Below are positions 1 through 64,000 of a stretch of 64,000 nt of DNA, one piece after another. The position numbers and the translations under genes were made by a program. The notes under the pieces were generated by a model. The model was not told the origin of the DNA. It saw only the letters and a list, made by a program, of their open reading frames with translations, and did not search any database. The stretch comes from a phage: sequence record NC_103192.1. One strand, written 5' to 3'. Within the stretch, counting starts at the first letter, position 1, and each line of letters opens with the position of its first letter.

Positions 1-339
1 CGTGAGTTCCCTCAAGCATTGGCAGCTGACAAAGAGACCAGATATGGTTGCCTAAGTAAACTGGGTGCGTTCTCCCGCTGGGAGCACTTATCTCCGAGAG
101 GTATTGTCTACGGAATCAATCTGTATACTCAGTTCTACCCAGGACCTAATGCTGAATATTTCTCAATCCTGAAAGGCTTTGAGCTAGTCAATAAGGTATT
201 CAGTGGATCGACTTTACCATTCTACATCCCTAAGATCGGGTGCGGCATAGGCGGTTTGAAGTGGGAGCACGTAGAGGACGTTATTAACCTTGCCACTTTT
301 GATATAGATATTATCGTGGTGGAGTACAAAGAGTGTTGA
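1..339 (+). CDS. Macrodomain protein, TARG1/DarG-like (5' end lies outside window)
   Basis: Frame is open to the window edge; C-terminal motif YIPKIGCGIGGLKWEHV...DIDIIVVEY resembles, from memory, the TARG1/OARD1 macrodomain signature PRIGCGLDRLQWENV...ITVYTL. Confidence 0.45.
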   Translation, partial: REFPQALAADKETRYGCLSKLGAFSRWEHLSPRGIVYGINLYTQFYPGPNAEYFSILKGFELVNKVFSGSTLPFYIPKIGCGIGGLKWEHVEDVINLATFDIDIIVVEYKEC

Positions 340-590
340 CAGATATATTTTAAGGTGGTATAGTCACCACAACGATTAAGACAGAGGAGCACTATGGAGA
401 CTAAAATCTTAATTCTAGCTGTGATAGATACAACAGAAGGAGCCATGTTTGAATCTGCAGGAGGGTATTTCTACCTGCCCTACGGAAAAAGAACTTCCGA
501 GCCGAGTAAAGATTCAATCCTCAAAGTGTTCCCGTGTGCTTTCTGGCTGGAGATTCTGGTAGAAGATTGCAGAGGACTAGGGAGATAATT

Positions 591-785
591 ATGAGAAACA
601 AGAAAGAGCTTTACTCTGGTGAGTGGATAAACGATCAACAGGTAGGAGAGGTAACCTGCTTCCGGTGCTTTACTCGGTACAATCTTAAAACTGCACCAAA
701 AAGTGTTCCAAAGACTGATGGTTATTACATAAAAGAACCTCATTGCCCAAAATGTAAATGCCGATTGTACTGGAGCAATCTGTAA
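591..785 (+). CDS. Small zinc-ribbon protein (64 aa)
   Basis: ATG preceded by ggagataatt; two Cys pairs CFRC...CPKCKC; start moved inward from the 534 ORF. Confidence 0.5.
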   Translation: MRNKKELYSGEWINDQQVGEVTCFRCFTRYNLKTAPKSVPKTDGYYIKEPHCPKCKCRLYWSNL

Positions 786-848
786 GAGGTTGACATCTGA
801 AAACTGTAGTGTATAATATACGCATAAACTAACAGAGAGTGATGTATT

Positions 849-1040
849 ATGGTAATTTTTAACCGAGATGGTATCATAGTTAGACAGCACCCGTTCCTTG
901 AATACTATCAAATTGAGCAATGGTGTTATGGTGATTGCAGCCATTCTTATGGGCAAAGTTGGGGATATCGTACAGTTTTTGAATCAACAGACATTGATAA
1001 GGTAAGACAGAAAGTTTTAGAACTTATTAACAACAAGTGA
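849..1040 (+). CDS. Hypothetical early protein
   Basis: ORF with upstream gagagtga SD-like sequence; first gene of a tightly packed run. Confidence 0.45.
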   Translation: MVIFNRDGIIVRQHPFLEYYQIEQWCYGDCSHSYGQSWGYRTVFESTDIDKVRQKVLELINNK

Positions 1041-1047
1041 GTATGAT

Positions 1048-1380
1048 ATGGTAACATTAGAAAGACGTAAAGCTATCGCCGCCACACTGGCAGACATCTT
1101 TTGGGATTGCAACTTAAAAGATACCCGAAATTGTGGCGCATCTGTAGATGTATTATTCCCACGGCCCACCATTGTTGCAATGGGAAACCTGTTAAACGTG
1201 GTGTACGGAGCATGGGACAAAGAAGGTGGATTCTATATCTGGCAACCTGACTACGGGGCCTGGAAAGAGGTAAGGGGTGCGGATGACTTTGGGCCTACAG
1301 TTGCTAAGATGGATGGCTGGGAAATTTATGTTGGAAATGACATGAAGCTGAAAGGCGAGATTGTTTACTGGCTACCTTAA
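1048..1380 (+). CDS. Hypothetical early protein
   Basis: ORF 7 nt after the previous stop; no recognisable motif. Confidence 0.45.
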   Translation: MVTLERRKAIAATLADIFWDCNLKDTRNCGASVDVLFPRPTIVAMGNLLNVVYGAWDKEGGFYIWQPDYGAWKEVRGADDFGPTVAKMDGWEIYVGNDMKLKGEIVYWLP

Positions 1381-1389
1381 GGGTAAAGT

Positions 1390-1635
1390 ATGAACACAGA
1401 GTGGACATTTGTAGACGGCGTTAAAAACATGCCTCTTGGAAAGTATATCGTAGCCATGGCTGATAAGGATGGCAATGTGGATTTCGGAGCTTGCGAGGTT
1501 GTTCTTGCAGGATCTGGTAACTATGTGGACAAAACCGGGATAATTAACGGTCAGTTCTACTTTGATCACAACCCTGTTGTAGCGTATATGGCTATGCCAG
1601 AGTTTAAGTTCCCAAAGGAGGGTGCTGATGTTTAA
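1390..1635 (+). CDS. Hypothetical early protein
   Basis: ORF with aagggtaaag SD; no recognisable motif. Confidence 0.45.
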   Translation: MNTEWTFVDGVKNMPLGKYIVAMADKDGNVDFGACEVVLAGSGNYVDKTGIINGQFYFDHNPVVAYMAMPEFKFPKEGADV

Positions 1636-1825
1636 GCTTAAATCCGCATGGAACATTGCTGTGGGTGATGAGATCCGTATCCCAGGGGGAAAGACCATTA
1701 TGAAGATATCTCGTATCGAGTACGAAGGTGATCGTGTATTTCATATCTTTGCAGAAGATGGTCGAGAAATTTATATACAGGCAGGCTCTCACATCTATAT
1801 TCGTAAGAAAGGGGACGACAAATGA
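1622..1825 (+). CDS. Hypothetical early protein
   Basis: Start overlaps upstream gene; SD aaggaggg. Confidence 0.45.
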   Translation: MLMFKLKSAWNIAVGDEIRIPGGKTIMKISRIEYEGDRVFHIFAEDGREIYIQAGSHIYIRKKGDDK

Positions 1826-2151
1826 CAGAGATCATCGTTTCAACTGCAGGGTATGTATTCCTGACAATCATTGCACTGACTATTTTGGTGACAGTGTATG
1901 GGTTTGTTATCCTTCCTATCCTTGAGACATTTAGTTTGTGTCGGTGTTGGAGAAAAGCTTACGGTCCACAACCATGGAAGGACTGGCCCCACCTGGTGCG
2001 CTTAGCGTTCTCTTATGCTTACGATCACTCCAGCAGTGCATGCATAACCGGATACCACGCCCACAACTGGAGCTGGGAAGGGTTGAGGAAATGGAATGTT
2101 ACAAAGACCATACCTCTGCGCATGTACAAACCTAAAAACAAAGACAGCTGA
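1822..2151 (+). CDS. Hypothetical membrane protein
   Basis: ATGA start/stop overlap; N-terminal hydrophobic stretch VFLTIIALTILVTVYGFVILPIL. Confidence 0.45.
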   Translation: MTEIIVSTAGYVFLTIIALTILVTVYGFVILPILETFSLCRCWRKAYGPQPWKDWPHLVRLAFSYAYDHSSSACITGYHAHNWSWEGLRKWNVTKTIPLRMYKPKNKDS

Positions 2152-2454
2152 TACTTGAAAATTCCTGGCATATCAAGTATAAGGGGGATTTCTAAAATGG
2201 ATTTCCTCCTTTTGATATTTCACCAGGCTGGATATTTTAAAATCCTTAGAAAATCAGAAAATGGATCGAAAACTAAAATGGATTTTTTCAAGACAGGCAC
2301 GATAAGCTGCGCTGCTCATTCTATCATTCGCACCGTACTTCAAATCACAGTTCCAGATTTTCCACACACACTCTCGCCCATCTAACAGGACTTTCCCAAC
2401 TTACCTTCGACCTTTTATGACAATAAGTTAATTATTATCAGTAAGTTTTGATAC

Positions 2455-2650
2455 ATCTCTCTCAGTACTCGATCTGTTTTTCATTTCAAAGATTGGATTT
2501 TCTGAAAATTTTTCTCGATAAATTTCTCAGTACTCGATCTGTTTTTCGTTTTCTGAATTGGATTTTCTGGAAATCGTTCCAGCTCTCGACCTGAAATTTT
2601 TGGGGACGAAATCGATTTTTCGTTTTCAGAAATGGATTTTTAAAATTTCT
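2455..2650. repeat. Tandem direct repeats, about 65-bp unit (ctcagtactcgatctgtttttc...ttggattttctg), 2 good copies plus 1 degenerate
   Basis: Near-identical copies readable at about 2462-2520 and 2527-2585; non-coding. Confidence 0.7.
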
Positions 2651-2789
2651 ATATGGGAATATTTTAGTGGATACTATTTTATAGGAAATTGTTACGGAGG
2701 GTAATTAGCATGCTAACTAAATTTATTAAATGCGAAAAGTTCTCATTTAGAATTTTGAATGATAATCATTCTCGTTTGCAGAATAACGG

Positions 2790-3260
2790 GCACCCCCGGT
2801 GATTGTCTCCCGGCCCCTGTTGCCCCGGCTTGTTATTATAGTATCACACAGGACAAAGAAAGCAAAGACTTTTTGCATAAATTTTTAAATGATAATGATA
2901 ACCGTTCTCATTTTATGCAGCGCCCATCCCCGGTGGTTGTCTCCCCCGTCACCGGTGCCTGCCGTCCTTTCGATAGGTATATTGTGCCACCTGGCGGGGC
3001 CGCTGTCAACACTTTTCAAAAAAAAAAAATTCTAACCTGATGCGCTAACCGTTGCAACCTGGCGGGGCCAGCCTGGCAGGTCCGCGCTATAAAGTAAGCA
3101 GCTACAGAAGAGGTACAAAAATGAAAAGTAATATAATCCCCTGGAAAATGTAGCGATCAATGCCGCTGAAGTTATCGCCCTGGTTGAAAAGGCTATGGCG
3201 GGAGCGTTGGAACATAAAGAAGAGTACGAAAAAATGGTGGTTAACCTGGCGGGGGGCGGC
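2790..3260. repeat. GC-rich repeated motifs (CCGGTGRTTGTCTCCC x2; ACCTGGCGGGG x3) in a non-coding tract
   Basis: Motif copies at about 2796, 2929, 2988, 3055, 3243; GC content far above flanking sequence. Confidence 0.6.
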
Positions 3261-3297
3261 AGGTGGATTCTATCATAAAAATAATTTAAAATAGTCG

Positions 3298-3327
3298 TTG
3301 ACAACAAGGTTAATCATGGTATTATTA
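3298..3327 (+). promoter_or_regulatory. Sigma70-like promoter
   Basis: TTGACA, 17-nt spacer, TATTAT-like -10, about 50 nt upstream of the 3377 gene. Confidence 0.5.
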
Positions 3328-3376
3328 CCCTACAAGGTGAACAACACCACACTAATTAACAGAGAGGATAAAAATC

Positions 3377-3574
3377 ATGAACGCCTACGGAATTAAAGTA
3401 CGTCGCAACACTCGCCAGGTGGTCACCGATCAAATGGTTTGCCGGGTGGATGTAACCATCAACAACGGGCAAGGCCTTTATAAATTCTGTCGCGGTCAGA
3501 GCTATACCCTGCAACAGCTTAATCGTTGCGCCCTGACAAAAGGTCAGATCAACCACTGGTTTAATAAAAAATAA
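3377..3574 (+). CDS. Hypothetical early protein
   Basis: SD agagaggat upstream of ATG; own promoter. Confidence 0.5.
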   Translation: MNAYGIKVRRNTRQVVTDQMVCRVDVTINNGQGLYKFCRGQSYTLQQLNRCALTKGQINHWFNKK

Positions 3575-3577
3575 ATA

Positions 3578-3606
3578 TTGACATGTAGTCTGAAACAAAA
3601 CATACT
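3578..3606 (+). promoter_or_regulatory. Sigma70-like promoter
   Basis: TTGACA, 17 nt, CATACT upstream of the 3639 gene. Confidence 0.5.
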
Positions 3607-3638
3607 GAAAGCACAAAAGGCACTAAGAGGATAAAATC

Positions 3639-4037
3639 ATGAAAACCACAACCTTTAATTTTGACAATGCTGACTTCTCTTTTTCTGATGTTAAAAGCTG
3701 CCGCCGTGATCGCGGATTCTACAAGGCCTATAATCTGGTTGGCCTGGACGATGATAATAATTTGCACGAAGTAGCGGAGATCCGGTACTATGCCGCCGCC
3801 AGCGGTAACACTCACTACTGCGTTTTTTGGATACACGACAACAAGAACAATAAGTACGGTTATACTGGCGGCAAGGCGAGCGGTCACGGTTATGATAAAG
3901 CTAACGCAGCACTTGAGAGCGCATTAAATGCTATGGGGATCACTGCCGACGGCTGGATCTACGAAGAAGGGTTTTTGTCGGCACTTGCTGACCACCTAGG
4001 CTATAAAAAGCACATTGTAACATGTGCCCACGAATAA
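3639..4037 (+). CDS. Hypothetical early protein
   Basis: SD aagaggat; 132 aa. Confidence 0.5.
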   Translation: MKTTTFNFDNADFSFSDVKSCRRDRGFYKAYNLVGLDDDNNLHEVAEIRYYAAASGNTHYCVFWIHDNKNNKYGYTGGKASGHGYDKANAALESALNAMGITADGWIYEEGFLSALADHLGYKKHIVTCAHE

Positions 4038-4125
4038 AAAAAAAAATTATTGACACGCTGCAAAATTCAAGTAAACTATGCACAAAAGGCGGGAATGTTT
4101 CCCGCCAACACAAAGGAAAAAGATC

Positions 4126-4521
4126 ATGAATAAGAACGTACGCCGCATCATGAACGAACTGGCAAACGATGAAAAAATTATTGACATGCATTTAGTCAAC
4201 ATTTGCCGCCGTTGTGTAACATATAACAACCGCGCCGCAAAAGCGCGTGAGATGAACGCAAAAGGCACCTTAAAGCCCTTTCAGGTGGTTGTAAAATCTA
4301 TAACTAATGCAGCAGGCCAGGCGCATGACCACAACAACGAGAGCGCTAATATTGATCCGTCTTACGTAATGAAACGGATCCGGACTTGCAAGAATAAAGA
4401 GCAGGTGTATAACGTCATAGATTGGCTGGACTCCCTGGGCGATGTGGTTTACAATAGGTTTTCTGCAGCTATCGAGATCCAGCTTGACAGATTGGACGGG
4501 AAAGTACTAAAAACTTATTGA
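4126..4521 (+). CDS. Hypothetical early protein
   Basis: Start moved to the ATG after SD aaggaaaaag; leader has GC hairpin ggcgggaatgtttcccgcc. Confidence 0.5.
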   Translation: MNKNVRRIMNELANDEKIIDMHLVNICRRCVTYNNRAAKAREMNAKGTLKPFQVVVKSITNAAGQAHDHNNESANIDPSYVMKRIRTCKNKEQVYNVIDWLDSLGDVVYNRFSAAIEIQLDRLDGKVLKTY

Positions 4522-4568
4522 GTTTATTTTTAGATGGCCTTGACACCAGGGCCATCAATAAAGTAAAC
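4521..4568 (+). promoter_or_regulatory. Repeated promoter element with -35 TTGACA in the loop of a GATGGCC/GGCCATC hairpin (copy 1)
   Basis: 48-nt element aatttatttttagatggccttgacaccagggccatcaataaagtaaac; near-identical copies at 5151 and 8887. Confidence 0.55.
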
Positions 4569-4600
4569 TAATCTCAGTTAGGCTAAAAGGAGGCTTGAAG

Positions 4601-4720
4601 ATGAGCACTACACGCCAGCACACAAAGGTAACCATCATCGTTTGCATCATTGGTTACATCCTGGCGCAAATGTTGATGGGTAGCGCCAATGATTTCGCAA
4701 AATTTTTCTTAAACTTCTAA
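4601..4720 (+). CDS. Small hydrophobic peptide (39 aa)
   Basis: Strong SD aaaggagg; predicted single TM helix VTIIVCIIGYILAQMLM; below the ORF-track size cutoff. Confidence 0.4.
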   Translation: MSTTRQHTKVTIIVCIIGYILAQMLMGSANDFAKFFLNF

Positions 4721-4800
4721 TTGACAAGCTAACTTAAATCAGTATAATACTAAGCACATAAACGGGAAAACTTCCCAGAACACCAAAAGGAGAAAACATT

Positions 4801-5151
4801 ATGAATACTTCCATCACTATGACCGCCGAAGAAAAAGCCCTGCAGATCGCCGCTCTGAAAAAACAGATTGCAGAACTTGAAGACAAGATCGACAATTTTG
4901 AAATCGACGAAGACAAACACGACGATAAATATGATGAATGGTTAGACGAGATCTACGGCGAAATCATGATCGGAAACATTTCTTTTCTTCCGTCGCGTAT
5001 CCTCAAGGAGCTAGATCCTATCGCTTACCGCTGCGGATTTAGCGACTACATCGACAGCCTAGATATTGAGGACGATGAAGAATACCAGGAATTGCAGACA
5101 GAGCTCGAAGAAGTGAAAGAGGAGCTTTCAGAGCTGGAAGAAAACGAGTAA
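4801..5151 (+). CDS. Hypothetical acidic protein
   Basis: SD aaaaggagaaaac; leader hairpin; very acidic, heptad-like C-terminal half. Confidence 0.5.
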   Translation: MNTSITMTAEEKALQIAALKKQIAELEDKIDNFEIDEDKHDDKYDEWLDEIYGEIMIGNISFLPSRILKELDPIAYRCGFSDYIDSLDIEDDEEYQELQTELEEVKEELSELEENE

Positions 5152-5198
5152 ATTTATTTTTAGATGGCCTTGACACCAGGGCCATCAATAAAGTAAAC
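5151..5198 (+). promoter_or_regulatory. Repeated hairpin-promoter element (copy 2)
   Basis: Same 48-nt element as at 4521. Confidence 0.55.
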
Positions 5199-5240
5199 TT
5201 TATACTGTTAACACTTAACCAATACAGAGGAGTTAAAACC

Positions 5241-5486
5241 ATGGCCGCACTAATTACCAAATATTATGCCCCTACCAACACCAAAAGCGCCCGTATCATG
5301 GTAAAAGGCTTCGGACGTAAAAAGGTGTACACCTGGGATTATTCCCTAGACATGGAAGACAACTACACCAACGCGATGACAGATTTTATTAATGAGCTGA
5401 ACACGCGGATCTTGACAAATTATAAAATTACCGATATTGCCTATGTAGGGGAAGGCGGGATCTGTTTTGTCGGTATCGTCAAATAA
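5241..5486 (+). CDS. Hypothetical early protein
   Basis: SD agaggag upstream of ATG. Confidence 0.5.
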   Translation: MAALITKYYAPTNTKSARIMVKGFGRKKVYTWDYSLDMEDNYTNAMTDFINELNTRILTNYKITDIAYVGEGGICFVGIVK

Positions 5487-5562
5487 ACTGTTTTTTCGGT
5501 GGTCCTGGTAGCAGGGCCATCTATAAAGATAGTTTATCAACACAATGAAAGGAGAAAGTAAC

Positions 5563-5910
5563 ATGATCAGCGGGGCAAGTTTTATTATTGGCGCTATTGC
5601 TACGGCTTTAATTGTAAACAAGATCCAGGATAAAAAGGAAAGTACCGCCCTTGCAGAATATCCATTTTGGACATTCAACGATAATGAAGATTATATTGTA
5701 AAGTATAAAAATAAAGAAGGTGACCAAGTAACACCGCGACCGATCCCGGCTTACAAAATGCAGGAAACACTGTACCGCCTGGAAGCGGGGGGCGCAAAAA
5801 TTGTAGACTTTTGGGGATACGATCACACAGATCAGGAAGTTATAAAGCGCCGTATCCGGGCTATTCAGGCCAATATCGAAGTTAGTAAGGGGGGAATATA
5901 TGAAGATTAA
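5563..5910 (+). CDS. Hypothetical membrane protein
   Basis: Start moved to the ATG after SD aaaggagaaag; N-terminal TM segment ISGASFIIGAIATALIV. Confidence 0.45.
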   Translation: MISGASFIIGAIATALIVNKIQDKKESTALAEYPFWTFNDNEDYIVKYKNKEGDQVTPRPIPAYKMQETLYRLEAGGAKIVDFWGYDHTDQEVIKRRIRAIQANIEVSKGGIYED

Positions 5911-6097
5911 TTTTGAAAAGATTGTAAAGCGATCTCATGATTCCGAAGAGCTGCCGGAACGCCGCCAGCGTAACAATAAACTGAATAAGCCAAAAAGATT
6001 TGGGAAGATCTGGCGGAATCATTATGATCGCAAATTACCGGGCCTGCTTTTGGAACGTGAACGACAGGCGGAACGATACCGCCACAAAGGCAAATAA
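5900..6097 (+). CDS. Hypothetical basic protein
   Basis: Overlaps upstream gene; Arg/Lys-rich. Confidence 0.4.
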   Translation: MKINFEKIVKRSHDSEELPERRQRNNKLNKPKRFGKIWRNHYDRKLPGLLLERERQAERYRHKGK

Positions 6098-6105
6098 CAA
6101 CCAAC

Positions 6106-6133
6106 GCCCCGCCATTGTGCGGGGCTTTTTATT
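6106..6133 (+). terminator. Rho-independent terminator
   Basis: gccccgccattgtgcggggc hairpin followed by a T-run. Confidence 0.6.
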
Positions 6134-6278
6134 TCTATCCTACGAATAGCGCCCCTGGTTGGCCCCACAAACGCCACAAAAGCCCCTACCTATGCAATCC
6201 CCTTTCTTAATCTGAAAACATCACCCAGGGCCGTTTTATGGCGTTAAAAATATTATTGACAGTTATTTTATTTAAAGC

Positions 6279-6307
6279 TTGACACCTTGGAATAGTCCGG
6301 ATATACT
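6279..6307 (+). promoter_or_regulatory. Sigma70-like promoter
   Basis: TTGACA, 17 nt, TATACT. Confidence 0.5.
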
Positions 6308-6342
6308 AGCCACATCAAAGCAAGAAGGAAGGAGTAAACGCC

Positions 6343-6603
6343 ATGCGTAAATTGAAAAATTTTGATAAGGTCGATGCAGTACTAAATAATTTTTACTACT
6401 GCAATAATAAAGCCGTTTGGTGGCGTGATAGTTCCACCGATAAAGTTAAAGCGCGCTTTCTCCAGGGGCACTGGCAAGGCCGCCCAGTGATTAAAATCTT
6501 GGGGCAATTGGTAGCGTTTAAAAATTGCCGCCGTGTTGATGACGTTGAAGAGATTTTAAACATTTTGCGCCACAATAATTTAAAAAATAGTGTTGACAAG
6601 TAA
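6343..6603 (+). CDS. Hypothetical early protein
   Basis: SD aaggaaggag. Confidence 0.5.
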   Translation: MRKLKNFDKVDAVLNNFYYCNNKAVWWRDSSTDKVKARFLQGHWQGRPVIKILGQLVAFKNCRRVDDVEEILNILRHNNLKNSVDK

Positions 6604-6675
6604 GTATCAATAAGTATACTTAAACACAGGCGGGAAAACTTCCCGCCACTAACAAAGAAAATAGGAGAAAATATC

Positions 6676-7299
6676 ATGACCACCGTTAACATTACCACAG
6701 GTTACAATTTAGCTTTCGACGTGCTGACCGACGAACAAAAAGAAAAAGCCGTTGAAATGGTCCGAGAAAGAGAAGAACACAGCGGGGATAACTTTTTTGC
6801 AGAAAGTGTAATTGAAGACTATAAAGAATATGTCTTTCCAGAGTATGGCCTTGAAGATACCAAGGTACATTGGTCCGGCTTTTGGTGTCAGGGTGACGGC
6901 GCGTCAATCAGTGCGGAAAACGTGGATTTAGAAAAATTCTTGCGTAAAGTCAAGTCTCTGACTAAATTTCGCTCAATTCGTCACTTGTTCGGCACAATGC
7001 ACGATGGCGAACTATCCGCAAGTGTTGAGCGTGATCCATATAGCCGCTATAGCCACGAAAACACTGTAAACGGGTACATCGATACTACATGGCTAGACCT
7101 GACCGCCAAACAAGAAGATAAAGTGGAAGATTTGGAAGAACTGATCACCGAGACGGTACGGGAGCTATCCCGCAAGGTTTACGTAGACTTGGAAGCGGCC
7201 TATTTGGAGCAATTCACATCTGAAAACCTGATCAACCTTATTAAGGACAATGATTGGCGGTTTGATGTAGATGAACATGGCGAGATGACTTTTTCATAA
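6676..7299 (+). CDS. Hypothetical early protein (207 aa)
   Basis: SD aataggag; leader GC hairpin ggcgggaaaacttcccgcc. Confidence 0.5.
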   Translation: MTTVNITTGYNLAFDVLTDEQKEKAVEMVREREEHSGDNFFAESVIEDYKEYVFPEYGLEDTKVHWSGFWCQGDGASISAENVDLEKFLRKVKSLTKFRSIRHLFGTMHDGELSASVERDPYSRYSHENTVNGYIDTTWLDLTAKQEDKVEDLEELITETVRELSRKVYVDLEAAYLEQFTSENLINLIKDNDWRFDVDEHGEMTFS

Positions 7300-7388
7300 A
7301 TAAAGTGTTGCAATAACCTAAAAACCTGCTATATTAAAACTCAAGGGGGCAAGACGTTTGCCCCACACAAAACAAAGAGGAAAACATT

Positions 7389-7769
7389 ATGAAAAACACT
7401 ACTAAAGCTATTGACACCGTTATGTTTAACCTGGTTACCTTTCGCGAGGATATGAAAGATCTTCCACGTGAAACAGTGTGCGATCACATTGAAAACTATC
7501 GCAAACTAATCAAAGAGTTGCCTTTAAAACGTGACCAGTATGCGGCTAACGCTATGCTCAACGCCATGATCAAAAAGATGATTCAGTGTGATTTAACCCT
7601 GGCCTATGATTATGCAGGTGGTCGTTTTGCAGTATATAATCAGCCCGTGCCTGGTATGGGCACCACCGAAGAATTGCACGCGCTCAATCTAAAACAAGAC
7701 GTGTGGGATAGTATGCCTCGCGTGGTGGTGTGGGCAGAAAGCGGAAAGATTTACGGCGATAATTTTTAA
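7389..7769 (+). CDS. Hypothetical early protein
   Basis: SD aaagagg; leader hairpin gggggcaagacgtttgcccc. Confidence 0.5.
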   Translation: MKNTTKAIDTVMFNLVTFREDMKDLPRETVCDHIENYRKLIKELPLKRDQYAANAMLNAMIKKMIQCDLTLAYDYAGGRFAVYNQPVPGMGTTEELHALNLKQDVWDSMPRVVVWAESGKIYGDNF

Positions 7770-7780
7770 TCAAGAACAGA

Positions 7781-7806
7781 CGGCGGCATATTTGCCGCCT
7801 TATTGT
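7781..7806 (+). terminator. Rho-independent terminator
   Basis: cggcggcatatttgccgcc hairpin followed by ttatt. Confidence 0.55.
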
Positions 7807-7835
7807 TAAACAGAACTGCAAAAGAGGTACATAGA

Positions 7836-8207
7836 ATGGAATTTATTATTTTGGCTGTATTAGTTGCCTTGTTTAACGCCTGGATCGCTGGCAAGATGGG
7901 TAGATCCGCCTTTTTATGGTTTATTATATCTATTTTCCTGGGGGTGGTTGCAACTATTGTATTAGTTATCCTTGCAATTGTTGACAAGGGCGATAATAGA
8001 AAGGGTAAAGTATTTTCAGACCTGTACGACGCTCAAACGTTTGTCAACGCATATTATAGTGATCTTCCAGTCTCCCTACGCTGCAGCCTGGCACAACAAG
8101 TTTTCGATGAGGCTAAAACCAGAGATCAAGCCCATGAGATATGTTTAACTGAGGCGGATCGCCTATTTGAGAGGAATAGAAAATATGTGGGCCAACCGTT
8201 TAAATAA
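7836..8207 (+). CDS. Hypothetical membrane protein
   Basis: Two predicted TM segments (IILAVLVALFNAWIA; FLWFIISIFLGVVATIVLVILAIV). Confidence 0.45.
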   Translation: MEFIILAVLVALFNAWIAGKMGRSAFLWFIISIFLGVVATIVLVILAIVDKGDNRKGKVFSDLYDAQTFVNAYYSDLPVSLRCSLAQQVFDEAKTRDQAHEICLTEADRLFERNRKYVGQPFK

Positions 8208-8430
8208 TGCCACGTTAATTAATCCCTTTAGTGAAGATTTGAAGCCAGCCGCCTGGCGTGATGGATTCAATACCGAACGCTTTATTTTCAGGCCTGATCT
8301 TGAGGAATTTTATAACAATGGATCGAACAACGACAGAGATAATTTTTCTTGTGATGTGCGTAGTGATGGTACTCCTGGGGGCCATTGTAAACCACGTCAC
8401 TACTACCAGGAGGAAAGGGGGAGACGATGA
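8185..8430 (+). CDS. Hypothetical early protein
   Basis: ORF overlapping upstream gene; start is a guess. Confidence 0.35.
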   Translation: MWANRLNNATLINPFSEDLKPAAWRDGFNTERFIFRPDLEEFYNNGSNNDRDNFSCDVRSDGTPGGHCKPRHYYQEERGRR

Positions 8431-8546
8431 CACCCAAGGATAAGCCACGCACCGATAAGGCGCGCCGTGTTATGGTGTGGCTGGAGATCATCGCCCTTGA
8501 AATATTGTTAGGCGTAGGGATGTACTTTATCGCTATAAGTAACTAA
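8427..8546 (+). CDS. Small membrane peptide (39 aa)
   Basis: ATGA overlap with upstream gene; SD ggaggaaaggggg; C-terminal TM; terminator directly downstream. Confidence 0.4.
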   Translation: MTPKDKPRTDKARRVMVWLEIIALEILLGVGMYFIAISN

Positions 8547-8547
8547 G

Positions 8548-8580
8548 AACGGCCCCCGATCATGGGGCTTATCTTTTTAA
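8548..8580 (+). terminator. Rho-independent terminator
   Basis: ggcccccgatcatggggc hairpin followed by a T-run. Confidence 0.55.
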
Positions 8581-8685
8581 AAAATTTTTCTTCTAGGGTG
8601 TTGCAATCCGGTCCGAGATGTGGATAATGACAATCAACGGGGAGCCAATCCCCACCAACACAAAAAACCAGAAAGGAGAAACAAA

Positions 8686-8886
8686 ATGAGCAACAATATC
8701 CGCGTTATTAACTTCAAAAAAGAAGAAAAAATTGCCGTGCTGATTGACGGTCAAGAAATCTTCAAGGGCGATTATGAAGATCATCAAACGGCGATTAGTA
8801 TCACTCGCGTGATCGGTTACCATAATTTCTACCCCCAAGGCGCTGAGGCAGCAGTTAAACGAATCAAAGAGATTGTAGGCCTGTAA
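8686..8886 (+). CDS. Hypothetical early protein
   Basis: SD aaaggag; leader hairpin ggggagccaatcccc plus CA-rich linker. Confidence 0.5.
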   Translation: MSNNIRVINFKKEEKIAVLIDGQEIFKGDYEDHQTAISITRVIGYHNFYPQGAEAAVKRIKEIVGL

Positions 8887-8935
8887 AATTTATTTTTAGA
8901 TGGCCTTGACATCAGGGCCATCAATAAAGTAAATT
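8887..8935 (+). promoter_or_regulatory. Repeated hairpin-promoter element (copy 3)
   Basis: Same 48-nt element as at 4521 and 5151, with one C-to-T change in the loop. Confidence 0.55.
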
Positions 8936-8977
8936 TAAACCCTGTTAAAATAATCAGTGCAAAAAGGAGTAATGATC

Positions 8978-9277
8978 ATGTTTATACCCGCCAATAATCT
9001 TTATTTCTTTGATGGTCAGATCGTAGACGGTGTGGAAGTCGAGATCACTGGATGTCAAGGCGGTCAGGCAATGATCTTTCGCAATAGTGCCTTTAACGAT
9101 CAATTCATTACAATGACCATGGAAGTTAAAAAGCTGGACGATAAGAAAACGCTCATTGACTATTCCGTGAAAGATCATCCAGACTACCACATGATCTATG
9201 GTGATTTGTGCATTGTTGACCGTGACAAGGTGGGCGGCATTGTGATCGCTATTGTGAACGATGTTTTCTCAAACTAA
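8978..9277 (+). CDS. Hypothetical early protein
   Basis: SD aaaaggag; start moved to the third in-frame ATG. Confidence 0.45.
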   Translation: MFIPANNLYFFDGQIVDGVEVEITGCQGGQAMIFRNSAFNDQFITMTMEVKKLDDKKTLIDYSVKDHPDYHMIYGDLCIVDRDKVGGIVIAIVNDVFSN

Positions 9278-9294
9278 TTTCAGCAGGTGATTTT

Positions 9295-9645
9295 ATGAAA
9301 GTAAAACTATATTACCTTAATGAGCTTAACCCCCTTGCCCAGGTCCGCGCCCTGGCTAATACCTTGATTTGTGAGAAATCTGCATATTGTGTTGAGCTTA
9401 ACGCCATGCGTGAACGTCTTAAAGGGGGTTACTTTGACATCCATGCTGCAATCAACGGCCTGAATATGGGATTTATACGCTTACGTAACAGCCGCCGGAA
9501 TCTGGCAAGAATGGAACAAGATCCGGCCCACCTTCGTAAGCTGGTTATTGAAAACCATCTGATGTTTAATGCCGAGGGTGATTATTACCATTTTCACCGC
9601 AAACGCTGGTACCGTGGCGGCAATACAGGCAAGAGTGCAAAATAA
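9295..9645 (+). CDS. Hypothetical early protein
   Basis: ORF followed by GC hairpins. Confidence 0.45.
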   Translation: MKVKLYYLNELNPLAQVRALANTLICEKSAYCVELNAMRERLKGGYFDIHAAINGLNMGFIRLRNSRRNLARMEQDPAHLRKLVIENHLMFNAEGDYYHFHRKRWYRGGNTGKSAK

Positions 9646-9846
9646 GGCCCCAGGCAGGGCCTGCAGCGATATAATCACATAAAGGCTATGCGGTTGCATG
9701 GCCTTTATTATTTTAGCGTTACAGCGGCCTCCAAGGCGCTTAAAAATTTTTAAAGAAGTACTTGCATCAAGCCCTACAATATGGATAATAGGACGTGTCA
9801 GGGGGGCGGCCCCCAATCATTAACCAGATAGATAGGAGTTAAAACC

Positions 9847-10131
9847 ATGGCTATTGTTACCGCTGGCGATGTAGTAGAAATGGAAGCAAAATACTTAAAA
9901 GCTGGTATGCATATCATCCGCAATGATCTTGATCTGGTCCTCACTATGGTTGATTATAACCCTGGTCAAGATTATCCAAGCGTTGACTACTTTTTCCAGT
10001 ATGTTGATGAAGAATTAAAAGAGGATGAGGCTTATCGGGGTGAATTTTGTAATTTCTTTTGCCCTGATGAGGTTGTAAAAGTTATTTATCAACCTGGCGT
10101 ACCTTTCCCGTTGCACGCTATCAATAAATAA
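9847..10131 (+). CDS. Hypothetical early protein
   Basis: SD gataggag; terminator hairpin gggccgataaggccc downstream. Confidence 0.5.
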   Translation: MAIVTAGDVVEMEAKYLKAGMHIIRNDLDLVLTMVDYNPGQDYPSVDYFFQYVDEELKEDEAYRGEFCNFFCPDEVVKVIYQPGVPFPLHAINK

Positions 10132-10197
10132 ACCTGGAGGGGCCGATAAGGCCCCCACCCAACCTGAGATTATGAAAATAAAGAGAGACAAATCATC

Positions 10198-10431
10198 ATG
10201 ATGGAACAAATTAAACGCGCTGAGGCTATTAATGGCAATGTGATCTATTTTGTCAGCAAAAACGAAAAAGGCGTACCATATGCGGCGGTAATAGTACAGC
10301 CTGACGGCAATTATTGGTTTACTGTATACGGATCTTATTCTTTCGGGCGTCCGGTGCATGATAGAATTTTGAAAGTAGCGAACCCCACCGGGAAGAATAT
10401 CACGGCAGAAAAATTTTTTGAAAATAATTGA
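10198..10431 (+). CDS. Hypothetical early protein
   Basis: SD aagagaga. Confidence 0.45.
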   Translation: MMEQIKRAEAINGNVIYFVSKNEKGVPYAAVIVQPDGNYWFTVYGSYSFGRPVHDRILKVANPTGKNITAEKFFENN

Positions 10432-10509
10432 CAACGTTTTAAATTAGTTTAAGATGTATCACGTAGGGGCAAGCGCCCTATTAAACGCAACAAGAAGAGG
10501 ATAAACACC

Positions 10510-10749
10510 ATGAAAAGCAGTAAAGGTTATAACGGTTGGAAAAACTTTAATCAGTGGAACGTTGTTCTGTGGATCAATAATGACGAAAGTATGTACTTTT
10601 TCGCCCTGGGCCTGATTAATGAGTGTGGTAATAAAGGTGCGGCGGCTGATTTGATGTGCTACCGTTTGAAACAGGAAGGGATCACCCATACCCCTGACGG
10701 TGTGCCTTATACTAAAACCAATATCCGCGCCGCTATGGTTGGAATGTGA
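10510..10749 (+). CDS. Hypothetical early protein
   Basis: Promoter TTGACA at about 10426; conserved leader stem-loop; SD aagaggat. Confidence 0.5.
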   Translation: MKSSKGYNGWKNFNQWNVVLWINNDESMYFFALGLINECGNKGAAADLMCYRLKQEGITHTPDGVPYTKTNIRAAMVGM

Positions 10750-10838
10750 TAAAATAGCTTGACACTGTTTTTTATTCTGGTATAGTTTATCACATAGGGC
10801 GGCAATAGTGCCGCTCACAACTAAAAAGGGAAATCATC

Positions 10839-11033
10839 ATGGCGCTTAAAAAACTAACAAGCAATACTCGTTGGGATGAAATCGACGGGGAAGTTTACAT
10901 TTTTGCCCGTAAACCAGGGGATCAAAAATGGTCAAAGGCTTTTACTTGCCACCCTGCAACAATAGATCTAATAAAAAGTAAAGGTTTACGTGAAGCAGTA
11001 GCGAGAAGTTTACTGATCCCTTATAAAAAATAG
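10839..11033 (+). CDS. Hypothetical early protein
   Basis: Promoter TTGACA at about 10757; conserved leader stem-loop gcggcaatagtgccgc. Confidence 0.5.
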   Translation: MALKKLTSNTRWDEIDGEVYIFARKPGDQKWSKAFTCHPATIDLIKSKGLREAVARSLLIPYKK

Positions 11034-11093
11034 TTTGACAATATCGCACTAACCTTTAAAATGTTCTCTGTTACGTATCTTTAAAGGTGTAAC

Positions 11094-11273
11094 ATGTTCC
11101 AATCAATCATTGATGTTCTATCAGTCGCTAACAACGTGATGAACGTCATTACAATGATTAAACTTGTTGCGTGGTTTGTTTCTGGGGATTATCGCTATAC
11201 TAAGTGGCGCAAGCCAACCATAAAAGACGTAGCAAAGATCTTGTTTGAAGCAATGACAGAATATTATCTATAA
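11094..11273 (+). CDS. Hypothetical small protein (59 aa)
   Basis: Promoter TTGACA at about 11033; SD aaaggtg; below ORF-track cutoff. Confidence 0.35.
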   Translation: MFQSIIDVLSVANNVMNVITMIKLVAWFVSGDYRYTKWRKPTIKDVAKILFEAMTEYYL

Positions 11274-11369
11274 CGATTATTTTTTGTTGACATCTTGGGA
11301 TTGCTCTTTTACTATTAACGTGACTCGAAGGCCGTAACTGGTACGGCCTGATTCGAAAGGTGAATTAAT

Positions 11370-11570
11370 ATGAAACGTTTTACTTATGGCGTTGTTGGTG
11401 GGTATGTATCTAACCGTTTTTACAATACCGAGCGTGGTGCTAAAAATGCCGCTACCCGTGAACATGGCAATAGTGTGAATTTACAAATTGGTTATATTAG
11501 CAACATTAGTGGTATGTTTATTCCGGTTGCTCAACGCGGCATGTATTGCATAAACTGGATGCCAATGTAA
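11370..11570 (+). CDS. Hypothetical early protein
   Basis: Promoter TTGACA at about 11286; SD gaaaggtg. Confidence 0.45.
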   Translation: MKRFTYGVVGGYVSNRFYNTERGAKNAATREHGNSVNLQIGYISNISGMFIPVAQRGMYCINWMPM

Positions 11571-11585
11571 AAAGGAGTAATAAAA

Positions 11586-11777
11586 ATGAATGCCGAACAA
11601 GTTAGAAAGGTATTGGCGGTACTGCGTTATCATAATCATAGAAAGGTCATAGACGATCCTGATTATGTTGATTCAAGCCTGGAAGAAGGCACATTGCAAG
11701 CTATAAGCCATATGCAAGAATTGCTTAAGCGTATGACAGAGAAAAACAGATCTGATTATATAGGTGACGAGATCTAA
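11586..11777 (+). CDS. Hypothetical early protein
   Basis: SD aaaaggag. Confidence 0.45.
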   Translation: MNAEQVRKVLAVLRYHNHRKVIDDPDYVDSSLEEGTLQAISHMQELLKRMTEKNRSDYIGDEI

Positions 11778-11861
11778 AATAGCTTGCACAATGTATCTGA
11801 TAGTGTAAGATGTATCACGTAGGGCGGCAATGGTGCCGCTCACAACTGGAAGGAAAACACC

Positions 11862-12065
11862 ATGACTACAGCTAACCGCCTGATCGCCGTCCTGAACAAA
11901 GCAAAGGCTAACCGCCTGGATGTTCAAATCAAAGATCAAGCAAATGGCGAGATCCTTGCTACGGTGTCCGATGGCGGTTATGTATCGGAATCATTTTTAT
12001 CAGGGAGCTTAGATCATCTTGTTTGGAAATTAGAAATTATCGTGGAGGATATGCAGATCATCTAA
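11862..12065 (+). CDS. Hypothetical early protein
   Basis: Conserved leader stem-loop gcggcaatggtgccgc; SD ggaaggaaa. Confidence 0.5.
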   Translation: MTTANRLIAVLNKAKANRLDVQIKDQANGEILATVSDGGYVSESFLSGSLDHLVWKLEIIVEDMQII

Positions 12066-12117
12066 TCTTTACAAAACAGGGCTTGCAATGGTCCTGTTTT
12101 TTGTTATACTTATTCTA

Positions 12118-12165
12118 CGGCAGGCACCTGGCGACGGGGGGAGACAATCACCGGGCCTGCCTGTC
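12118..12165. repeat. GC-rich element, inverted copy of the motifs at about 2926-2970
   Basis: cggcaggcacctggcgacggggggagacaatcaccgggcctgcc matches the reverse complement of the 2.9-kb element at roughly 85 percent; self-complementary ends. Confidence 0.5.
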
Positions 12166-12269
12166 ATATAAGAACTATAAAAACCGTTGACATCTGCCAT
12201 GGGGTGGGGTAACATTTATCTTGAAGGGGCAAAAGTGCCCACACAACAACCAGGAGAGAGGAAAACATT

Positions 12270-12542
12270 ATGTCAAGCTGGATTAATCAAGAAGTCGAAT
12301 CACGTTTTAACGCTATTTGGGATCTCATCGAAAAAGAAGACGGAACATCAAGCCCCTACCTCAACAATTTGGAATTCCATTTTGTGGAAGCGATGAACGC
12401 AGAACATGATCACGAAGGTGGTGCGGATGAGTTCGCTAAAGGTTATGGCTTCAACAGCGCCAACGAAATGATCGAGGCGGTTGTACTCCAGGCTGAGGAA
12501 GATTATCAATTAAAAACGCTTGAATTTTGCCGCCGTAAGTAA
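12270..12542 (+). CDS. Hypothetical acidic early protein
   Basis: Promoter TTGACA at about 12186; SD aggagagagg. Confidence 0.5.
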   Translation: MSSWINQEVESRFNAIWDLIEKEDGTSSPYLNNLEFHFVEAMNAEHDHEGGADEFAKGYGFNSANEMIEAVVLQAEEDYQLKTLEFCRRK

Positions 12543-12601
12543 TAAGATAATGACACGGGCCAAAAGGCCCACCAAACCAGAACCGCATAGAGGTAAACAT
12601 C

Positions 12602-12865
12602 ATGAAACGTCTTGACCAGCTCAAACTAGTTCAATATATGGCTTATCGTGTTCTTGAAGTACAGAAAGGTAGCAAAAAAGAGGTTTGCGAAAAAGCGTAC
12701 AAGATCTTTACTCGTAAAAAAGATGATTGGATGTTACGCCAGACCAAAAAAGCCGATATCCTGGGGTACCTGGAAGAAGAGATCCGACTTGAAGAGCAAG
12801 AAGAGATCCGCCGTAGTGAGGCAGATTATCAGGCAGCTTGGGAAAACTGGATGAGCAACAAATAA
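12602..12865 (+). CDS. Hypothetical early protein
   Basis: SD agaggtaaa. Confidence 0.45.
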   Translation: MKRLDQLKLVQYMAYRVLEVQKGSKKEVCEKAYKIFTRKKDDWMLRQTKKADILGYLEEEIRLEEQEEIRRSEADYQAAWENWMSNK

Positions 12866-13008
12866 TACAACAAGTTACGGTCAGGGGGTAATAAAGCCCC
12901 TTGATCACATAAAAATTATGCTATCCCTGGTTGACAGGGATCGGCAGTTTTGCTATATTCTTTTTTGAAGGGAAGTTGTAAGAAAATTAACTAAGAGGTA
13001 AAAACACC

Positions 13009-13428
13009 ATGAACATTAAATCTAATAATCCGGCATATAGCTTTGATAACGCTTTTTGTCACGGTCCGGCGGCGAAAGGATTCGAAATCGATGGTAAACT
13101 AATTATTGTCAATGTTGACGGGGAAGAGGTTGCAGTATATCCGGTGGCAGACGTTAAAAGCCGTTTGCAATGCCGCATGGATGTTACCGCCTACCAGCTT
13201 GATCCGGTCCGCATAGTTGCCCTGGTCCTGGAGGAAGAGATCAAAGCAATGCACCACAGCAACAAGTTTATTGGTGACGCTCAAGATAATATGAAGGTGT
13301 GCCGCCATAAAGTTAATGAAGTGCTTAAAGAATATGGCTTTAAAGATCTGATGATCAAACGTGAGGAAAAATTCCGCTACCGTAACGACCTGGCAAATCG
13401 GATTTTTGAAATATACGAATCATTATAA
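13009..13428 (+). CDS. Hypothetical early protein (139 aa)
   Basis: Promoter TTGACA at about 12932; SD aagaggtaaaaa. Confidence 0.5.
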   Translation: MNIKSNNPAYSFDNAFCHGPAAKGFEIDGKLIIVNVDGEEVAVYPVADVKSRLQCRMDVTAYQLDPVRIVALVLEEEIKAMHHSNKFIGDAQDNMKVCRHKVNEVLKEYGFKDLMIKREEKFRYRNDLANRIFEIYESL

Positions 13429-13446
13429 TTTCTTAACTGAATTATC

Positions 13447-13475
13447 AAGGGGCTTAAAGGCCCCTTTCTTTTTGT
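13447..13475 (+). terminator. Rho-independent terminator
   Basis: aaggggcttaaaggcccctt hairpin plus T-run; ends the plus-strand early block. Confidence 0.65.
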
Positions 13476-14079
13476 CTGCTCTTCTCCTACCATAAACGGC
13501 CCCACCCGGCAAGTGGAATAATTGACTAGCCAGCAATTGCCTGCACTGTACAAACATACAGGTAAAATAGTTATTGCATAACCTTTCATTGTGTGGTAGC
13601 AGTGCCATTTTTACACGTTTTTCCTTCCAAAATTGCACGTAATGCCGCTATTGCATAAATTTTAACCTGATGCATATCTTCAATATCTTGTCAACAACTA
13701 AAAATCTTTATAAGTCATACACTTACACCACCACAAAAGCGTGTTCTACGTGAAAAATCGGGTGTAACTATAGCCGCCAGATCTCAGAATTTACGTACGC
13801 TCACCAGTCTATAGCCTGCTAAGTATTTATTCCAACCATAGAATAACGGAATAGTCAATACCTGCATAAAATAATTATTCGTGTAAACTGCATAACATAA
13901 ATCAGCCAGGGTGTCAACATTTTTCGTAAACATCTCGAAATTATCACGATGAGTTATCATAAACAGAGAAATCTTTAGTCGTCTAATGTTTACTGTACAT
14001 TACTATACTGGCTGGAATCATTAGATGACTAAGAGAAAGATAAGAAATAGTTAACAATGTAATTGTTTTACCTGTAACA

Positions 14080-14310
14080 ATAAGGCAACTATGCAAACGA
14101 ATGGCATGGCGCGACGGAGTCGCGACATAATATAAAAGCAGTAACCATCACCCCCGTGATAGTTTGTCTGCAAACTATTAATCAGATCATAGTTGCCTTG
14201 TAGTTAGTTAATCATGACACAATAAGCAAGGCAACTATAGATCTGCTAATAGTTGCCCTGCTTTTATATTATGTCATAGAAACACCCGAAGGGGTGACCG
14301 AAGGTCACCT
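14080..14310. repeat. Nested inverted repeats (18-bp gacataatataaaagcag / ctgcttttatattatgtc; four copies of CAAGGCAACT in alternating orientation)
   Basis: Read directly: 14124-14141 versus 14258-14275; motif copies at about 14082, 14189, 14229, 14249. Confidence 0.7.
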
Positions 14311-14329
14311 GGCCTAGCCAGTGAAAGAT

Positions 14330-14530
14330 TATTAACTTGTTAATTGTTAACTTGCTAATTGTTTTCATGCAAACGAATGTCATGGCTTATCATATCTGCG
14401 TGAACAGTGAAACATGGAAATGATAAATATGTGAACAGTTATCCATGTAAACTATTAGACATGCAAACAATCAGGTGTGCAAAAGTGACATAGTATGTCA
14501 CCAGTATGTCATAGTATGTCAGACAAGTTT
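14330..14530. repeat. Direct repeats and overlapping palindromes (ATGCAAACRAAT x3, GTGAACAG x3, TGACATAGTATGTCA array)
   Basis: Read directly in a non-coding tract. Confidence 0.65.
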
Positions 14531-16006
14531 TTCTCCTCTTTGTCAAGTGCTGCATGGAAAATTTACAAACTGGTATGGTAGCATTTTTGCGGCCCTGTTT
14601 ACATTCAGGAGTGTATGTATAATCCTTGTTGTGTGGGCGTTTAGACGTCTGGACGGTCAGAAGTCCGCAGGTTAATATCTAATCTATTGGTTGCTAACTA
14701 TATCCCACACAAATAGTAAGAAATATAATTGTTATATGCGTAAACAGTAACTCATGTTATCAATCCATGTATGGATCGCCAGTGGTGCGCATAATGGGTA
14801 TTATGTTAAATTGCCCGTAATGATAACCATTCCCACAATGATAGGTATTCTCATTCACCCCCACAAGATAGGTTGCAAATGTTGTGCCACTGTGTGAACG
14901 GCCTCACCTATTAATTTGCCCCACTGCCTCGATATTTGAGAATTGTTATAAGAATGAGAAGTATTCCCATTCCGTCCGCCTGGCAGCACTCCAGTCGCTA
15001 ACGCTCTCGGGCTGAGAGCTATGCTCGATGCTACCGGCTCCTGACAGGGAGGCACTCCTGTAGGACAGGTCAAAATCGGGGCATAACTGGACCCCCCTTC
15101 AGATATTTCTGGCTGACTCTTCAGGTCTGTGTGGGAAAAGCCAACCTCTCCGGCAGAGGGGAGGGGGTCAATTAAAAAATTTACGTGGTGTATGAAGCGC
15201 TCTTCAGGCAAGGTGTGTATTATGGGAGGAATCACTCTTCAGGTGATGATATTTGTGGGTGTGATATTTGCTGGAAAGCCAGATATGACGGGACTCCCGG
15301 CGGGGCAGGGGTAGTACAGACAGGGAAAATGTGGAGAATGTGGTGGGTAAATTGATCAGGCAGGTAGAGTATGAAATATGTTACAGGTATGTTAAATATG
15401 GAGGGTGAATATCTGTAAGATTTGTGTGTAAAATCAAAGACTTAAGTGGTGTTGTGGTATTTTCTATAAATAATTCAAGTTTAATAGGTAATATTTGTCT
15501 CTATCCACTTTGTGTGGTAACCAGATTCAGATGAAATTGGTTTACAAGTGTATACATAATATACAAATTAAAGATACAAGAAACCCCCCTCCCCCTTCGG
15601 CTACCATTCACCTTTTCCTCTGACTGGTACTTAAACACTTATTCAGACTCTTCAGGTTATCACCCATATATCATATGGCAGTGACTGGTGTCCTCCGGCC
15701 CCTCTTTCGTCACCCGTCCGCTTCGCCATGCTAATGCCATAGCCAAAGGTTCGGTTGTTCACCCTGTTCACTCAGGTGTATCTCCATACCCCTTCAAACC
15801 GAAGAGAACAGAAAACCCGAATTACTCGGTAAAAGAAAAGAGAAGAACTTAATTTTATCAGGATAGGCAAGAATGTCAAGGCATGACTGCTCACTAAACA
15901 AGCAAACAGTCATGTGTGGGAGGTAAGTGATTGTGGTGGTAGGAAATTTAGTTGAAAGATGTGTTATAGGTGCTTCCAGCACTTTAGCCGGGCAGCTAAT
16001 TGTGTG

Positions 16007-16222
16007 TCAGTCCAGCGGTTCATCTACTACTTCACTGAAATCAATGTTCAGAGTCTCTTCCCAACCATCGATCTCAGCACAAGAGTGGAGTTCTTTAGGG
16101 TTTACTCCCAAAGCCTCAGCAACAGAGTCTATATTTAACACCTCTGGCAGGTATGATTCATCGAATTCAAGGTAAATCAGGCCACGAGTGTTGTCAGCTC
16201 CACCAAATATTTCTATCTTCAT
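16007..16222 (-). CDS. Hypothetical acidic protein
   Basis: ORF at the distal end of the minus-strand gene array. Confidence 0.4.
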   Translation of the reverse strand: MKIEIFGGADNTRGLIYLEFDESYLPEVLNIDSVAEALGVNPKELHSCAEIDGWEETLNIDFSEVVDEPLD

Positions 16223-16342
16223 AAAATCTCCTCTGGAAATGAGAGTGTGAACAGGGTTATACGTTCCAATGCACTGGAATTTATATACGTTTGCCTCTTC
16301 AGGCCATGCTTTAGCATGATAAACTTGTGTGGGCTCGGTACT

Positions 16343-16756
16343 TCATAGTCTGCCACCTCTGAACTCTTCGTTCTCAGGCATGATAGAGAACCAGATGGCT
16401 ATGATGTCCTCCCACGTCAGGTCATCAGCCTCAGGATCTACCTGGAGCGAAGATGGAGAATCTTCAGAATTGAAGTTTTTCTCTTTCACTGTCTCAGCCA
16501 AGGGACATATAGTCACTCCTTTGGATGCCTCTTCAGATGCATGTGTGTTTATCATGTTCCACCCGTGAGTATTCCGGCAACAACTGCTATGGACGTAATG
16601 ATCATCAGGATCACCACCAAAACCTCTGACAATGTTTTCATTGTGCGCTCCATATTCTCCAAATGATGTGTGGATACTATCACAGGAGCGGTAATGTGTC
16701 AACAGAAACGCCGCGAGGGTTTGGTTAAAATCCGAGCGTATGGTGATTTGGGTCAA
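16343..16756 (-). CDS. Hypothetical protein
   Basis: ORF in the minus-strand array. Confidence 0.4.
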   Translation of the reverse strand: MTQITIRSDFNQTLAAFLLTHYRSCDSIHTSFGEYGAHNENIVRGFGGDPDDHYVHSSCCRNTHGWNMINTHASEEASKGVTICPLAETVKEKNFNSEDSPSSLQVDPEADDLTWEDIIAIWFSIMPENEEFRGGRL

Positions 16757-16915
16757 AACGGACGTGCGTTCTCGCTACGCTCGAAAGAGAGATTTGTTCG
16801 TAGGAAGCTCTTAAACGCTCTGTAATGAGATTAACTGCCCAAGGTATGCAATCGTGCACCAGATAAAGAAAAGGACGCCACAGAGCGTCCTAGGTGTCTT
16901 AAATTTGATATTTTG

Positions 16916-17227
16916 CTATACCCATGAGGGCTTATCAAGGTTGGAGTAGCTGAAAGGTGTCAAAAGGTGACTGTCAAAATCCCTCAAACTATCCAAATCT
17001 TTTTCCTCGTCCTGACACCATCTGTGCCTACATTTATTGTTGTAGTGCATGGAATGCATAGCGTTCTGCAACTTAACAGGCACAAGTGATTCAGGAGTAG
17101 ATAGTATTGTAGGGTATGCCAGAACCACCTCAAACAGTGGAAATACATCGAAACTAAAGTCTACCTCTGCAGAGGTTGATGGCATATAGGAGTATTTAGC
17201 CGCCTTTGTAGACATAATCCACCTCAC
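16916..17227 (-). CDS. Hypothetical protein
   Basis: ORF, 4-nt overlap with upstream gene. Confidence 0.4.
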   Translation of the reverse strand: MRWIMSTKAAKYSYMPSTSAEVDFSFDVFPLFEVVLAYPTILSTPESLVPVKLQNAMHSMHYNNKCRHRWCQDEEKDLDSLRDFDSHLLTPFSYSNLDKPSWV

Positions 17228-17589
17228 ACAGGTTTGATAATACCTTCACCGAATAACTCTTCATATTTAATCTTATCAGGATCCCACTCCTGGATAATTT
17301 CGAAGACAATGTCCAGCCCAGGAATAATCACTTCTCCAGTATCCAGTCTGGCAAGAACAAAACCGGAAGGTTGAATGGTTTCCCAGTTGCGACGATTAGA
17401 ATAGAGAACTTCGAAAATATCACCAACCGCAATCTGTTGATCAAGGTGCTCAAGATTCTCTTTCATATAAACGCAGCGTATTTTCCGTGCAGGCCACAGG
17501 CCCCCTGCATCACGTTCATTTAGCTCTTTTACAGTAATCGGCATTAGCATTTCTGATCTCCTCCATAGATAGTAAAAAAGAGGGGCCAA
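17224..17589 (-). CDS. Hypothetical protein
   Basis: ORF; true start may be an internal Met. Confidence 0.4.
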   Translation of the reverse strand: MAPLFYYLWRRSEMLMPITVKELNERDAGGLWPARKIRCVYMKENLEHLDQQIAVGDIFEVLYSNRRNWETIQPSGFVLARLDTGEVIIPGLDIVFEIIQEWDPDKIKYEELFGEGIIKPV

Positions 17590-17604
17590 GACCCCTCTTC
17601 GTTG

Positions 17605-17910
17605 TTATTCTGCAGAGCGTTTGAACAGAATGTCTGCTTCAGACATGTGCTCAACCTCTTCTTCGATTTTAGCTCGACGTTTTTCAGCTTCGTAGCGGAT
17701 ATCGAATTCAGTAGCCACCAATGACTTGATAAACTTAGGAGAATACAGGTGATCCTGTTTCTCGACAATAATAATATCCTTGATAGCGTCTTTCAGATCT
17801 TTAATCTGAAGCTGAAGTTCCACCAGCTCTTCAATTGTTTTACGGAGGCGATCACGCTCTGCAGTGTCAGAAGGAAGAGAGGTGAACAGTTCAACTTTAG
17901 ATTTAGCCAT
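17605..17910 (-). CDS. Hypothetical coiled-coil protein
   Basis: Charged, heptad-like sequence. Confidence 0.45.
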   Translation of the reverse strand: MAKSKVELFTSLPSDTAERDRLRKTIEELVELQLQIKDLKDAIKDIIIVEKQDHLYSPKFIKSLVATEFDIRYEAEKRRAKIEEEVEHMSEADILFKRSAE

Positions 17911-17938
17911 AGTAAGAGTCTCCTTATGTTGTTTTAAA

Positions 17939-18256
17939 TTAACGTTCTACAAAAATACCGTTCAGTTCAATAACCAGGAATTTCTGGTCTTCACTATCGT
18001 CACGTGCCAGCACCTCACAGACGTAACGGTCATCTCCGTCATCATCACAGTCAAATACAAGGCTGAGGACTTTATCATGATAAACCTTCGCCACCACTGC
18101 CTCGTAAGTATTGCCGATTGTGAATCCAAGATAATCCCCGATGCATTTGACAACAACATGGTCGCCAGCATTTAAGTCAATCTTCGTCATTACTGTGCCC
18201 CTTGGGTGAGAATATGGTATGTAAAACTTTAACCAGAGATGTGAATAACGCCCCAA
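17939..18256 (-). CDS. Hypothetical protein
   Basis: ORF; start likely at internal MTKIDL. Confidence 0.4.
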   Translation of the reverse strand: MGRYSHLWLKFYIPYSHPRGTVMTKIDLNAGDHVVVKCIGDYLGFTIGNTYEAVVAKVYHDKVLSLVFDCDDDGDDRYVCEVLARDDSEDQKFLVIELNGIFVER

Positions 18257-18345
18257 AACACACCGATAGCGCTAAAACGGATAAGGCCATCATTAAAGCT
18301 TCAGTAAAATCAGTCATTCCTCACCTCTTGTTAGTCACTATACTA

Positions 18346-18609
18346 TCATTTATCCTTGTCGTCAAGAACTTTTTTAAATCTTTCAGGGATATCTCCCGTT
18401 CTTAGATAGTTCATGACCTCGCAAGGTTCCCACTTGAATTTCTTACAGAGCAGGGCGGCTGAGATTGTTTCATTGCGAAAAGAAAGGATATTAATATCCC
18501 ACTCTGAGAACCCCAACTTCCGAAGGGTAGCTACAGAAATCCTCACCGCAACCCAGCAGCAAAAACATGCAACAAACGCCACTGCTATAACCCACATCAG
18601 GATGTTCAT
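18346..18609 (-). CDS. Hypothetical membrane protein
   Basis: N-terminal TM segment ILMWVIAVAFVACFCCWVAV. Confidence 0.45.
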   Translation of the reverse strand: MNILMWVIAVAFVACFCCWVAVRISVATLRKLGFSEWDINILSFRNETISAALLCKKFKWEPCEVMNYLRTGDIPERFKKVLDDKDK

Positions 18610-18698
18610 ACAAGCACCTCACTGAAATACAAGGCATAGTGTCAAGGTTACTGACCAGCAAATAATTAACAGTGCCGTTGCAACCTTGGCAAGATTTA

Positions 18699-18986
18699 TC
18701 ATAGTGCCTCTAAGATTTCATATCCTTCGGGTCGGAATACAAGCCACTCTGTGGCTCCGTTTGGTCGATACGCTTTATACAGAACAACCTGGTCTCGGCA
18801 CATGCACATGGCTACATAGTTTTCATCCACACCTGCAGCCTGCATTGCATCTTCTTCTCCGGCAACTGCTTTGCTTACAACTTCCTTGGTAGGCAGGTGT
18901 GCGATCAGCTCGTCACCATCATTAATTCCAAAATGGCTGAGTTCGCCGTTGGTATCTTTAATCTTAATCTTAACCAAATCTTTCAT
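18699..18986 (-). CDS. Small acidic protein, family A-like
   Basis: Abuts the next gene; acidic; MK.L.KIK start as in paralogs. Confidence 0.45.
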   Translation of the reverse strand: MKDLVKIKIKDTNGELSHFGINDGDELIAHLPTKEVVSKAVAGEEDAMQAAGVDENYVAMCMCRDQVVLYKAYRPNGATEWLVFRPEGYEILEAL

Positions 18987-19315
18987 TAGTCTTCCCCCAG
19001 GTTCAAAGGTCCTAAGATTTCATATGCCAGATTAGAAGTTACAAGAGGGTCTTCTGCGTCTTTAGTATTATACCACCCGTGAATAACCAGAGTCCCACTT
19101 TGTTTCATGTCCAACTGGAACTCTTCTGCCGTTTCCTCATCCAGCTCCAAGATTTCCATAAGGTATTTGATGTTAGGGAGGTATGCAGCTGTTACAGTCC
19201 CCTCTACCAGACCTTCAGGCCAACCTACATCCGGATGACAAGTAGGAACCAAGTTGGTCAACTTAATGGTGTACGCTTTTTCTGCACGAGCCTTCAGTAA
19301 CGGGTCAATCTTCAT
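18986..19315 (-). CDS. Small acidic protein, family A-like
   Basis: 1-nt stop/start overlap; acidic. Confidence 0.45.
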   Translation of the reverse strand: MKIDPLLKARAEKAYTIKLTNLVPTCHPDVGWPEGLVEGTVTAAYLPNIKYLMEILELDEETAEEFQLDMKQSGTLVIHGWYNTKDAEDPLVTSNLAYEILGPLNLGED

Positions 19316-19665
19316 TATTCGTCCTCCTCTTCGGTGCCTGCTTCCAGTAATAAGTTAAGAATATCTTCTGCACAAGGCTCATAGAACTCTTGGCCTTCAT
19401 TATCGATGATTTTGTAGTCATCTCCACGAATAATCAGGGGATCACTCTCAAAATTATCGAGACCTTTAACAACGACAACACGATCGATTGCCATCATTGT
19501 AAGAACTTTATCGACATCTTCCTCTGCTACACCATACTGCAGCAGAATGTCTTTGGTAGGAGGAACAGCATCCACCACAACGCCGTTACCAAAACCTTCT
19601 GGAAGTTTAGCTAAAATATCTTCCGGAACCACATTCACATCAAAACCGGTAATTTCTACTTTCAT
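19315..19665 (-). CDS. Small acidic protein, family A
   Basis: MKVEITG start; acidic C-terminus; 1-nt overlaps on both sides. Confidence 0.5.
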   Translation of the reverse strand: MKVEITGFDVNVVPEDILAKLPEGFGNGVVVDAVPPTKDILLQYGVAEEDVDKVLTMMAIDRVVVVKGLDNFESDPLIIRGDDYKIIDNEGQEFYEPCAEDILNLLLEAGTEEEDE

Positions 19666-19926
19666 TTACAGCACCTCTTCGTCAACTACTTCATAAAAAT
19701 GGCCTGGGATTGCAATAGCGTTCTCACCTTCACCTACAAACACAGTTCCGTCAAGAATCAACATCATAAGAATTTCTGTAATATCCTCTTCCGGAACGTT
19801 GCCAAAACCTTTAATCAACTTATAGGTCGGGATATCCGCCTCTAGGATGTCTCCATCTTTAGAACGGAAATCAACACCTTCCTGAATCTCTGCCGTTTCA
19901 AGGTTTTTCAATTTAATCTTCATCAA
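19666..19926 (-). CDS. Small acidic protein, family A
   Basis: MMKIKLKNL start; shares the family pattern. Confidence 0.5.
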   Translation of the reverse strand: MMKIKLKNLETAEIQEGVDFRSKDGDILEADIPTYKLIKGFGNVPEEDITEILMMLILDGTVFVGEGENAIAIPGHFYEVVDEEVL

Positions 19927-20002
19927 TCGGTCTCCTATCTTGTTAAGATGAAGGTATTATTGCACACAGGGTTGGTGTTGTCAACACCTGTGTGGCATAA
20001 AA

Positions 20003-20398
20003 TTACTGAAACAGTGCAGATAAATTACCTTCTGGTGGAAACTTATCTGCCAAGAACGGAGTCAGAACAGTGGCCTTCTGGAGATCTGGAGTCCACTCGT
20101 TGTTCAGAACATCCCAGTAGTACGCAATGTTACTGTGTGGGTGCCGCATTACGAACTTTTTCCCTTCGTAGTCATCTGAAACCTCTACAGAAGAAATAAC
20201 AACAGAATCTTCAAGGGTTTCTTCATAGAAAGATCCGCCTTCAAATTTCCAACGAGATGCAAGAGCCCCTGCCTTGAACGCTGCAGATAACGGACTGTCG
20301 GCAAGAACATACATTTCTTGCATTCTGTCGCTGCGATCTTTGCTTCTTACGTTGTATACAGTATCTGAGCTATACTCAACACGGTATAGGCTTACCAT
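20003..20398 (-). CDS. Paralog family B protein
   Basis: Shares HP.S...YW......WTP block with the 22205..22603 product. Confidence 0.5.
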   Translation of the reverse strand: MVSLYRVEYSSDTVYNVRSKDRSDRMQEMYVLADSPLSAAFKAGALASRWKFEGGSFYEETLEDSVVISSVEVSDDYEGKKFVMRHPHSNIAYYWDVLNNEWTPDLQKATVLTPFLADKFPPEGNLSALFQ

Positions 20399-20757
20399 TA
20401 CCGCACCTCCTCAATAACTTCCACATCTGAACCCACCACAAATGCAAAAGGACAGGTTTCATGAAAGACATCCGGATCTCCACCAAGCTTGCTAACTATC
20501 TCTCCACCACTGATAAACACAAGCTCACCAATATTCATCAGATTGCTAAAATAGTAGCCATAATGATTGAAGAATGCAGCTGGGTCAGGTAGACTGGTGG
20601 CCTCAAGCTCTACATTGCTTGAGATCACTTTCTTATCATACCCTCTCGCCTTTTGAGATGCAAGATCTGCAGAATCCTCAGGCGACCGAAGATGCACAGG
20701 AATTGTTTCACCAATAAAGCGTACTTTCATATTATCACCCAACAACCATAGCTTCAA
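20398..20757 (-). CDS. Small acidic protein, family A-like
   Basis: Sits upstream of a family B gene, the same arrangement as 22616/22205. Confidence 0.45.
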   Translation of the reverse strand: MKLWLLGDNMKVRFIGETIPVHLRSPEDSADLASQKARGYDKKVISSNVELEATSLPDPAAFFNHYGYYFSNLMNIGELVFISGGEIVSKLGGDPDVFHETCPFAFVVGSDVEVIEEVR

Positions 20758-20998
20758 AAGGAGTCATAAACGAATAAACAGCATCATCATCTGCTTCAGG
20801 AAATGCCCCCAAAGCCTTCATGTCTGAGCCTTTAACAAATACAAGGTTTTGATCAAAAGCTTCTTGTGGATCAATCCGGTACATATTTCGTAGGGTATCA
20901 CTTACCTCATCATCGAGAGGCGAGTATGCTGTGCACGTTTTTCCAATCAAGCTTTGAGAATCAGGGTATCCACCTGAAGTTTTAAAATAAACAATCAT
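20735..20998 (-). CDS. Small acidic protein, family A-like
   Basis: VFVKGSDMKALGAFPEADDD resembles the family G.DL.AAGA block. Confidence 0.4.
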   Translation of the reverse strand: MIVYFKTSGGYPDSQSLIGKTCTAYSPLDDEVSDTLRNMYRIDPQEAFDQNLVFVKGSDMKALGAFPEADDDAVYSFMTPFEAMVVG

Positions 20999-21090
20999 AT
21001 AGTCTCACCTTTGGTAAGAGATGGGGATTCCTTTCCCACAAATAATTACAAACCTTTCTTGTAGAGGAAAGTATGCTAACCCAAGCAGGA

Positions 21091-21360
21091 TTACTCTTCT
21101 ACAATCTCATACACATCCGGAGTTACAATCAACTCTTCCCCGTTACCTGGTGCAACAAACACTACCAAACCTTCAGGTGTGTGCTTTTTAGCCATCTCGA
21201 TGACATCTTCTCGCAGAGCTGGCTCCATCAGATCAAAACCTTCACCCAGGGCATCACGAACCACCTTCATGTAGTCAACTGGTTGTGCTTCAACGATCAT
21301 GCCTTCAACCAGTCCACAGTTTTTGTCTGCCAGTTCAGTTTGGAATAATTTAATTTTCAT
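21091..21360 (-). CDS. Small acidic protein, family A
   Basis: MKIKLFQTEL start; acidic. Confidence 0.45.
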   Translation of the reverse strand: MKIKLFQTELADKNCGLVEGMIVEAQPVDYMKVVRDALGEGFDLMEPALREDVIEMAKKHTPEGLVVFVAPGNGEELIVTPDVYEIVEE

Positions 21361-21503
21361 TTAGAGGTCTCCTCAATTATTTGATATTAATAGCCGTAAC
21401 CTAACACATTAACTACAACTGCGATTGCAAACATAATTCCAAAGCATGCAATCTCTACATTTGGGATTAATTTCTTAATCGTGCCCATTGTAGCACCTCA
21501 ATC

Positions 21504-21815
21504 TCAAAAGTCAATCTTTACTTTACCTTTTCCCTTACCTTTCTTTCCACCGCATTTAGCCAACTGGCGTGCTGCAACATCCACCATACGGTCAGTTGCC
21601 TCGTAAGCATCACTACCTTTAGCTTTGGCGATAACTTCTTTTCCAGAAGTGTCAAAAATGAAAGCCATAACTTCCTGGTGATCATTTTCAACTTTTACAC
21701 TCACACGTGCATAGTTGGCAGAGGGGTGCAAACGCTCCAGCTTGGACATTTTGTTGGAAATGAAAGACACCATACCTTCAGTGATCTCTACGTTGCCAGT
21801 GATTTCAATTTGCAT
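21504..21815 (-). CDS. hpf: Ribosome hibernation promoting factor / RaiA-family protein
   Basis: MQIEITGNVEITEGMVSFISNKMSKLERL...DAYEATDRMVDVAARQLAK aligns by eye with E. coli HPF (MQLNITGNNVEITEALREFVTAKFAKLEQY...DMYAAIDGLIDKLARQLTK). Confidence 0.8.
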   Translation of the reverse strand: MQIEITGNVEITEGMVSFISNKMSKLERLHPSANYARVSVKVENDHQEVMAFIFDTSGKEVIAKAKGSDAYEATDRMVDVAARQLAKCGGKKGKGKGKVKIDF

Positions 21816-21896
21816 AATGTGTTCCTTTTAAAGAAGAGGGACCAACCCCTCTTTGAAAACAATGATACTAAATCTGAAGCGTTGTGTCAACAGTTT

Positions 21897-22187
21897 TTAC
21901 AGCTTGTTGTCAATAGTATCTAAAATATCTACAGCAAGATCTGCCATTTTTCGAACATACTCTGCAAACTCAACAGGATCCTTGATCAAAGAATTCACAG
22001 GGTCGTACCCTAGAGCGTTCAAAATGGCTGCAGCATCTACAACCTTCTCATCATTTGCGAAGATCTCTCCGTCAAACTTGTAGGTCCATTTTGAGTCAAC
22101 CTTAGCAGAGCAGGGTTTGTCCATGCTTGTTACACCATCATCTTTAAACTCTCTTGAGTTATCAGTATCCAAAACTAAATCCATCAT
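21897..22187 (-). CDS. Hypothetical protein
   Basis: ORF in array. Confidence 0.4.
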   Translation of the reverse strand: MMDLVLDTDNSREFKDDGVTSMDKPCSAKVDSKWTYKFDGEIFANDEKVVDAAAILNALGYDPVNSLIKDPVEFAEYVRKMADLAVDILDTIDNKL

Positions 22188-22204
22188 GTAAGTACCCCAC
22201 TATT

Positions 22205-22603
22205 TCAGCTTATCTTTTCTTCAACAACCCCATAGCTTGGGGCAGAGTCAAGAGCTTTCTGGTTCAAAAGTGGTGTAGCAGAATCTGCAAACGGTGTCCA
22301 GGTTTTTGTTCTGGCATTCCAGTAATGCTTCACTCTGGAATCAGGATGCACTATAACAAAAACTTTTTCACTTGTCAACACATTAATTTCTTCCACACCC
22401 TTACTGACAATTTCTCCGTCATAGCCCCCAGTCTGGTATCCTTCGTACCAGGTTCTTGCATAGGCATAGCCAGCCTGCCAGCATGCAGCCTCCTCCGAGG
22501 TGGAGACTACGTAGAAGTCTTTCTCAAATTCTGGGATACGCCCTTGCTTTACGCTCCAAGCTCCGCGAATTTTCATTGTAACTTTGAACAGTTTATTTTT
22601 CAC
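22205..22603 (-). CDS. Paralog family B protein
   Basis: VIVHPDSRVKHYWNARTKTWTP matches VMRHPHSNIAYYWDVLNNEWTP in the 20003 gene. Confidence 0.5.
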   Translation of the reverse strand: MKNKLFKVTMKIRGAWSVKQGRIPEFEKDFYVVSTSEEAACWQAGYAYARTWYEGYQTGGYDGEIVSKGVEEINVLTSEKVFVIVHPDSRVKHYWNARTKTWTPFADSATPLLNQKALDSAPSYGVVEEKIS

Positions 22604-22615
22604 AACGGTTACCCA

Positions 22616-22870
22616 TCACAGCTCTACAATATCTGCATCTGACCCTACCCCAAAGGCATAATAGGACTCTTCCCCGAAATAATATTCAGGTGCACCAGCG
22701 GTGATCAGGTCTGATCCTAAAATAAACACCACGTTGTGGCCTACATAACTGTGATGTTGCCGCACAGGATCATCCCACGGCAACCCTTCAAAGTATACCG
22801 CAGGGACGACCTTTCCTTTCAGGAAGGATTGCCCCAAGTAGACGTTAGAATCAAGAATTTTAACCTTCAT
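22616..22870 (-). CDS. Small acidic protein, family A
   Basis: MKVKILDSNVYLGQ...GSDLITAGA; paralog of 22860 and 26410. Confidence 0.55.
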   Translation of the reverse strand: MKVKILDSNVYLGQSFLKGKVVPAVYFEGLPWDDPVRQHHSYVGHNVVFILGSDLITAGAPEYYFGEESYYAFGVGSDADIVEL

Positions 22871-23087
22871 GATCGTCCTCCACTATCTCTACATCCTCAC
22901 CTAGGGCAAAGTTGTAGTCCCACTGGCTGTCAAAGCAGTCCTGAGATGCACCAGCGGCAATAAGATCTGCCCCTTTTATTTTTAAAAGGTCAGGGTAATC
23001 TTCGTTAGGGACAGCAGTAAACACTTTTCCTACTAAAGGCTCCTGACCAATATAGAAGCTTGAATCTAAAACTTTAACTTTCATCAA
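22860..23087 (-). CDS. Small acidic protein, family A
   Basis: MMKVKVLDSSFYIGQ...KGADLIAAGA. Confidence 0.55.
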   Translation of the reverse strand: MMKVKVLDSSFYIGQEPLVGKVFTAVPNEDYPDLLKIKGADLIAAGASQDCFDSQWDYNFALGEDVEIVEDDHEG

Positions 23088-23365
23088 CGGTCTCCATCAG
23101 GTGGTTGTGGGACGTAAACACTGTTACGAATATCGTCAGCAGTGTAGTAATAAGTGGTTCCAACCCTGTCTCGGGCTGCAATGTACTCTGCTATACCAAT
23201 AAGTGCCATTGATTTGGTGGCATATCTTCCCAACTCGTTAGCTCCCCAGTAGAATTTAGACCAATATGGGATAAGTCCAAACAAATATACCTTTTGTCTC
23301 ACTTCCCAATAGGTCTCCTTACTACACACCTTGAACTCCACATCTGTATCGCAAATCTTTTTCAT
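23084..23365 (-). CDS. Hypothetical protein
   Basis: ORF; start set at internal MKKICD to avoid the long overlap. Confidence 0.35.
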   Translation of the reverse strand: MKKICDTDVEFKVCSKETYWEVRQKVYLFGLIPYWSKFYWGANELGRYATKSMALIGIAEYIAARDRVGTTYYYTADDIRNSVYVPQPPDGDR

Positions 23366-23367
23366 TA

Positions 23368-23661
23368 CTAGTCCTCTTCTGTGGTTGGATTGGTAGTAAG
23401 ATATTGTGCATTGGCCGGAGGTACACCAGACATCTTCCACACAATCATACATTTATACCCAGGAATTCTCCTAAAAGATGCTCCTGAGGTATCCGTGCAG
23501 GAATATTTCCGTTTACCGAACCCGTTCTCAAGCATGATCCAGTATCCCGTGTCTTTATCACCTGGAATTGGTGATCCATCATCGTCCACCCACTGAATGG
23601 ACCACGGCACGATGGCTACAGCTTTATATTTAAACTTTTTAAACCACTCAAAAAGTTTCAT
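23368..23661 (-). CDS. Hypothetical protein
   Basis: ORF in array. Confidence 0.4.
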   Translation of the reverse strand: MKLFEWFKKFKYKAVAIVPWSIQWVDDDGSPIPGDKDTGYWIMLENGFGKRKYSCTDTSGASFRRIPGYKCMIVWKMSGVPPANAQYLTTNPTTEED

Positions 23662-23846
23662 AATTCAGCCTCGCTTGGCAACTCTTCTACCTTAACATGC
23701 CGAAAAGTGTTACCGTAATGGTTGATCCATGACATCAGCTCGCTTTCTTGCTCTTCCTCTGGGATGAACTCTCGAATGCTGACAAGTTTTAAGAAAACCC
23801 AATCACAATCTGCACCCATTCTACCAGACAGACAATAGTGCTTCAT
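23658..23846 (-). CDS. Hypothetical protein
   Basis: 4-nt overlap with downstream gene. Confidence 0.35.
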   Translation of the reverse strand: MKHYCLSGRMGADCDWVFLKLVSIREFIPEEEQESELMSWINHYGNTFRHVKVEELPSEAEL

Positions 23847-23864
23847 AAAACCCTCCCGCCTGGT

Positions 23865-24059
23865 TTAGAATATTGCTTCTTCCATTGCACCTGAGAGCAA
23901 CAAAGAGGTAATCTGGCTAACATTCATCTCAGACTCCACTTCCTCTCCTTTGAAAGGTTCGCGGCAGAATAGGACTGTTTCAGGACTTTTACTTCGAACA
24001 ATATAATACAAATCATTCAATGTGTTGTAGTAATAAGTGTTAAAACGTAAGTTTTTCAT
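23865..24059 (-). CDS. Hypothetical protein
   Basis: ORF in array. Confidence 0.35.
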   Translation of the reverse strand: MKNLRFNTYYYNTLNDLYYIVRSKSPETVLFCREPFKGEEVESEMNVSQITSLLLSGAMEEAIF

Positions 24060-24343
24060 TTTCTAGTCCTCTTCTTAGATTTTTGGGGAGAAACGCTTTC
24101 TGCAATACGAGACAGACGTTCTTCTGAAGCCTTACCTACTCCAGGTTTTTTGAGTGGATTATCTTTATGACCACAATCCAACTGGATATTGGATACCTCT
24201 CCAACTTTGTAAGTCAATTCTAGCAAAAGGTTGTCGTCCTTGTCAAATGTTTTTACGATAAATTTTTTATCGTTCTCCTGAACTTCATATCTGGTACCTG
24301 CAGTATACAGCATGGTGCCATCAGCATAGGATATCCAGATCAT
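24056..24343 (-). CDS. Hypothetical protein
   Basis: 4-nt overlap; basic C-terminus. Confidence 0.4.
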   Translation of the reverse strand: MIWISYADGTMLYTAGTRYEVQENDKKFIVKTFDKDDNLLLELTYKVGEVSNIQLDCGHKDNPLKKPGVGKASEERLSRIAESVSPQKSKKRTRK

Positions 24344-24687
24344 TGAGCCTCCTTTTGCTGCAACAGCATTAACTCTTTGTTAGAGATCTTTACTGCTGTT
24401 TTTATTGTTCCATCTTCACGAAACCACGACCAGAACTCTACAGTGTCACCACTATCAAGTAAAGCATGCCCATGGTAAAAATCTTTGTCCTTAGACAGTT
24501 TCTCATCTATATCTGCATCAACACATTCGTGATCCATAGCATTTTGCCTGAACGCATCGGTTATGCCAATGCACGCCTTGCTCTCAAGACTGGTATATCC
24601 GATATCTTTTAATTCAGTTTCCCAAGTCCAGTACCCTATAAAAGCTAAAACAGCTACCCACAGTAATAACGTTTTAATCTTTGGCAT
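24340..24687 (-). CDS. Hypothetical secreted or membrane protein
   Basis: N-terminal signal/TM segment LLLWVAVLAFIGYWTW. Confidence 0.45.
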   Translation of the reverse strand: MPKIKTLLLWVAVLAFIGYWTWETELKDIGYTSLESKACIGITDAFRQNAMDHECVDADIDEKLSKDKDFYHGHALLDSGDTVEFWSWFREDGTIKTAVKISNKELMLLQQKEAQ

Positions 24688-24749
24688 TCTCTCTACCTCT
24701 TTCTTAGTTTATTTCACTATGGCACATCCTTTGTGCCATATCTCAACTA

Positions 24750-25220
24750 CTACTTAAATAGTAGTTCAAAATAGTGCAAAATTAACAGAAGTTGAACTAC
24801 ACCTAGTGCAACGGCGAGTATGTTAATCTTAGAATCGAAAAACTTCTTAACTTTTACTCTAAAAGGTTCCTTAATGTCCTTTACGATCCTATCTATAGAT
24901 GACCTCATATCTCTGATTACCATCCTGAACATTAAAGACGGATGCTCCCCCATCTCTGTAACGGAATCGAAAACATACTCTCTTCGGTCATAAGGGCCGC
25001 CAGCTCTGCGTATTAACCTCTCCACAGAGACCTCGAACGTCACACCTGTAACGTAATCATCTATAACAAGTCGTGACGGGTCTTTACCTTTACTATCAAG
25101 AGGTATCAAAGTTATCTTTCCAGATTTTGTTAAAATTTCCCCTTTTTCAAGCAAGGTGTACCAATGCTCTCTGCCAAGACTGTTGAGGCACGTTTTTACA
25201 TATTTAACAAACATCGTCAC
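24750..25220 (-). CDS. Hypothetical membrane-anchored protein
   Basis: C-terminal TM segment ILAVALGVVQLLLILHYF. Confidence 0.45.
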   Translation of the reverse strand: MTMFVKYVKTCLNSLGREHWYTLLEKGEILTKSGKITLIPLDSKGKDPSRLVIDDYVTGVTFEVSVERLIRRAGGPYDRREYVFDSVTEMGEHPSLMFRMVIRDMRSSIDRIVKDIKEPFRVKVKKFFDSKINILAVALGVVQLLLILHYFELLFK

Positions 25221-25420
25221 CCCTCATCGCACGTCTGATATAACCACTCTATAAAATCTTGATACCATTCGCCCTCTGAGCGCTCCGTAGGCCAATAATC
25301 TTCACCCTCTCGTGCATTAAAATCTGAGTATTCAACTTTCCACTCCTTTACCAGCTCGTGGAGAAGGTTTTCAGCCTGCTCTAAAGATTTATTTTTTACC
25401 ATTGCTGTCTCCTTTTTCAA
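25217..25420 (-). CDS. Hypothetical protein
   Basis: 4-nt overlap; SD aaaggagac. Confidence 0.45.
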   Translation of the reverse strand: MKKETAMVKNKSLEQAENLLHELVKEWKVEYSDFNAREGEDYWPTERSEGEWYQDFIEWLYQTCDEG

Positions 25421-25496
25421 GATAGTTATACATCAGAACTGCACCACCTAAGATGGCTACCAGTAACAATATCCCAGATAGCATCTCAATAAACAT
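25389..25496 (-). CDS. Small membrane peptide (35 aa)
   Basis: MFIEMLSGILLLVAILGGAVLMYNYLEKGDSNGKK; overlaps the start of the downstream gene; not in ORF track. Confidence 0.3.
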   Translation of the reverse strand: MFIEMLSGILLLVAILGGAVLMYNYLEKGDSNGKK

Positions 25497-25621
25497 GGCT
25501 TGAAACACTGGAAGGTCTCCCTAAATTAACGCACCATTTTAAATACATGCTCTTTTCCCATAAAGGTGCCTGGCTAAGATCTGCGTAGAACGCAATCTCT
25601 TTAAGAACAGTATAGATAGTT

Positions 25622-25849
25622 TTAGGTGCGGTCTCCATCCCTACTCTCCTTCCTGATATTCTTGTAGTAATCAACTAGGCACATTATTACGATGAAGATA
25701 ACAACAGGCCAAAAAGGTGCAGCAGTGATGATGGTGATAAAATCATCAAACTTCACCCTTCGTCTGGACACGATGCATACACCTGTCAAGAATACCGCTG
25801 TTATAACGGACATTACCAGGTAACCTATTAGCACAACATTTATACTCAT
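25622..25849 (-). CDS. Hypothetical membrane protein
   Basis: Two hydrophobic segments. Confidence 0.4.
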   Translation of the reverse strand: MSINVVLIGYLVMSVITAVFLTGVCIVSRRRVKFDDFITIITAAPFWPVVIFIVIMCLVDYYKNIRKESRDGDRT

Positions 25850-25879
25850 TGGTCCTCCCTTTGTAGGTTAAATTGTATA

Positions 25880-26413
25880 CTACAAATGGTCGCTGAGGGT
25901 GTCAAGAAAATTATCCCGTTCTTTCTCAGAGTTTTCATGTGTGTAGCTGAAAAACATATCGAGAATAACCTTATTGATATATTCCAGCTCCTCTGTGTTC
26001 AGATGCTTAGCAGGATCTACAATGACATCCCAAATATCATACAGACCACACTCATGATACCCATAACGCCACTCAATTGTCAAGCTGAGCGGCAAATCTT
26101 TACCTTCACAAACAACCTTCCATCTACATATGTTGGTATCTGGTCGTACCTGTGCACGGTACACCTGCACAAAATCCAATTTGAATTTGAGGTACTCGTC
26201 ATACAATTTAAGCACAAAGCTCTCGATTTGTGGAGACACTTTTGCAGCAAACTGTGCGTATTTGTACTTGCACTGGATGATCTTTCTGCGTTTTGCAGTT
26301 AAATTTTTTGCCGCCAGTTGTTCTTCAGTGTATCTCCACCTACGATCAACAAACGCAACAGGGTCTTTGTCCCCATAGAGGTCTTCCCAGTTAATCAGAA
26401 GCATACCTGTCAC
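25880..26413 (-). CDS. Hypothetical protein (177 aa)
   Basis: ORF in array. Confidence 0.45.
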   Translation of the reverse strand: MTGMLLINWEDLYGDKDPVAFVDRRWRYTEEQLAAKNLTAKRRKIIQCKYKYAQFAAKVSPQIESFVLKLYDEYLKFKLDFVQVYRAQVRPDTNICRWKVVCEGKDLPLSLTIEWRYGYHECGLYDIWDVIVDPAKHLNTEELEYINKVILDMFFSYTHENSEKERDNFLDTLSDHL

Positions 26414-26643
26414 TCCTCCACAACTTCAAGGCCTTTACCGCCTCGCTCTGGCAGATTACTTAAAGATAGGTAATACATATAATCAGGAGAGATCCTGCCA
26501 GACTCTGCACCTGCAGCTAGTAAATCCTTCCCTTTAACCAGGACAACATTCTCGTTTGCAGATAGCCGTTTTGCTTCCACAATTTTACCAACACAGTCAA
26601 CCAAGGAAGGGTACCCTAAATCTGTAAGAAATTTAACTTTCAT
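26410..26643 (-). CDS. Small acidic protein, family A
   Basis: MKVKFLTDLGYPSLVDCVGKIV...KGKDLLAAGA. Confidence 0.55.
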   Translation of the reverse strand: MKVKFLTDLGYPSLVDCVGKIVEAKRLSANENVVLVKGKDLLAAGAESGRISPDYMYYLSLSNLPERGGKGLEVVEE

Positions 26644-26680
26644 GCTACCTCCTACCTACCGTCCCTGGTAAGATAAATTA

Positions 26681-27079
26681 TTACTGAACAGAGCGCGGTG
26701 CTGGGAAGGATAACTCTTCTAAAGAGAAGATTTCATTTCCTACCACCCAAGTTGCTGGGTCATCTGGATCAACAGGTTGGACAATCATTACCTCATCCGC
26801 CTCGCACACACGTTTCCCACCCATAGTAGCGTCAGCCACTAACATACGCGGCTCTTCAGAAATGCACAGGTAGCCACCTCGGCCCACTGTTCCTTCCACG
26901 GGATCCTGCCCTTTGACCACAATGAATACCTTCTCTCCTGTGGAGATATTACTTTTCACACTAACAGTTTGACCAACTTTAGATGTACCGATCTTGGTGG
27001 CTTCAAACATTAAATCCCGAATTACTGTTGCATAGTTGCCGGACACTTTCTTACCTTCTTTAGTAATCTCAATCTTCAT
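26681..27079 (-). CDS. Hypothetical protein
   Basis: MKIEITKEG start. Confidence 0.45.
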   Translation of the reverse strand: MKIEITKEGKKVSGNYATVIRDLMFEATKIGTSKVGQTVSVKSNISTGEKVFIVVKGQDPVEGTVGRGGYLCISEEPRMLVADATMGGKRVCEADEVMIVQPVDPDDPATWVVGNEIFSLEELSFPAPRSVQ

Positions 27080-27351
27080 AATCTAGGCTCCTTAAATGAA
27101 TCTATGTAATCAATTAAATCCCAAGCATCGCGATGGGCTGTCAGAGGGTATACTTCTCCGAGAGGGATCATAGCAATAAGTCTATCAAAAACCCAGTCTG
27201 GACGCAACATTTTATGGTGATATTCCCACTCACCTTCTACAGATTTTTTCTGAGTGATCAGGATCTCTGTGTAGTGTTTCGCCTGTCTTGAGTAGATTGA
27301 AAATGACTTGTACATAAATGACCCCCTCTTGTTGAAAACAACAATACACAA
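27076..27351 (-). CDS. Hypothetical protein
   Basis: 4-nt overlap. Confidence 0.4.
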   Translation of the reverse strand: MCIVVFNKRGSFMYKSFSIYSRQAKHYTEILITQKKSVEGEWEYHHKMLRPDWVFDRLIAMIPLGEVYPLTAHRDAWDLIDYIDSFKEPRL

Positions 27352-27666
27352 CTACCAGGTTACTGTCAAGTAGGCAACCGTATTATTTTTCTCTGGGGAG
27401 ATGCCAACAACATCTACCTGCAGACCTCCTGCCCTTAAATCTCCAACAATGTGCGGGAAGTAATCTGAGAAATGCGAGGGTAGATTTATCGAAAATCCGC
27501 ACCCCAGAAAGCCTGCTAACGCTTTATTTTGTATCTCCCCTACAATCGCATCATAAATGGAGTTAAGCTCGTCAGGGAGCGTTACAGGGCGTTTTAGCGC
27601 CAGCTGGTGTAATTTGTCCTTAGCACTCATTTTCATTTCAGGTCTACCTCTGGGGGTGCCAACCAC
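27352..27666 (-). CDS. Hypothetical protein
   Basis: ORF in array. Confidence 0.4.
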   Translation of the reverse strand: MVGTPRGRPEMKMSAKDKLHQLALKRPVTLPDELNSIYDAIVGEIQNKALAGFLGCGFSINLPSHFSDYFPHIVGDLRAGGLQVDVVGISPEKNNTVAYLTVTW

Positions 27667-28166
27667 ATAAACGGCGGCAAGTCTAAACGGTTTTTCTTAT
27701 CCCACACAAAATATGCATATGCTTGCCCGTCAGTTCTGCCGTTTGATTGAAATGATGGACGCTTAGATATTGTGATCACAGTAGTAGGTGCATTATCAAG
27801 CCACCATTCAAATCTGGCTTTGCTTTCCAGAAAATTAAGACGTAAAAGCATAATAACTACGTCAGCATCTTTCAACGCCTTGTCTACAAACTCACGAGCC
27901 AGGCTGTATGGTGGGTTGGTGATAATACAGTCAACATGGTTGTATTCTGTATTCAGATAGTCAACACCTTCTTGTATTTCTCCCCATGCAGATCCTAACG
28001 GCATACGGGAGTAGAACACACCTGAGGCACTATTCCTGCAAGGCTCTAAGTAGGTCCAGTCTTCTGGGAACGGAATAAGGTCATACAGCCCTTCTGCACA
28101 CCACTCCGGTGTCACATACTCATCGTAGGCGTTACGTTGTTCATCAGGTTTTCTAGCACAAGTCAT
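27633..28166 (-). CDS. Phage-type DNA N6-adenine methyltransferase
   Basis: Catalytic motif IV CIITNPPYS; small size typical of phage Dam-like MTases. Confidence 0.65.
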   Translation of the reverse strand: MTCARKPDEQRNAYDEYVTPEWCAEGLYDLIPFPEDWTYLEPCRNSASGVFYSRMPLGSAWGEIQEGVDYLNTEYNHVDCIITNPPYSLAREFVDKALKDADVVIMLLRLNFLESKARFEWWLDNAPTTVITISKRPSFQSNGRTDGQAYAYFVWDKKNRLDLPPFMWLAPPEVDLK

Positions 28167-28217
28167 GCAAATCTCCAGATCGTAAAAGCCCTCCGAAGAG
28201 GGCTTTAGAATTAATGT

Positions 28218-29267
28218 TTAAGCTTCTTCGACAATTCCTGCACCCAGGATTTTTTCATTGAGCTCTTTTGCTGTTTTAATAATATTGTCCACCAGACGCT
28301 TGCGCGTCTTATCTTTCACCTTAACCTCTTCACCGCCGTTCAGAGTAGTCTTCAATTGAGACAGAATATCCTGAAGTTCAACGACAGAGAATCTCTGCAG
28401 ATCTTCTGAAGTAATCTCACCCAGGGCAATTCTGACGGTCTCGCCACTCTCCATCTGCAGATTCAGGAACACAGTGTGAACATCACCTTTCGAACCACCC
28501 GCTTTTGCAGATTCAACAGCATGAACTAACTCATCTAAAGATGTGCACTGGTGAATCTCCGGAAGACCTGCTTCACCTAACACGCCTTCTTCATCACCTT
28601 TTGCCAGAAGCTTTTTCGGTTTTTGTCCGTTCTGGATGCGTTGTATGTTGCCTTCATCCAGAATAATAGCTCCAGTGCGTGCTGCCAGCTCTTCTCCGTC
28701 CAACCACACTTCGCCACCAGCTGTGATGGATGCGATCTCATCTTCTGTTAGCACCCCACCGTAGTATTTTTCGATCAGGCGTTCAAAACGTTTTTTCCAG
28801 TAGCTGACCTGAGTATTCATGTTCACACCGTTACCATAAGTGCCACCTTGATAGTAGTGGAACATAAACTCTGTGTCCGGAGCCACAGTACGTTCTTTAC
28901 AACCAAGCCATAAGATTGTTCCAGCAGAGCAGCACATCCCTTCAGCATGTGCAACAACGCTTGCCTGAGACTCGCGGAATGCCTGCAGATAGGCCATTGC
29001 AATGTGCACGCAACCCCCAGGGCTATTGATGATCACCCGAATGCTTTCTTCCGGCTGAGCCATACGGATCGTCTGCAGACGAGACATATGATCTTGTAAG
29101 TCTTCCAAATCGTCGATATAAAGAACGTGGTCAACAACAGGTGTTGGGTAGCTGTATGTTTCCATAATACCACCCGGCATACCAAACATTTTATTACTCA
29201 TAGGTTCGAAACCGTTCTGTTTTTCTTTCATGCCGTGTACCATGGTGCTGCGAGGTGTTAAATTCAT
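28218..29267 (-). CDS. ClpP-family serine peptidase with C-terminal extension
   Basis: INSPGG and GMCCSAG match ClpP/S14 oxyanion and active-site Ser motifs; about 130 extra charged C-terminal residues. Confidence 0.6.
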   Translation of the reverse strand: MNLTPRSTMVHGMKEKQNGFEPMSNKMFGMPGGIMETYSYPTPVVDHVLYIDDLEDLQDHMSRLQTIRMAQPEESIRVIINSPGGCVHIAMAYLQAFRESQASVVAHAEGMCCSAGTILWLGCKERTVAPDTEFMFHYYQGGTYGNGVNMNTQVSYWKKRFERLIEKYYGGVLTEDEIASITAGGEVWLDGEELAARTGAIILDEGNIQRIQNGQKPKKLLAKGDEEGVLGEAGLPEIHQCTSLDELVHAVESAKAGGSKGDVHTVFLNLQMESGETVRIALGEITSEDLQRFSVVELQDILSQLKTTLNGGEEVKVKDKTRKRLVDNIIKTAKELNEKILGAGIVEEA

Positions 29268-29327
29268 GAGAAATCCTTAATATTGGAAGTTGAAAGCTAT
29301 TTATTTAAACCTGATTCACATTTACCT

Positions 29328-29639
29328 TTATTTAGCAATCACTAGGGAGTACTTACGATTGTCAGAAGCATCACAGCTCAATGATTGCCAGTCTACCACA
29401 TACCAAGTATCATTGTCAACAATTACTTTATCGCCTGTTCTGTAGCAGGTGCTGCTTTCAATAATCCGAGACTCGATAAAGAATCTGTGTCGGCGCTCAC
29501 GTAGCAACGCTAAGTTGATTATATTACCACCACTGTCCTTGATCCACACATTCTTGGATCCTTTATTTGCCAAAATTGTCTCGCCGTTATAGACAAACAG
29601 GCAGTATATTTTATTCAGTCTCTCTTGTATTGTAGCCAT
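29328..29639 (-). CDS. Hypothetical protein
   Basis: ORF in array. Confidence 0.4.
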   Translation of the reverse strand: MATIQERLNKIYCLFVYNGETILANKGSKNVWIKDSGGNIINLALLRERRHRFFIESRIIESSTCYRTGDKVIVDNDTWYVVDWQSLSCDASDNRKYSLVIAK

Positions 29640-29742
29640 ACTATCTCCTTCTCCTTGTCTTGTCCGGTAATAATATCTAAATCTTACCTGTTTGTCAACA
29701 ACTGTTTTAGATATCTAAGGGTGGAATAACCACCCTTCTGTA

Positions 29743-30531
29743 TTACTCGGAAACAGGGGTCCAAATATGATTTGCACGATCCTCAATAAGATTGAGTGCA
29801 ATCTGACGACCCAACCCGGAACGAACAACATCGTCTGGACTATCAAAGCTGATCATTCCAACCTCAGGATCTGGATGACGAGTAAAGAAATCCGTCACCC
29901 ATGCAAGGCCAGATTTACCAGGGATGTCACGTTGGCTATTATCGCCCATAATTACAAGGGTGGCCTGATCAGAGATCCTTGTGATAATTGACAACATTTC
30001 TTCAGGGTTAGTTTGCTGTGCCTCGTCAATCAGGACAAAGCATCGCTCATCGAAACTACGACCACGAATGCTTTCAACCTCACAAATCTCGATACGGCTG
30101 TTCTGACCGTCTCCCAGCATTGCGGCAAAAGCACCTTTGCCAACACGACGACAAATCGTGTCCATCATGCTTCGAAGATAGGGCCACAGTTTCTGCATTG
30201 CATTTCCAGGTTTAAATCCTGAAGTCTTTCCTGTCTGAACGTAAGGACGTGCAACAATGATCTTATCAATCTCGTTCTTACGCAGAAGATCACCTGCATA
30301 TGCAGATGCCATAAACGTCTTACCGGATCCAAACACACCGTTTACAATAATAATCTTACGTGACCCTAGATAATCAAGATACTTTTGCTGCTTTTTATTC
30401 ATTGGTCGGAGAGCTGGAGCGGTGTGCTCTCGTTCGTCAGCAAATTTCTCAGCAGCCTTACGCAGGCGATCAGATTTGCGAGCCTCTCTAGCTTCATCCC
30501 GCATGCGTTTTGTTTCTTTAGCTCGACCCAT
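29743..30531 (-). CDS. phoH: PhoH-like ATPase
   Basis: Walker A GVFGSGKT, Walker B-like VLIDEAQ, charged N-terminal extension. Confidence 0.75.
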   Translation of the reverse strand: MGRAKETKRMRDEAREARKSDRLRKAAEKFADEREHTAPALRPMNKKQQKYLDYLGSRKIIIVNGVFGSGKTFMASAYAGDLLRKNEIDKIIVARPYVQTGKTSGFKPGNAMQKLWPYLRSMMDTICRRVGKGAFAAMLGDGQNSRIEICEVESIRGRSFDERCFVLIDEAQQTNPEEMLSIITRISDQATLVIMGDNSQRDIPGKSGLAWVTDFFTRHPDPEVGMISFDSPDDVVRSGLGRQIALNLIEDRANHIWTPVSE

Positions 30532-30569
30532 GTTGGGACTCCTTTCAGATTGAGATGTGCCAAGTACTT

Positions 30570-30920
30570 TTACTGCAACAGTTTTTCAATAGCCGCTTCC
30601 ATGCTGCTTGCAACAGCCTGAACTCGGATATTCATCTCTTCTTGGTGGATCAGCTCCTTAAGCTCTTTAATGGTAAATTCTTTAGAGAAACCCTCCACCA
30701 TAATCTTGTGCAAGGCTTCTTGCGTGTCTACTTGCAAGAACTTTTCCAGTTTGTTGGCAGAGGCTTCTAAATCAGCCCGAATACGAGGGTCATCTGTGCG
30801 ATTAAGCATTAGGCGTAAGCCATCAAGATTAGTAGAAATAGCGTCTGCATGTTGAGTAACTAACCGTGGCAAAATGAGATCTACAAACTTATTAGCTAAA
30901 TCGATACGTTCTTGTGTCAC
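30570..30920 (-). CDS. Hypothetical protein
   Basis: ORF in array. Confidence 0.4.
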   Translation of the reverse strand: MTQERIDLANKFVDLILPRLVTQHADAISTNLDGLRLMLNRTDDPRIRADLEASANKLEKFLQVDTQEALHKIMVEGFSKEFTIKELKELIHQEEMNIRVQAVASSMEAAIEKLLQ

Positions 30921-31030
30921 TGTTGCACCCCCTCTTCATCCTCATGATGTTTCTTTTCACGCTTGTGTTTTTTCTTAAGCTCAAGCGCAATCTCTTTTTT
31001 GTACGCCTTCTTCAAGGCCTTTTTAGCCAT
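30917..31030 (-). CDS. Small lysine-rich peptide (37 aa)
   Basis: MAKKALKKAYKKEIALELKKKHKREKKHHEDEEGVQQ with strong SD aggagg; not in ORF track. Confidence 0.3.
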   Translation of the reverse strand: MAKKALKKAYKKEIALELKKKHKREKKHHEDEEGVQQ

Positions 31031-31092
31031 TTGGCACCTCCTCTGCTTTCATTACGCTAATTATAACCAACTTAACAAGACTTTGTCAACAA

Positions 31093-31584
31093 TTAGTCAA
31101 CCTGAACCCAACCGCCTGCTACCTTTTTAAACATTCTTTGGTTATCACTGCCTCGGAATGGTTTCTTGGTTGGTAAATCTTTTACATACTTTCCATCAAT
31201 GACGATATCAGCCAGTTTAAGAACATCACTAGAGATATGCTCAAATGTGAACCCAGTATACACAAGAATAGTTTTCTTGTCACCAAACTTTTCCTTAATT
31301 CTCCTCATAAGGTTGATAATATCTGGCTCATTATAAGTAGCCAAAGGCTCTCCACCAAGTAAAGAAATACCGCATACAGATTCATTGTCTAAATCCAACA
31401 AAATTTTCTGCAAATCTTCTTCGGTGAACTCTCTTCCTTTATCTTTTGACCAAAATGCTTGATTAAAGCAACCAGGACAAGCGTGTGGGCACCCAGATAC
31501 CCACAAAGCTGTCCTAATACCTGGCCCCTCGGTGTAAGATATCTCTGTATACCCGACAATATTCATACATACTCCGCATCGCAT
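31093..31584 (-). CDS. nrdG: Anaerobic ribonucleotide reductase activating protein (radical SAM)
   Basis: Cys cluster CPHACPGC near N-terminus; size and position next to nrdD. Confidence 0.75.
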   Translation of the reverse strand: MRCGVCMNIVGYTEISYTEGPGIRTALWVSGCPHACPGCFNQAFWSKDKGREFTEEDLQKILLDLDNESVCGISLLGGEPLATYNEPDIINLMRRIKEKFGDKKTILVYTGFTFEHISSDVLKLADIVIDGKYVKDLPTKKPFRGSDNQRMFKKVAGGWVQVD

Positions 31585-31731
31585 TTAGGACAATGCCAAA
31601 TAAAATCGTCCAGTGCCTTACACCAACGAAGATTGCAATGACAACCACACTTGCAGATTTTATAGATACCCGATGACATACTGCACCTCCTTAGTTAATA
31701 GCATATTTAAAATATGCATATCTTTCTACGA

Positions 31732-32667
31732 TCATTTACCGCAGATCTCTTTATACGCTGCTTCCACTATGCTGAACACCTCAGGCCTGTAGTAGAAGAA
31801 TTCGGTGCTACCATTAAATTTTACAGGAAAGTTTATTTTACACTTGTTGAAAATCTCGTGCACAGATTTTTCTACACTTAGCATGTTTTTAGTCGATCCG
31901 CTCCATGTTTTCAATATATGTAAATCATGTAGACCCGCGCCAGATGTATGTGCGCTTTTTAATATCTCATCCTTTCTATTATCAACACGGACGCTCACAC
32001 CTATCTTCATGAGTGTAGGCAATTCTAGATCATCAACCATGATGTAAAGTTTACCACAATCGTGGGATAAAAATCCACTTTTGGTGCATTTAGGACATCC
32101 TCTCCCTCCTAAATGCTTGGTAGGGGATTGACAGAAATCTCCATGGTCTGTGCAAACAATTGTAACCTTGATGTGTGAATTCACATACCTAACTTTAGAG
32201 TAATCATACTTGTTCCCGTGGACAGCCACAGCGTCCTGGATAAACTCTTCAGTGGTCTTTTTCATAGATCCGCCACATCCTGGACAGCCGTGACCACGCT
32301 TAAGGCTACCAGGAGTAGCTGACCATTCGTGGTTGCAAACTTTGCAACGACATAATACTTTATTACACCCTGTAGTGATCTCTTCTAATATTTCAATATA
32401 AGTATTTTTCTTCCCTATGTCCTCAACCCACTTTTCATGAGGTTTGGTTTTACTTTGTGCTATTTTTAGCTTCCTGCATTCAGGACACCCGCATTTTTGA
32501 TTTAGATGTATATCAGGTGTTTGGGCAAAGTGGGTGCCGCAGTGCTTACATATTATCTCCACTTTATCTTTACAGGTTTTATAGTCCACAAGAGAGTAGT
32601 CGTATTTATCACCATGTTTCTCTCTAGCCCTCCCTATAAATTCCTCCGTTGTCAGTCGTCTGGTCAC
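31732..32667 (-). CDS. Free-standing homing-endonuclease-like protein (tandem Zn-ribbon modules, T5orf172/GIY-YIG-like C-terminus)
   Basis: Two repeats of TTEEFI...HG.KYDYS.V.Y...C..HG; C-terminal KLYIMVD...KIGVS block; inserted between nrdG and nrdD. Confidence 0.4.
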   Translation of the reverse strand: MTRRLTTEEFIGRAREKHGDKYDYSLVDYKTCKDKVEIICKHCGTHFAQTPDIHLNQKCGCPECRKLKIAQSKTKPHEKWVEDIGKKNTYIEILEEITTGCNKVLCRCKVCNHEWSATPGSLKRGHGCPGCGGSMKKTTEEFIQDAVAVHGNKYDYSKVRYVNSHIKVTIVCTDHGDFCQSPTKHLGGRGCPKCTKSGFLSHDCGKLYIMVDDLELPTLMKIGVSVRVDNRKDEILKSAHTSGAGLHDLHILKTWSGSTKNMLSVEKSVHEIFNKCKINFPVKFNGSTEFFYYRPEVFSIVEAAYKEICGK

Positions 32668-32734
32668 CGCTAAATCCTCTTGGTTGCTAATCTATGTACT
32701 AAGTGTGCCACATCCTTGTGGCTTTTGTCAAGTA

Positions 32735-33697
32735 TCAGCAACTACAACTTCCATAGTGCTTCACTCGCTCGATAACTTCCGCTTGCTTACCTGTGTTATA
32801 CGGCCTACTGTTCGGGCTGGAGAGATAGCCAGACACTCTTCGGATCACTGAGATATATTGTTCATCGTGGCATCCGCACGCAGGGCAGCAGAACCCTTTA
32901 GCTGTTGCACTGAACTCACCAGAGAAACCACACTTGAGACATTTATCCACAGGTTGGTTAATACCAAAATACATAATATGTTTATACCCGAAGTCAACAA
33001 GAGCCTCTAAAGCATCTAAGTTGTTTTTCAGATTTGGTGTCTCTATGTACCCAATGTTGCCACCAGAGGAGATCATAGCAAAACCTTCCTCATACTTCCA
33101 CTTATCAAAAGGTGAGCTATTGATCCATACTGGCTGGTGGAAACTGTTGGTGAGGTATTCATGCTCGTGCTTCAACACTTCAGGATATTCACGATCCAGG
33201 CAGGTTGCAGCCTTATAGCATAAACTCTCAGAAGGGGTGCCGTACAAGCTAAATGCTAGTCCACTTTCCTTCTTATATCGCTCACAAGCATCCTTCATGT
33301 GCTGAAGGATTCCAAGAGCTAAAGCCTTGTCACCCTCTCTGCCCAAAATCTGACAGGTTTCATACACACCAATATACCCAATACTGATGGAAGCGTACCC
33401 GTCATAGAAGAGTTTATCGATACTCTCTTCAGGATCCAGGCGAGCAAGAGCTCCTTCACACCACATGATAGGATTCTGCCCGGCCTTGGTGCCTTTCAGA
33501 CGGTTAACCCTTACAAGGTGAGATTCATATGCCAAATCCAGATACTCGTCAAGAACGGCAAAGAAATCAACACCTTCCGTCTTAGCTTTTGCCGCAATCA
33601 TTGGTAGGTTAAGGCTAACAACACCCAAGTTGAATCTGCCAAGGTATTTCTCCTCGCCTGTTACAGGGTCGCTATATTTCGATAAGAAACTTCTACA
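32735..33697 (-). CDS. nrdD: Anaerobic ribonucleotide reductase NrdD, exon 3 (glycyl radical domain)
   Basis: CRSFLS..NLGVVSLNLP and C-terminal RRVSGYL glycyl-radical motif plus Zn-ribbon cysteines align with E. coli NrdD C-terminus. Confidence 0.8.
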   Translation of the reverse strand, partial: CRSFLSKYSDPVTGEEKYLGRFNLGVVSLNLPMIAAKAKTEGVDFFAVLDEYLDLAYESHLVRVNRLKGTKAGQNPIMWCEGALARLDPEESIDKLFYDGYASISIGYIGVYETCQILGREGDKALALGILQHMKDACERYKKESGLAFSLYGTPSESLCYKAATCLDREYPEVLKHEHEYLTNSFHQPVWINSSPFDKWKYEEGFAMISSGGNIGYIETPNLKNNLDALEALVDFGYKHIMYFGINQPVDKCLKCGFSGEFSATAKGFCCPACGCHDEQYISVIRRVSGYLSSPNSRPYNTGKQAEVIERVKHYGSCSC

Positions 33698-34459
33698 CAT
33701 TATGTTCAAGGTGGTTCGCAAGGCCACCCCCGCACCTTTACGTGCTGCTGCATGTCCCCATGCAGATCAGACTATATCTTCACACTTAGTGTGTCTACCA
33801 TTTCGAGTGTCATCAGCTTACACCCTACACCGCTACATTCATCACGGTTAGTCGTTAGGCATTTCGTAACAGAACTCGTAATCATAGTTATTAGGTGCAC
33901 CACGTTTCAGGATAGCAGATATTCTTTTTCTATCTATTCCTAAAACATCAGCACAACATCTCAGACTCTTAAAGTGAATAACCACACCAGTTAATTTGTG
34001 GGTGGCTTTCACCCCGTGACATCTTGTGTAAAAAGCATAACAGTTGTTGTCGTATCCTTCTTGAGTATTGTCTGGGCAAGCTCCCCACTCAAGGTTGTAT
34101 ACGCTGTTATCTTTCCTGTTGTCACCTTTGTGCTTAACATATGGTAAATTGTCTGGATTTGGTAAAAACGCTTCAGCAACAAGTCTGTGAACCCTTAGGC
34201 AAACAGTCTTTTTGTTCTTGCGTATCCTGACAAGACGGTAACCTGTGTTTATCTCTTCCCACGAATGAATAATTCTTTCATTTTCGTATCGGGTGCAATA
34301 AACATTGCCCATCTCGTCAATTTCATAACCTTCAAAATCACGAATTTGTTTTCTCATTTCAGGACTCCTCTTAGTCAGGAGTTCTGTTACGTTTAGCACG
34401 GGATTGTCCGTTCTGGAGTTTCCCCGTTTAGATAGATTTTACATGAGCAGTTATAGTTT
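33698..34459 (-). mobile_element. Group I intron 2 in nrdD (contains HNH endonuclease ORF)
   Basis: Exon 2 ends ...SMG (codon ggt, terminal U), exon 3 resumes CRSF, restoring the conserved PMGCRSF block; 3' end carries AAGATATAGTC P7-like element and a P9 hairpin. Confidence 0.65.
33848..34399 (-). CDS. HNH homing endonuclease (intron-encoded)
   Basis: VKHKGDNRKDNSVYNLEWG HNH_3-type motif; N-terminal FEGYEIDEMGNVY module. Confidence 0.7.
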   Translation of the reverse strand: MLNVTELLTKRSPEMRKQIRDFEGYEIDEMGNVYCTRYENERIIHSWEEINTGYRLVRIRKNKKTVCLRVHRLVAEAFLPNPDNLPYVKHKGDNRKDNSVYNLEWGACPDNTQEGYDNNCYAFYTRCHGVKATHKLTGVVIHFKSLRCCADVLGIDRKRISAILKRGAPNNYDYEFCYEMPND

Positions 34460-34759
34460 ACCCATGCTTGTTACTTTGCCGTCTGTTGAACCTGTCACTT
34501 TTCTATTTAGCGGTACAGATACGAAGTCGGGATAAATCCGCTCTGCAGAGCATTCCAGAGCCAACCGTTTCAAATCATAGTTAGGATCCCCAGGATTCAT
34601 GTTGACACCCTCTTCTAGGAAGAACAGCACTTTAGGGAACACAGGTGTGATACGTTCTTCACCAAGACCCATTTTGTGGACTTTCAAGTAATTTTTGGTA
34701 ATCATTCTACCAAAGACCGAGGTATCCAGTCCTAAACTTAATGTGATGAATGGAGTCTG
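34460..34759 (-). CDS. nrdD: NrdD, exon 2
   Basis: QTPFITLSLGLDTS...ITPVFPKVLFFLEEGVNMNPGDPNYDLKRLALECSAERIYPD aligns with E. coli QTPFVTFGFGLGTS...AVFPKLVFAIRDGLNLKKGDPNYDIKQLALECASKRMYPD. Confidence 0.75.
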
Positions 34760-35556
34760 CTGTCTCCTCCCTGTGTTTCCACAGGGCCAGACTATCTCTT
34801 ACTCTACTTCAATAAGATAATAACCCTTTATTGTGAGATGCTTACCTTCGGCATTTCCTTCGATAGCCCTATGAACGTTACCTACGTTCAAATTTAAGGC
34901 TTTTGCACAGGCATAGAGTGAAGGATATTCACCAACCAAGGTTTTCCCTTTGTATGCCTGCACTTTCCTATAGCACTTACCTGGACAAAGTCCTGTTCGG
35001 AAAGCATGTCTCTTATTATCTTCCGGCAAAACCCACTCTAGGTTAGACGGATGATCATTCAATGTATTGCCATCTTTATGATTCACTTCCCAGTTTTCAG
35101 GGTCTTCTGGGACATCTGGCAAACAATACAAGGCAACAACCCTTGAGGTTTGGATTCGAATCTTTTTACCTTTGTGGTTGAAAGAGTACATATAACGGCG
35201 TTTAACATGCTTGTTACCTTTTCCATAACCTCCCCACAATATTGGGTGTAGCATTCCACGTTTTCCGTATACGTTTCCAACCTCATCAATCACATAGTTT
35301 GACTCTTCACCATTAAGAATGATCTTTTTCATAGAGCCTCTCCATTTCGAAGTTAGTATTTCAACTAACCCCTACACTACTTGGTTCAGAAATGTTTGTC
35401 AAGCATCTCTGCCTTTCGTTAGTCGTTACAACCGTTCCAACTCCTGTAAGAACTAGTCACGGGATTGGCGTAGCTTTCGCCTTAGCGTTCCCCGTTAGCC
35501 GGATTTACCGACCCCTCTTATGAGGTTAGGAGAGTTTTACAACGGCCAGTTTGTTA
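34760..35556 (-). mobile_element. Group I intron 1 in nrdD (contains HNH endonuclease ORF)
   Basis: Exon 1 ends ...SVNG then in-frame stop; exon 2 starts QTPF; intron 3' end has GAGATAGTCTGG plus hairpin; 5' part has GTTGTAACGACTAACG core-like element. Confidence 0.65.
34799..35332 (-). CDS. HNH homing endonuclease (intron-encoded)
   Basis: VNHKDGNTLNDHPSNLEWV HNH_3-type motif. Confidence 0.7.
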   Translation of the reverse strand: MKKIILNGEESNYVIDEVGNVYGKRGMLHPILWGGYGKGNKHVKRRYMYSFNHKGKKIRIQTSRVVALYCLPDVPEDPENWEVNHKDGNTLNDHPSNLEWVLPEDNKRHAFRTGLCPGKCYRKVQAYKGKTLVGEYPSLYACAKALNLNVGNVHRAIEGNAEGKHLTIKGYYLIEVE

Positions 35557-36417
35557 ACCGTTGACAGAAGTTAACGTATTGATTTGATAGAGCAAAGTCT
35601 GCATGCTGTCAAATACGTCTTTATCTGTCATTTGCATTGCAACAGTCTCAGCATCTGGCAACCAATGTTCCTGGCAAAATTTAAGGTTCTTCTCATAGGT
35701 CGCTTCAGCATACTGTGCCAGATAATGATCAATATGACTCATGGTCTGACCGCCATATTGAGCACTAGCTACTGCACTAGAGATTTGGCTAAGGATTGTT
35801 GTTGCAACCCCTATTGACTTCGGCTTACTGACATGGGCGTTACCAATGTTGAATCCGTTTTCCAACATATCTGGATAATTTACCAAACAACAGTTTGTTA
35901 ACGGACTGATCAAATAGTCAAGATCATGCACATGGATGAAGCCTTTGTTGTGCTCTTCGGAGACACGGTCTGGCAGGATCTGTGTTGATGCAAGGTGTTT
36001 GCTAAGGATGCCTGCAAGCAGGTCACGATGAGTATGCACATGATTAGTAGGCTTATTTGCGTTTTCTTTTGTAAATTCATCACAAGTACGATCCAAGAAG
36101 CCACTAATATCGGCAAGCAGTTTTCCACCTGCCTCTCTGTTATTATCTCTTGTCTGTCTATACTGGATGTATTCTCTGGCTGCACATTTTAAACCCATAT
36201 CCATAAGAGCATCTTCAACAAGGATATGGATATTTTTTACAGAGATCGTGCACTGGTCAGTTGGCAGATTGTTGGCAACAACTTCATTAACCGCACAGGC
36301 AATCCGGTAAGCTTCTTCTTCAGTATGTCCAGACTCAAGTAAGGCGGACTCTGCCGCCTTGATCACCTTAATTCCGTTATAGACCTCTTCTCTACCGTCC
36401 CGTTTTACAACTTTCAC
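35557..36417 (-). CDS. nrdD: NrdD, exon 1 (ATP-cone and N-terminal core)
   Basis: MKVVKRDGREEVYNGIKVIKAAE ATP-cone start; NENANK...RDLLAGI, HDLDY, PKSIGVAT blocks match E. coli NrdD. Confidence 0.8.
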
Positions 36418-36692
36418 TTTTTCTCTCCAAAACCATTCTTAACAAAAGAGATGAAATCATCGGCACCGCCTATATGGGCACTTTCAAGATTACTTTCTAA
36501 GAAGATCTGCGGCAACGTTCTGGGTACGATTGGACTGCACTTCTCAATAAGCTCTTCTTTTGTGTAACCCTCGCCAAGTGTCTTATATACAAAAGGCAGA
36601 CCTTTACTGACTGCAAATTCTTTTGCTCTTACACAATGTGGGCAGTTATCTTTACCGTAAATAATAAAGAAAAAAGATTTTTCACAACTCAT
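36414..36692 (-). CDS. Glutaredoxin/NrdH-like redoxin
   Basis: CPHC active-site motif near N-terminus, 92 aa, directly downstream of nrdB. Confidence 0.65.
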   Translation of the reverse strand: MSCEKSFFFIIYGKDNCPHCVRAKEFAVSKGLPFVYKTLGEGYTKEELIEKCSPIVPRTLPQIFLESNLESAHIGGADDFISFVKNGFGEKK

Positions 36693-36695
36693 GTA

Positions 36696-37784
36696 TTAAA
36701 ACTCCCAAATTTCTTCTTCAGCGTCGTTAACAGTTGTGTTGACTCGGTAGTCAGTGTTCGACATTTCTTGGTTCGCCGTCTGTTGCAATGAAGGTTTCAT
36801 CCACACCTGCATAAACGGTAGCGGGTCCTTTGTTGGCGGCACAAAGTCTTTGTCGATGTTGTAGTAATCATAAATCGGTGAGCAGTTATAATCAACCCAT
36901 TCTTTAAGTAATGGTGAGTTAAGACCTATAATTGCTCTTCCTTCGCTGAAAATATAGTCACTCCAACCGTACTCCTTGGTCCGCACTTCATCAAGAATTT
37001 CTTTTAACTCACTTTTAATCTCAAGAAAGCTTTGCTCCCATGCAGGATCATCAAGCAGGATATCGATGATAGCAAAATCACCTTTCGAATGCAGCATTTC
37101 ATCAAGCATAATTTTTTGAACAAGTTGTGCCACTTGAACAAAAATACCTTGCTCAGCTACTGCAAACGTACATGCAAAACTTGCAATAAACTCAATGCTT
37201 TCTAGAGCTAAAAGTGCAAAAAGTGCTCTAAGGATACATTTCCGTACAACATCTTCTTCAACACTGGAAGGATCCAGTCGGTATTTTGCACCAATAACCT
37301 CAAGCTCTTGCATATATTTGACAATAACTCCAGACCTGCTCAGCACGTTCTGGTTTTCCTGAATCTCTTCTATAATCTCACGAGCATTAGGAAGGCATTG
37401 TCTAACAATCTCTGAGTAAGTTAGTGCATGAAGAACCTCAATCTCAGACTGCTTCATCAACAAGGTGAAAAGCTCACTATTGGTGATAAATGGTGAAAAC
37501 AGACAAATGATAGATCTTGCTGCAACACTGTCTGCCTCCCATTGCCACATCAGTGTCTGCACCATTACATCGTAAGTTGACTTTGAGCATGTTACGAAAT
37601 CCGAAATAGACTGTGACAAATCTACTTCGTCCTCTGCCCAATCTTGTTCTTTTTGTTTTTTGTATAGTTCAAACAGCTGTGGGTACTTTTTGTTAATAGA
37701 GTCGTACATCCCCATCTGCTGTCCTAAAAACAGCGGATAATCACCAGTTTTATGAGCAGTGTTCTCAGTATTAAATACAGCCAT
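36696..37784 (-). CDS. nrdB: Ribonucleotide reductase class I beta subunit
   Basis: Size, position after nrdA, ferritin-like helical sequence with conserved Glu/His-containing blocks. Confidence 0.75.
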   Translation of the reverse strand: MAVFNTENTAHKTGDYPLFLGQQMGMYDSINKKYPQLFELYKKQKEQDWAEDEVDLSQSISDFVTCSKSTYDVMVQTLMWQWEADSVAARSIICLFSPFITNSELFTLLMKQSEIEVLHALTYSEIVRQCLPNAREIIEEIQENQNVLSRSGVIVKYMQELEVIGAKYRLDPSSVEEDVVRKCILRALFALLALESIEFIASFACTFAVAEQGIFVQVAQLVQKIMLDEMLHSKGDFAIIDILLDDPAWEQSFLEIKSELKEILDEVRTKEYGWSDYIFSEGRAIIGLNSPLLKEWVDYNCSPIYDYYNIDKDFVPPTKDPLPFMQVWMKPSLQQTANQEMSNTDYRVNTTVNDAEEEIWEF

Positions 37785-37823
37785 TATTCTACCTCTAAAA
37801 TGGGGCCGAAGCCCCTTTTTAAA

Positions 37824-40139
37824 TTACAGTGCACAACTTTCGCAATATGGATCTTCAACTGAACTATCTGCAATCAAAGGATAGTTCTTTCTGGTTTCAT
37901 CTTCAGCCTGTTTCTTCGCGTGAAGCTCCTCTGTCAAAGAGTCACCAGCACCAACCCGAGAGTTTAAGTAATACCATGTCTTCATCCCGAATTTAGTAGC
38001 ACGGATAAGATACCCAAGCTGCTCCTTCATTGAAATTTTACCATCTTTCAACTTGGTGTAATCAATATATAGGTCAGCACTGATTGCCTGTCCTGTGAAT
38101 TTTTGAATCACAGCATACATATCAATCATGTCGTTAGTATCAACGTCCCAAGCCGAGGTATAATACTCTTTCAGTTCATCATATTCAGGAACGATAAACA
38201 GCACCTGCCCTTGTGGTGACTTTTTAAAGATAATGTGTTCACGGACAGGATAAACCCCGTTAGTGGTGTTTGTTGCCAACGAAGAGCTTTCATTAGGCAT
38301 GTATGCTTCAAGAACGCTATTACGTAGTCCACCGTTTTCAATAATTTCTTTACGTAACCCTTCCCAATCCTGCTTAAGAGAAGGATCTTTCACCACACTA
38401 TCGACCTCTTTGTTATAAGTGTCGATTGGTAACCAACCATCTGGGTATTTTGTTTTATGCATCCACTCGCAGACACCACGCTCTTTTGCCAATCGTAAAC
38501 TTGCCTTATGCAAGCTGTAGCTGTGGAGCTCTGCAAGATCGTGAACAAGCTGTTTACTTTCAGGAGATCCGTAAGCAACCTTGTGGCTGGCAATAAAATG
38601 TGCAACATTGGTAAGGCCAACCCCGATGGATCTGCGTTTTTTAACAGTGCTCTCCATATTTTCATACGGATATGTCATGATTTCCATAACATTGTCAATC
38701 ATAAGCACAGTGTAGTATGCAACATCCTCATACTCCTCTGGGGTAACCCTTCCCGCTACAAGAGATGACAGGAAGCACAATGCAACTTCGCCATCATCAA
38801 CATCGTACTTGAAGATATTACGCATATCTGAATAGCCTTTTGTCGGGAGGGCTATTTCTGCACACAGGTTACTTGAATAGATTACATCTTTAAAAGGTGT
38901 ATGTCTATTCATCTCATCTGTCCAGTACACATACAGTCTGCCTACCTCGGTACGCTGCGTGATCAGTTCAACAGCAAGGTCTCTAGCACGGATCCATGTT
39001 TTAGGAATGCTGTCATCTTTAGCGATACGATCAACCTCTGCATCAAACTCCTCCATAGACATGGTGAAGATACCCTCGTGCAGTTGAGGTGCGTGCTTAT
39101 AAGAAACAAGCATCCAATCTAAATTCTTAGCCACACGGTTGATAAATGATCTATTAATACCTATAGAGTAGTCCATGGTGTTGATTCTTTTTGAAGCAAC
39201 AGTCATAGGGTTTCTCAAACGGATTAGCTCATCAATCTGCGGGTCTAGTGCAAGGAATGATACCGTTGCCGAACCTCCGCGTGATTGTTGTCTATTCTCC
39301 TTAACCCCGGCATCAATGCCTCGATAATATGGAATCTTACCCATGTGTTTAATAGTGTTACCACGAACACCATCGCCTGCAGATCTTGAGGATAAGTAGT
39401 AGCCGATACCTGCCTGGTTAACCGTCATTGTGTACGCAACTTCACGTGCCACACCAATGGATTTTGCTGTATCGTCAGCTTTTATTACACAACAAGATGC
39501 ATACCCTGTCTTACCTGTGCGCAGCCCGTTTAAGTACGGTGTCGGGGCATTGATCTTTAAGTCGGACAGATAAGTGTATAATTTTACAACATCGTTGATA
39601 CGACGTTCTTTCGGCATATTCTTCATGACAGCCATTGCTATCCCCATAAACATCATCTGGGGAGATTCAAACAAGGTGTCTTTAAGAGTATCCTTGATCC
39701 CGTATTTGTCGCGAAACTGTTTAAGGACTGCATAGCCATAACCGAGATCTTTACTGTGGTCAATAACAGCGTCTAAAGTGTTTAGCTCGGTAAAGCTATA
39801 ACCCATATCCTCCCAATAACCTTTCTCAACCATGTCATTGTAAAATGATGGTAAGGAAGGGATCTTTGTAAACCCTCCAAAAGCCTCTTTATAGATCTGA
39901 CCAATAAGAACACGACCAGCCATACGGGAATGTGCTTCGTCTTTACGGCTAACACAAGAGTCTATAATAGCTTGGTTAACTTCTTTGGTTGTACATCCAT
40001 CATACAACCGCTTGTAGGCATCCAGTGCAATATGTGACCAATTGCCGTTACCATCGTCACCGAAAATAGCTGCCTTATTTAAACGTTCTGGATCGAATGC
40101 CACTTCACATCCGTTGCTTTTAATTACCTTGGTGATCAA
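37824..40139 (-). CDS. nrdA: Ribonucleotide reductase class I alpha subunit
   Basis: 771 aa; N-terminal ATP-cone; active-site SSNLCAEIALP; C-terminal CESCAL cysteine pair. Confidence 0.9.
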   Translation of the reverse strand: MITKVIKSNGCEVAFDPERLNKAAIFGDDGNGNWSHIALDAYKRLYDGCTTKEVNQAIIDSCVSRKDEAHSRMAGRVLIGQIYKEAFGGFTKIPSLPSFYNDMVEKGYWEDMGYSFTELNTLDAVIDHSKDLGYGYAVLKQFRDKYGIKDTLKDTLFESPQMMFMGIAMAVMKNMPKERRINDVVKLYTYLSDLKINAPTPYLNGLRTGKTGYASCCVIKADDTAKSIGVAREVAYTMTVNQAGIGYYLSSRSAGDGVRGNTIKHMGKIPYYRGIDAGVKENRQQSRGGSATVSFLALDPQIDELIRLRNPMTVASKRINTMDYSIGINRSFINRVAKNLDWMLVSYKHAPQLHEGIFTMSMEEFDAEVDRIAKDDSIPKTWIRARDLAVELITQRTEVGRLYVYWTDEMNRHTPFKDVIYSSNLCAEIALPTKGYSDMRNIFKYDVDDGEVALCFLSSLVAGRVTPEEYEDVAYYTVLMIDNVMEIMTYPYENMESTVKKRRSIGVGLTNVAHFIASHKVAYGSPESKQLVHDLAELHSYSLHKASLRLAKERGVCEWMHKTKYPDGWLPIDTYNKEVDSVVKDPSLKQDWEGLRKEIIENGGLRNSVLEAYMPNESSSLATNTTNGVYPVREHIIFKKSPQGQVLFIVPEYDELKEYYTSAWDVDTNDMIDMYAVIQKFTGQAISADLYIDYTKLKDGKISMKEQLGYLIRATKFGMKTWYYLNSRVGAGDSLTEELHAKKQAEDETRKNYPLIADSSVEDPYCESCAL

Positions 40140-40387
40140 TTTGCTTCCTCCACTTCACTAACGTATTTATCAAGGCAGGTATCAGTATCTTGCTGGATAA
40201 AAGTATCCTCTTCTACAGAGATATTTATAATTTTACCTGTATACTCGTCATAATAAACATCATCATACATTTTAATATCGTTTGTCAGGCCGTTGAACCA
40301 AAGCCAACCAACATATTCTGCCCGACTTGCAAAACCAAGATCCTTCCACTTGGAGTTATGGCTCATCTTCACCACCTTAGCTTTCAA
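40136..40387 (-). CDS. Hypothetical protein
   Basis: 4-nt overlap with nrdA start. Confidence 0.4.
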   Translation of the reverse strand: MKAKVVKMSHNSKWKDLGFASRAEYVGWLWFNGLTNDIKMYDDVYYDEYTGKIINISVEEDTFIQQDTDTCLDKYVSEVEEAN

Positions 40388-40877
40388 TACCGAATAATTT
40401 TTCTAGGCGATGCAGATCTTCAAAATTGAAAGGTTCATCAACAATATGAATATCTTCAGCCTTTTCAGATTGTTTTGTATACTTTCTTACATTAACACGA
40501 TCTTCTACTGGGATATCATACGGAAGATCTTGCACAAGCATTGCCTCACCAGGTGCTTTATCTACATCTAAAATATCTACACCGTTATACATTTGTGGGT
40601 ATCTAAAGTCTGCACGCATGACACCAGCAAATACATCTGCCTTTCGATAATGGGTTGGCTTATTTTTGCATCGAACGTTTTTTCCACGGAGAACATCAAT
40701 ATTTTTTAAATCAAACCCTACGGCAAAGAGTGCAGCTCGGAGACCGTTTCGTGTGCGAACGTTAAACCCAGGGACGGTAGCTAGGAAATCTAAAGTAACT
40801 GAAATAAATGTCTTTTTAGGAATCATAACATTACTCATATCTGTCTCCATTTCTGGCTCACCAACAAAGTGAGCCAT
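40377..40877 (-). CDS. Hypothetical protein
   Basis: ORF in array. Confidence 0.4.
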   Translation of the reverse strand: MAHFVGEPEMETDMSNVMIPKKTFISVTLDFLATVPGFNVRTRNGLRAALFAVGFDLKNIDVLRGKNVRCKNKPTHYRKADVFAGVMRADFRYPQMYNGVDILDVDKAPGEAMLVQDLPYDIPVEDRVNVRKYTKQSEKAEDIHIVDEPFNFEDLHRLEKLFGIES

Positions 40878-40936
40878 TATTATAGATTATCTGATACTAT
40901 TAGTCAACACAAAAGTTACCTATCGCTGTGATAGGA

Positions 40937-41920
40937 TTAACCTTTCACGAAGTGGTTATTAAGCAGTTGTCTGTGCTGAACCCACCCACAAAAGTTGGCA
41001 GACCAGAATTTACCATCACGGTCTTGATGGGTTACACCTTCCTGCCAAACACAGCTGTCTTGTGTGATTTCACATGAAGACAGGTAGTAGTTTAAACGTT
41101 CCATTGCGTTATCGTGATCCATAGGTGTTGCCTGGTGCTCGTAAGGGCTTGCATGGATACGATCCCCACCAATCAATTTTTTAGCCACACTGTCTGCCTT
41201 TTCAAACGTGCTGTCAATATTTCGATAAGATACTTGTGCACAGCAACTAGCACTGATAGACAGAGCTTCTTTAGTATCGAGAATGCAGAGCTTTCCTTCT
41301 GTGTCACGTACAGCGTAGTTAAACTCTCCGTCCAAATAAACGTGCTCTACATATGGAGTGTGCCATTGCCCTGGTTTAAGGATTTCAGGAGTGCTATTCA
41401 CAAGAGCTTCCCACATACAATTAGCCAACATCTGAATCGTAGGATCCGCATCGTGCCAGCAACGGAGATGGAAAAAATTATTCCACTCTGTGCTTGTTAC
41501 AACTGTTTTCATGCGCTGAAACGGCTCCACTAAGCGGTTACATACTTGTTTATGGTAACCAGCAAGGGCGAACTTCTCTGCATGCCAAGCGGCGTTTTTT
41601 GCAGCTTCTTTCCAAAACTCTTCAGGGGTTAGCTCCATGTCAGTGTACTCTACACGGATCTTTTGATCGTGTTCTCCACCATCTTCCATACCTCGCTTAT
41701 TTACACCGAAGCGAACTGGCATTGCCGGATTCTCCACAATCTGCTGCAGCATCTTGCCGACAGGAACTGCACGGGAAGACATGGCGTTTCGGCTGAACAC
41801 TCGGTGCGTCATAAGCTCTGAGTGAATAATTCGAGGATACTCTAGCTCAAAAGTGGTGATACGCTTACCTTTCTCGGAAATGCTGTCAGCAATGATCTTT
41901 GCAGTGCACAGTTTTAGCAT
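40937..41920 (-). CDS. thyX: Flavin-dependent thymidylate synthase-like protein (ThyX family)
   Basis: ELMTHRVFSRNAMSSRA resembles the ThyX RHR-x7-S signature; longer than typical ThyX. Confidence 0.5.
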   Translation of the reverse strand: MLKLCTAKIIADSISEKGKRITTFELEYPRIIHSELMTHRVFSRNAMSSRAVPVGKMLQQIVENPAMPVRFGVNKRGMEDGGEHDQKIRVEYTDMELTPEEFWKEAAKNAAWHAEKFALAGYHKQVCNRLVEPFQRMKTVVTSTEWNNFFHLRCWHDADPTIQMLANCMWEALVNSTPEILKPGQWHTPYVEHVYLDGEFNYAVRDTEGKLCILDTKEALSISASCCAQVSYRNIDSTFEKADSVAKKLIGGDRIHASPYEHQATPMDHDNAMERLNYYLSSCEITQDSCVWQEGVTHQDRDGKFWSANFCGWVQHRQLLNNHFVKG

Positions 41921-42120
41921 TATTTAGCTCTCCTTGTTTTAATTTTGGAAATTTCGTCTGGGTTTATGTTGGCCTTAAATGCAAGGTATCTGTTAAACAT
42001 ATCAGAGCACATGTCTTGGGTGATCCTGGAGGCATACACCAGCTTACCGCCCAGATCATACACCTCTATCCAGTCACCGTATCTGACTACAGGATCGCCA
42101 CCTTTAGAACATCTGCCCAT
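41920..42120 (-). CDS. Hypothetical protein
   Basis: 1-nt overlap with thyX. Confidence 0.35.
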   Translation of the reverse strand: MGRCSKGGDPVVRYGDWIEVYDLGGKLVYASRITQDMCSDMFNRYLAFKANINPDEISKIKTRRAK

Positions 42121-42121
42121 T

Positions 42122-42715
42122 TCAAATACCTTCTAAAAACTTCCCTATTTTGTACCAGCTGTTAGCGGTATAGTCAACACTAACCTTCAACTCCTCGAAT
42201 TGCTCGTAAGGAGTGTCTTTTAAGATTTTAATAACTTCAGGACGTGAAGCGAATTGATTCAGGTATTCATGCCTGTCGTCAATTATAACATCTACAGCCA
42301 CATTACCTTTGAAATGTGTGGCGTAGAAGCCGTGACCCTGGGTGTGATCGTCCAGATCCATAAAATCGCTGGTCCAACGCTTTAAGAACCTTGATTTAGA
42401 TGCAAGGTGACCTTTCTTACATACAGAGATAAATGCAAGCTTGTGACCACGAGCCACCAAATCTTTCATAACCTCAATAGCCCCCTCTTCAGGCTTAAGA
42501 AAGTCGTAGAGGAACGGGTCACTCCAGAAATCAAAAGGCCCTATGATGTTTTCTTTGGGGCGATCAGGCCAATACTTTGACAGATCGTAATACATCAGTC
42601 CGTTAGAAGGTTTAGCGACTGTCTTGCTGGCTGGACCATACAAACGCTCTAGCCATTCCCACCATGCTGTTCCTGAGTCTACCAGTGTTAAATCTACATC
42701 AATTCCGATCAGCAT
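42122..42715 (-). CDS. HAD-family 5'(3')-deoxyribonucleotidase
   Basis: N-terminal DxDxT motif GIDVDLTLVD. Confidence 0.55.
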   Translation of the reverse strand: MLIGIDVDLTLVDSGTAWWEWLERLYGPASKTVAKPSNGLMYYDLSKYWPDRPKENIIGPFDFWSDPFLYDFLKPEEGAIEVMKDLVARGHKLAFISVCKKGHLASKSRFLKRWTSDFMDLDDHTQGHGFYATHFKGNVAVDVIIDDRHEYLNQFASRPEVIKILKDTPYEQFEELKVSVDYTANSWYKIGKFLEGI

Positions 42716-42720
42716 TGTTC

Positions 42721-44280
42721 TCAGCCCTCTTTAGCATCAATATACTTGCACACAATCTCAGATGCGCACTCCCAAGGAGCTCCCTCGGGGTTAACAACAT
42801 CAAACTCGATACCTTTTATCCCGTTCTTCTCTAAGCTAAGGTAAGTTCTGGAATCATTTCCCCAATCATATCCTGCACGGTGGATACGGAACAGTAGAAG
42901 ATCGCCACCTGTGCTGTATGCGTACTCGCCAAGGCATGCCAGCTCCTCTTTGAAGCCACCGTCGGAGTAAACAACAACCCCTTTACCTTCAGGGAAATCT
43001 TTCTTCAAGGATGCGACTGCGGCCTTACCGAAAGCATCTTCACCAAAGATAGGTTTAATCAGATTTTCACTACAATGGATCATCCATTCTCGCGGAGAAA
43101 CATGCTTGCCGTCTATCATTAAGAACGGGCACGGTTCTTCTTTGTAGCGGCGATCATAAAGTGCATTCCACAACTGTGGTGAAATACCCGCTGCCTTAAT
43201 TGCCACACTGAATAGCATTTCCTTTACCTCGCGGTGATGCGAGTTTGGAATGGCTTCCAACAAAAGATCTGCGATATGGTCTTTTCCACTGTTACCTGTT
43301 AAAAACACCATACCGTTTTGTCTTGCCACCCAAAATCCGGTTGTTGTGGTAAAGCAGTAACACTTACCCCCAGGTAACTCCTCTTTGTAAGGTTGAAAAG
43401 CTTTATCTGGATTATCATATCCGCCACTTTTACGCATCGAATAAGAGTCTGACTTTAGAATTTTTACCGCATAGCAAACGCTACGAGTTCTGCTCTCTTT
43501 ATCACACTCCCTTTTGTAGTTATCTATTTCAATTTTGGCCTTTCTTCCACATTTTGCTGCTAAAAGCTGAAACAGATCTGCCTCCTCTTTAGAAGTGGTT
43601 GAGAAAGATTTGTATTTCTCGCACCCATCCCATTTCAGCATCTCGTTTAGTAGTTTTTCACTAGCATTAGAAGAGAGATTCCACCAATGGCTAGGTATAC
43701 CATCTTTCTTCATGAAAGGGCTGTTGTAAATGAAAAAACGGGTGTAGCCAGGCATACTATCAAACTCTTTTTCGGAAAAGGTTACTCCAGTTCTTTTAAA
43801 TAAGTATCGTAGCCTCTCCTTTTTACGGTCCTTTTTAATATTAAACATCAAAACACCCTCCCGATTTTTAACCTCAGAGGAGTCTGCTAAGATTGCAACT
43901 CTAAGCAGGTCAAAATCGTCAACATCCTCTCCAGATTCTTGATGGAAGGTGGCAGGTATATATCCATCGTAGCCAGTTTTGGATTCCAAAGTTATCTCTG
44001 ACCACTCTCTAGCAATTCTTGATCCTCTTCTGTTTTCATACAGAACTTTGTGGTTAGGTGTTAAAACCATGGACCATGTGGCAAAAACGCCCTTTTCAAA
44101 AACTGGAGTATTGCCTTCAATAAATTCAGGTATCTCCCAATGCATTGCCCCAAATTTATCGCACACTGCCACGAAATCATTATCAAAATCTTCTATACTT
44201 TTCCACCCAGATTTGGTGAGGAACTCTGTACCACTCGGGACGCAGCACGGTGGAGCGTTAAGAACAATAATATCCATCAA
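42721..44280 (-). CDS. P-loop nucleotide kinase-like protein interrupted by an intein
   Basis: N-extein MMDIIVLNAPP(C) and C-extein SGKDHIADLL reconstitute a Walker-A-like loop; insert starts CVPSGTEF, has TPNH block and ends FLTGN before Ser. Confidence 0.5.
   Translation of the reverse strand: MMDIIVLNAPPCCVPSGTEFLTKSGWKSIEDFDNDFVAVCDKFGAMHWEIPEFIEGNTPVFEKGVFATWSMVLTPNHKVLYENRRGSRIAREWSEITLESKTGYDGYIPATFHQESGEDVDDFDLLRVAILADSSEVKNREGVLMFNIKKDRKKERLRYLFKRTGVTFSEKEFDSMPGYTRFFIYNSPFMKKDGIPSHWWNLSSNASEKLLNEMLKWDGCEKYKSFSTTSKEEADLFQLLAAKCGRKAKIEIDNYKRECDKESRTRSVCYAVKILKSDSYSMRKSGGYDNPDKAFQPYKEELPGGKCYCFTTTTGFWVARQNGMVFLTGNSGKDHIADLLLEAIPNSHHREVKEMLFSVAIKAAGISPQLWNALYDRRYKEEPCPFLMIDGKHVSPREWMIHCSENLIKPIFGEDAFGKAAVASLKKDFPEGKGVVVYSDGGFKEELACLGEYAYSTGGDLLLFRIHRAGYDWGNDSRTYLSLEKNGIKGIEFDVVNPEGAPWECASEIVCKYIDAKEG
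43291..44244 (-). mobile_element. Intein (Hint domain with degenerate LAGLIDADG-like region)
   Basis: Hint blocks A (C-x-x-x-G-T), B (TPNH), terminal ...GN then S; internal LLRVAILADSS resembles a LAGLIDADG motif. Confidence 0.5.
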
Positions 44281-44480
44281 AAACCTCCGTGGTATTCTTC
44301 AACTGCATCAATAATACTTTTACACTTATCTACCAGCTCGTTAGCCACTACAGCATCGTCTTCCCAAACAGCCTCCTCAATCTGATCAAGCAGTGATCGC
44401 ATCTTACCCATCATTTCTGGGATAAAGTCTTCTGAAAAGCTGTCTGGAATTGTTAACTTTAGTGTCATTGTGGCCTCCAA
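44277..44480 (-). CDS. Hypothetical protein
   Basis: 4-nt overlap. Confidence 0.35.
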   Translation of the reverse strand: MEATMTLKLTIPDSFSEDFIPEMMGKMRSLLDQIEEAVWEDDAVVANELVDKCKSIIDAVEEYHGGF

Positions 44481-44495
44481 TCATACTATGCGTTA

Positions 44496-44954
44496 TTAGA
44501 AGTTTGTTTTTACACGTCCCTTTTCATCAACCTCGTTGTTAGCTAAAAGCGTTACAAAGTCTGTGAAACGGACATGAAGAACTTTTTTCTTATCAAGGTA
44601 TCCTAAAGCCACCCCTGAGAAATTTAGCATCAAAGGGGCTAAAGAAGCTCTGGCACTGAAATGCCGTTGTTCTACCCTTCCAACACCCTTAGTGTAGGAT
44701 GGGTTAAGATTGTAAGTTCTGAATCCTAGTTTTGTTGGAGCTTTAGAATTAAAAACAACTTTATAGCGTTTCTTACTCAACTTATGCTCCAGGATAAGCA
44801 TTCCCTTATCACCTTTGATAAGTTGAAAATCTGTAAAGTGCTCTTTTAAGACGAAAGGTAGTGCCAGTCCCATCGCCTGTCCTCTTTGTACCGCTGTCTC
44901 ACCAAAAGCTTTTGCATCAGTAAGTTCTTTGGTCAAGTCTATGCTTTTGATCAT
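44496..44954 (-). CDS. Hypothetical protein
   Basis: ORF; start may be internal. Confidence 0.4.
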   Translation of the reverse strand: MIKSIDLTKELTDAKAFGETAVQRGQAMGLALPFVLKEHFTDFQLIKGDKGMLILEHKLSKKRYKVVFNSKAPTKLGFRTYNLNPSYTKGVGRVEQRHFSARASLAPLMLNFSGVALGYLDKKKVLHVRFTDFVTLLANNEVDEKGRVKTNF

Positions 44955-45765
44955 ACCTGGTCTCCAAAATGTATTGTAGTTCTTTCTTACCTATACTCTT
45001 CATTCCAGCAGTCTTACCTGCTTCTTCTTGAAAAGAAGAATAGCATTCAGCAAACACTCTGTCAACACCGTCAACTAAAGATTTTATGAAATATGTTGAT
45101 TCTTCAGATTTTGGGTCATCATCCCCCAATACTTTTCCAGCATTATACCCAACACGTCTTACACAGAAGTCGTAGTCATCTGGTGTGCTAAAAGAAAATA
45201 ACTTATTCTCTCCAATCTCTACAGGATCCCTATTGCACGCCTTTTTCTCCCAAATTTGGAAAACACATGGCACGTCATAAGGTTTACCATTAAGTAAAAA
45301 CGAGTTCTTAGGGCACCTTTCGCTGTAGACAAGGTGCATAGACATGTCCAGTTTGTTTGCAAAAAATATTTTTTCAAATGTCCGTGGCAAGATGAAGGCT
45401 ATAGCCCCGCCAAGCTCTAGCAATGATGCACAATGGTTAAAGAATTTGCAAGCTAAAGATGAATTCTTGCCAAATGGTGGGTTACCTATGAAGACATCTG
45501 CCTTGGGATGCACCTCCAAGAAGTTTGCCTGAATGCACTGTGTTGGTCCTTCAAATTCAGGATCTGGTACTAGATCGTACGACAGTATCTTTGAAAATAG
45601 TTTTGAAAAAGAACCCCTTCCAGCAGAAGGCTCAACGTATGCACAATTCCCATACTTGTCTTTTACTTTACCAACAAGATATTCTGCATACTCAGGGTTT
45701 GTGTAATATTTGTCGTTGGACTCTTTCTTGCTCAAAGTGCCTCCAAAAGGAAAAGGGAGGCGCAA
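44917..45765 (-). CDS. DNA N6-adenine methyltransferase
   Basis: Motif I-like EPSAGRGSF, YYTNP, and catalytic motif IV GNPPF. Confidence 0.65.
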   Translation of the reverse strand: MRLPFPFGGTLSKKESNDKYYTNPEYAEYLVGKVKDKYGNCAYVEPSAGRGSFSKLFSKILSYDLVPDPEFEGPTQCIQANFLEVHPKADVFIGNPPFGKNSSLACKFFNHCASLLELGGAIAFILPRTFEKIFFANKLDMSMHLVYSERCPKNSFLLNGKPYDVPCVFQIWEKKACNRDPVEIGENKLFSFSTPDDYDFCVRRVGYNAGKVLGDDDPKSEESTYFIKSLVDGVDRVFAECYSSFQEEAGKTAGMKSIGKKELQYILETRYDQKHRLDQRTY

Positions 45766-45780
45766 GCCTCCCTATAATTG

Positions 45781-46764
45781 TTAGATTATCTGAATCAGGG
45801 TGTTTTTCATTTCTTCTCTGGTGCGGATGTTGTTACGGTCACGAACAACAGATCCACAACCTTCGCAGCGGTATGTTTTAAATGCACTCAGTTGAGTATA
45901 CGCCAAAGCTTCTTCCTCGTGAAGGTGTTCTCCACCACAGCGTGGGCAACGAACTTTTGGCTCCTCGTCTTGATAGTACAATGACATGTTTGGGTGCTGC
46001 TTAGCAAACGGGCGAGCCAGCAAATACAGGCCTTCCAGAGACAAGATATCACCAACATTGTACTCCCGCATCTGTTTAAACGCCTCAAGGTCACCGTGAA
46101 CACACTTGATCCACATTTCAAATGTGTGGTCAATCAGTTTCTGTCTGGCAAGTTGGAAGTATTTGCATGCATACTCCAAAGTGTTTGCATTCAAACGGAA
46201 TGCCTTCTTGATCATTTTAAGGGTGTCAACCTCTTTGTAGGGGCTTGTTGGAGGCAACCCGTGAAATGCAAATCGTTGGTTGGCCCACCCGCAGTCAAAA
46301 CCTGAATTGTGGGCTACTGCTACATCGCATTTATCCAGATAATACCACAAATCCTGAATCAATTCGAGATCATTGTGAATATCCTCATCCCACATTTTGT
46401 AATCTGGAAGAGCGCAGTCAACCACACTAGGGTTGTCTAACCACTTACCTGCGAAAGTTAGCATATAGGGCATAACTTCAATACCACAGGTTTGAATGTT
46501 GGTCTTATAGTGCCCAAAGAACCAGCCGTTTGTTGGGGATGTCTCTGTATCATACACCCAAACTTTAGCACCTTTGTGCTCTTCAAGGAAGCGCTCCGTT
46601 GCTTCTCCTACAATCTCTGACATATTCTCTTGTGCACGTTTAAGCTGTAGTCGGATCCAGCTCTCGCGTGACTCACGGCCTAAAAATTCACGAGCAATTT
46701 GTCTATTAGTGTATCCCTGTTGCTTTAGTGTTAAAATTTGCTCAAGAGTTAACTTTGTCATCAT
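45781..46764 (-). CDS. DnaQ-like 3'-5' exonuclease with N-terminal HTH
   Basis: Exo I VYDTETS, Exo II HNSGFDCGW; C-terminal CPRCGG...CEGCG zinc ribbon. Confidence 0.65.
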   Translation of the reverse strand: MMTKLTLEQILTLKQQGYTNRQIAREFLGRESRESWIRLQLKRAQENMSEIVGEATERFLEEHKGAKVWVYDTETSPTNGWFFGHYKTNIQTCGIEVMPYMLTFAGKWLDNPSVVDCALPDYKMWDEDIHNDLELIQDLWYYLDKCDVAVAHNSGFDCGWANQRFAFHGLPPTSPYKEVDTLKMIKKAFRLNANTLEYACKYFQLARQKLIDHTFEMWIKCVHGDLEAFKQMREYNVGDILSLEGLYLLARPFAKQHPNMSLYYQDEEPKVRCPRCGGEHLHEEEALAYTQLSAFKTYRCEGCGSVVRDRNNIRTREEMKNTLIQII

Positions 46765-46776
46765 CGTTAAGATTCC

Positions 46777-46998
46777 TTAGTAAAACTGAAGAATGTCTTT
46801 TAAAGCGAAGTCACGATATTCGCCCTTGTCTACATCGAAGGCACGCATCAACCACTGCTCTTCTTTATGATACTCTGTAGAGCCAAACCATAAATTAGGC
46901 TCAGTAACGCAGCGATCTGCAACAACACCTTTCCAGTTACGGTATTTCATCCTGATCAGGACTGAGTCGCAAGGATTGAATACCTTTTTCATCCCCAT
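46777..46998 (-). CDS. Hypothetical protein
   Basis: ORF in array. Confidence 0.35.
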   Translation of the reverse strand: MGMKKVFNPCDSVLIRMKYRNWKGVVADRCVTEPNLWFGSTEYHKEEQWLMRAFDVDKGEYRDFALKDILQFY

Positions 46999-47542
46999 AG
47001 AAATCTCTCTCCTCAGTTTTCTTTATAAACTCCTGCATGTAGAACTCAATAGCCTCATGCTTGGTGCACTCCGGATTAATGACAAGATTGAGATCTGATT
47101 CTGCTCGTGCAATAATCGTAGCTTTAGAGCATCTCCTCAAGAACTTTGTCATATCATCTCTGTAGTTTTTGTGGAGCGGGAAGTCGCTGTAGTCTTTCTC
47201 CAAATAGTCAGCCATCCGGCGCAACGCCTCTGATAAACTGCAATCTGTATACTCGTTACAGTATTTCATCCAGTATTTAAGCACATACCCCTCAAAGGTA
47301 TTAGTGCATTGAGACAAAACACCCCTGCAGCGACCAGTCAGATGATCATGATCTAAACAAGGCTTACGAAGTGGTTCACACAAGATCGGATCAAGACCAT
47401 CCTGCTCTTCTGACAATTCTTTCCGAAAGTTGGCTATGTCCTTAGAATCTTTTAGCCACCCGCTATGAACGGGGGCTTTGACAGCTTTCTTTCTTATTTT
47501 ACGCTTTGCGATAATCCCTCCAGATGCGCCCTGCCTATCCAA
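46937..47542 (-). CDS. Endonuclease VII-like junction resolvase
   Basis: CLDHDHLTGRCRGVLSQCTN matches the T4 endo VII DHDH.TG..RG.LC..CN signature. Confidence 0.65.
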   Translation of the reverse strand: MDRQGASGGIIAKRKIRKKAVKAPVHSGWLKDSKDIANFRKELSEEQDGLDPILCEPLRKPCLDHDHLTGRCRGVLSQCTNTFEGYVLKYWMKYCNEYTDCSLSEALRRMADYLEKDYSDFPLHKNYRDDMTKFLRRCSKATIIARAESDLNLVINPECTKHEAIEFYMQEFIKKTEERDFYGDEKGIQSLRLSPDQDEIP

Positions 47543-48123
47543 TAAGCATCTGCAAGATCGGCCTTACCTTGTGCCAAATTGATCCCATCCAGGAACCCAG
47601 GTTCAGATACTTCGCAGGCCTTAACCATCAACTTTTTATCCATTGTAACAGGTTTCTTCACAGTATGCTCTTTACCTGTCTTTTTGTCAAGCTTTTTCTT
47701 CTCCTCAAAAGCAAGTTCTTCAGGAAGATGACTACGAGCAAACTTTTTGGCAGTTGTTGGTGTCACTGTGTGGACCTTAAACAGGCCGTCATTTTCACAA
47801 TCAGCTAAGGCATCCCAAAGCATAATTTCAAGACCGTAAAACAACCCAGCCAGTTCACGTGTGGCATCCCCGCGTGATCCAAAGGAAAGCCCTTCCATAA
47901 CCACGGTGTCAACGTGATGCGTGTGGATATAATATCTGACCTGTTTGCAGATCCAGTCAATACGCTCAGCAGCTGTTGCAAAAGAAACCGTCCCTGGTTT
48001 CTTCTCTTTTGCAGATGAGCTTTGAGTTCGTAACACAACCTTATGAACAGGCTTTCCATCGTCCCATACAACGCAGGCTGTGTGGGTAAGAGACTGATCT
48101 ATAGACAGCAGTCTTTCTCTCAT
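47494..48123 (-). CDS. RuvC-like Holliday junction resolvase
   Basis: LLSIDQSLTHTACVV (Asp1), VVMEGLSFG (Glu), KADLADAYWIG (C-terminal acidic pair) in RuvC order. Confidence 0.6.
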   Translation of the reverse strand: MRERLLSIDQSLTHTACVVWDDGKPVHKVVLRTQSSSAKEKKPGTVSFATAAERIDWICKQVRYYIHTHHVDTVVMEGLSFGSRGDATRELAGLFYGLEIMLWDALADCENDGLFKVHTVTPTTAKKFARSHLPEELAFEEKKKLDKKTGKEHTVKKPVTMDKKLMVKACEVSEPGFLDGINLAQGKADLADAYWIGRAHLEGLSQSVK

Positions 48124-48446
48124 ACTGTTTCCTCTTCATGTGGGGAATAAGCTTTGTCTTTGAACAGCACAAGAGAGCAAAGCTTAACGTCTGTTTCCAC
48201 GCTGGTAAACATGCATAGCCGCTCGCCCTCAATCAGCTCACAATCCTCTTTTAAAACAGCAGACCATACACGATCATCTGCGTAATCATCAGTATACAAG
48301 ATGTATGCAATAGTGTCATCTTCATACAACCGCCACATACCTGTGGCAACAATAAATGTATTTTTTGTTTTAATGGTCCCTGTTGTATGATCATCCTCAA
48401 AAACAGCTTCCATAATTGCACTATCTACAGAATTTTTAGTCATCAA
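48120..48446 (-). CDS. Hypothetical protein
   Basis: 4-nt overlaps both sides. Confidence 0.4.
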   Translation of the reverse strand: MMTKNSVDSAIMEAVFEDDHTTGTIKTKNTFIVATGMWRLYEDDTIAYILYTDDYADDRVWSAVLKEDCELIEGERLCMFTSVETDVKLCSLVLFKDKAYSPHEEETV

Positions 48447-49582
48447 ATTGCTCCAACATTTCTAAGAACGTTAACAAGTTTTGTTTGATCATTGAATGTT
48501 CGCTTCATATACAAACAGTCAAAAATTATACTCATCCACTGACCTACGGAAATTCTACGATCAATACCGTTGAAGTCAGTATACTTAACAACACCTTTCG
48601 GGAACCACTTCTTGTACTGATCAATAATAGCCACCCACATCTCTTTTGGAGTGCTGCACTGAGACAGCAGGTAGAATGCTGAGGCATCCCCGAACTTACC
48701 CTTACCGATAAGTCCTTGATACGGCTTGATATTGTCAGCAGAGTCACCACACAGCATTTGGTATCCGAAGAACAGCATTCCGTAACCACCAACCTCTCCA
48801 TTAGGCTTCATGAAGATGTTCCCCATACCATTATCGATCAGCATAGGGGTTTCCCTCACAAAATCTCCCTTATCGTTTCGCATGGGATCGAACACAAGCC
48901 CCGGTAGTGTTCTTTGGTCCTTATCAATAGAGATAATAAACTTGTTGAACTTACCTGTTTTTTGGTAGTGGTTCCAACCTTCAAATTGCTGGATAGCTAA
49001 CCAGTCGTCAGCCTCGATACCGTTGATCACTTGAGCATTATACTGCTTTTGGAGATACTGTCTTGCATCTCCAAGCAGCAGTGGTCGAAGAGTATTGTTA
49101 CGGTTGGCTTTGTATCTTTCCGGCATTGGAAGATCTAGTCTGAAGTTACCTGTGCCTCCCAACACCCCGACACATCGCTCTTCCGGAATACCAAGATAGT
49201 TAAGAACTGCATTTGCCTTACATTTTATTGTGTGCAAGCAGTTTTCTACAGGATCAGGGGTTTGGATATCCAAGACATCAAAATCTTCGCGTGTCCACGG
49301 AATAAACTCCTTGCCAGCTTTTTTACATGCAGCTTCACGGTTGGTGTTCTCAGCCTTTAACCAACCGCCAACTGCGTTCTTCTGCCTCCCCCAAAACTCT
49401 GTTCGTGTTTTAAACACCTTCTTACGTCCGGAGGCTTTATGTGTTACCTCAATTGTCCTTTTTTCACAACTTGCTGCAGCTTGATATGCAACCTGATCGA
49501 AGTCATAATAAACTATAGCGTCAGGTTCAAGAAGATCAGCTAGACAATCTATGGACTCAATAAGTGGATATTCTCTACTCAA
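48443..49582 (-). CDS. 5'-3' exonuclease / flap endonuclease (RNase H family)
   Basis: VINGIEADDWLAIQ matches the FEN G.EADD.IA metal-site motif. Confidence 0.65.
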   Translation of the reverse strand: MSREYPLIESIDCLADLLEPDAIVYYDFDQVAYQAAASCEKRTIEVTHKASGRKKVFKTRTEFWGRQKNAVGGWLKAENTNREAACKKAGKEFIPWTREDFDVLDIQTPDPVENCLHTIKCKANAVLNYLGIPEERCVGVLGGTGNFRLDLPMPERYKANRNNTLRPLLLGDARQYLQKQYNAQVINGIEADDWLAIQQFEGWNHYQKTGKFNKFIISIDKDQRTLPGLVFDPMRNDKGDFVRETPMLIDNGMGNIFMKPNGEVGGYGMLFFGYQMLCGDSADNIKPYQGLIGKGKFGDASAFYLLSQCSTPKEMWVAIIDQYKKWFPKGVVKYTDFNGIDRRISVGQWMSIIFDCLYMKRTFNDQTKLVNVLRNVGAI

Positions 49583-49901
49583 AGACCCTCCTGTTAGTTA
49601 CTCTGCAAGATGGTTGGATGCTGTAATGGAATGCATCATCACTCTCTGCAATAAGCGACTCAACATCCCAATATTTTTCAAAAAGGAACGGATTAGACCC
49701 CCAGTGGTGGGTTATTTTCATCAAGGAGTCTGGTATCAGATAGCCACAAATCTTAATTACATCGCCAGGTTGAATGGTGTTTTCATGAAGGTTGCTTGCC
49801 TTCTTCAGGATCATACCTTTATGATTCTCGTTTGCATACAACTGGACAATATCTTTATCTTCAACAATAAAAATTTTAAGCATATCTGGAAATTTAAGCA
49901 T
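49575..49901 (-). CDS. Hypothetical protein
   Basis: ORF in array. Confidence 0.4.
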   Translation of the reverse strand: MLKFPDMLKIFIVEDKDIVQLYANENHKGMILKKASNLHENTIQPGDVIKICGYLIPDSLMKITHHWGSNPFLFEKYWDVESLIAESDDAFHYSIQPSCRVTNRRVFE

Positions 49902-49960
49902 ATCTGGTTCTCCTAGTTTATAAATGTTTGACTGATAATATCAGACTAATAACACTTTTG

Positions 49961-50254
49961 TCAAGACTTTTTAGTCTTCCTTGGAGAGCTTTTTGTTGAT
50001 CTTTTCCTTTTGTGGTAGATTCCAAGTGCGGCGTTTTCTTGTGCGCACGTTTTAACAGTTCTCAGACAAGAACTTTCAGCTTTAGGCAGGTTTAACTCCC
50101 ACCAACCAAGCCAGTAAAGTTCTGATTCAGACAACTGCTCAGATTCAGCCTTCCGATACAATGATTGCATACCTCTAATAATGTCGTCCAGAGGCGTATC
50201 AAATACAAAAGCTGTCTTATCGAATTTCTCTTTTACAGGTTTCTTAGCCATCAA
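49961..50254 (-). CDS. Hypothetical basic protein
   Basis: Basic C-terminal tail. Confidence 0.4.
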   Translation of the reverse strand: MMAKKPVKEKFDKTAFVFDTPLDDIIRGMQSLYRKAESEQLSESELYWLGWWELNLPKAESSCLRTVKTCAQENAALGIYHKRKRSTKSSPRKTKKS

Positions 50255-50759
50255 GGTAACCCTCTATCCACGAAAAGTCAGTCTTCCATTCCGGAACTTT
50301 ACTAAGCTCACGCCACTCTGCAAAGCAGTCTCGGTAATACGCCTCTGCCATACCCTTGGTGATCTTATTCACCTTAGCCAACTGATTAACTGCCTGAGCA
50401 TACTTTCCACGGATATTTGCTAACCCCGGATGCACCGATGTGTGACAATCTGGGCACAATGCTATCAATCCGACAAGCCGGATCACGCCCTCTTCGAAAG
50501 TGTAAAGTTCATGACACTCCACTGGGTGTTTGCTGCCTTTACCGCCGCACACCTCACAAGTGTAGTTGGCTTCTCTGTAGCACTTCTTACGGATCTTATC
50601 CCACTCACTCTTCTTCACAGCGTTTCGGAGGTTATTATACCAAGCTGTTTCTGGGATCAGTTGCACAATAAGCCTGCGTTCAGACTTCATTAAACGTCCG
50701 TCTTCCACGTGTTCTCCCTCATTCAAAGAAATGGGTGCGAGGGCAGGAACCTGCCTCAC
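50244..50759 (-). CDS. HNH-type zinc-finger nuclease-like protein
   Basis: CEVCGG...HPVECHE...LCPDCH pattern. Confidence 0.45.
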   Translation of the reverse strand: MRQVPALAPISLNEGEHVEDGRLMKSERRLIVQLIPETAWYNNLRNAVKKSEWDKIRKKCYREANYTCEVCGGKGSKHPVECHELYTFEEGVIRLVGLIALCPDCHTSVHPGLANIRGKYAQAVNQLAKVNKITKGMAEAYYRDCFAEWRELSKVPEWKTDFSWIEGYLDG

Positions 50760-50925
50760 CTTGTTTCACAAGCTCGTAGAGCTCCCCTTGGCTTGTCTCA
50801 TAAAGGCAAATACGTTTACCATTGTCCCGATATACATCGACAAGGTATGCTGTTTCACCTGCAAATACGACACCACAGGCCAAACATGCCACCATGAACA
50901 AAATTGCCAACAGAAAATCTTTCAT
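50719..50925 (-). CDS. Small secreted protein (signal peptide)
   Basis: SD gggaggg; hydrophobic N-terminus LLAILFMVACLACGVVFA. Confidence 0.45.
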   Translation of the reverse strand: MKDFLLAILFMVACLACGVVFAGETAYLVDVYRDNGKRICLYETSQGELYELVKQGEAGSCPRTHFFE

Positions 50926-50988
50926 GGTTAAACCCTCCCAAACATTTTATGAGGTGACAATACCACGTCCGTGTGGTTATGTCAACCA

Positions 50989-51468
50989 TTAATCCAGTAC
51001 TGTGCCTCCGGCTTTTCGGAAGACGTCCAGCATCTTCTCTATGTTTTCTACACGCTGATCATACAGTTTACCAGCCCCCGGTGGTGGTGGGAAACTTGCC
51101 CAACGGCTACGGCATTTATAGATAGCTGAACGGATCCTTCCTTCATAAATGTCATCAAGGGCTTTACATTCGCGGATCAACTGTTTTGCTATGGCATCCT
51201 GACTTGCCGGACCAAAATCTCTTAAGCCAAGCTGCTTCATGTAATGCTTAGCGTATTTCTCCAGAATTTGGTATCTGCCAAATGCTGAAGAGGTAAGGCC
51301 TGGTCTTAATTTGACATAAATACCGGGATGCCTGCTGAGATCCTCTATGTATTTTCCACCAACAAGGATGTGGTACGAAGCATCTTCGCCACCATATCTG
51401 TCAGTACCTTCTGAGTGTGAAATCATCGAAAAAAATGCTCTCAATTGTACATTTTTATCTAGCTTCAT
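50989..51468 (-). CDS. Lambda-R-like endolysin (lytic transglycosylase)
   Basis: AFFSMISHSEGTD, AFGRYQIL, WASFPPPPGAG, FRKAGGTV align with lambda R blocks. Confidence 0.75.
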   Translation of the reverse strand: MKLDKNVQLRAFFSMISHSEGTDRYGGEDASYHILVGGKYIEDLSRHPGIYVKLRPGLTSSAFGRYQILEKYAKHYMKQLGLRDFGPASQDAIAKQLIRECKALDDIYEGRIRSAIYKCRSRWASFPPPPGAGKLYDQRVENIEKMLDVFRKAGGTVLD

Positions 51469-51755
51469 TTAAACCTCCGATTAAACCACTCTTCCAACGA
51501 ATCATCATGTTTTGCATATTCTGCGGATTTTCTGACGCATACAGCATCCCACCACTCCGTGTATTGCCCCAAATGATACCTTTTGCTGTTTTCAGCAATC
51601 TGAACTTGCCACTTGTCAGTATCGTGTCTCCATTTAACACCTGTACACCCAGATGTGTTATTAAGTTTTAGTATTTTGCCTTTATAAGTACCTGAAACTA
51701 GCTCCCCATCTTTGTACCAAAATGCAAAATTATCATTGAAGAAGAAATTAATCAT
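51465..51755 (-). CDS. AP2-like DNA-binding domain protein
   Basis: GVKWRHDTDKWQVQI...YHLGQYTEWWDAV resembles AP2 domains of homing-endonuclease families. Confidence 0.45.
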   Translation of the reverse strand: MINFFFNDNFAFWYKDGELVSGTYKGKILKLNNTSGCTGVKWRHDTDKWQVQIAENSKRYHLGQYTEWWDAVCVRKSAEYAKHDDSLEEWFNRRFK

Positions 51756-51906
51756 TTTTTACTCTTCAATCTACTTATAGCATATCCGATCAACAACACT
51801 GTACAGCATGGTTATATTGCACAGTGCGAATATCAGGGCATATGCAGGTGCCAATTGAAAAAACCCTCATTCAATTGGCTACCGTTACCTACTGAACCTT
51901 CCTACA

Positions 51907-53190
51907 TCATTCCAGCACCTCCCAAGTGTCTGGGTTAACATTTCGAACGCAGATACCGACAGGGAATTGGTAGTTGTTGTCTTCTGTCCTTGCTTGGTAT
52001 TTGAAGGTGATAAACTTGCCGATCATTTCCTGCATCCTGTCATAGCTACGCTCCTCGTGAGTGCCTTTCATCTTCATTTTAACAACAACACCTTCCTTGT
52101 CAACACAGATAAGAACACCTTCATCATTCTTATCTTTCTCAACGTCAATAACTTTCACCTCTGCGTCGTTGAACTTTTTCCATTTCAATGCTTCAGATGT
52201 TCGCTGACCATACTCATATTTACCACAGAAATTACGCATGATAGTACCTTCATATCCTTCGGACATGAATATACCAACAGATTCTTCGCAATGATCAACT
52301 GTGTACGCAAGCTCTGCGTCAACAACCTTGATATGGTCAAGCATCAGAGTGGTAACGGTATCCTCTGCATCCATAAGATCCTTGCAGCGTCCAGACTCTG
52401 TTTCTGGATCCCACCACACCTTGTCGCTAGGAATATCAAAAATGTGATACTCCAGATCGTAGCTACAGTACCCACCATAACGCAAATCATCACGAACAGG
52501 CTCAACATCGACAGGAATATCTACCTTGTTGAAGTTTTTGTATGTTGATAAGCCTGCCTTAATTGCGGCATGACGGCGTTTTTTATCTGCCTCATAGTCT
52601 TTATCGATCTCGGCCTGAATCTCTTCCTGTGTGCGCCACCGTTTAGCAAGAGACACTATTTTCTGCAAAGGAAGACCATGAATGTATAGTTCCCCATCAA
52701 GTTGTTTAATCCCAGTGGTGAAGTGGAAAGAACGAAGTTGCTCCAGAAGCTTTCCTTGAATAGGGTAGGACTTATTACCACGGGAAATAAATTTAGGCTC
52801 ACCATTCTGGAAAACAACAAGTAGACGAAGGCCATCTAACTTACGCAAGATCCAGCAAGGTAATTTAAGTGCCTTGCCACGCTTCAGGTAGTCATGCACC
52901 AACATGGGTAAAAGGTCAACACCCTGCTCGCAATCTTCCATATTTTCAACATACCCCAGACGGACTTGTTTTTCCCACTTACTGATCGCTTCCAGCTCAG
53001 CCTGTTGCTCAGCTGTAGTTTCATTGGCACGACCCACGTTCTTAGGTGTGCAGATCGTCTCTTTGTATTGCAGTTTACCATCAAGCTTGCCAAACTCTAC
53101 GATAACCTTATCACCATCCGTGAATACTTTCCACTGTTGGTAGCTGCCATCTTTGTTCAGTGCGTACAGTGTTGTTTTGATCTGATGCAT
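51907..53190 (-). CDS. ATP-dependent polynucleotide ligase (DNA ligase-like)
   Basis: Motif I RKLDGLR (KxDGxR), motif IV EGTIMR, motif V LKWKKF. Confidence 0.6.
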   Translation of the reverse strand: MHQIKTTLYALNKDGSYQQWKVFTDGDKVIVEFGKLDGKLQYKETICTPKNVGRANETTAEQQAELEAISKWEKQVRLGYVENMEDCEQGVDLLPMLVHDYLKRGKALKLPCWILRKLDGLRLLVVFQNGEPKFISRGNKSYPIQGKLLEQLRSFHFTTGIKQLDGELYIHGLPLQKIVSLAKRWRTQEEIQAEIDKDYEADKKRRHAAIKAGLSTYKNFNKVDIPVDVEPVRDDLRYGGYCSYDLEYHIFDIPSDKVWWDPETESGRCKDLMDAEDTVTTLMLDHIKVVDAELAYTVDHCEESVGIFMSEGYEGTIMRNFCGKYEYGQRTSEALKWKKFNDAEVKVIDVEKDKNDEGVLICVDKEGVVVKMKMKGTHEERSYDRMQEMIGKFITFKYQARTEDNNYQFPVGICVRNVNPDTWEVLE

Positions 53191-53459
53191 TACTCAGCCT
53201 CTTCCTTAAAAATTTTAAACATCTCTTCTTTACTCATTACCAACCAGTCTCCCATAAAGTCAACTAACCAATCCCCCTGGTATAATACCAGGTTACCAAA
53301 CGGCTCAACAAGCTCACACATGCGACGAATATCTCTGGTCCGAACAGGTGACCATGTAAACACGCCTGTATCAATCCACCGTTGCAGATCAGATACTGAT
53401 GAAGAGCTTCCGTCAAACTGGTGTGCTTCTACAGGTTTAGCAAGATTAAATAACGGCAT
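53190..53459 (-). CDS. Hypothetical protein
   Basis: 1-nt overlap with ligase. Confidence 0.4.
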   Translation of the reverse strand: MPLFNLAKPVEAHQFDGSSSSVSDLQRWIDTGVFTWSPVRTRDIRRMCELVEPFGNLVLYQGDWLVDFMGDWLVMSKEEMFKIFKEEAE

Positions 53460-53805
53460 TGCAGTCCTCCTTCTCTAATAGGTCTTTTATCGGGTAAACA
53501 AGCAGGTGTGGATCGTAATAATTTATAGTCTTATTCTGCCACACTATGAACTTAATTACAACTAAATTTACCACATCTTTATCTCCATGTAGTCCAACGC
53601 ACAAATTTGTCCATATTTTGTGGTTGAATACTTTGCTGTCGATGTAGATCTTAGTGTCAAACTTATCCTCTATCCTGCCTATGAGTTTAACCAACTCTTT
53701 CATCTGATCCCCAAACACAGCATCGTTTTCAAGATCTCTAGAGTGCTTGTACATAACTATCTGCCTCACTTGCATACTTTCCACAACAAGTAAAGCCGGG
53801 ATCAC
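53446..53805 (-). CDS. Hypothetical protein
   Basis: ORF in array. Confidence 0.4.
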   Translation of the reverse strand: MIPALLVVESMQVRQIVMYKHSRDLENDAVFGDQMKELVKLIGRIEDKFDTKIYIDSKVFNHKIWTNLCVGLHGDKDVVNLVVIKFIVWQNKTINYYDPHLLVYPIKDLLEKEDCNAVI

Positions 53806-53817
53806 CCGGCTATGTTG

Positions 53818-54531
53818 TTAAATATACTCTGTTACATCCTTGAAGCTTGAAGGCTTCATGATCTTACCTTTACTGTCAAGGAATATGATAACTTTATTAC
53901 CGTTGTAGAATTCTTCCTTAGCAACAAAACCTTCATATCGACCATCAAAGCGTCGCTCAAGATCTTTAATCTCCAACTCGATGAGTTGTTCAGCAGGCAT
54001 ATCTGCACTGGCACCGTGTGAATACCGTAGATGATTTACCCGTGCAAACTTGCTGTCATTCGATTTGAGAACCTTACGCATCATCCCGCACACATCGCCG
54101 CGAAGCTGGAACAGCAAAGCTGTTGACAACTCTGCTAAGCGGTAAGCGGATGCTCTTTGCTTAGAGGTGTTTTTCGCAGCGATCAGTGTATCATAGAACT
54201 CACCGATCTTGAACTTAAGACCCTGCGGATTATCAAACAGGTCTGACCACATTTTGTGATTATCATTAACAAGATAAGCGGCATAACTTGTGACAACGTG
54301 AAGATCGCAGGCCTCTTTTAGCAGGTGATCTCCGCCATCACCTTTCTCCAGCTCTTCCAAAACTTCATTGAACTCTTCCTCAATGAAGCTAAGCTGTAAT
54401 TCGAACGGTGTGTATGATTTTTTCACTTTAGCTGCCACACGGTTCCAATTTTCCACCCAGTTGGCAGACCAAAGGTAGTTTTCAGGCTGAGACAGTTTTT
54501 CCAGGTTGTCGATCAGTTTAGTATTCAGCAT
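53818..54531 (-). CDS. Hypothetical protein, possible MazG-like NTP pyrophosphohydrolase
   Basis: FIEEEFNEVLEELEKGD...LLKEACDL resembles the MazG EExxE...E..D metal site; weak. Confidence 0.3.
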   Translation of the reverse strand: MLNTKLIDNLEKLSQPENYLWSANWVENWNRVAAKVKKSYTPFELQLSFIEEEFNEVLEELEKGDGGDHLLKEACDLHVVTSYAAYLVNDNHKMWSDLFDNPQGLKFKIGEFYDTLIAAKNTSKQRASAYRLAELSTALLFQLRGDVCGMMRKVLKSNDSKFARVNHLRYSHGASADMPAEQLIELEIKDLERRFDGRYEGFVAKEEFYNGNKVIIFLDSKGKIMKPSSFKDVTEYI

Positions 54532-54545
54532 TAAAAGGCCTCCGC

Positions 54546-55307
54546 TTACAGTTCCATAAAGTTTTCTACGATGTCAATGAATGTTTTATCAGAGAAAGCG
54601 TCAACCGCCCCGTTAAACCAAACTGGGATGCCGCGATCCTCATACTGGTAAATGTCACTACGTGAAATGCCATTCTCCCCTAAATGCTGTGAGTCGTATT
54701 TGTTAACGATCAGTAGTTTAGTCCCCTTACTACAGGCAGGAAACAGCTCCCAGTTAAAATTGATAACTGTGTTGGAGCACCCTACAAGAATAACCATATC
54801 ATTGCTAGTCAGAGAAGTCAACAGGTCATACATGTCTGTATACTTTGGAGCTACTTCTCCGAAGAACACTACATTAGGCTTGACCCAAGTATACTTGCTT
54901 GCATCTACCTCAGAGTATCCAATGTCTTTAATGACGTCACTCCCCTCATCATCCTCATAGACTATTTCTGGCAAATATCCGTGGACATGTAAAATATCTT
55001 CATGTTTTACACCAGCACGCTCCAGCAAATCATCTACATTGGTGGTCAGGTTGATCACACGACCAGACCAGCGGGAATACCACTCAGCGATCCGAAGATG
55101 CGCAAGGTTAGGATCAACACTGCCCAGAGCTACACGTCGTGCATTGTAAAAGTCATGCACCTTATAGTAGTTCTTGGCAAAGGTGTGGATGTTACACACC
55201 TCATCGATGCTGAAATTCTCCCACATTGCAGTGCCACCAGACCGGAAAGTGGGGATACCAGATTCAGCGCTCAAACCAGCACCGGAGATAATGATCAGTC
55301 GTCGCAT
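54546..55307 (-). CDS. Sir2-family NAD-dependent deacylase/ADP-ribosyltransferase
   Basis: GAGLSAESGIPTFRSGG...MWENF, TTNVDDLLERAG, VHGYL catalytic His; no clear Zn-ribbon cysteines. Confidence 0.75.
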   Translation of the reverse strand: MRRLIIISGAGLSAESGIPTFRSGGTAMWENFSIDEVCNIHTFAKNYYKVHDFYNARRVALGSVDPNLAHLRIAEWYSRWSGRVINLTTNVDDLLERAGVKHEDILHVHGYLPEIVYEDDEGSDVIKDIGYSEVDASKYTWVKPNVVFFGEVAPKYTDMYDLLTSLTSNDMVILVGCSNTVINFNWELFPACSKGTKLLIVNKYDSQHLGENGISRSDIYQYEDRGIPVWFNGAVDAFSDKTFIDIVENFMEL

Positions 55308-55315
55308 AAGTGTCC

Positions 55316-55666
55316 TCAGTAGATGTTTTGTTTAATCTCTATTCCAAACTTTTTAAACGAGTCAGCTGCAAGCATGAATTTACGAGCAGCTGATGGGTTA
55401 GAAGTATGCACGAAAATCTTCACGTTGTCAACTACAGGAGGCTTACCAAATACAAATTTTTCCTCTAGGAGGCAGAAGCAATCGTATCCTTCAAGAATTT
55501 CTCCCAAGTCGCTGTCAAAATGCCACTCAGAAACGCGCCTGTAGAGCTTTCCCTTATCGTTAATAAAATCCATAAACTCAGAAGAATTCTTTAGCCACAG
55601 AGCGTCTGGGAGTCCATAATCTGACGGATCTCTAAAATCATCAAGCCACACAATCCACTTCTTCAT
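55316..55666 (-). CDS. Hypothetical protein
   Basis: 4-nt overlap with upstream ligase gene. Confidence 0.4.
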   Translation of the reverse strand: MKKWIVWLDDFRDPSDYGLPDALWLKNSSEFMDFINDKGKLYRRVSEWHFDSDLGEILEGYDCFCLLEEKFVFGKPPVVDNVKIFVHTSNPSAARKFMLAADSFKKFGIEIKQNIY

Positions 55667-56598
55667 TGCATATAGTCCTCGTTGTGGAAATAGTAGTCCA
55701 GTATCTCACGACGCTCCTGCTCTAATAAGCAATTCCACACATCTTCTGTATAGTTGCTACGAATAAATTTTACCATACCGTAAAACTCTTCGTCAACACG
55801 TTTAAAGATATCATCATCCCAAATCTTCCAAGCTTTACCCCTCATTACGGCCTTCCGTGCCAAATAGTATGGAGACTTGATCTTCAGCTGCAGATCATAA
55901 GGGTAGTAAGGCTTACGAATCATATACCCTTCACCTCTTGTTTCTGCAGCTAATTCTTTTGCATAGCTGAACGGAATTTCACGCACAGTGTGAGGACGTT
56001 TTGCACCAAGGTATTTGGCAATCCCATCTAAAGCTGCTTCTGGTAGCATTATTCCAGAATCATTATATCTGCAACCTATCAAATATGCGCCATGATCTTC
56101 CTGAACAATATGCGGATCTGAAGGGTGACAAATTTCAAACATGAATGTCATGTTTTCATGGCCCATAACCTTCTTGATAAGATCTAAATTACCACATTGC
56201 TCCTGGATGGTTTCCTTTGCAAGGTTACAATATGGAGAATCAAGAGACCCGGTTGTTGAAAACAATAGTTCACCTTTATGAGATGATACCACACCAAGGA
56301 ATCCGTTCTTTTTCTCTACCACCGTCACAAGTTTATTGTCAGGCAGGTTGGTGGAATTTTCTCCCAAGTTAAACACTTTTGTGAAGGGCCATGCCACAAC
56401 ATTTCCTTCATTACCGACAACAATGCCTCGGCACTCCAGCAAACGAGGAGACAAATGCCATAAATTGTTGTAGAATACTTTTCTGGCATATTTATAGATC
56501 TTTAACCCAAGATCCGGGTAATATCTGCTGGTTACAAGACCTTTGTCAACTAGGTCGTCTGCATTAAAATACTTCATCATACATTCCTCATTTGTCAT
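55663..56598 (-). CDS. RNA ligase-like nucleotidyltransferase
   Basis: Motif I VVEKKNGFLG, motif IV EGYMIRK, motif V LKIKSPYYL; context with kinase and phosphoesterase. Confidence 0.5.
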   Translation of the reverse strand: MTNEECMMKYFNADDLVDKGLVTSRYYPDLGLKIYKYARKVFYNNLWHLSPRLLECRGIVVGNEGNVVAWPFTKVFNLGENSTNLPDNKLVTVVEKKNGFLGVVSSHKGELLFSTTGSLDSPYCNLAKETIQEQCGNLDLIKKVMGHENMTFMFEICHPSDPHIVQEDHGAYLIGCRYNDSGIMLPEAALDGIAKYLGAKRPHTVREIPFSYAKELAAETRGEGYMIRKPYYPYDLQLKIKSPYYLARKAVMRGKAWKIWDDDIFKRVDEEFYGMVKFIRSNYTEDVWNCLLEQERREILDYYFHNEDYMQ

Positions 56599-56698
56599 TT
56601 TGTCCCTTTATTCTGCCACACAAATAACCCAGTGTCAACACTTGAAATTAACAAAACCGTTAGGTATACTATCATTCAAATTAAAACGGAGGGTTACT
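56599..56698. promoter_or_regulatory. Divergent promoter region between the minus-strand and plus-strand blocks
   Basis: Plus: TTGAAA, 17 nt, TATACT ahead of 56699; minus: TTGACA-containing sequence ahead of 56598. Confidence 0.5.
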
Positions 56699-57109
56699 AT
56701 GTCTAAAATGCTATATATCGTGCGTGGTCTACCAGGGTCTGGCAAATCAACACTGGCAAATGCGCTATCTTTAGAAGGTCTGTACCCACATTTTGAGAAC
56801 GACATGTTCTGGTACGACGATGACGGCAATTACAACTGGGATGCAAGTAAAGTAACACTTGCAGCAAAATGGTGCAAAGATAACGTAGAAGATATGATGC
56901 GTATGGGATACGACCGTATCGTGGTAAGTAATACGTTTACAAAAGAAAAATATGTTCAAGAATATATTGACATGGCGATCAGTCATGGATATAGTTATAC
57001 CGTGATCGTGGTTGAAAACCGCCATGGTAATAAAAGCATTCATGATGTTCCAGACAGGGTTGTGGATCGTATGGAACGCCAGCTTAAAAACTGCATTAAA
57101 CTTAAATGA
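56699..57109 (+). CDS. Polynucleotide kinase-like P-loop kinase
   Basis: Walker A GLPGSGKST at residues 10-18; SD ggaggg; 137 aa. Confidence 0.6.
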   Translation: MSKMLYIVRGLPGSGKSTLANALSLEGLYPHFENDMFWYDDDGNYNWDASKVTLAAKWCKDNVEDMMRMGYDRIVVSNTFTKEKYVQEYIDMAISHGYSYTVIVVENRHGNKSIHDVPDRVVDRMERQLKNCIKLK

Positions 57110-57116
57110 GGGATGT

Positions 57117-57671
57117 ATGAAATACTTTGTAACAAGCGACACACACTTTCTCCACCAGCGGGTAATGGAGTTCGACTCATGTCAAAAACACAGATCTCAG
57201 TATGATCACAATCTTGACAGTATGAATGCGGGAATCATCACCAAGTGGAACTCTGTTGTGTCACCTGCAGACACTGTGTTTCACTTGGGGGATATTGCGT
57301 GCACTAATGATAAGAATATCAACAAATTGCTTCCAGATGTTCTAAATATGTTGAACGGACATATTATTCTTGTTCGTGGTAACCATGACACAAGGACGAC
57401 TGTCAGAATTATGAAAGAGTTCGGTCATGAGGTTGTGGATTATTACGAGCTTCGCCACAACAAGAATTTGATCTGTATGAGCCATTACCAGTTTGCAACG
57501 TGGAACAGAAAGCATCACGGATCAGTCCAACTGTTCGGTCATGCTCACGGAACCACACAACAGTTGTTTGGCAGGCAGTTTGATGTCGGTTGGGATGTGT
57601 GGGGGAGACTCTTACCATTAGAAGAGGCATACCGTGTTGCAATGAGTTTTGCTATTGACAGCGGGGAGTAA
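57117..57671 (+). CDS. Calcineurin-like metallophosphoesterase
   Basis: SDTHF, GDIAC.ND, GNHD motifs in canonical order. Confidence 0.65.
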   Translation: MKYFVTSDTHFLHQRVMEFDSCQKHRSQYDHNLDSMNAGIITKWNSVVSPADTVFHLGDIACTNDKNINKLLPDVLNMLNGHIILVRGNHDTRTTVRIMKEFGHEVVDYYELRHNKNLICMSHYQFATWNRKHHGSVQLFGHAHGTTQQLFGRQFDVGWDVWGRLLPLEEAYRVAMSFAIDSGE

Positions 57672-57718
57672 TCTCCGCTATTTTAAAGAAAATTACCACA
57701 CAAGGAGAATCAGGAGAT

Positions 57719-58069
57719 ATGAAAGATGGGGATAAACTGCCATATCTTAAAGTCCCCCTTGGTATACTGTCTATGTCAAAAGTTTTGAATGACACAACTG
57801 GAGAGGTTGTTGTTCTTGACTTGTATGATAAGATCGTATACTGCTACCTGCACAACTGGTATAAGCTTGGAGGAAATTCACGCTTCACACCCAGCACAAG
57901 GAAAATTGCAGCAGATATTGGGATAAAGAAAACAAAAGCAGCAGCGTGCGTTAAAACTTTAGAATGTGCAGGGGTGGTTGAAACATCCACACAAGGGAGA
58001 GGCAAGAGATGCACATTTTCCAAAGTTTTGCCACCAGAAGAAGTTATTCGAATGTCAACAACTGGTTAG
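57719..58069 (+). CDS. Putative HTH DNA-binding protein (candidate initiator/regulator)
   Basis: RKIAADIGIKKTKAAACVKTLECAGVVE helix-turn-helix-like segment; iteron array immediately downstream. Confidence 0.4.
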   Translation: MKDGDKLPYLKVPLGILSMSKVLNDTTGEVVVLDLYDKIVYCYLHNWYKLGGNSRFTPSTRKIAADIGIKKTKAAACVKTLECAGVVETSTQGRGKRCTFSKVLPPEEVIRMSTTG

Positions 58070-58144
58070 ACCAGTAAAAACTTAAACATCTGTACTATAA
58101 GGATTTGTATGTTTTATGTTCGCTCTGGAACAGAGGTTAGTAAC

Positions 58145-58225
58145 TGTCCGTGATACGGACACTACTGTCCGTCACGCGGACACATCTGTCCGTAATACGG
58201 ACACTAACTGTCCGTGATACGGACA
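58145..58225. repeat. Four 17-bp palindromic iterons (TGTCCGTGATACGGACA and variants) at 21-22 bp spacing
   Basis: Copies at 58145, 58166, 58187, 58209. Confidence 0.85.
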
Positions 58226-58229
58226 CATA

Positions 58230-58345
58230 AAGAATATAACTAAAATAACTAAATAATAAAAAATAAAAGATCTAGTACTTATGGTACTAAAGTACATATA
58301 CTTAACTTATGTAGAATATACTAGATCCTAAGTACCATGTTTTAA
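58230..58345. other. AT-rich tract with short palindromes (candidate DNA unwinding element)
   Basis: Over 80 percent A+T immediately after the iterons; agtacttatggtact palindrome. Confidence 0.45.
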
Positions 58346-58374
58346 ATTTATTACTTATTATGGGTAGTGTCGGC

Positions 58375-58725
58375 CCTTCATTGGCACTCGCCTACGAGGG
58401 GCGAGATGCCGGGCCTCCATAGTGCACACAATAACAGAAGTGCATACATGCAGGACTGTTAACATGTGTGGGAGCGAAGCGATAGCGCAGGCCAAAGGCC
58501 GAGCACTAATGTGGACCACCGACGAAAGCTTGCCAGCGCCGGAAGGAGTCGGTTGAGAGCCTCCCGCGCGAGTTTGGTTAAAGTTTATGTGTGGAAACGG
58601 ACAGGAAGGCTCCTAAATCGCCACACAGCTGCGTAAACTATATCAAGTAAGGCAATCGCACCAGTTTGATAGAAAAGCTCGTTACAAAGCGATACAGTGA
58701 GTTTTTCTATAACTTGAAGAGGAGA
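58375..58725 (+). ncRNA. GC-rich structured non-coding segment (candidate structured RNA or long leader)
   Basis: About 350 nt with multiple complementary GC-rich stems (ctcgcc/ggcgag, ggcc aaa ggcc); no credible ORF. Confidence 0.3.
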
Positions 58726-58730
58726 CAGCT

Positions 58731-59309
58731 ATGAGTTCACGCAAAGATGACCGCGAAAAGATTGCAAAACGTTATCAGAATGAAGAACAGATGGAGAAAA
58801 CTTTCAAGTGGAAGCCGGGTTTCCAGCGTAATCATTCTAACGCTCGTGATCGTAAGCATCCGGATAAGTGGCTAACACCGCCAAAGGATGGCATGCAGGT
58901 TGGTGATGAGAAGGAGCTATCGCCCGGAAAAGATGGCAACTACATTCGCACTAAGGACGCTGGTCCAAAGGATGACAGCTATCTTGTAGATAAGGTTCTT
59001 GATGGTATTGATGTAGATGTTGACACTACACGGAACTTTTTTCTTGGGTGGTATCGCACAGGTTTTTTCGACATCAAGGCCATTCGTCGTGTTTGTGATA
59101 TTAAAAAGTCTGCATATGATGACGACTCGTTACATCGCACCCTGAGACAATATTCAGAAAGATATGGTCATCCGGTTATCACTCTTGACGATGTTAACGA
59201 AGTGATGTATCATGCAGAGGTTGTTGCAGGCAGATTTGGTGATGCATATCTTGATATCCTTTCTGCAAACGATGAGGTAATGTTGAATAAGATTTACTAC
59301 GAGCGTTGA
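58731..59309 (+). CDS. Hypothetical protein (192 aa)
   Basis: SD gaggagacag. Confidence 0.5.
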   Translation: MSSRKDDREKIAKRYQNEEQMEKTFKWKPGFQRNHSNARDRKHPDKWLTPPKDGMQVGDEKELSPGKDGNYIRTKDAGPKDDSYLVDKVLDGIDVDVDTTRNFFLGWYRTGFFDIKAIRRVCDIKKSAYDDDSLHRTLRQYSERYGHPVITLDDVNEVMYHAEVVAGRFGDAYLDILSANDEVMLNKIYYER

Positions 59310-59319
59310 GGAGAGCTTA

Positions 59320-59508
59320 ATGAACAATCCGGTAGCAAAGAATTGTAATAAGTTCAACAAGTCTGCAATTCACACTGACAGGAAAAAGAGCTGGTCACCG
59401 GACATTGACGAGGAGCTTGAGAATTACTTTGAAGATCTGGTTACCAATGCAGGTGAGGTTGCGATTAAAGAATACGCAGACAGGAGGGATAAGGCCGGAA
59501 TCTGTTGA
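59320..59508 (+). CDS. Hypothetical protein
   Basis: SD ggagag; 10 nt after upstream stop. Confidence 0.45.
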   Translation: MNNPVAKNCNKFNKSAIHTDRKKSWSPDIDEELENYFEDLVTNAGEVAIKEYADRRDKAGIC

Positions 59509-59584
59509 CAAAAATAATGTTACCTGATAAGATCTGCAATATGATGTGATACAATTTTAACTTACGAGGTCTACAGGTAATGCT

Positions 59585-59827
59585 ATGTTTAAGGTTAAGC
59601 TCGTTTTCCGTTCCATGAATGAGGATTATTTAGAAGATGAAGGTGAATTTCGTGCACTAGATGATGCAATAGATTTTGCCAACGACTTAGCTTGTATGAA
59701 TACTGGTTATGGTTTATGTTGTTGGGATGGTGGTGTTCAGATTGGTGATAGCAAGATCTTCTACTTCTACCCTGAGCCCGATAACAAACAAATTAAGTAT
59801 GTTTTATTTATTTGTGCTTTACAATGA
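59585..59827 (+). CDS. Hypothetical protein
   Basis: Promoter-like TTGACA at about 59505. Confidence 0.45.
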   Translation: MFKVKLVFRSMNEDYLEDEGEFRALDDAIDFANDLACMNTGYGLCCWDGGVQIGDSKIFYFYPEPDNKQIKYVLFICALQ

Positions 59828-59864
59828 GGTTGTTTTCGTGTATCATGATGAATATCCAATTTAA

Positions 59865-60125
59865 AGATGAGTTTGATGGCTTTATCTCCGGATGCTTTGA
59901 AACAGGGTTCGGAGAAGACTGAGTTCCCCTTAGAGGTCTTGATAGTGCACCACACTTAAAATGGTAGGGGCAGCCAGCACATGACGATGTGACCCCAGCC
60001 AACCTGTAATAAGGTCGAGCCTGAGAGCGGTAATGGGTATAGCTGGAAAACCCACTCGTTGGGTCTTGTTGGTCCAGGACGCTGGGCAAGTCGCAGGGAA
60101 TACCACCCTGCGGCGAACTTGACAA
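59865..60125 (+). ncRNA. Structured non-coding segment (candidate small RNA)
   Basis: GC-rich hairpins (gcaggg aatacca ccctgc; cccc...gggg); only low-complexity overlapping ORFs. Confidence 0.25.
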
Positions 60126-60175
60126 TCAGTATTTGCCGTGATAAAATCCACCTATCACGTGATAATGGAGGAAAC

Positions 60176-60514
60176 ATGGCGGATACAACTAAAAAGCGTC
60201 GCCGTAGAGGCAGACCTCTGAAAGAGGAGTCCAACGCCATTCAGCTAGAGAAGAACATTCTTGATATGAAGGAATCTTTTATAGCGATGGTTCCAGAAGC
60301 TCACAAAGTTTTAAGAGAGCTGATGTTGGACCCGAAAACCAAACAAAATATTCGTCAAAGCATTGCAGAGTATGTTCTTGATAAGGCAGACCGAATGCAG
60401 GAAGAATATGATGAGATGTTTGGTGAAGAGGAAGAGGTGGTAGTAGAAGAGGCTGAAAAACCAGCACCTTTTATGCCATTTACCACAGAAATACAGCCTG
60501 TTGGCAATAGTTAA
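60176..60514 (+). CDS. Hypothetical protein with basic N-terminus and acidic C-terminus
   Basis: Promoter TTGACA, 17 nt, GATAAAAT at about 60120-60150; SD ggaggaaac; KKRRRRGRP motif. Confidence 0.5.
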   Translation: MADTTKKRRRRGRPLKEESNAIQLEKNILDMKESFIAMVPEAHKVLRELMLDPKTKQNIRQSIAEYVLDKADRMQEEYDEMFGEEEEVVVEEAEKPAPFMPFTTEIQPVGNS

Positions 60515-60523
60515 AATATTTTC

Positions 60524-60552
60524 TTGACAAACTTTGCCTAACAGTGTAATAT
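60524..60552 (+). promoter_or_regulatory. Sigma70-like promoter for the tRNA cluster
   Basis: TTGACA, 17 nt, TAATAT. Confidence 0.55.
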
Positions 60553-60600
60553 TATAAACATGGTCTCCCACCTTTTCTGGCGGCTCAGGTGTAAAAGAAA

Positions 60601-60675
60601 GCCACCCAGTGCCCTGTTAGCTTAGTGGATAAAGCAGCGGCCTTCTAAGCCGTTGACACTGGTTCGAGTCCAGTA
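60601..60675 (+). tRNA. tRNA-Arg (anticodon TCT)
   Basis: Hand-folded cloverleaf: acceptor GCCCTGT/ACGGGGT, anticodon loop CTTCTAA, T-loop TTCGAGT, CCA encoded. Confidence 0.7.
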
Positions 60676-60815
60676 CGGGGTGCCAAGTTCTTTTTAATGT
60701 AGCTTACTTTAGCAGAGTAAATCTTCGGCAAGTGGCGGTAACCACTTTACCGATACCTCATAGTTAGTGGTGAGAACACTAGCTATTTTAAAAAGAATTT
60801 AAATATTAGTATTTA

Positions 60816-60903
60816 GGTGAGTTAATTCCGTAGGGGTAGCGGGGCAGACTGTAAATCTGTTATCATTGCGATTCGGGTGGTTCGACTCCATCACTCACCA
60901 CCA
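60816..60903 (+). tRNA. tRNA-Tyr (anticodon GTA), long variable arm
   Basis: Acceptor GGTGAGT/ACTCACC, anticodon arm CAGACTGTAAATCTG as in E. coli tRNA-Tyr, T-loop TTCGACT, CCA. Confidence 0.7.
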
Positions 60904-61017
60904 AATTTATATTTTTAAATGCATAAATCATACAGATAATGGCATTGATATTTATCGTCGTTTATACTAGTCACTAACTGCTCGAAAATCAGTGTCATTA
61001 TCAGTATTGTTTATAAA

Positions 61018-61108
61018 AGAGGGTAGGGAGCAATGGTGCTCAAGCGGTCTTGAAAACCGTCCCGTTGAGGATGACTCGATGATGGTTCGATTCCATTATC
61101 CTCTGCCA
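61018..61108 (+). tRNA. tRNA-Ser (anticodon TGA), long variable arm
   Basis: Acceptor AGAGGGT/ATCCTCT, anticodon arm CGGTCTTGAAAACCG, T-loop TTCGATT, CCA. Confidence 0.7.
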
Positions 61109-61206
61109 TATTGTTGACTATGTAATTAAGCGAAAGCCGGAAGCAGAACCGGATTATCAAATGTTACAGTCGTCATCGCCGACTAGCAACATGGTCAACA
61201 TACTGA

Positions 61207-61305
61207 GCTAGGTAAGCCCTTTGGCAAGGGCGAGGATTTTTAATCCTGAAAATAGACGAGGTAGTCGTTGAATACATAGGTGGTTCGATTCCATCACCTA
61301 GCACC
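61207..61305 (+). tRNA. Atypical tRNA-like element (type II shape, irregular anticodon arm)
   Basis: Acceptor GCTAGGT/ACCTAGC, D-arm GCCC/GGGC, T-loop TTCGATT, long variable arm; anticodon region is either a 5-nt loop or a 4-bp stem with TTTTTAA loop; no CCA. Confidence 0.35.
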
Positions 61306-61310
61306 TTTTT

Positions 61311-61386
61311 GCTGATGTAGCACAATTGGTAGTGCAATTGATTTGTAATCAATAGGTTGCAGGTTCAAGTCCTGCCATCAGCACCA
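61311..61386 (+). tRNA. tRNA-Thr (anticodon TGT)
   Basis: Acceptor GCTGATG/CATCAGC, anticodon loop TTTGTAA, T-loop TTCAAGT, CCA. Confidence 0.75.
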
Positions 61387-61387
61387 T

Positions 61388-61462
61388 GGCCCTGTAGCTG
61401 GAAGGTTCAAGCAAGCGACTCATAATCGCCAGACGGTGGTTCAATTCCACCCAGGGCCACCA
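61388..61462 (+). tRNA. tRNA-Met or Ile2 (anticodon CAT)
   Basis: Acceptor GGCCCTG/CAGGGCC, anticodon loop CTCATAA, T-loop TTCAATT, CCA. Confidence 0.75.
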
Positions 61463-61473
61463 AATAATAAATA

Positions 61474-61550
61474 CTCCGCGTAGCTCAGCTTGGTAGAGTG
61501 CCTGATTTGGGATCAGGAGGTCGAGTGTTCGAATCACTCCGTGGAGACCA
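61474..61550 (+). tRNA. tRNA-Pro (anticodon TGG)
   Basis: Acceptor CTCCGCG/CGTGGAG, anticodon loop TTTGGGA, T-loop TTCGAAT, CCA. Confidence 0.75.
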
Positions 61551-61596
61551 CTTTCAGTTATACTTTAAACATATACAAACAAAAGGAACCTTTAAA

Positions 61597-61866
61597 ATGT
61601 ATACACTTAAAATTGTAGAGCGTGTAAATCCAACCCATACTGTAGATTTTCGTGACGATTTCAATCCTCTGGCTGTAAATCTTCGAGAGTCATATCATGA
61701 ACTCAGCTGCGATGCAGTGGTGGTCTTTTTTGAAGACAACTCTGAAGGGGCGGTAGCTTGTGTTGTTGATAGTGAGCAGAAGTTTTATATTTACAGAGAT
61801 GTGGATGCTTACTTGATGAATGAGAATGCGGTTACTGTCAGAATCATCCACCGAGTGCCTCGATAA
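61597..61866 (+). CDS. Hypothetical protein (89 aa)
   Basis: SD aaaggaacc; start placed downstream of tRNA-Pro. Confidence 0.45.
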   Translation: MYTLKIVERVNPTHTVDFRDDFNPLAVNLRESYHELSCDAVVVFFEDNSEGAVACVVDSEQKFYIYRDVDAYLMNENAVTVRIIHRVPR

Positions 61867-61914
61867 GTATTAGTCTCCTTTTAGTTAGTTTCGATCTATT
61901 TAGGTTACTCAATT

Positions 61915-61952
61915 TTAACCCGCCCCGTTAGCTGTATAGCTGCGGGGTTTTT
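61915..61952 (+). terminator. Rho-independent terminator
   Basis: ccgccccgttagctgtatagctgcgggg hairpin followed by a T-run. Confidence 0.6.
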
Positions 61953-61971
61953 TCGTTTCTGGAGCCTTAAA

Positions 61972-62370
61972 ATGATTTCAGTTTTAACATGGCTGGGTAG
62001 GTATAGAGGGATCATAAAAGGTTTAGTTTTTGCAGCTGCTCTAGGCACAGCATACCTGGGGGCCGTGTATTGGTTTAACTCTAAGCTTAACGCTGCTTAT
62101 CAGGAAGGCGTAACAGCAACAGATTTGAAGTGGGAGCAGATCCTTGACCAGCAACAAAAGCGAGCCGACAGGATTAAAATGGGACATGCCGAGGAGGTGA
62201 AAAACCTTGAAAAATCCCTTTCTGACTTACAGGATAAGCTGGAGGCAGCTAAGATGGCAGGTAAAGAAAAGCAGATTATTTACCTCCAATCACCTGAAGG
62301 TAAGAAGTCAACACTCCCTGATCAGCTTATAGATATTTATAATGAGAGTATCAATCAGGAGGGTCGATGA
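61972..62370 (+). CDS. i-spanin-like protein (Rz-like)
   Basis: N-terminal TM segment plus coiled-coil periplasmic domain; overlaps downstream lipoprotein gene. Confidence 0.55.
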   Translation: MISVLTWLGRYRGIIKGLVFAAALGTAYLGAVYWFNSKLNAAYQEGVTATDLKWEQILDQQQKRADRIKMGHAEEVKNLEKSLSDLQDKLEAAKMAGKEKQIIYLQSPEGKKSTLPDQLIDIYNESINQEGR

Positions 62371-62654
62371 GAGTTGCTACACTATTTATTGTGTGCTTGT
62401 TATTATGTGGGTGTGCAACCAGTGTTGAGAAAGAATACAAGATTGACCCTCCAGATGTAGGAAGGTTGATTGTTAAACCCCCAGAAGGTGCTATGAAACC
62501 ACCTGCTAAAGCTATGCCTTTGAAGAAAGGTGCGCCAGATGCAGTAAATTCTGGCATTATGAGGGATAATAATCTGTCTTGTAGCAATGATAGAGCTAAA
62601 TTGATCATTTTGCAAGACTATATTAGAACACTTTTTCCAAAGGAGAGAGGTTAA
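62367..62654 (+). CDS. o-spanin-like lipoprotein (Rz1-like)
   Basis: Signal with lipobox-like LLCGCAT; proline-rich mature part. Confidence 0.55.
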   Translation: MRVATLFIVCLLLCGCATSVEKEYKIDPPDVGRLIVKPPEGAMKPPAKAMPLKKGAPDAVNSGIMRDNNLSCSNDRAKLIILQDYIRTLFPKERG

Positions 62655-63079
62655 TGTCTAAGATTTACGGACCGTGTTCTGAAAAGCAGAAGATGATCCT
62701 CGAAAACGATGCAGATATTTTGGTAATCGGCGGTGCCGCAGGGTCTGGCAAGTCGTTCCTCTTGCAGTTGATGCCACTTAAAATTATTGATGACCCCCAC
62801 AGCTCTGTGGTTATGTTCCGAAGAACAACCCCACAGTTGGAAGGTGAGGGTGGGCTATGGCCTAAAGCAGTAGCTATTTATAGCGATCTGCCTGAAAACA
62901 TTAAGCCAAAGTTCAGAGAGAAGGATCATAAGTTCATTTTCCCACGGTTTGATCCGGGCACTGGCAAGTGGGATAGAAGCAAAAAGGGAGCTGTTGTAAA
63001 ATACTGCCACATGGAGTATGTACAAGATAAGCTTAACCATCAAGGGCTTGAGTACACCATGGTTTGCTTTGATGAGGGT
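62654..63079 (+). CDS. terL: Terminase large subunit, exon 1 (ATPase N-terminal part)
   Basis: Walker A GGAAGSGKS, Walker B MVCFDEG; reading frame then hits a stop where the intron begins. Confidence 0.7.
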
Positions 63080-63398
63080 TAATTTGTAGCTCTCGTAAAA
63101 CCTCCCTAATTGCGGGGAAATCTTTATTATTGACACCACCAACCTGTCATGGTAACATGACAGAGGCTTCGAAGAGAGATCGAAGGTATGGTAACAGTGT
63201 GTTAATTTAGATAATCCGCAGCGAAGCATCCGAAAGGATGAACGTTCAACGACTAGTCGAAAGACGTAGAATCAAGCGATTCGAAACGGGAGGATAAGCG
63301 GTTGTTGTCGCTTATAAGATATAGTCTGGTCTGCATGGAGACATGCAGCTGCCTGAAAATGGCGGGGCAAGACTAGCGACCTTGCCCGAACATAAACG
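63080..63398 (+). mobile_element. Group I intron (ORF-less) in terminase large subunit gene
   Basis: GTTCAACGACTAGTC and AAGATATAGTC core elements (P7-like), P9-like hairpin; exon 1 ends on U of ggt; frame resumes TQFEWEQIDYLMSRL. Confidence 0.6.
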
Positions 63399-63716
63399 AC
63401 GCAATTCGAATGGGAGCAGATAGACTACCTAATGTCTCGTCTGCGATCTCAGTCAAAGTATCCATCAAGAATGGTTATCAGCTGTAACCCCGACTCAGAA
63501 CACATGCTTGCCAAACTGATTAGGTGGTGGTTGGACGATGAAGGGTATCCAGATCCGGAGAAATGTGGTAAGAAAAGATATTTTATCCGACGCGACGGTG
63601 AATTTATCTGGGGAGACTCTAAGGAAGAGTTAATAGAGAAATACACCACGGTTAACGGACTAGGTGTGGAGATCAAGCCAAGACCGTTGTCATTCTCGTT
63701 CATAGGCGCAACCATT
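63399..63716 (+). CDS. terL: Terminase large subunit, exon 2
   Basis: Continues the ATPase domain (RMVISCNPD region) in frame after the intron; ends at a stop followed by a second intron. Confidence 0.6.
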
Positions 63717-64000
63717 AAATGATAGTGGCTTCGTGCAGAAATGCACGTCGAATAACTTCGTTAATTGCTGGAAAATCCTTTATGAAAGGACAATCAGCAG
63801 CCAAGCCTGAATATTCAGGAAGGTTCAACGACTATCCTGAGAGGGAGTAGGGCGCAAGCTTATGGCGCTCGAAAAGCGAAGCACCCTGAGATGGGTGGTG
63901 ATATAGTCTACTCTGCATGGTAACATGCAGCGGCACGTAATGGTGCGGAGGGTGGTGTTGCGACCACCCTTGAATATAAGGATTCGATAATCCTGTCTGC
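63717..64000 (+). mobile_element. Second group I intron in terminase gene (3' end beyond window)
   Basis: GTTCAACGACTA and GATATAGTC elements and a P9 hairpin closely resembling intron 1 and the nrdD intron. Confidence 0.55.

Follow-up and report, generated by a model that had tools for sequence, protein, structure and literature searches.

An array of short hairpins beside a candidate iteron origin is common to Vequintavirus phages and small capsid-encoding plasmids of E. coli

Single-strand initiation (ssi) and primosome-assembly sites, of the G4 or the phiX174 type, adjoin plasmid origins: the G-site of R1 lies downstream of oriR, and ColE1 carries n' sites. These signals are about 60 to 150 nt long, consist of a few short hairpins and are read by replication proteins of the host; therefore, unrelated replicons can share them. 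The host primase DnaG uses a CTG start. The lambda origin comprises four O-bound palindromic iterons, an AT-rich region and a flanking palindrome. Structured untranslated transcripts made at origins, such as RNA II and RNA I of ColE1 or RNA_E of T4 oriE, can prime or activate replication. The T4 PeSL cassettes and the REP/BIME elements are mobile hairpin cassettes of non-coding regions. Phages of the genus Vequintavirus are widely used for therapy and typing, and we know of no replication origin or non-coding element that has been characterised in them.

The rV5 genome paper did not locate the origin and marks only a 'non-coding' box on its map; no terminator was predicted in rV5 between P081 and the late genes (PMC3606486 Table S4). 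The DNA analysed here, a 64-kb stretch of NC_103192.1 that we call the window, belongs to an rV5/FV3-like Vequintavirus phage of E. coli. Its GC maximum (0.538, against a window mean of 0.424) is a 314-nt segment that begins at about 58361-58367 and extends to 58680; at this scale, just 0.016% of sliding windows reach such a value. The original prediction, made from the sequence alone, had noticed an abrupt switch to GC-rich sequence at this place, and the switch is real: the 140 nt directly upstream have a GC content of 0.20, and in steps of 200 nt the value rises from 0.315 (58200-58399) to 0.555 (58400-58599). The segment also has, as supposed, no credible ORF. The overlapping frames encode only 31, 44, 56 and 53 amino acids, although some GenBank records annotate hypothetical ORFs of 31-56 residues within it, and substitutions between the window and a relative found in IMG/VR are spread evenly over the three codon phases (22/16/18, compared to 21/11/70 in the downstream gene), which is not the codon periodicity to be expected of a decayed gene.

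The element is present in all 118 Vequintavirus records found (118/118), with 90-98% identity and with position and domain order fixed. Searches of 50,697 phage records by blastn and tblastn gave matches in Vequintavirus only, and pattern scans of viral and genome collections returned the same IMG/VR contig or nothing. No similarity to the element was found at the loci of Seunavirus, Phapecoctavirus, a Klebsiella phage and Henunavirus; its absence from these four sampled loci of other Vequintavirinae and related genera indicates that it is no general requirement for such phages. In the IMG/VR relative, the whole upstream cassette is unalignable: the 116-residue winged-HTH (wHTH) protein is replaced by an unrelated wHTH-like protein of 143 residues, different repeats stand in place of the iterons, and the AT-rich spacer, which is kept within the genus, has been exchanged. 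Conservation restarts at 58367-58369. This, and not 58375, is the conserved 5' edge, while the part common to other replicons ends at about 58665, the phage-specific long hairpin and the Shine-Dalgarno (SD) sequence occupying 58663-58730. The limits first proposed, 58375-58725, thus need a small shift; the strong SD announced before the next gene is there, GAGGAG standing 6 nt 5' of the ATG. A T7-type primase pentamer (GTGTC/GGGTC) lies exactly at the 5' edge of the element, as a single site and not enriched. The features of the locus are collected in Table 1.

Table 1. Features of the hairpin array and its surroundings (positions in the window; array sequences in RNA letters, + strand)
Feature	Position	Strand	Remarks
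116-aa winged-HTH protein	57719-58069	+	Candidate iteron-binding initiator or regulator
Four palindromic iterons TGTCCGTnnnnCGGACA	58141-58226		Spacing 21-22 bp; candidate origin or operator; repeat and inverted-repeat search
AT-rich spacer	58227-58366		GC 0.20; candidate DNA-unwinding region; from composition
5' domain, long hairpin	58367-58421	+	Conservation resumes here in the IMG/VR relative; terminates in GGGCCUCC
5' domain stem GGCCC/GGGCC	58372-58376 / 58411-58415	+
5' domain stem GGCA/UGCC	58383-58386 / 58407-58410	+
5' domain stem CUCGCC/GGCGAG	58387-58392 / 58400-58405	+
Variable hairpin	58425-58470	+	Inner stem UGCA[UACA]UGCA at 58441-58452; dispensable periphery
Linker motif copy 1, AUGUGUGGGAG	58465-58474	+	Direct repeat
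Irregular hairpin around GGCC-AAA-GGCC	58475-58517	+	With GCGAAGC and GC-GAUA-GC, then linker AAUGUGGACC
Core hairpin ACCGAC/GUCGGU	58518-58553	+	Around the 24-nt loop GAAAGCUUGCCAGCGCCGGAAGGA (58524-58547)
CUCCCGCGCG	58561-58570	+	Read directly; conserved in plasmids
Linker motif copy 2, AUGUGUGGAAACG	58587-58599	+	Direct repeat, 85% identical to copy 1
3' domain	58610-58665	+	GCYCCUAAAU, hairpin, RUAAAC, hairpin, CCAG
3' domain small hairpin GCY[4 nt]RGC	58620-58622 / 58627-58629	+	RNAalifold
3' domain small hairpin GC[AAUC]GC	58652-58653 / 58658-58659	+
Phage-specific hairpin	58663-58714	+	About 20 bp, A/U- and G-U-rich, immediately 5' of the SD
SD GAGGAG	58719-58724	+
192-aa gene	58731-59309	+	Start codon 58731-58733

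The cassette upstream of the element, with its repeats, AT-rich stretch and wHTH protein, appears to follow the pattern of a lambda O-like iteron origin. The protein matches Pfam HTH_36 and PHROG 'replication initiation protein' families, including phrog_270, and BLASTP relates it weakly to the wHTH of the Rep encoded by the plasmids described below (28% over 54 aa, E 4e-5). We infer that the wHTH gene and the iterons are a putative origin rather than a repressor-operator set. No canonical DnaA box was found in the region and no sigma70-like promoter was called in the AT-rich spacer. Downstream, the 192-residue product has no Pfam match and belongs to PHROG 12226, of unknown function; its AlphaFold model (mean pLDDT 54.7) is too poor for a fold search. 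A 50%-identical homologue of this gene has an upstream gap of 59 nt in which the element is absent.

Homologues of the element found by BLAST lie in about 12 E. coli plasmids or contigs of 13.3-13.9 kb, within a gene-free region of 2.2 kb; these replicons code for capsid and tape measure proteins and an O-like Rep. Horizontal acquisition, one of the origins first considered for the segment, is supported in so far as parts of the element are shared horizontally with plasmids. The Rep, whose gene lies downstream of the array, matches HTH_36 and PHROG replication-initiator families, and iterons precede the array. In all replicons examined, iterons, AT-rich stretch and array follow one another in one orientation, and this order is constant despite iterons (and, in the phages, an initiator-type wHTH gene) of at least three unrelated specificities. 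The array itself is modular. Its length is about 300 nt in the phage and reaches about 650 nt in the plasmids, between which hairpin modules are present, absent or swapped: most plasmids are without the phage 5' domain and those of type B are without the core loop. In NZ_CP020521.1, by contrast, an inserted block consists of three palindromic repeats, an AT-rich stretch and a 5' domain of the phage type (1003-1055 in our extract of this plasmid), which carries two compensatory G-C to U-A changes; the same plasmid has a different insert of about 100 nt in place of the variable hairpin. Strong promoters separate the plasmid array from the next genes. On the - strand, about 380 nt exactly over the array lie between a promoter-like site (9/12) and a strong terminator (GCCUAAAGAG...CUCUUUAGGC, then UUUCAUUUGU). 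The literature yielded nothing relevant on this plasmid family or on ncRNAs, transcriptomes or satellites of Vequintavirus.

It is well supported that the element, from 58367 to 58665, is non-coding and consists of short hairpins in a row, with conserved single-stranded linkers between them (AUGUGUGG, CCUAAAU), that its base-pairing is maintained by selection, and that it belongs to an uncatalogued modular family common to Vequintavirus phages and 13-14 kb capsid-encoding E. coli plasmids. The supposition that the segment is highly structured is upheld by comparative data more than by thermodynamics, which gives moderate support only (MFE z-scores of -2.0 to -2.3 on the + strand and -2.5 to -4.7 on the - strand). 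Between phage and plasmids, 7 stem pairs are changed on both sides, compared to 1.3+-0.9 in shuffled alignments (0/500) and 0-1 in slid controls, and 98.4% of cells are paired. Among the plasmid modules, 7 of 12 pairs are changed on both sides and 98.6% of cells are paired. The 24-nt loop of the core hairpin is identical in the window, the IMG/VR relative and the type-A plasmids and varies among phages at two positions only, the main variation being GGAA/GUAA, whereas 3 of the 6 pairs of its stem are altered on both sides between phage and plasmids. This hairpin is part of the 63 nt (58508-58570) that are 86% identical to a plasmid-like contig, L025. The 3' domain likewise aligns with that of the plasmids (...CCCCUAAAUGGCCUUCUGGCUGCAUUAAC...GUGCAAUUGCAU...), with compensatory changes in 2 of the 3 pairs of its first hairpin.

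Other parts are less constant or less certain. The variable hairpin is the block most diverged from the IMG/VR relative, and in several phages an 18-nt deletion between GUGCAyACA repeats removes its 5' arms and rebuilds the inner hairpin. The irregular hairpin, an RNAalifold prediction with mixed support, resembles a module of type-B plasmids that was read directly (AGC-GUA-GUGC-GAUA-GCAC-GGA-GCU). The UGUGUGG motif is enriched in the element (2 observed, 0.08 expected). CUCCCGCGCG is complementary to the first linker copy, with three G-U pairs, and has an alternative partner at 58589-58595; a long-range helix between 58465-58474 and 58561-58570 is possible, the pairing being invariant within the phages, with one-sided G-C to G-U changes in the IMG/VR relative and in sequence L032. 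Three further pairings were rejected: GCCUCC (58414-58419) with the SD, proposed by RNAalifold, is mismatched in the window itself and in the IMG/VR relative and is not maintained; the MFE hairpin CACACA/UGUGUG loses its 5' arm by deletion in several phages, in which UGUGUG is invariant; and GUGUGG/CCACAC (58590-58595 / 58624-58629) is complementary in the window sequence only.

Over all stems, changes on both sides outnumber one-sided changes by 21 to 3, and pairing is of the Watson-Crick kind whichever strand is read. For the phage core, alifold gives the two strands the same energy, the advantage of the + strand arising from the phage-specific hairpin before the SD. This last hairpin is nearly invariant in all phages, and its G-U pairs, with A-U to G-U and G-U to G-C changes, fit the + strand only. 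Watson-Crick stems on both strands, together with equal core energies, fit hairpins formed at the DNA level or a need for pairing on both strands; such covariation is compatible with DNA, and RNA is compatible with it also. The clues to the strand (MFE z-scores, alifold energies, wobble pairs and loop types) contradict each other.

The family does not correspond to any known RNA that was tried. With Rfam 15, the region 58200-58800 gave no match at the gathering threshold and only chance-level matches at E<=10, the best being rli43, whose 24 bits fall short of its gathering score of 100 and come mostly from the AT-rich flank; the plasmid homologues gave no match either. Of what the original prediction made of the segment, a non-coding, structured element is supported, and this element is conserved; a riboswitch, a ribozyme and an intron relic are not supported. 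The group I model (RF00028) finds two introns in the window, at 63070-63348 and 63706-63930, and nothing at the element. A riboswitch or attenuator leader of gene 58731 is not supported either: no terminator is called, the anti-SD pairing is the mismatched one described above, the 50%-identical homologue of the gene does without the element, and in the plasmids promoters intervene. For RNase P RNA, GAUGCCGGGCCUCCAUAG and ACGGACAGGAAGGCUCCUAAAUCG recall CR-I and CR-V by eye, yet the two cannot pair in the register of P4, CCAUAG and CAGGAAGG differ freely from phage to phage, and no RNase P model gives a score at E<=10. For tRNA- or tmRNA-like elements, ARAGORN and the tRNA model of Rfam find genes at 60611-61550 only. 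ToxI-like RNAs of type III toxin-antitoxin systems are tandem, near-identical repeats of 34-48 nt upstream of an endoribonuclease toxin gene; the element has one pair of 13-nt direct repeats only, and the downstream protein has neither a Pfam match nor a PHROG family of known function.

We tentatively propose, with a probability of roughly 40%, that the array is a cis-acting accessory of the iteron origin, active when it is single-stranded or transcribed. Opening of the AT-rich region, passage of the early rightward transcript, or both would leave it single-stranded and free to fold; in the folded hairpins, together with the conserved loops and linkers, replication proteins would find structured signals for entry or priming. 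The array would lie on the lagging-strand template of a fork leaving the origin rightwards, a position that suggests a likeness to a single-strand initiation or primosome-assembly signal, or to an origin transcript that forms a primer or an R-loop. Its readers would most simply be host proteins: tblastx of the plasmid-like contig against the window found no protein in common, which makes a common host factor the simplest reader of loop and linkers. Because a homologue of gene 58731 exists without the element and plasmid promoters separate it from the next genes, the array does not seem tied to its neighbours. A function together with the origin is more probable than one as a metabolite-sensing leader of that gene. 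Several observations do not sit well with the role of an origin accessory. At 300-650 nt, the array far exceeds known priming signals in length, its linkers in the phage have ATG where DnaG uses CTG, the region is without a canonical DnaA box, and the four sampled loci without the element also count against it. Moreover, the loop variation that stays within GNRA, a possible UUCG loop and the G-U-rich candidate helix look RNA-like and specific to the + strand, and conservation in the phages continues unbroken into the + strand mRNA hairpin and the SD.

These last features are what would be expected if the element acted as a structured RNA of the + strand, a possibility that we hold to be nearly as likely as the accessory of the origin. 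Such an RNA might be a stable ncRNA cut from the early rightward transcript, acting as a sponge or scaffold through its UGUGUGG linkers and loop, or a long structured 5' leader controlling the translation or stability of gene 58731. The array does lie inside the rightward early transcription unit, in which no terminator was found, peripheral hairpins are gained and lost in modules as in large ncRNAs, and the enrichment of UGUGUGG also speaks for an RNA. On the other hand, no promoter is called just upstream in any context, and one plasmid (L020) has a strong + strand terminator at the end of the upstream operon and no + strand promoter before the array. The covarying stems almost never pass through G-U, the leader version has to face the broken GCCUCC-SD pairing and the homologue of the gene that lacks the element, and a role purely at the RNA level leaves the constant position beside the iterons unexplained. 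Pairing on both strands, the position next to the origin and the rep operon, and the bracketing of the plasmid array by - strand signals would also suit a sense/antisense pair of RNAs with mirror-image stem-loops that controls replication or expression in the manner of plasmid copy-number systems. We consider this improbable: no - strand promoter is called in the phage, the 5' domain of the phage type has no U-tract following it on the - strand, and classical kissing complexes need loops larger than the 3-4 nt found here.

Equally improbable is a mosaic of unspecialised, recombination-prone hairpin cassettes, like terminators, REP/BIME elements or T4 PeSL cassettes, exchanged between co-resident phages and plasmids and having only generic roles in ending transcripts, in insulation or as recombination hot spots. 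Modules are indeed gained, lost or swapped between plasmids, and phage and plasmids have common hairpins elsewhere too: three plasmids match, at about 90% identity, a terminator-like module of three hairpins on the - strand (14328-14278), and NZ_CP043822.1 matches a 37-nt hairpin at about 15033-14997 with 100% identity, which suggests recent co-residence of phage and plasmid. However, the array has no internal U-tract terminators, its position and domain order are fixed in 118 phages, and phage and plasmids have kept the 24-nt loop and several linkers in common while the stems covary. Co-residence might also mean that the 13-kb plasmids are satellites of rV5-like phages and that the element is a replication or packaging signal for both. 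The purely non-coding similarity between contig and window, a plasmid record that is a head-to-tail trimer, and plasmid proteins whose PHROG matches include capsid and tail parts and no terminase or portal would all fit. This is less probable again, since tblastn with the plasmid capsid protein found nothing among 50,697 phage records, the 5' domain of the phage is missing from most plasmids and the core loop from those of type B, and a double-stranded pac site does not explain covariation in stems. A decayed protein-coding gene or a chance GC-rich patch is very improbable. The short annotated ORFs and two phage indels that are multiples of 3 might speak for this reading, but the even distribution of substitutions, the +1, -1 and +3 indels of the IMG/VR relative and the compensatory stem changes speak against it, and the exact 5' edge of conservation survives a swap of the neighbouring cassette.

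The locus offers a candidate origin module for Vequintavirus, made of a wHTH protein, iterons, an AT-rich region and an element supported by covariation, whose stems and loops are defined well enough to be mutated. A further result is a link between these phages and a seemingly undescribed family of small plasmids of E. coli with capsid and tail genes. That nothing but non-coding hairpin modules is common to these plasmids and the 64-kb window points to an unrecognised helper-satellite relationship or to a host factor common to both. A bolder version, which we regard as rather doubtful, is that the array is a new large modular signal, a structured RNA or a landing pad of single-stranded DNA, common to virulent rV5-like phages and cryptic capsid-encoding 13-kb mini-replicons, through which an unrecognised satellite joins the replication or packaging of its helper, or by which both recruit one host factor. 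Should the element prove to be an RNA, it would found a new structured-RNA family for Rfam.

Among the systems to which the array can be compared, the PeSL and REP/BIME cassettes resemble it as short stem-loop modules shuffled among related, co-resident genomes; they differ in that its single-stranded loops and linkers are conserved too and its domain order is fixed throughout the phages. GOLLD and ROOL RNAs are likewise modular, hundreds of nucleotides long and found in phages near tRNA genes, with functions that are unknown, but the array has no Rfam match and is a chain of small hairpins with almost no G-U covariation. In P4 (CI/seqA-seqC) and P1 (C4), the replication or early operon of a phage or plasmid-like satellite is preceded by a structured leader, and a short CCCGCGCG complementary to repeated copies of UGUGUGGG adds to the likeness; the array, by contrast, has no match to C4 in Rfam. 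The origin transcripts of ColE1 and T4 are structured, untranslated RNAs adjoining an origin that may run into protein-coding genes, and the G-rich tracts of the array (UGUGUGGG) could favour RNA-DNA hybrids. The candidate origin, however, is based on iterons and is not ColE1-like. The - strand promoter-like site and terminator that an antisense RNA of the ColE1 kind would use are present in the plasmids and not in the phage. The lambda origin resembles the locus in having four palindromic repeats spaced by two helical turns, an AT-rich stretch and a wHTH with similarity to O-like and HTH_36 proteins. Nevertheless, the initiator-like protein has 116 residues only, the repeats lie outside its gene, and the structured part beside the repeats is far larger and its conservation does not depend on the iterons. 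The ssi signals differ from the array in size and in the DnaG start that the phage linkers lack, and priming here is putative. They would share with it a non-coding, strand-specific set of short hairpins beside the unwound part of an origin, on the strand exposed by the departing fork, and reading by replication proteins of the host. The order of iterons, AT-rich stretch and array in phages and plasmids fits the placement of such signals next to what is here a putative origin.

The hairpin array at 58367-58665 is a real, conserved element that is supported by covariation and belongs to an uncatalogued family; the mechanism put forward for it here is a proposal. The abrupt switch to GC-rich sequence described in the original prediction is genuine and extreme, the 314 nt from 58361 having the highest GC content of the 64 kb (0.538 versus a mean of 0.424). 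Overlapping ORFs reach only 31-56 aa, in agreement with the claim that no credible ORF is present, and the strong SD of the next gene is indeed there (GAGGAG, 6 nt ahead of the ATG at 58731). That the segment is highly structured holds on comparative data; thermodynamically the signal is modest and not strand-specific (MFE z-score: + strand, about -2; - strand, -2.5 to -4.7), so that the case for structure rests on comparison with relatives.

The window phage is a Vequintavirus (rV5/FV3-like) coliphage, and the 118 phage records that match a 501-nt query around the array at 90-98% identity in a BLAST search of phage records are all rV5-like. The element is carried by 18 'Campylobacter phage' records (MG0656xx) and by CP057073.1, a 137.6-kb E. 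coli 'plasmid', all of which look like rV5-type coliphage genomes. In FV3, it falls within a 660-bp gap without annotated CDS, where some other records annotate small hypothetical ORFs.

The sequences were read directly, and a hand-made structure (see the table) was tested on ten phage variants aligned with the plasmid NZ_CP020521.1. In it, 98.4% of cells are paired, and comparative covariation is evident: 7 pairs are changed on both sides, against 1.3 ± 0.9 in shuffles (0/500) and 0-1 in slid controls. The 24-nt core loop, GAAAGCUUGCCAGCGCCGGAAGGA, does not differ between the window, a diverged IMG/VR relative and those plasmids that we call type A; among phages only two of its positions vary, the main change being GGAA<->GUAA. 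The phage element shows an enrichment of UGUGUGG (2 copies versus 0.08 expected). The ACGGACA at 58597-58603, within the element, is identical to a half-site of the iterons upstream (scored as an inverted repeat); it is also kept in the relative with different iterons and may be a coincidence.

Features of the array and of the surrounding window
Feature	Position	Remarks
Gene-poor region, read on the - strand	13640-15927	about 2.3 kb, almost ORF-free, between divergent gene blocks; YUGUGGG linkers and short hairpins; repeats CCUGAAGAG x3, GACAUACU x3, CUGUUCAC x2, CAUUCGUUUGCAU x2
Three-hairpin, terminator-like module	14328-14278	about 90% identical to three 13-kb plasmids
40-nt stretch	about 14779-14818	matches, at 90% identity, an intergenic site without annotation in some 35 E. 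coli chromosomes (UTI89-type strains and others)
GC-rich stretch	14851-15011	only other stretch of the window nearly as GC-rich as the array
37-nt hairpin	about 15033-14997	100% identical to NZ_CP043822.1
RNA repair-type cluster	55663-57671	upstream of the repeats; RNA ligase 1 (-), then polynucleotide-kinase-like ATPase and metallophosphoesterase (+)
Winged-HTH (wHTH) protein, 116 aa	57719-58069	annotated 'replication initiation protein' or 'transcriptional regulator'
Four palindromic 21-22-bp repeats (iterons)	58141-58226	TGTCCGTnnnnCGGACA; upstream of the array
AT-rich stretch, 140 nt		GC 0.20; between repeats and array
5' domain	58367-58421	one long hairpin; two G-C to U-A double changes in the plasmid version
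Variable hairpin	58425-58470	in several phages an 18-nt slippage deletion shortens it and rebuilds the inner stem
First linker	58464-74	AUGUGUGGGAG; complementary (three G-U pairs) to CUCCCGCGCG, 58561-70, a possible long-range partner
Irregular hairpin		around GGCC-AAA-GGCC
Core hairpin	58518-23 / 58548-53	ACCGAC/GUCGGU; 3/6 pairs changed on both sides in plasmids
Second linker copy	58587-99	AUGUGUGGAAACG
3' domain	58610-58665	CCUAAAU and two small hairpins; aligns with plasmids; compensatory changes in one hairpin
192-aa protein	58731-59309	other side of the array; function unassigned
Second unannotated stretch	59850-60118	GC fairly high (up to 0.535); flanked by a promoter-like site (59818-59846) and the promoter preceding gene 60176; 88-92% conserved in the IMG/VR relative; MFE z-score -1.5; no Rfam match at E<=1
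tRNA cluster	60611-61550	downstream of the array; ARAGORN and Rfam differ on two genes
tRNA	60816-60900	called by Rfam alone
tRNA-Ser	61018-61108	called by ARAGORN alone
tRNA, 99 nt	61207-61305	four-base anticodon loop reading (atcc); tRNA-Lys in a relative's annotation
Two group I introns	63070-63348; 63706-63930	downstream of the array; Rfam RF00028, 84 and 93 bits; both seem to lie within the large terminase gene (start near 62.5 kb by comparison with the FV3 annotation)

The diverged relative is represented by one contig from IMG/VR and one from Logan, and its downstream protein is 82% identical. Its alignment with the window covers the ligase-to-phosphoesterase block (82.5% identity), is lost completely over the wHTH gene, the iterons and the AT-rich stretch, and restarts exactly at 58369. 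The segment 57682-58368, which holds these three, is swapped as one cassette in the relative, its counterpart carrying an unrelated 143-aa wHTH-like gene and different repeats in a genome otherwise 82-92% identical; an insertion of ~835 bp follows the 192-aa gene there. Identity to the relative is 83.6% in the element and 82.4% in the downstream gene, the differences by codon position being 22/16/18 and 21/11/70, respectively. Conservation of the element is patchy, with some blocks 20/20 identical and variable blocks at 58425-58470 and 58600-58645. Phase-even differences and patchy conservation are what is expected of a structured non-coding element and not of a decayed protein-coding gene; we rank a decayed gene or chance last, as very improbable.

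The readings as a riboswitch-like leader and as a ribozyme or intron relic fared no better. The 192-aa protein has a single distant homologue, 50% identical, which lies in a tightly packed operon with a gap of only 59 nt upstream; this argues that the element is not an obligate, riboswitch-like leader of that gene. As for a ribozyme or intron relic, tests for RNase P and group I introns gave no membership, nor did those for tRNA/tmRNA, riboswitch leaders and ToxI-like RNAs, and the Rfam 15 scan returned no match at gathering thresholds and chance-level matches only at E<=10.

A sensitive blastn of complete E. coli genomes matched the element to small circular plasmids and to no chromosome. Together with PLSDB and E. 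coli genome searches and a pattern scan of metagenomes, this gave ten plasmids of 13.2-13.7 kb and two metagenome contigs, forming a family of circular replicons of 13.2-13.9 kb (L019-L025, L027 and L031-L033 in our numbering, comprising NZ_CP020521.1, NZ_CP043822.1, CP148565.1, NZ_CP035869.1, CP134895.1, NZ_CP178698.1, NZ_JBUCKS010000006.1, NZ_CP074841.1, NZ_AP045055.1 and metagenome contigs); one plasmid is recorded as a 39.6-kb head-to-tail trimer. These replicons have the look of a satellite or mini phage-plasmid family that is as yet undescribed; they encode an O-like wHTH Rep and major head, tape measure, tail-completion and tail-fibre/baseplate-like proteins. No terminase or portal was recognised in them, their capsid protein has no match among 50,697 phage records, and the plasmid-like metagenome contig L025 shares no protein with the window by tblastx. 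We found nothing in the literature on the element or on the plasmid family. Every replicon has a gene-free region of ~2.2 kb in which iterons, a short A/T-rich stretch and a G/C-rich one, the element homologue, strong sigma70 promoters, two tiny ORFs and rep follow one another. The plasmid array is longer and clearly modular: each unit combines a linker YUGUGUGGG with up to three short hairpins (at least one), and the plasmids differ in which units they have, lack or exchange. In a three-hairpin module, 7/12 pairs are changed on both sides; four plasmids (type B) have another hairpin, GUCCGGAU...AUCCGGAC, in place of the core hairpin, and a 5' domain of the phage type occurs in just one plasmid.

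The order iterons, AT-rich stretch, array is kept in the same orientation with at least three unrelated iteron types (that of the window, that of the IMG/VR relative and the plasmid direct repeats), and a fourth context is provided by a block inserted in NZ_CP020521.1, where the phage-type 5' domain is accompanied by three palindromic repeats and an AT-rich stretch. Both the wHTH protein of the phage and the Rep of the plasmids match Pfam HTH_36 and PHROG replication-initiator families, and the two are weakly similar. Since the flanking genes vary from one context to the next, what stays constant beside the array is an origin-like cassette and not a gene. It is mainly for this reason that we favour, with a probability of roughly 0.4, a cis-acting accessory of the iteron origin, which would act when unwound or transcribed, in the manner of a priming or entry signal or of an origin transcript. 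At the 5' edge of conservation, the window and the plasmid have GTGTC where the IMG/VR relative has GGGTC; both are recognition pentamers of T7-type primases, but this is a post-hoc lead from a single site that is not enriched. The rV5 genome encodes a gp4-like primase-helicase, and its authors could not define the origin, mentioning only an unexplained 'non-coding' box (PMC3606486).

A structured + strand RNA, whether stable and non-coding or a leader, ranks second, with a probability not far below that of the origin accessory. The rV5 paper predicts a promoter, P081, upstream and no terminator ahead of the late genes (PMC3606486 Table S4), and our own prediction agrees in finding no terminator, which places the array inside an early rightward unit; moreover, its GNRA-type loops vary inside GNRA, and the long 3' hairpin and the SD are compatible with the + strand only. 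Against this, no promoter was called directly upstream of the array in any context, phage or plasmid, and in one plasmid (L020) a strong + strand terminator closes the upstream operon with no + strand promoter after it, while the array is enclosed, on the - strand, by a promoter-like site and a strong terminator. In addition, the covarying stems change almost only from Watson-Crick to Watson-Crick (21 cells changed on both sides versus 3 on one), and the phage core folds equally well on either strand (-76.13 versus -76.17 kcal/mol). Watson-Crick pairing that holds on either strand suits DNA-level hairpins or a sense/antisense pair more than it does a typical single-strand RNA. A sense/antisense control pair ranks third, as improbable.

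The window's second gene-poor region, 13640-15927, which probably corresponds to the 'non-coding' box on the rV5 map, shares short hairpin modules with the plasmids. This would suit generic shuffled hairpin cassettes, which we place fourth and consider about as doubtful as the sense/antisense pair; the same modules, 37 identical nt included, speak for a helper-satellite recognition module, fifth in rank and less probable still. Among known systems, the element comes closest in position and build to single-strand initiation signals beside plasmid origins and to origin transcripts, and in size and host range to the large phage RNAs of unassigned function.

Follow-up and report, generated by a model that had tools for sequence, protein, structure and literature searches.

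Immunity based on the cleavage of tRNA is an active field in which PrrC, RloC, PARIS, retrons, Schlafen-type and OLD nucleases are studied. tRNALys cut by PrrC is repaired by the T4 enzymes Rnl1 and Pnk, and the tRNALys of phage T5 reportedly acts against PARIS by maintaining decoding after the destruction of host tRNALys. To our knowledge, the counter-measures that phages deploy against tRNA-cleaving immunity have so far been repair enzymes and canonical replacement tRNAs. According to one proposal, tRNAs encoded by phages counter defences that target tRNA (PMC10264068). Some of the irregular tRNAs described by Mukai et al. are charged yet unused in translation and have been proposed to be regulatory; in the same study, SerRS identity was taken as a long variable arm with G73 or U73, and selC* tRNACys was defined by U73 and UCA (PMC5389517). 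The tRNA-Other of Bacillus cereus is a predicted pseudo-tRNA that has no translation function and plays a physiological role (PMC3399842).

Here we analyzed a tRNA-like gene of 99 bases, located at positions 61207-61305 (plus strand) of a 64,000-nucleotide stretch of an rV5-like coliphage genome (NC_103192.1), referred to as the window in the rest of the paper. We consider it very probable that this single-copy element is a selected, non-canonical tRNA-like RNA, and we assign it to the rV5 clade of a conserved, phage-restricted and previously undescribed family of tRNA mimics.

An atypical gene in the tRNA cluster of an rV5-like coliphage

The element lies within a cluster of tRNA genes spanning 60611-61550 on the plus strand, in which ARAGORN and Rfam both detected tRNAs Arg(tct) (60611-60685), Tyr(gta) (60816-60900) and Ser(tga) (61018-61108) before the element, and Thr(tgt) (61311-61386), a CAT-tRNA (61388-61462) and Pro(tgg) (61474-61550) after it. 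It ends 5 nt before tRNAThr in the window and, in other genera, lies 2 nt after the CCA of the preceding tRNA. A consensus scan revealed a putative promoter-like site, TTGACA-17-TAATAT (10/12 matches), upstream of the cluster at 60524-60552 on the same strand. Pfam analyses revealed an RNA repair cassette (55663-57671, both strands) about 3.5 kb upstream of the element. It is composed of genes coding for a T4-Rnl1-type RNA ligase (55663-56598, minus strand; RNA_lig_T4_1, 1.3e-15), a P-loop kinase (56543-57109, plus strand; AAA_33, 9.8e-10) and a metallophosphoesterase (57012-57671, plus strand; Metallophos, 3e-5), which are annotated in a relative as RNA ligase, polynucleotide kinase and putative phosphoesterase. 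A protein-coding reading of the element was rejected, as the sole overlapping open reading frame is a 59-aa TTG frame on the reverse strand that also spans tRNAThr.

The element folds as a cloverleaf with a shortened anticodon arm

The minimum-free-energy fold of the element is a cloverleaf (−34.2 kcal/mol, z = −3.66), and none of 200 shuffled sequences folded equally well. Its acceptor stem is formed by GCTAGGT (61207-61213) and ACCTAGC (61296-61302). The following linker A8 A9 (61214-61215) carries A8 in place of the near-universal U8; A8 is found in 32 of 32 members, while position 9 is either A or G. The D arm GCCC-TTTGGCAA-GGGC (61216-61231), in which three of four stem pairs covary, can be drawn either with a 4-bp stem and an 8-nt loop or, as in tRNASec, with a 6-bp stem and the 4-nt loop UGGC. 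Both RNAfold and RNAalifold added the pairs U14-A21 and U15-A20 to the D stem, and the Rfam tRNA-Sec model likewise placed the D arm of a homolog as 6 bp plus 4 nt; these extra pairs are beyond covariation testing because their bases are invariant. Across the family, A8, U14 and U15 are invariant core positions where U8, A14 and R15 would be expected. G26 (61232), an invariant column in alignment A1, is followed by a short anticodon-like hairpin, AGGATTTTTAATCCT (61233-61247), of 15 nt compared to 17 nt in a canonical arm.

The variable region of 31 nt (61248-61278) is made of a conserved, purine-rich 5′ linker, GAAAATA (61248-61254), a 5-bp hairpin, GACGA-GGTAG-TCGTT (61255-61269), and a conserved 3′ linker, GAATACATA (61270-61278). 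In alignment A1, the 5′ linker shows a nearly invariant G, a first A with conservation of 90% or more, and no variation at the three A that come next. ATACATA of the 3′ linker is also invariant, an observation that is partly circular for metagenome loci, for which the scan pattern required it, but not for the phage records derived from BLAST. The hairpin is kept in other lineages with a different sequence and length, and the variable region as a whole measures 31-41 nt across the family. The T arm GGTGG-TTCGATT-CCATC (61279-61295) has five pairs that are 100% paired; among 32 sequences, the acceptor/T branch of 7 plus 5 pairs is always paired and the T loop reads TTCGATT or TTAGATT. The discriminator A73 is followed by CC (61303-61305) and then by TTTTT, hence the window copy has no encoded CCA, unlike all six neighbouring canonical tRNAs.

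The acceptor stem, D arm, TTCGATT-containing T arm, 31-nt variable region and missing CCA (A73, CC, then T) on which the original prediction was based are thus all in the sequence, as is the irregular anticodon arm, whose 15-nt hairpin can indeed be drawn with 5 bp and a 5-nt loop or with 4 bp and the loop TTTTTAA. The prediction was to be abandoned if tRNA scanners assigned a canonical fold. None was assigned: ARAGORN and Rfam both returned the element lacking a canonical anticodon arm, the former as tRNA-??? with a meaningless 4-base "anticodon", atcc, and the latter (RF00005) at 35.5 bits, against a gathering score of 29 and after deletion of one pair of the anticodon stem. The same Rfam model gave no match at E ≤0.01 for the Mydovirus, Seunavirus, L028 and L038 copies. 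With R1, a covariance model derived from the family itself, the window copy scored 104.8 bits and members 91-119 bits, whereas the best canonical tRNA in the searched loci reached 27 bits.

Several other folds and functions were considered and rejected. The ARAGORN fold, which places atcc on an ATTTT/AAAAT stem with an 8-nt loop, relies on a TTTT run that is missing in other lineages, and this stem is therefore not conserved. An intron or insertion whose excision would restore a canonical tRNA was also discarded: since the second hairpin lacks a 7-nt loop as well, no excision gives a standard anticodon arm. Comparison by hand across lineages uncovered no consistent complementarity that would allow the anticodon-like loop to form a kissing interaction or a pseudoknot with the variable region or the linkers; UGGA/UCCA complementarity is confined to some Seunaviruses. 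Finally, the complement of the 3′ linker, sought as an sRNA-like target, matches only the element itself in the window, where about one match is expected by chance.

Evidence of selection on the folded RNA

We aligned 32 distinct copies of the element and found 99.8% of the helix cells paired. Compensatory changes affecting both sides occur in 11 of the 20 pairs, with every helix represented, and the covariation score of 0.456 was reached by none of 500 shuffles (0.177), while slid controls did not exceed 0.107. In alignment A1, the seven acceptor-stem pairs are 100% paired, five of them with both-sided changes. The elbow pair G19:C56 is replaced by U19:A56 in 10 sequences with 100% consistency, and the variable-arm stem is compensated in several ways (ACGA/TCGT to ACGG/CCGT, CCTCC/GGAGG to CCCCC/GGGGG, and GCC/GGC to GTC/GAC). 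Located inside a phage tRNA cluster, the element is a cloverleaf under selection whose acceptor/T branch is of the normal 7/5 type and whose D and T loops form an elbow.

Within the rV5 clade, 95-99 of 99 positions of the element are identical, matching the real tRNAs, compared to 78-96 of 98 in the adjacent upstream spacer, where identity falls as low as 78-80. The original prediction also allowed for a pseudo-tRNA; understood as a gene in decay, this option finds no support, given this difference within the clade, the subfamily-wide conservation and the compensatory changes in every helix and in the tertiary pair.

The element is present across Vequintavirinae, in phages of Escherichia, Salmonella, Klebsiella, Cronobacter, Erwinia and Raoultella. 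It was retrieved at ≥92% identity from about 125 rV5-like records, and more distant homologs (71-80% identity) came from Seunavirus, Mydovirus and phages of Erwinia and Cronobacter. An 88% homolog was found in one unrelated N4-like phage of the Schitoviridae, and further variants in metagenomes. Searches of 185,579 bacterial species genomes (GTDB) and 5,426 E. coli genomes detected no copy of the element, and we consequently rejected a host origin or prophage copies. Model R1 finds one copy per genome, and every Vequintavirinae genus sampled retains the element despite differing sets of canonical tRNAs. In phage V18, a deletion removed the 5′ half of the element, which is therefore dispensable, at least in the laboratory. 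Existing records label it tRNA-Lys, tRNA-TERM, tRNA-OTHER, tRNA-Pseudo, tRNA-???(atcc) or hypothetical protein, or leave it out; in the paper on the rV5 genome, six tRNAs are listed and the element is not among them. We found no description of the element in the literature on tRNA-like RNAs, decoys and suppressor tRNAs of rV5 and Vequintavirinae.

These data bear on the idea that the element has no function of its own, being either a tRNA-shaped processing or stability element of the polycistronic tRNA transcript or a slowly decaying relic. It directly abuts neighbouring tRNAs (5 nt in the window, 2 nt in other genera), but those tRNAs already supply RNase P sites. An encoded CCA is no longer found in the rV5 and Av-05 clades, V18 has lost half of the element, and many annotators skip it or call it a pseudo-tRNA. 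However, the compensated helices, the tertiary pair and the invariant single-stranded linkers argue for selection on the folded RNA itself. The element is also more conserved than its flanking spacer, was transferred into an unrelated N4-like phage and is kept in every sampled Vequintavirinae genus though the canonical tRNA sets differ. We thus regard this explanation as very unlikely.

The anticodon-like hairpin and the 3′ end change between lineages

The hairpin of the window copy can be drawn in three ways, with 4 bp and TTTTTAA, 5 bp and TTTTA, or 6 bp and TTT, and the minimum-free-energy form of the 15 nt is the 6-bp stem with a 3-nt loop. Among the 32 aligned copies, the arm has 5 bp and 6 nt in 15, 4 bp and 7 nt in six, 5 bp and 5 nt in three and 4 bp and 6 nt in one; the remaining seven are of the rV5 type (6 bp and 3 nt, also drawable as 4 bp and 7 nt). 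Seven more copies from Mydovirus and Seunavirus were also read, and none of the 39 distinct copies has the canonical 5-bp stem and 7-nt loop. Loops differ by lineage (TTTTTAA; TTTATAA, in Av-05; [C/T/A]ATCAA[A/G]; C-N-N-C-C-A; CCTCAA; GTGATA), and the central triplet is TTT, TAT, TCA or T/A/G-CC rather than one anticodon shared by orthologs; most lineages have A or C at position 33. Every member of the family has an anticodon arm of insufficient length, with a loop sequence that varies from lineage to lineage. Since a too-short anticodon arm is set on tRNA-like acceptor, D and T arms, the element is probably not a codon reader and probably has another function.

In the tRNA-like core of Mydovirus, multi-allelic columns occur only at loop positions 2-3. 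We nonetheless set aside, as only suggestive, the argument that hypervariability of the loop reflects an arms race: most sampled Mydovirus and Seunavirus copies share CATCCA, and the signal of a fast-evolving loop is therefore weak.

The rV5 clade deserves separate treatment. A non-canonical decoding tRNA, also put forward by the original prediction, is unlikely for the family, given that 0 of 39 copies have a 5-bp/7-nt arm and that the loop is not conserved, but it is conceivable in this clade, with its UUUUUAA loop and A73. The element could here be a working non-canonical tRNALys(UUU) that would serve as a nuclease-resistant surrogate, keeping AAA/AAG decoded when host tRNALys is destroyed; LysRS would charge it via U34-U36 and A73, and its altered arm (4-bp stem, U32) would make it a poor substrate for a Lys-specific anticodon nuclease. 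TTTTTAA contains Y32, U33, UUU, A37 and A38, and the hairpin matches the anticodon loop and closing pairs of E. coli tRNALys at 10 of 11 bases (GA[T/C]TTTTAATC). On the other hand, the arm is 2 nt short, its stem consisting of only four Watson-Crick pairs and a G.G unless position 26 is taken as missing, and the same 15 nt fold into the 6-bp, 3-nt form. The identity set of E. coli LysRS is composed of A73 and the UUU anticodon, and A73 replaces U73 in no clade other than rV5; orthologs in sister lineages put non-Lys, non-canonical loops on the same body, such as TTTATAA in Av-05. ARAGORN detected no other tRNALys in the phage, several tRNAscan-based annotations read tRNA-Lys, and the Rfam tRNA gathering score is passed, but U8 and A14 are missing and CCA is not encoded, unlike in the six real tRNAs of the cluster. 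Taken together, we find a surrogate tRNALys unlikely.

The 3′ end suggests another possibility, in which the family would consist of aminoacylated, non-ribosomal or regulatory tRNAs akin to tRNASec, allo-tRNAs and selC* tRNAs, or of weak suppressors through the Erwinia-type UCA loop. Charging would occur via the acceptor and discriminator or via the variable arm, by SerRS, or by GlyRS or CysRS through U73. U73-CCA ends 24 of the 32 distinct copies, the exceptions being the rV5 and Av-05 clades, and C2:G71 is invariant in the family. The Seunavirus and Mydovirus loops moreover keep N-C-C-A with U73 and C2:G71, a combination that resembles the identity set of E. coli GlyRS. The Erwinia-type loop CAUCAAA is one base away from the Rfam tRNASec consensus CUUCAAA, and tRNA-Sec is the best Rfam clan match for this type (37.6-39.1 bits). 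However, this score is under the gathering score of 47, and the genuine tRNASer of the window also matches the Sec model at 39.4 bits, hence the match is not specific. The long variable arm and the potential 6-bp D stem with a 4-nt D loop are as in tRNASec (PMC7609411), whereas the branch is 7/5 and not 8/5, 8/4 or 9/3. The long variable arm with U73 agrees with the SerRS type (G73/U73), and U73 with UCA agrees with selC* tRNACys (PMC5389517), but the variable hairpin sits on long single-stranded linkers, unlike that of tRNASer, and U is replaced by A or C at position 33. In the window copy, the discriminator is A73 and CCA is missing, and no gene for an enzyme using aminoacyl-tRNA was seen in the annotation of a relative. 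We consider aminoacylated regulatory tRNAs quite improbable.

A possible decoy of host tRNA-binding factors

We tentatively prefer, as the best overall explanation, a matured, non-decoding tRNA mimic that would engage a tRNA-binding factor of the host, the most plausible being an anticodon nuclease. The element would be co-transcribed with the tRNAs of the cluster, and RNase P together with trimming of the 3′ end would then free a stable small RNA, whose terminal CC, in rV5-clade phages, would be extended to CCA by the CCA enzyme of the host. The element would not decode codons normally. Its tRNA body and short anticodon-like hairpin might occupy the host factor, for which an anticodon-loop nuclease of the PrrC, RloC or PARIS kind seems the most plausible candidate. 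In phages of E. coli, the hairpin would imitate the anticodon stem-loop of tRNALys, through which the RNA could act as a bait or an unproductive pseudo-substrate, a role that would complement the Rnl1/kinase/phosphoesterase repair cassette of the phage. The tRNALys-like loop and the nearby RNA repair genes fit a decoy for anticodon nucleases, the remaining option of the original prediction, although we hold the decoy mechanism itself to be doubtful. A decoy predicts that the loop found in a given lineage mimics an attacked host tRNA, and only the rV5 loop has an obvious one, tRNALys; the CATCCA and ATCAA loops correspond to no known nuclease target. A stoichiometric bait would require tight binding or very high abundance against a catalytic nuclease. 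The closeness of the repair cassette to the tRNA cluster is possibly coincidental. U73-CCA in 24 of 32 copies may also mean that aminoacylation is important, although a pure decoy would have no use for it.

The family combines a fixed body (7/5 branch, potentially tRNASec-like D arm, A8/U14 core and expanded variable region) with different pairs of discriminator and loop, namely U73 with N-C-C-A, U73 with UCA and A73 with UUU. A broader, rather unlikely reading is that the mimics form a dedicated, previously unrecognised class in Vequintavirinae, and by transfer in an N4-like phage, in which hairpin and discriminator would change together with the host, yielding a charged but non-decoding tRNA or a bait tailored to host tRNA-targeting immunity. 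On this reading, each combination would resemble a recognition set of a synthetase or a nuclease. If true, the charged non-decoding tRNA and the bait would both be RNA-based anti-defence factors.

Comparison with known systems

The inconsistent labels given to the element feed errors into surveys of codon usage and suppressor tRNAs. The element is easily testable, being one small gene that occurs in extensively studied coliphages, among them those of the BASEL collection, and for which V18 provides a natural deletion. With canonical elongator tRNAs it shares the 12-bp acceptor/T branch, the T loop and the D-loop/T-loop elbow, but differs in the anticodon arm, in the constancy of the anticodon among orthologs and in the core positions U8, A14 and R15; with its exchanged core positions and compensated elbow pair, it constitutes a natural experiment in tRNA architecture.

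RnaC and rnaD of T4 (species 1 and 2) are likewise small stable phage RNAs of unknown function, annotated at the end of a tRNA cluster, and rnaC has a tRNA-like T arm. Unlike the element, these RNAs are 119-139 nt long and are not full cloverleaves. Homology was rejected, as neither matches model R1 and only tRNAThr and tRNALeu score in the T4 locus, at about 24 bits.

The likeness to tRNASec (RF01852) lies in the long variable arm, the potential 6-bp D stem with a 4-nt loop and the near-identical Erwinia-type loop (PMC7609411). In contrast, tRNASec has an 8/5 branch of 13 bp, and its model forces mismatches in the 7/5 acceptor stem of the element; it carries G73 where the family has U73 or A73, together with a shortened arm and A33. 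UCA is found only in some lineages of the family, with A33, and not in the window copy. Allo-tRNAs, selC* tRNACys and other irregular tRNAs have, as does the family, an unusual conserved body, diverse anticodons, a long variable arm and, commonly, U73; however, they have 8/4 or 9/3 branches and longer anticodon stems, compared to 7/5 and a short arm here, and are mostly bacterial (Clostridia, Acidobacteria, Proteobacteria; PMC5389517), while the family is found only in phages of Enterobacterales. The tRNA-Other of B. cereus is chromosomal whereas the element is phage-borne; the two are likened by description only, and no sequence relationship is expected.

Finally, the element resembles the phage tRNAs proposed to act against defence systems (PMC10264068) in its location within a tRNA cluster, in an rV5 loop one base away from host tRNALys and in the presence of RNA repair genes. 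Those tRNAs are canonical and decoding, with point changes in a 7-nt loop, whereas in the element the arm is truncated, the variable region expanded and the core altered. If the tentative reading is true, a conserved, covarying tRNA look-alike unable to decode normally would represent a different solution to tRNA-cleaving immunity.

Structure and genomic setting of the element

The window belongs to an rV5-like coliphage (Vequintavirus). The element, a 99-nt gene at 61207-61305 (+), encodes a tRNA-shaped RNA under structural selection and is found only in phages, in single copy. Its acceptor/T/elbow half is normal, its anticodon half abnormal. It lies in a tRNA region that is 99% identical to that of Escherichia phage ECML-10 and is matched in many other relatives. 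ARAGORN reports six genes at 60611-61550, five ordinary tRNAs and, for the element, a "tRNA-???" with a meaningless 4-base anticodon, that is, no canonical fold. The Rfam tRNA model matches 61207-61303 (35.5 bits, gathering score 29), an alignment that requires deletion of one anticodon-stem pair and insertion of about 26 nt in the variable region. Read directly from the sequence, the element comprises an acceptor stem (GCTAGGT/ACCTAGC), the linker A8A9, a D arm (GCCC-TTTGGCAA-GGGC), G26, a 15-nt anticodon-like hairpin (AGGATTTTTAATCCT), a 31-nt variable region (GAAAATA, the hairpin GACGA-GGTAG-TCGTT and GAATACATA), a T arm (GGTGG-TTCGATT-CCATC) and a 3' end made of A73, CC and TTTTT. The original prediction of an atypical tRNA-like gene, with a long variable arm, an irregular anticodon region and no encoded CCA, was correct in all details. 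CCA is encoded by all six canonical tRNAs of the cluster. The minimum-free-energy fold is a cloverleaf (-34.2 kcal/mol, z = -3.66).

A promoter-like site (TTGACA-17-TAATAT, 60524-60552), recognized by consensus match only, precedes tRNAArg. The 3' end of the element is 5 nt from tRNAThr, and in other genera the element begins 2 nt past the CCA of the preceding tRNA. Since tRNAs directly adjoin it, co-transcription and RNase P/3' processing would be the natural expectation, and we infer that its RNA is made and matured as tRNAs are, is stable and stays outside normal decoding.

Two neighbors are also irregular. tRNATyr(GTA) (60816-60903, +) was found by Rfam (39 bits) and missed by ARAGORN; three additional bases (ATT) follow its position 9, ahead of the D stem, and a comparable extra linker is present in the tRNATyr of Av-05. 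The tRNAArg-tRNATyr gap is about 130 nt in the window versus 4 nt in phage DrSchubert. tRNASer(TGA) (61018-61108, +) scores 39.4 bits with the tRNA-Sec model, below the gathering score and above its score with the general tRNA model, and is not among the gathering-level Rfam matches; according to the rV5 genome paper, tRNASer is detected by ARAGORN alone (PMC3606486). Tyr, Ser and the element are thus three consecutive irregular genes with long variable arms. Further along, two group I introns (63070-63348 and 63706-63930, +; Rfam 84.2 and 92.7 bits), about 360 nt apart, have positions that place them inside the gene for the terminase large subunit; in a relative, this gene is annotated as a joined CDS of two pieces enclosing a homing endonuclease.

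Distribution of the family

By BLAST, about 125 rV5-like records contain the element with no less than 92% identity. Diverged copies used as queries reached homologs at 71-80% identity in Seunavirus (PVP-SE1, SSE121, 4MG), in Mydovirus (Klebsiella and Raoultella phages) and in Cronobacter and Erwinia phages. In Salmonella phage vB_SenP_UTK0002, an N4-like podovirus (Schitoviridae) unrelated to rV5, the tRNA cluster includes a copy (1501-1608 of the locus L012) that shares 88% identity with that of the Erwinia phage; this implies that the element, or a block of tRNA genes with it, moved horizontally from one phage family to another. Variants from IMG/VR and metagenomes were added through pattern scans. 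Because the scan pattern required ATACATAGG.GGTT.GATTCC, the invariance of these bases in metagenome loci is in part imposed by the search; phage records obtained through BLAST are free of this circularity. The same pattern had no match in 185,579 bacterial and archaeal species genomes, and the element had none in 5,426 complete E. coli genomes. The complete genome of DrSchubert holds one copy.

GenBank labels range from nothing or "hypothetical protein" to tRNA-OTHER, tRNA-Pseudo, tRNA-Lys, tRNA-TERM and tRNA-???(atcc). The rV5 genome paper, with six tRNAs in its list, makes no mention of the element (PMC3606486), and our literature searches found no paper describing it.

Some records call for comment. 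Eighteen labelled Campylobacter phage (MG0656xx: C7, A142, A141 and others) carry the element in rV5-type genomes of about 135-140 kb; those among the matches listed are 99-100% identical to the 118-nt query, and their host label looks doubtful. The copy at 2497-2605 of L002, from the UNVERIFIED record of Salmonella phage GE_vB_MG, shows single-base losses in two C runs relative to PVP-SE1-type copies (loop CATCA versus CATCCA, 3' end TCAA versus TCCA), which have the appearance of sequencing errors in homopolymers, not of real variation. Its variable hairpin has one extra G, and BLAST matched the element at two places in this record.

Selection on the fold

We aligned 32 distinct copies and counted pairs in the acceptor, D and T stems, the outer three anticodon-stem pairs and the tertiary pair G19:C56. 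Pairing is kept in 99.8% of 640 cells, and 11 of the 20 pairs changed on both sides. The covariation score was 0.456, compared to 0.177 ± 0.012 in shuffles (none of 500 reached 0.456) and at most 0.107 when the 3' partners were slid by 1-3 columns. Pair 3:70 occurs as C:G, A:U or U:A and pair 4:69 as G:C, A:U or U:A, while the D-stem pairs 11:24, 12:23 and 13:22 are each switched in about one third of the sequences. The most telling compensatory case is the elbow: in Mydovirus-type copies the D-loop TTTGGCAA becomes TTTGTCAA jointly with a T-loop change from TTCGATT to TTAGATT, converting G19:C56 to U19:A56 in all ten copies. Only an RNA folded into an L shape would be expected to show such a joint change. 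With a covariance model derived from the alignment, family members score 91-119 bits and canonical tRNAs 27 bits or less.

Within the rV5 clade, copies are identical to that of the window at 95-99 of 99 positions, compared to as few as 78-80 of 98 in the spacer directly upstream on the same contigs; the real tRNAs of the clade are conserved to a similar degree. The few substitutions turn wobble into Watson-Crick pairs or fall in loops. In the variable region, a hairpin that varies in sequence and length with compensation is flanked by two invariant linkers, GAAAA (purine-rich) on the 5' side and ATACATA on the 3' side. That the element is a processing element or a relic is very improbable, since its pairs covary, its linkers are invariant and it has been transferred horizontally.

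In Escherichia phage V18 (1447-1543 of the locus L003), a natural deletion has fused tRNATyr, retained up to and including the anticodon arm, to the portion of the element that starts with the variable hairpin. The acceptor stem of this chimera is mismatched, and its score with the family model is 34 bits. The element can therefore be lost, and V18 offers a ready-made knockout.

The anticodon-like arm and possible functions

tRNAs universally have an anticodon arm of 5 bp and 7 nt (PMC7609411), a form taken by none of 39 distinct copies. Among the 32 aligned, the arm is 5 bp + 6 nt in 15, 4 bp + 7 nt in six, 5 bp + 5 nt in three and 4 bp + 6 nt in one; the seven of the rV5/Av-05 type can be drawn as 4 + 7, 5 + 5 or 6 + 3, and seven further copies agree with these forms. 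The inner stem pairs are backed by compensatory changes (e.g. AGGAT/ATCCT versus AGGTC/GACCT). The loop is TTTTTAA in rV5, TTTATAA in Av-05, [C/T/A]ATCAA[A/G] in the Erwinia and N4-like type and C-N-N-C-C-A in Seunavirus and Mydovirus, mostly CATCCA, more rarely CCTCCA, CCACCA, CCGCCA, CTTCCA or CAGCCA; CCTCAA and GTGATA each occur once. Most lineages have A or C at position "33". Invariant A8, U14 and U15 replace the U8, A14 and R15 of tRNAs. The 3' end is U73-CCA in 24 of the 32 copies, A73-CC-T or A73-CA-T in the rV5 clade and T-ACA or C-ACA in Av-05-like copies.

The rV5-clade hairpin GATTTTTAATC can be set against GACTTTTAATC of E. coli tRNALys (loop and closing pairs), a sequence confirmed at 100% identity in 5,426 of 5,426 E. 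coli genomes; A73, the tRNALys discriminator, occurs in the rV5 clade only. This loop pattern and A73 would suit a real but odd, nuclease-resistant tRNALys(UUU) replacing host tRNALys. We consider this unlikely, given a stem of only 4 bp, the missing CCA, the altered core and non-Lys orthologs.

Three repair-type genes lie about 3.5 kb upstream: a T4-Rnl1-type RNA ligase (55663-56598, -; Pfam RNA_lig_T4_1, 1.3e-15), a P-loop kinase (56543-57109, +) and a calcineurin-like phosphoesterase (57012-57671, +), annotated in a BASEL relative as RNA ligase, polynucleotide kinase and putative phosphoesterase. A SIR2-family protein gene (54546-55307, -) shares this accessory block (54546-57671) beside the tRNA cluster. 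In T4, the Rnl1/Pnk pair mends tRNALys cleaved by the anticodon nuclease PrrC; T4 relies on a bifunctional Pnk, whereas the window has a three-gene healing-and-sealing set. The phage thus appears equipped for conflict over tRNA anticodon loops.

Our preferred, though tentative, reading is that the element occupies a host tRNA-binding factor, as bait or unproductive substrate. The putative bait would be transcribed and processed in the manner of a tRNA and remain stable, the most plausible factor would be an anticodon-loop nuclease, and the hairpin would be matched to the host, resembling tRNALys in phages of E. coli. Consistent with this reading are the nearby repair cassette, the tRNALys imitation by the rV5-clade hairpin, the multi-allelic loop positions 2-3 of Mydovirus (the only such core positions there) and the gene's transfer into an unrelated phage's tRNA cluster. 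It leaves the CATCCA and ATCAA loops and the strong retention of U73-CCA without explanation.

Comparison with known tRNA-like RNAs

RNAfold and RNAalifold add U14-A21 and U15-A20 to the D stem, giving a predicted 6-bp stem and 4-nt loop like that of tRNASec, of which this D arm is a hallmark (PMC7609411). For Erwinia-type copies, tRNA-Sec is the best match in the Rfam tRNA clan (37.6-39.1 bits, under the gathering score of 47), with a 6/4 D arm in the alignment and the loop CAUCAAA placed on the model's consensus CUUCAAA. The resemblance is not to be over-read, since the acceptor/T branch is 7/5 instead of 8/5, the discriminator is U or A instead of G, and the window's genuine tRNASer also reaches 39.4 bits with this model. 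The element might be an aminoacylated tRNA that serves outside the ribosome or in regulation, comparable to allo-tRNA, selC* or tRNA-Other, or might act as a weak opal suppressor in UCA lineages. U73-CCA, the constancy of C2:G71, the long V arm and the Sec-like D arm would be consistent with such roles (PMC5389517), which nevertheless seem quite unlikely in view of the 7/5 branch, A33 and the flexible variable hairpin.

Non-canonical tRNA-like RNAs in or near tRNA clusters are a known kind of object (T4 rnaC/rnaD, allo-tRNAs, tRNA-Other). The family shares no homology with rnaC/rnaD and fails the defining features of tRNASec and of allo-tRNA; a 7/5 branch combined with a Sec-like D arm, A8/U14 in the core, a shortened anticodon arm and an enlarged variable region whose linkers are conserved appears to be undescribed in the literature searched.

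What the first reader, a model, noticed from the sequence alone, without database searches (positions are those of the whole stretch)
62654..64000. Terminase large subunit gene interrupted by at least two group I introns
The ATPase reading frame stops right after Walker B (MVCFDEG), then 319 nt of structured sequence with group I core elements (GTTCAACGACTAGTC; AAGATATAGTC) follow, the frame resumes for about 106 codons (RMVISCNPD), and a second intron-like segment with the same elements begins and runs off the window. Introns in an essential packaging gene imply obligatory self-splicing for virion production; the first intron carries no endonuclease ORF.
Basis: partly seen in the sequence, partly recalled or inferred. 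Interest (0 to 1): 0.65.

Follow-up and report, generated by a model that had tools for sequence, protein, structure and literature searches.

The report
Two group I introns in rV5-type terminase
The DNA-packaging (large terminase) gene of this rV5-like E. coli phage is split by two short self-splicing-type group I introns; this is real, but it was already published for phage rV5 in 2013 and is annotated in GenBank.

Summary
The window ends in the large terminase (TerL) gene of an rV5-like coliphage (Vequintavirus). Rfam's group I intron model hits both inserts well above threshold (84.2 and 92.7 bits; gathering score 50). Naturally intronless alleles in sister phages (isim, S127) fix the junctions to the nucleotide. 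Exon 1 is 62654-63079, intron 1 is 63080-63398 (319 nt) and exon 2 is 63399-63715. Intron 2 is 63716-63981 (266 nt), and exon 3 runs from 63982 to the window end. Each 5' exon ends in the U of a P1 U.G pair, and each intron ends in G. Joining the exons rebuilds the 515-aa TerL. Neither intron here carries an endonuclease ORF. Sister alleles carry an EndoVII-type ORF in P8 of intron 1 and an HNH ORF in P6a of intron 2. One correction: intron 2 does not run off the window. It ends 19 nt before the edge. Among 119 database genomes with this TerL, 52 have intron 1 and about 23 have intron 2, in all four combinations. The split gene is annotated in rV5 ("ORF64ABC") and described by Kropinski et al. 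2013. Verdict: correct, well supported, already known. Splicing itself is inferred and has not been shown for this genus.

The parts
62654..63079 (+). TerL exon 1 (426 nt, 142 codons: Walker A GAAGSGKS to Walker B MVCFDEG). Its last base, U63079, is the P1 U.G wobble nucleotide.
   Evidence: ORF and Pfam Terminase_6N. The boundary comes from the intronless alleles isim and S127.
63080..63398 (+). Group I intron 1: 319 nt, phase 0, inserted between DEG and TQF. It is ORF-less, begins with an in-frame UAA and ends in G63398. It has no P2 and a large P5 extension (P5a/b/c).
   Evidence: Rfam RF00028 at 84.2 bits. Helices verified. MFE z = -6.2. Junctions.
63074..63094 (+). Intron 1 P1 hairpin: exon/intron GAGGGU|UA (63074-63081) pairs with the internal guide UAGCUCUC (63087-63094). 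U63079 pairs with G63089.
   Evidence: 8/8 pairs; Rfam alignment; MFE.
63244..63258 (+). Intron 1 J6/7 and P7 5' strand (GUUCAACGACUAGUC). GACUA at 63251-63255 pairs with UAGUC at 63322-63326. P7.1 (63256-63265) and P7.2 (63269-63282) follow.
63294..63315 (+). Intron 1 P8 hairpin (AUAAGCG/CGCUUAU). In sister alleles (HdK5, rV5_ev146) 63296-63313 is replaced by 582 nt carrying an Endonuclease VII-type ORF.
63316..63326 (+). Intron 1 J8/7 and P7 3' strand (AAGAUAUAGUC).
63331..63387 (+). Intron 1 P9 (63331-63348), P9.1 (63349-63365) and P9.2 (63365-63387).
   Evidence: 7/7, 5/5 and 7/7 pairs.
63399..63715 (+). TerL exon 2 (317 nt; TQFEWEQIDYLMSRLRS...ISCNPD...SFIGAT-I). Its last base, U63715, is the P1 U.G wobble nucleotide of intron 2.
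63716..63981 (+). Group I intron 2: 266 nt, phase 2, splitting the Ile codon AT|A in FIGAT-I-FDNP. It is ORF-less, has an in-frame UGA 4 nt in, and ends in G63981. It has P2 and a short P5.
   Evidence: Rfam RF00028 at 92.7 bits. Boundaries from intron-2-less alleles. Helices. Compensatory changes. MFE z = -4.75.
63712..63728 (+). Intron 2 P1 hairpin: CCAU|UA (63712-63717) pairs with UAGUGG (63723-63728). U63715 pairs with G63725.
   Evidence: 6/6 pairs, invariant in 6 alleles.
63802..63822 (+). Intron 2 P6a hairpin region. In sister alleles (rV5, HdK5) it is replaced by about 730 nt carrying an HNH_3 + HTH homing endonuclease ORF.
63823..63908 (+). Intron 2 catalytic core: J6/7 and P7 (GACUA 63830-63834 pairing with UAGUC 63904-63908), P7.1, P7.2, the P3 3' strand, P8 and J8/7.
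63982..64000 (+). First 19 nt of TerL exon 3 (A TTC GAT AAT CCT GTC TGC = (I)FDNPVC), cut by the window end.
   Evidence: Identical to the sequence after the site in intronless alleles.

Best explanation
The window ends in the single large-terminase gene of an rV5-like coliphage. Two ORF-less group I introns of the phage IA type (P7.1/P7.2 present) interrupt it inside its two most conserved ATPase-domain motifs. These are just after Walker B (DEG|TQF) and within FIGAT-I|FDNP.

Inferred mechanism: the late pre-mRNA folds each intron into its ribozyme core. An exogenous guanosine attacks after the U of the P1 U.G pair (U63079, U63715). The freed 5' exon then attacks after the terminal G (G63398, G63981). 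This ligates three exons into one 1548-nt mRNA for the 515-aa TerL. Stop codons at or near each intron start (UAA at +1, UGA at +5) terminate ribosomes that read unspliced RNA.

The introns are relics or partners of homing elements. Sister alleles carry an EndoVII-type gene in P8 (intron 1) or an HNH gene in P6a (intron 2). These would cut intronless alleles during co-infection and copy the intron in, together with the flanking synonymous exon changes. The ORF-less copies here cannot home on their own. They can spread by ordinary recombination or with an endonuclease supplied in trans.

Shown here: identity as group I introns, exact insertion sites, ORF restoration and population polymorphism. 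Inferred: actual splicing, its autonomy, and homing.
For: - Rfam RF00028 gives full-length hits of 84.2 and 92.7 bits, E = 5.5e-20 and 1.7e-22. The same holds in RudolfGeigy and rV5.
- The intronless alleles isim and S127 carry one uninterrupted 1548-nt TerL at 99% protein identity. Deleting 63080-63398 and 63716-63981 reproduces it exactly in frame.
- Each 5' exon ends in U paired to G in P1, and each intron ends in G.
- All canonical helices, including the P7 pseudoknot, pair perfectly.
- In six intron-2 alleles 98.6% of cells pair, against 36-47% when the partners are slid. Three pairs show compensatory double changes, in P2, P5 and P9.2.
- MFE z-scores are -6.2 and -4.75.
- In 10 alleles the last exon-1 base is T in all 7 intron-1-bearing alleles and C in all 3 that lack it. 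The -3 base at site 2 is C in all 5 intron-2-bearing alleles and A in all 5 that lack it. Both changes are synonymous and both lie at P1-pairing positions.
- Counts: TerL exon 1 in 119 records, intron 1 in 52 (30 with the EndoVII ORF), intron 2 in about 23 (15 with the HNH ORF). All four presence/absence combinations occur.
- The endonuclease ORFs match Pfam PF02945 and PF13392.
- Viable plaque-forming phages have the same architecture and are annotated as joins.
- It is published for rV5 (PMC3606486).
- RT-PCR showed splicing of a TerL intron two codons upstream in the related Certrevirus CB7 (PMC7344957).
- The introns share sequence blocks with the T4 td and nrdB, SPbeta bnrdE and phiAGATE TerL introns.
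Against: - No transcript data exist for this phage or genus in the literature I could search.
- A canonical P10 pairing with the 3' exon is at best 3 bp for either intron.
- Self-splicing without protein help is not guaranteed. The related phiAGATE TerL intron spliced in vivo but not in vitro (PMC11878797).
- Covariation support rests on only six closely related alleles.
- Exon 3 beyond 19 nt is outside the window and was taken from RudolfGeigy.
Confidence: 0.93

Rival explanations
1. The introns are spliced in vivo but are not autonomously self-splicing. They would need a host or phage RNA chaperone or maturase-like factor, so 'self-splicing' in the strict in-vitro sense would fail. This is a refinement of the best explanation, not a true alternative to it.
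For: The phiAGATE TerL intron shares 70% identity with intron 1 over 183 nt. It spliced in infected cells but not in vitro (PMC11878797). P10 is weak in both introns.
Against: Both cores are complete and score as high as classical self-splicing phage introns. There is no intron ORF that could act as a maturase. Peripheral stabilising helices (P5abc-like, P7.1/7.2, P9.1/9.2) are present.
Confidence: 0.2
2. TerL is genuinely made as separate polypeptides that assemble after translation, as reported for the split NrdA of Aeromonas phage Aeh1. On this view the inserts are not removed from the RNA.
For: GenBank records such as slur16 and HdK5 annotate the pieces as separate CDSs. Exon 2 contains an in-frame ATG at 63432 with a GGGAG about 15 nt upstream.
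Against: - The breaks fall immediately after Walker B and inside a codon (phase 2). Exon 2 and exon 3 therefore have no start at their beginnings, and the ATG at 63432 would drop 11 conserved residues with a poorly spaced SD.
- The inserts are full group I ribozymes.
- Intronless alleles encode one continuous protein.
- The separate CDS annotations come from automatic pipelines. Curated records use joins.
Confidence: 0.02
3. The introns are decayed and no longer splice, so this TerL copy is a pseudogene in a defective phage or a misassembled sequence.
For: Both introns have lost, or never had, their endonuclease genes. The window is not identical to any database genome; the best match is 97.5%.
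Against: - The same ORF-less double-intron allele is present in RudolfGeigy, an isolated plaque-forming phage.
- Core helices are intact with 100% pairing.
- Substitutions between alleles are compensatory or lie in loops.
- The exons carry no frameshifts or stops.
Confidence: 0.03

Closest known systems
The TerL introns of Escherichia phage rV5 (NC_011041 'ORF64ABC'; Kropinski et al. 2013, Virol J 10:76, PMC3606486) and the BASEL phage RudolfGeigy (MZ501102)
   Same: Same gene and same two insertion sites, with 96-99% nucleotide identity. RudolfGeigy has the identical configuration of two ORF-less introns.
   Different: rV5 itself carries an HNH homing endonuclease in intron 2, which is absent here. 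The window's intron 2 has a shorter P5 hairpin (UCCUUU/AAAGGA against UCCG/CGGA) and is 266 nt rather than 268 nt.
The TerL intron of Pectobacterium phage CB7/phiTE (Certrevirus, Vequintavirinae), with RT-PCR-verified splicing (PMC7344957)
   Same: Same subfamily, same gene and the same Walker B hotspot. It is an HNH-associated group I intron.
   Different: It is inserted two codons upstream (VD|EGTQF rather than DEG|TQF) and carries an HNH ORF. Rfam's gathering threshold did not pick it up, probably because the ORF interrupts the core.
Phage T4 td, nrdB and nrdD(sunY) introns, and SPbeta bnrdE introns (classical phage subgroup IA introns)
   Same: They share the J6/7-P7, J8/7-P7' and P9 sequence blocks, with 73-83% identity over 55-190 nt. 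They share the P7.1/P7.2 architecture. Endonuclease ORFs are looped out of peripheral stems: the P6 loop placement in sister alleles of intron 2 matches T4 td/I-TevI (my own knowledge). They also have an early in-frame stop after the 5' splice site.
   Different: The host gene is a late packaging gene rather than a nucleotide-metabolism gene. The copies here are ORF-less.
Multi-intron TerL genes of Bastillevirinae (SIOphi, phiAGATE, Moonbeam; PMC11878797) and the Lactobacillus phage LL-H terminase intron (Mikkonen & Alatossava 1995, cited in PMC3606486)
   Same: Group I introns in TerL, sometimes two or three per gene. The phiAGATE TerL intron shows detectable sequence similarity to intron 1.
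   Different: The host phyla and phage families differ. Splicing (and exon skipping in SIOphi) has been shown experimentally there but not for Vequintavirus.

Membership tests
Group I catalytic intron (Rfam RF00028) | Conserved catalytic core P3-P9 scored by covariance model at or above the gathering threshold | tested here: met
   84.2 and 92.7 bits against a gathering score of 50, with the full model 1-253 matched.
Group I catalytic intron (Rfam RF00028) | P1 helix formed by the 5' exon end and an internal guide sequence, with a U.G wobble at the 5' splice site | tested here: met
   U63079.G63089 within an 8-bp P1, and U63715.G63725 within a 6-bp P1. Splice sites were fixed independently by intronless alleles.
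Group I catalytic intron (Rfam RF00028) | Terminal guanosine (omega-G) as the last intron nucleotide | tested here: met
   G63398 and G63981 immediately precede the exon sequence seen in intronless alleles.
Group I catalytic intron (Rfam RF00028) | P7 pseudoknot helix (guanosine-binding site) between J6/7 and J8/7 | tested here: met
   GACUA/UAGUC pair 5/5 in both introns and are invariant in 6 alleles of intron 2.
Group I catalytic intron (Rfam RF00028) | P10 pairing between the internal guide and the 3' exon | tested here: inconclusive
   Only offset 3-bp pairings can be drawn by eye from the sequences printed (intron 1: UUG with CAA; intron 2: GAU with AUU). These are too short to distinguish from chance.
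Group I catalytic intron (Rfam RF00028) | Precise excision restores a continuous, conserved ORF | tested here: met
   The joined exons give a 1548-nt, 515-aa TerL. It is colinear with the intronless isim and S127 TerL, with 23 and 45 mostly synonymous differences over the 762 in-window exon nt.
Group I catalytic intron (Rfam RF00028) | GTP-dependent self-splicing of the transcript | not testable with these tools
   This needs in-vitro transcription and splicing, or RT-PCR. The only supporting data come from relatives (CB7; Bastillevirinae).
Subgroup IA (phage-type, IA2-like) | Extra helices P7.1 and P7.2 between the P7 5' strand and the P3 3' strand | tested here: met
   Intron 1: P7.1 at 63256-63265 and P7.2 at 63269-63282. 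Intron 2: P7.1 at 63835-63845 and P7.2 at 63850-63870. The distinction between IA1, IA2 and IA3 was not tested formally.
Mobile (homing) group I intron | Intron-encoded homing endonuclease gene | tested here: not met
   There is no ORF longer than 43 aa with a start codon in either intron of this window. Sister alleles do carry EndoVII (PF02945) or HNH_3 (PF13392) ORFs at P8 and P6a. The copies here are therefore ORF-less derivatives or precursors, not autonomous homing elements.
Mobile (homing) group I intron | Presence/absence polymorphism at an identical site among close relatives, with linked flanking-exon markers (co-conversion signature) | tested here: met
   52 of 119 records have intron 1 and about 23 of 119 have intron 2, in all four combinations. 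Linkage with the synonymous flanking changes was perfect in 10 alleles.
Terminase large subunit (Pfam PF03237 Terminase_6N type) | Walker A/B ATPase N-domain matching the family HMM | tested here: met
   Exon 1 scores 25.6 bits (cut-off 22). Exon 2 scores 21.8 bits alone and continues the same profile (positions 2-104 then 111-162).

The most novel reading that the evidence does not exclude
The two introns have nearly identical P9 hairpins and J8/7-P7 segments and sit only 317 nt apart. They might therefore sometimes splice as a unit, joining the intron-1 5' splice site to the intron-2 3' splice site. Exon skipping of this kind was reported for the two-intron TerL of Bacillus phage SIOphi. Here it would skip exon 2 and give a frameshifted 145-aa Walker A/B fragment (...FDEGIR*). 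Splicing choice, or GTP-dependent splicing rate, would then become a regulator of how much functional terminase is made late in infection. The introns would be more than neutral parasites.
Probability: 0.06. Interest if true: 0.5.

Novelty: already known. Interest (0 to 1): 0.17.

Why it matters
The main use of this result is quality control. Automatic annotation still splits this gene into two to five 'hypothetical' or 'terminase-like' CDSs in many Vequintavirus records (HdK5, slur16, phiWec193). TerL is widely used as a phylogenetic and taxonomic marker, so knowing the exact junctions prevents errors.

Biologically it is a textbook example of the homing-endonuclease life cycle. One genus holds empty sites, ORF-less introns and endonuclease-bearing introns in all combinations, with linked exon changes at P1-pairing positions. 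This could serve as a convenient E. coli model for intron homing in a late structural gene. It does not open a new question.

Tried and rejected
1. I initially considered both G63398 and G63401 as the 3' splice site of intron 1 (DEG-TQF or DEG-QF). The intronless alleles (1548 nt...DEGTQFEW...) settle it at G63398.

2. I suspected that the RT-PCR-validated CB7/phiTE intron occupies the same site as intron 1. It does not. It lies two codons upstream.

3. Rfam at the gathering threshold did not detect the endonuclease-bearing alleles (HdK5 both introns, rV5 intron 2, CB7). This reflects the 580-730-nt ORF insertions, not absence of the ribozyme. BLAST shows that both flanking halves are conserved.

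4. Acinetobacter phage Ab7 looked split in tblastn (2 pieces), but it reads through in one frame with extra protein sequence, so it has no intron.

5. The TerL of Aeromonas phage TS9 has a group I intron (89 bits) plus an HNH ORF, but I could not place its junctions confidently and dropped it.

6. Simple string searches first mislocated several helices (P5 and P7.1 of intron 1; P3, P7.1 and P9.1 of intron 2). I corrected them with position-restricted searches.

7. I did not use the large protein-database, structure-prediction or metagenome tools. The question was settled without them.
Full report
**What is in the sequence**

The last 1.35 kb of the window reads as follows.
- An ATG at 62654 overlaps the stop of the upstream o-spanin gene.
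- It opens a 142-codon frame with a Walker A motif (GAAGSGKS) and a Walker B motif (MVCFDEG), then a TAA.
- About 320 nt further on, the same protein continues in frame (…QFEWEQIDYLMSRLRS…RMVISCNPD…).
- That frame stops again at 63720-63722.

Pfam assigns both coding pieces to consecutive parts of Terminase_6N. Profile positions 2-104 match the first piece and 111-162 the second.

**Are the inserts group I introns?**

Yes. A gathering-threshold Rfam scan of the whole 64-kb window returns only six tRNAs and two full-length matches to RF00028.
- 63070-63348 scores 84.2 bits (E = 5.5e-20).
- 63706-63930 scores 92.7 bits (E = 1.7e-22).
- The gathering score is 50.

I then checked the helices by direct base-pair counting.
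- Intron 1 has P1, P3, P4, P5 with a large P5a/b/c extension, P6/P6a, the P7 pseudoknot (GACUA/UAGUC), P7.1, P7.2, P8, P9, P9.1 and P9.2. All pair except two mismatches in the 7-bp P5.
- Intron 2 has the same set plus P2, with a short P5.
- The presence of P7.1 and P7.2 marks the phage-type subgroup IA.
- Thermodynamic folds are much more stable than shuffles, with z = -6.2 and -4.75.

As a test independent of Rfam, I aligned six alleles of intron 2, including an 87%-identical copy from an Avunavirus.
- 98.6% of cells pair in my hand-specified structure, against 36-47% when the partners are slid.
- Three pairs carry double compensatory changes, in P2, P5 and P9.2.
- With six close relatives this is supportive rather than decisive.

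**Exact junctions**

A tblastn search with the joined exons found Vequintavirus genomes with an uninterrupted TerL at 99% protein identity. These are isim and S127 BCL3, both 1548 nt and 515 aa. Other relatives lack only intron 2 (slur16, JohannBauhin, rV5_ev146) or only intron 1 (C7). Aligning these gives:

| Feature | Coordinates | Length | Note |
|---|---|---|---|
| Exon 1 | 62654-63079 | 426 nt | ends at a codon boundary |
| Intron 1 | 63080-63398 | 319 nt | phase 0, DEG\|TQF |
| Exon 2 | 63399-63715 | 317 nt | |
| Intron 2 | 63716-63981 | 266 nt | phase 2, AT\|A |
| Exon 3 | 63982-64000 | 19 nt in window | cut by the window end |

- Each 5' exon ends in a U that pairs with G in P1 (U63079.G63089 and U63715.G63725).
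- Each intron ends in G.
- Intron 1 starts with an in-frame UAA. Intron 2 has an in-frame UGA at +5.
- The statement that the second intron runs off the window is wrong.
- A convincing P10 could not be drawn for either intron.

**No endonuclease here, but in sister alleles**

Neither intron in the window contains an ORF of homing-endonuclease size.
- In HdK5 and rV5_ev146 the apical part of P8 of intron 1 (window equivalent 63296-63313) is replaced by 582 nt. This encodes a 196-aa Endonuclease VII-family protein (PF02945, E = 2e-21).
- The stop codon of that ORF is the UAG of the P7 3' strand.
- In rV5 and HdK5 the P6a hairpin of intron 2 (63802-63822) is replaced by about 730 nt. This encodes an HNH_3 + HTH protein.

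**Population picture**

In the phage collection:
- 119 records carry this exon 1.
- 52 carry intron 1, and 30 of those carry the EndoVII ORF.
- About 23 carry intron 2 at ≥95% identity, and 15 of those carry the HNH ORF.
- All four presence/absence combinations occur.

In the ten alleles I examined, linkage with flanking exon changes was perfect.
- The last base of exon 1 is T in all seven intron-1 bearers and C in all three empty sites.
- The base at -3 of site 2 is C in all five intron-2 bearers and A in all five empty sites.
- Both changes are synonymous, and both positions pair with the intron's guide sequence in P1.
- This is the expected signature of co-conversion during homing, of selection for P1 pairing, or both.

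Both insertion sites lie in the most conserved TerL motifs (DE[G/A]TQ and FIGATxxDNP). These motifs are conserved even in Acinetobacter phage Ab7. This fits the known preference of homing endonucleases for conserved targets (PMC3984707).

**Mechanism**

The best explanation is ordinary group I splicing of the late TerL transcript in two independent reactions, giving one mRNA for a 515-aa terminase.
- Shown here: the ribozyme identity, the junctions, ORF restoration and the polymorphism.
- Inferred: that splicing happens. The inference is strong, because plaque-forming phages (rV5, RudolfGeigy) carry the same interrupted single-copy essential gene.
- Experimental support comes only from relatives. 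RT-PCR and Sanger sequencing showed splicing of a TerL intron in the Certrevirus CB7. I found that intron to lie two codons upstream of intron 1's site. In-vitro and in-vivo splicing has also been shown for TerL introns in Bastillevirinae.
- The latter paper shows that the phiAGATE TerL intron, which shares sequence with intron 1, spliced only in vivo. I therefore give about 0.2 to the refinement that a cofactor is needed.

The two true rivals are poorly supported.
- The 'separate polypeptides' reading fails because intron 2 splits a codon, and because exon 2 lacks a start codon with a usable ribosome-binding site at its beginning.
- The 'decayed pseudogene' reading fails because the cores are intact, the substitutions are compensatory, and a viable phage has the same allele.

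**Comparison with what is known, and novelty**

GenBank's rV5 record annotates the gene as a three-part join, 'ORF64ABC', with an HNH gene inside. Kropinski et al. 2013 has a section 'Introns in terminase' and thanks D. Shub for defining the intron location. The BASEL collection annotates RudolfGeigy, which has the same ORF-less double-intron allele at 97.5% identity, as a three-part join. The finding is therefore already known.

What I did not find in the searchable literature:
- a structural description of these introns;
- the allele survey given above;
- any direct demonstration of splicing in Vequintavirus.

These are incremental additions.

**Verdict**

The biological feature is a well-understood kind that has already been described for this phage group. 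Interest is low (0.17).

Noticed in passing
window 61207-61305 (+): A 99-nt tRNA-like gene inside the phage tRNA cluster. ARAGORN calls it 'tRNA-???' with a 4-base anticodon (atcc), and Rfam's tRNA model gives only 35.5 bits. It folds into a cloverleaf with a 6-bp D stem and a long variable arm, z = -3.7. It is conserved with the same score in rV5, HdK5, ev146 and isim. It is unannotated in the rV5 RefSeq record and labelled 'tRNA-OTHER' elsewhere. Its identity and function are unresolved.
   Followed up: partly
window 60816-60900 and 61018-61108 (+): The two tRNA finders disagree. Rfam reports a tRNA at 60816-60900 (39 bits) that ARAGORN does not call. ARAGORN reports tRNA-Ser(tga) at 61018-61108, which Rfam does not reach at gathering threshold. 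rV5 annotates tRNA-Tyr and tRNA-Ser at the corresponding places.
   Followed up: no
GenBank MG0656xx records (e.g. L013 = MG065658.1 'UNVERIFIED: Campylobacter phage C7'): About 18-24 records labelled Campylobacter jejuni phages are 97% identical to this E. coli Vequintavirus TerL region and are classified as Vequintavirus. The host label looks wrong (contaminant or mislabelled isolates). It inflates apparent host range in database summaries.
   Followed up: no
L003 (HdK5) 4699-5289; window equivalent 63322-63324: In the endonuclease-bearing alleles of intron 1, the EndoVII-type ORF ends on the UAG that forms part of the P7 3' strand. The coding sequence therefore overlaps the ribozyme's catalytic core.
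   Followed up: partly
window 63071-63079 and 63708-63715 (exon bases flanking both insertion sites): Synonymous exon variants are perfectly linked to intron presence in 10 alleles: GGT against GGC at site 1 and ACC against ACA at site 2. Both lie at positions that pair with the intron guide sequence. I did not distinguish whether the empty-site variants are endonuclease-resistant or simply unconverted.
   Followed up: partly
L012 (Escherichia phage 18-1-2, Avunavirus) 1670-2673; L011 (Aeromonas phage TS9) 1595-1837: An 87-88% identical copy of intron 2, with an HNH ORF, sits in the TerL of a different genus (Avunavirus). An unrelated Aeromonas phage TerL also carries a group I intron (89 bits) plus an HNH ORF in the Walker B region. 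The Walker B region of TerL seems to be a recurrent intron target across phage groups.
   Followed up: partly
window 61972-62654 (+): i-spanin (61972-62370) and o-spanin (62367-62654) genes lie immediately upstream. The o-spanin stop overlaps the TerL start (TAATG). Names were transferred from the RudolfGeigy annotation. A GC-rich hairpin followed by a T-run at about 61920-61955 looks like an intrinsic terminator after the preceding ORF. I did not run the terminator scan on it.
   Followed up: no
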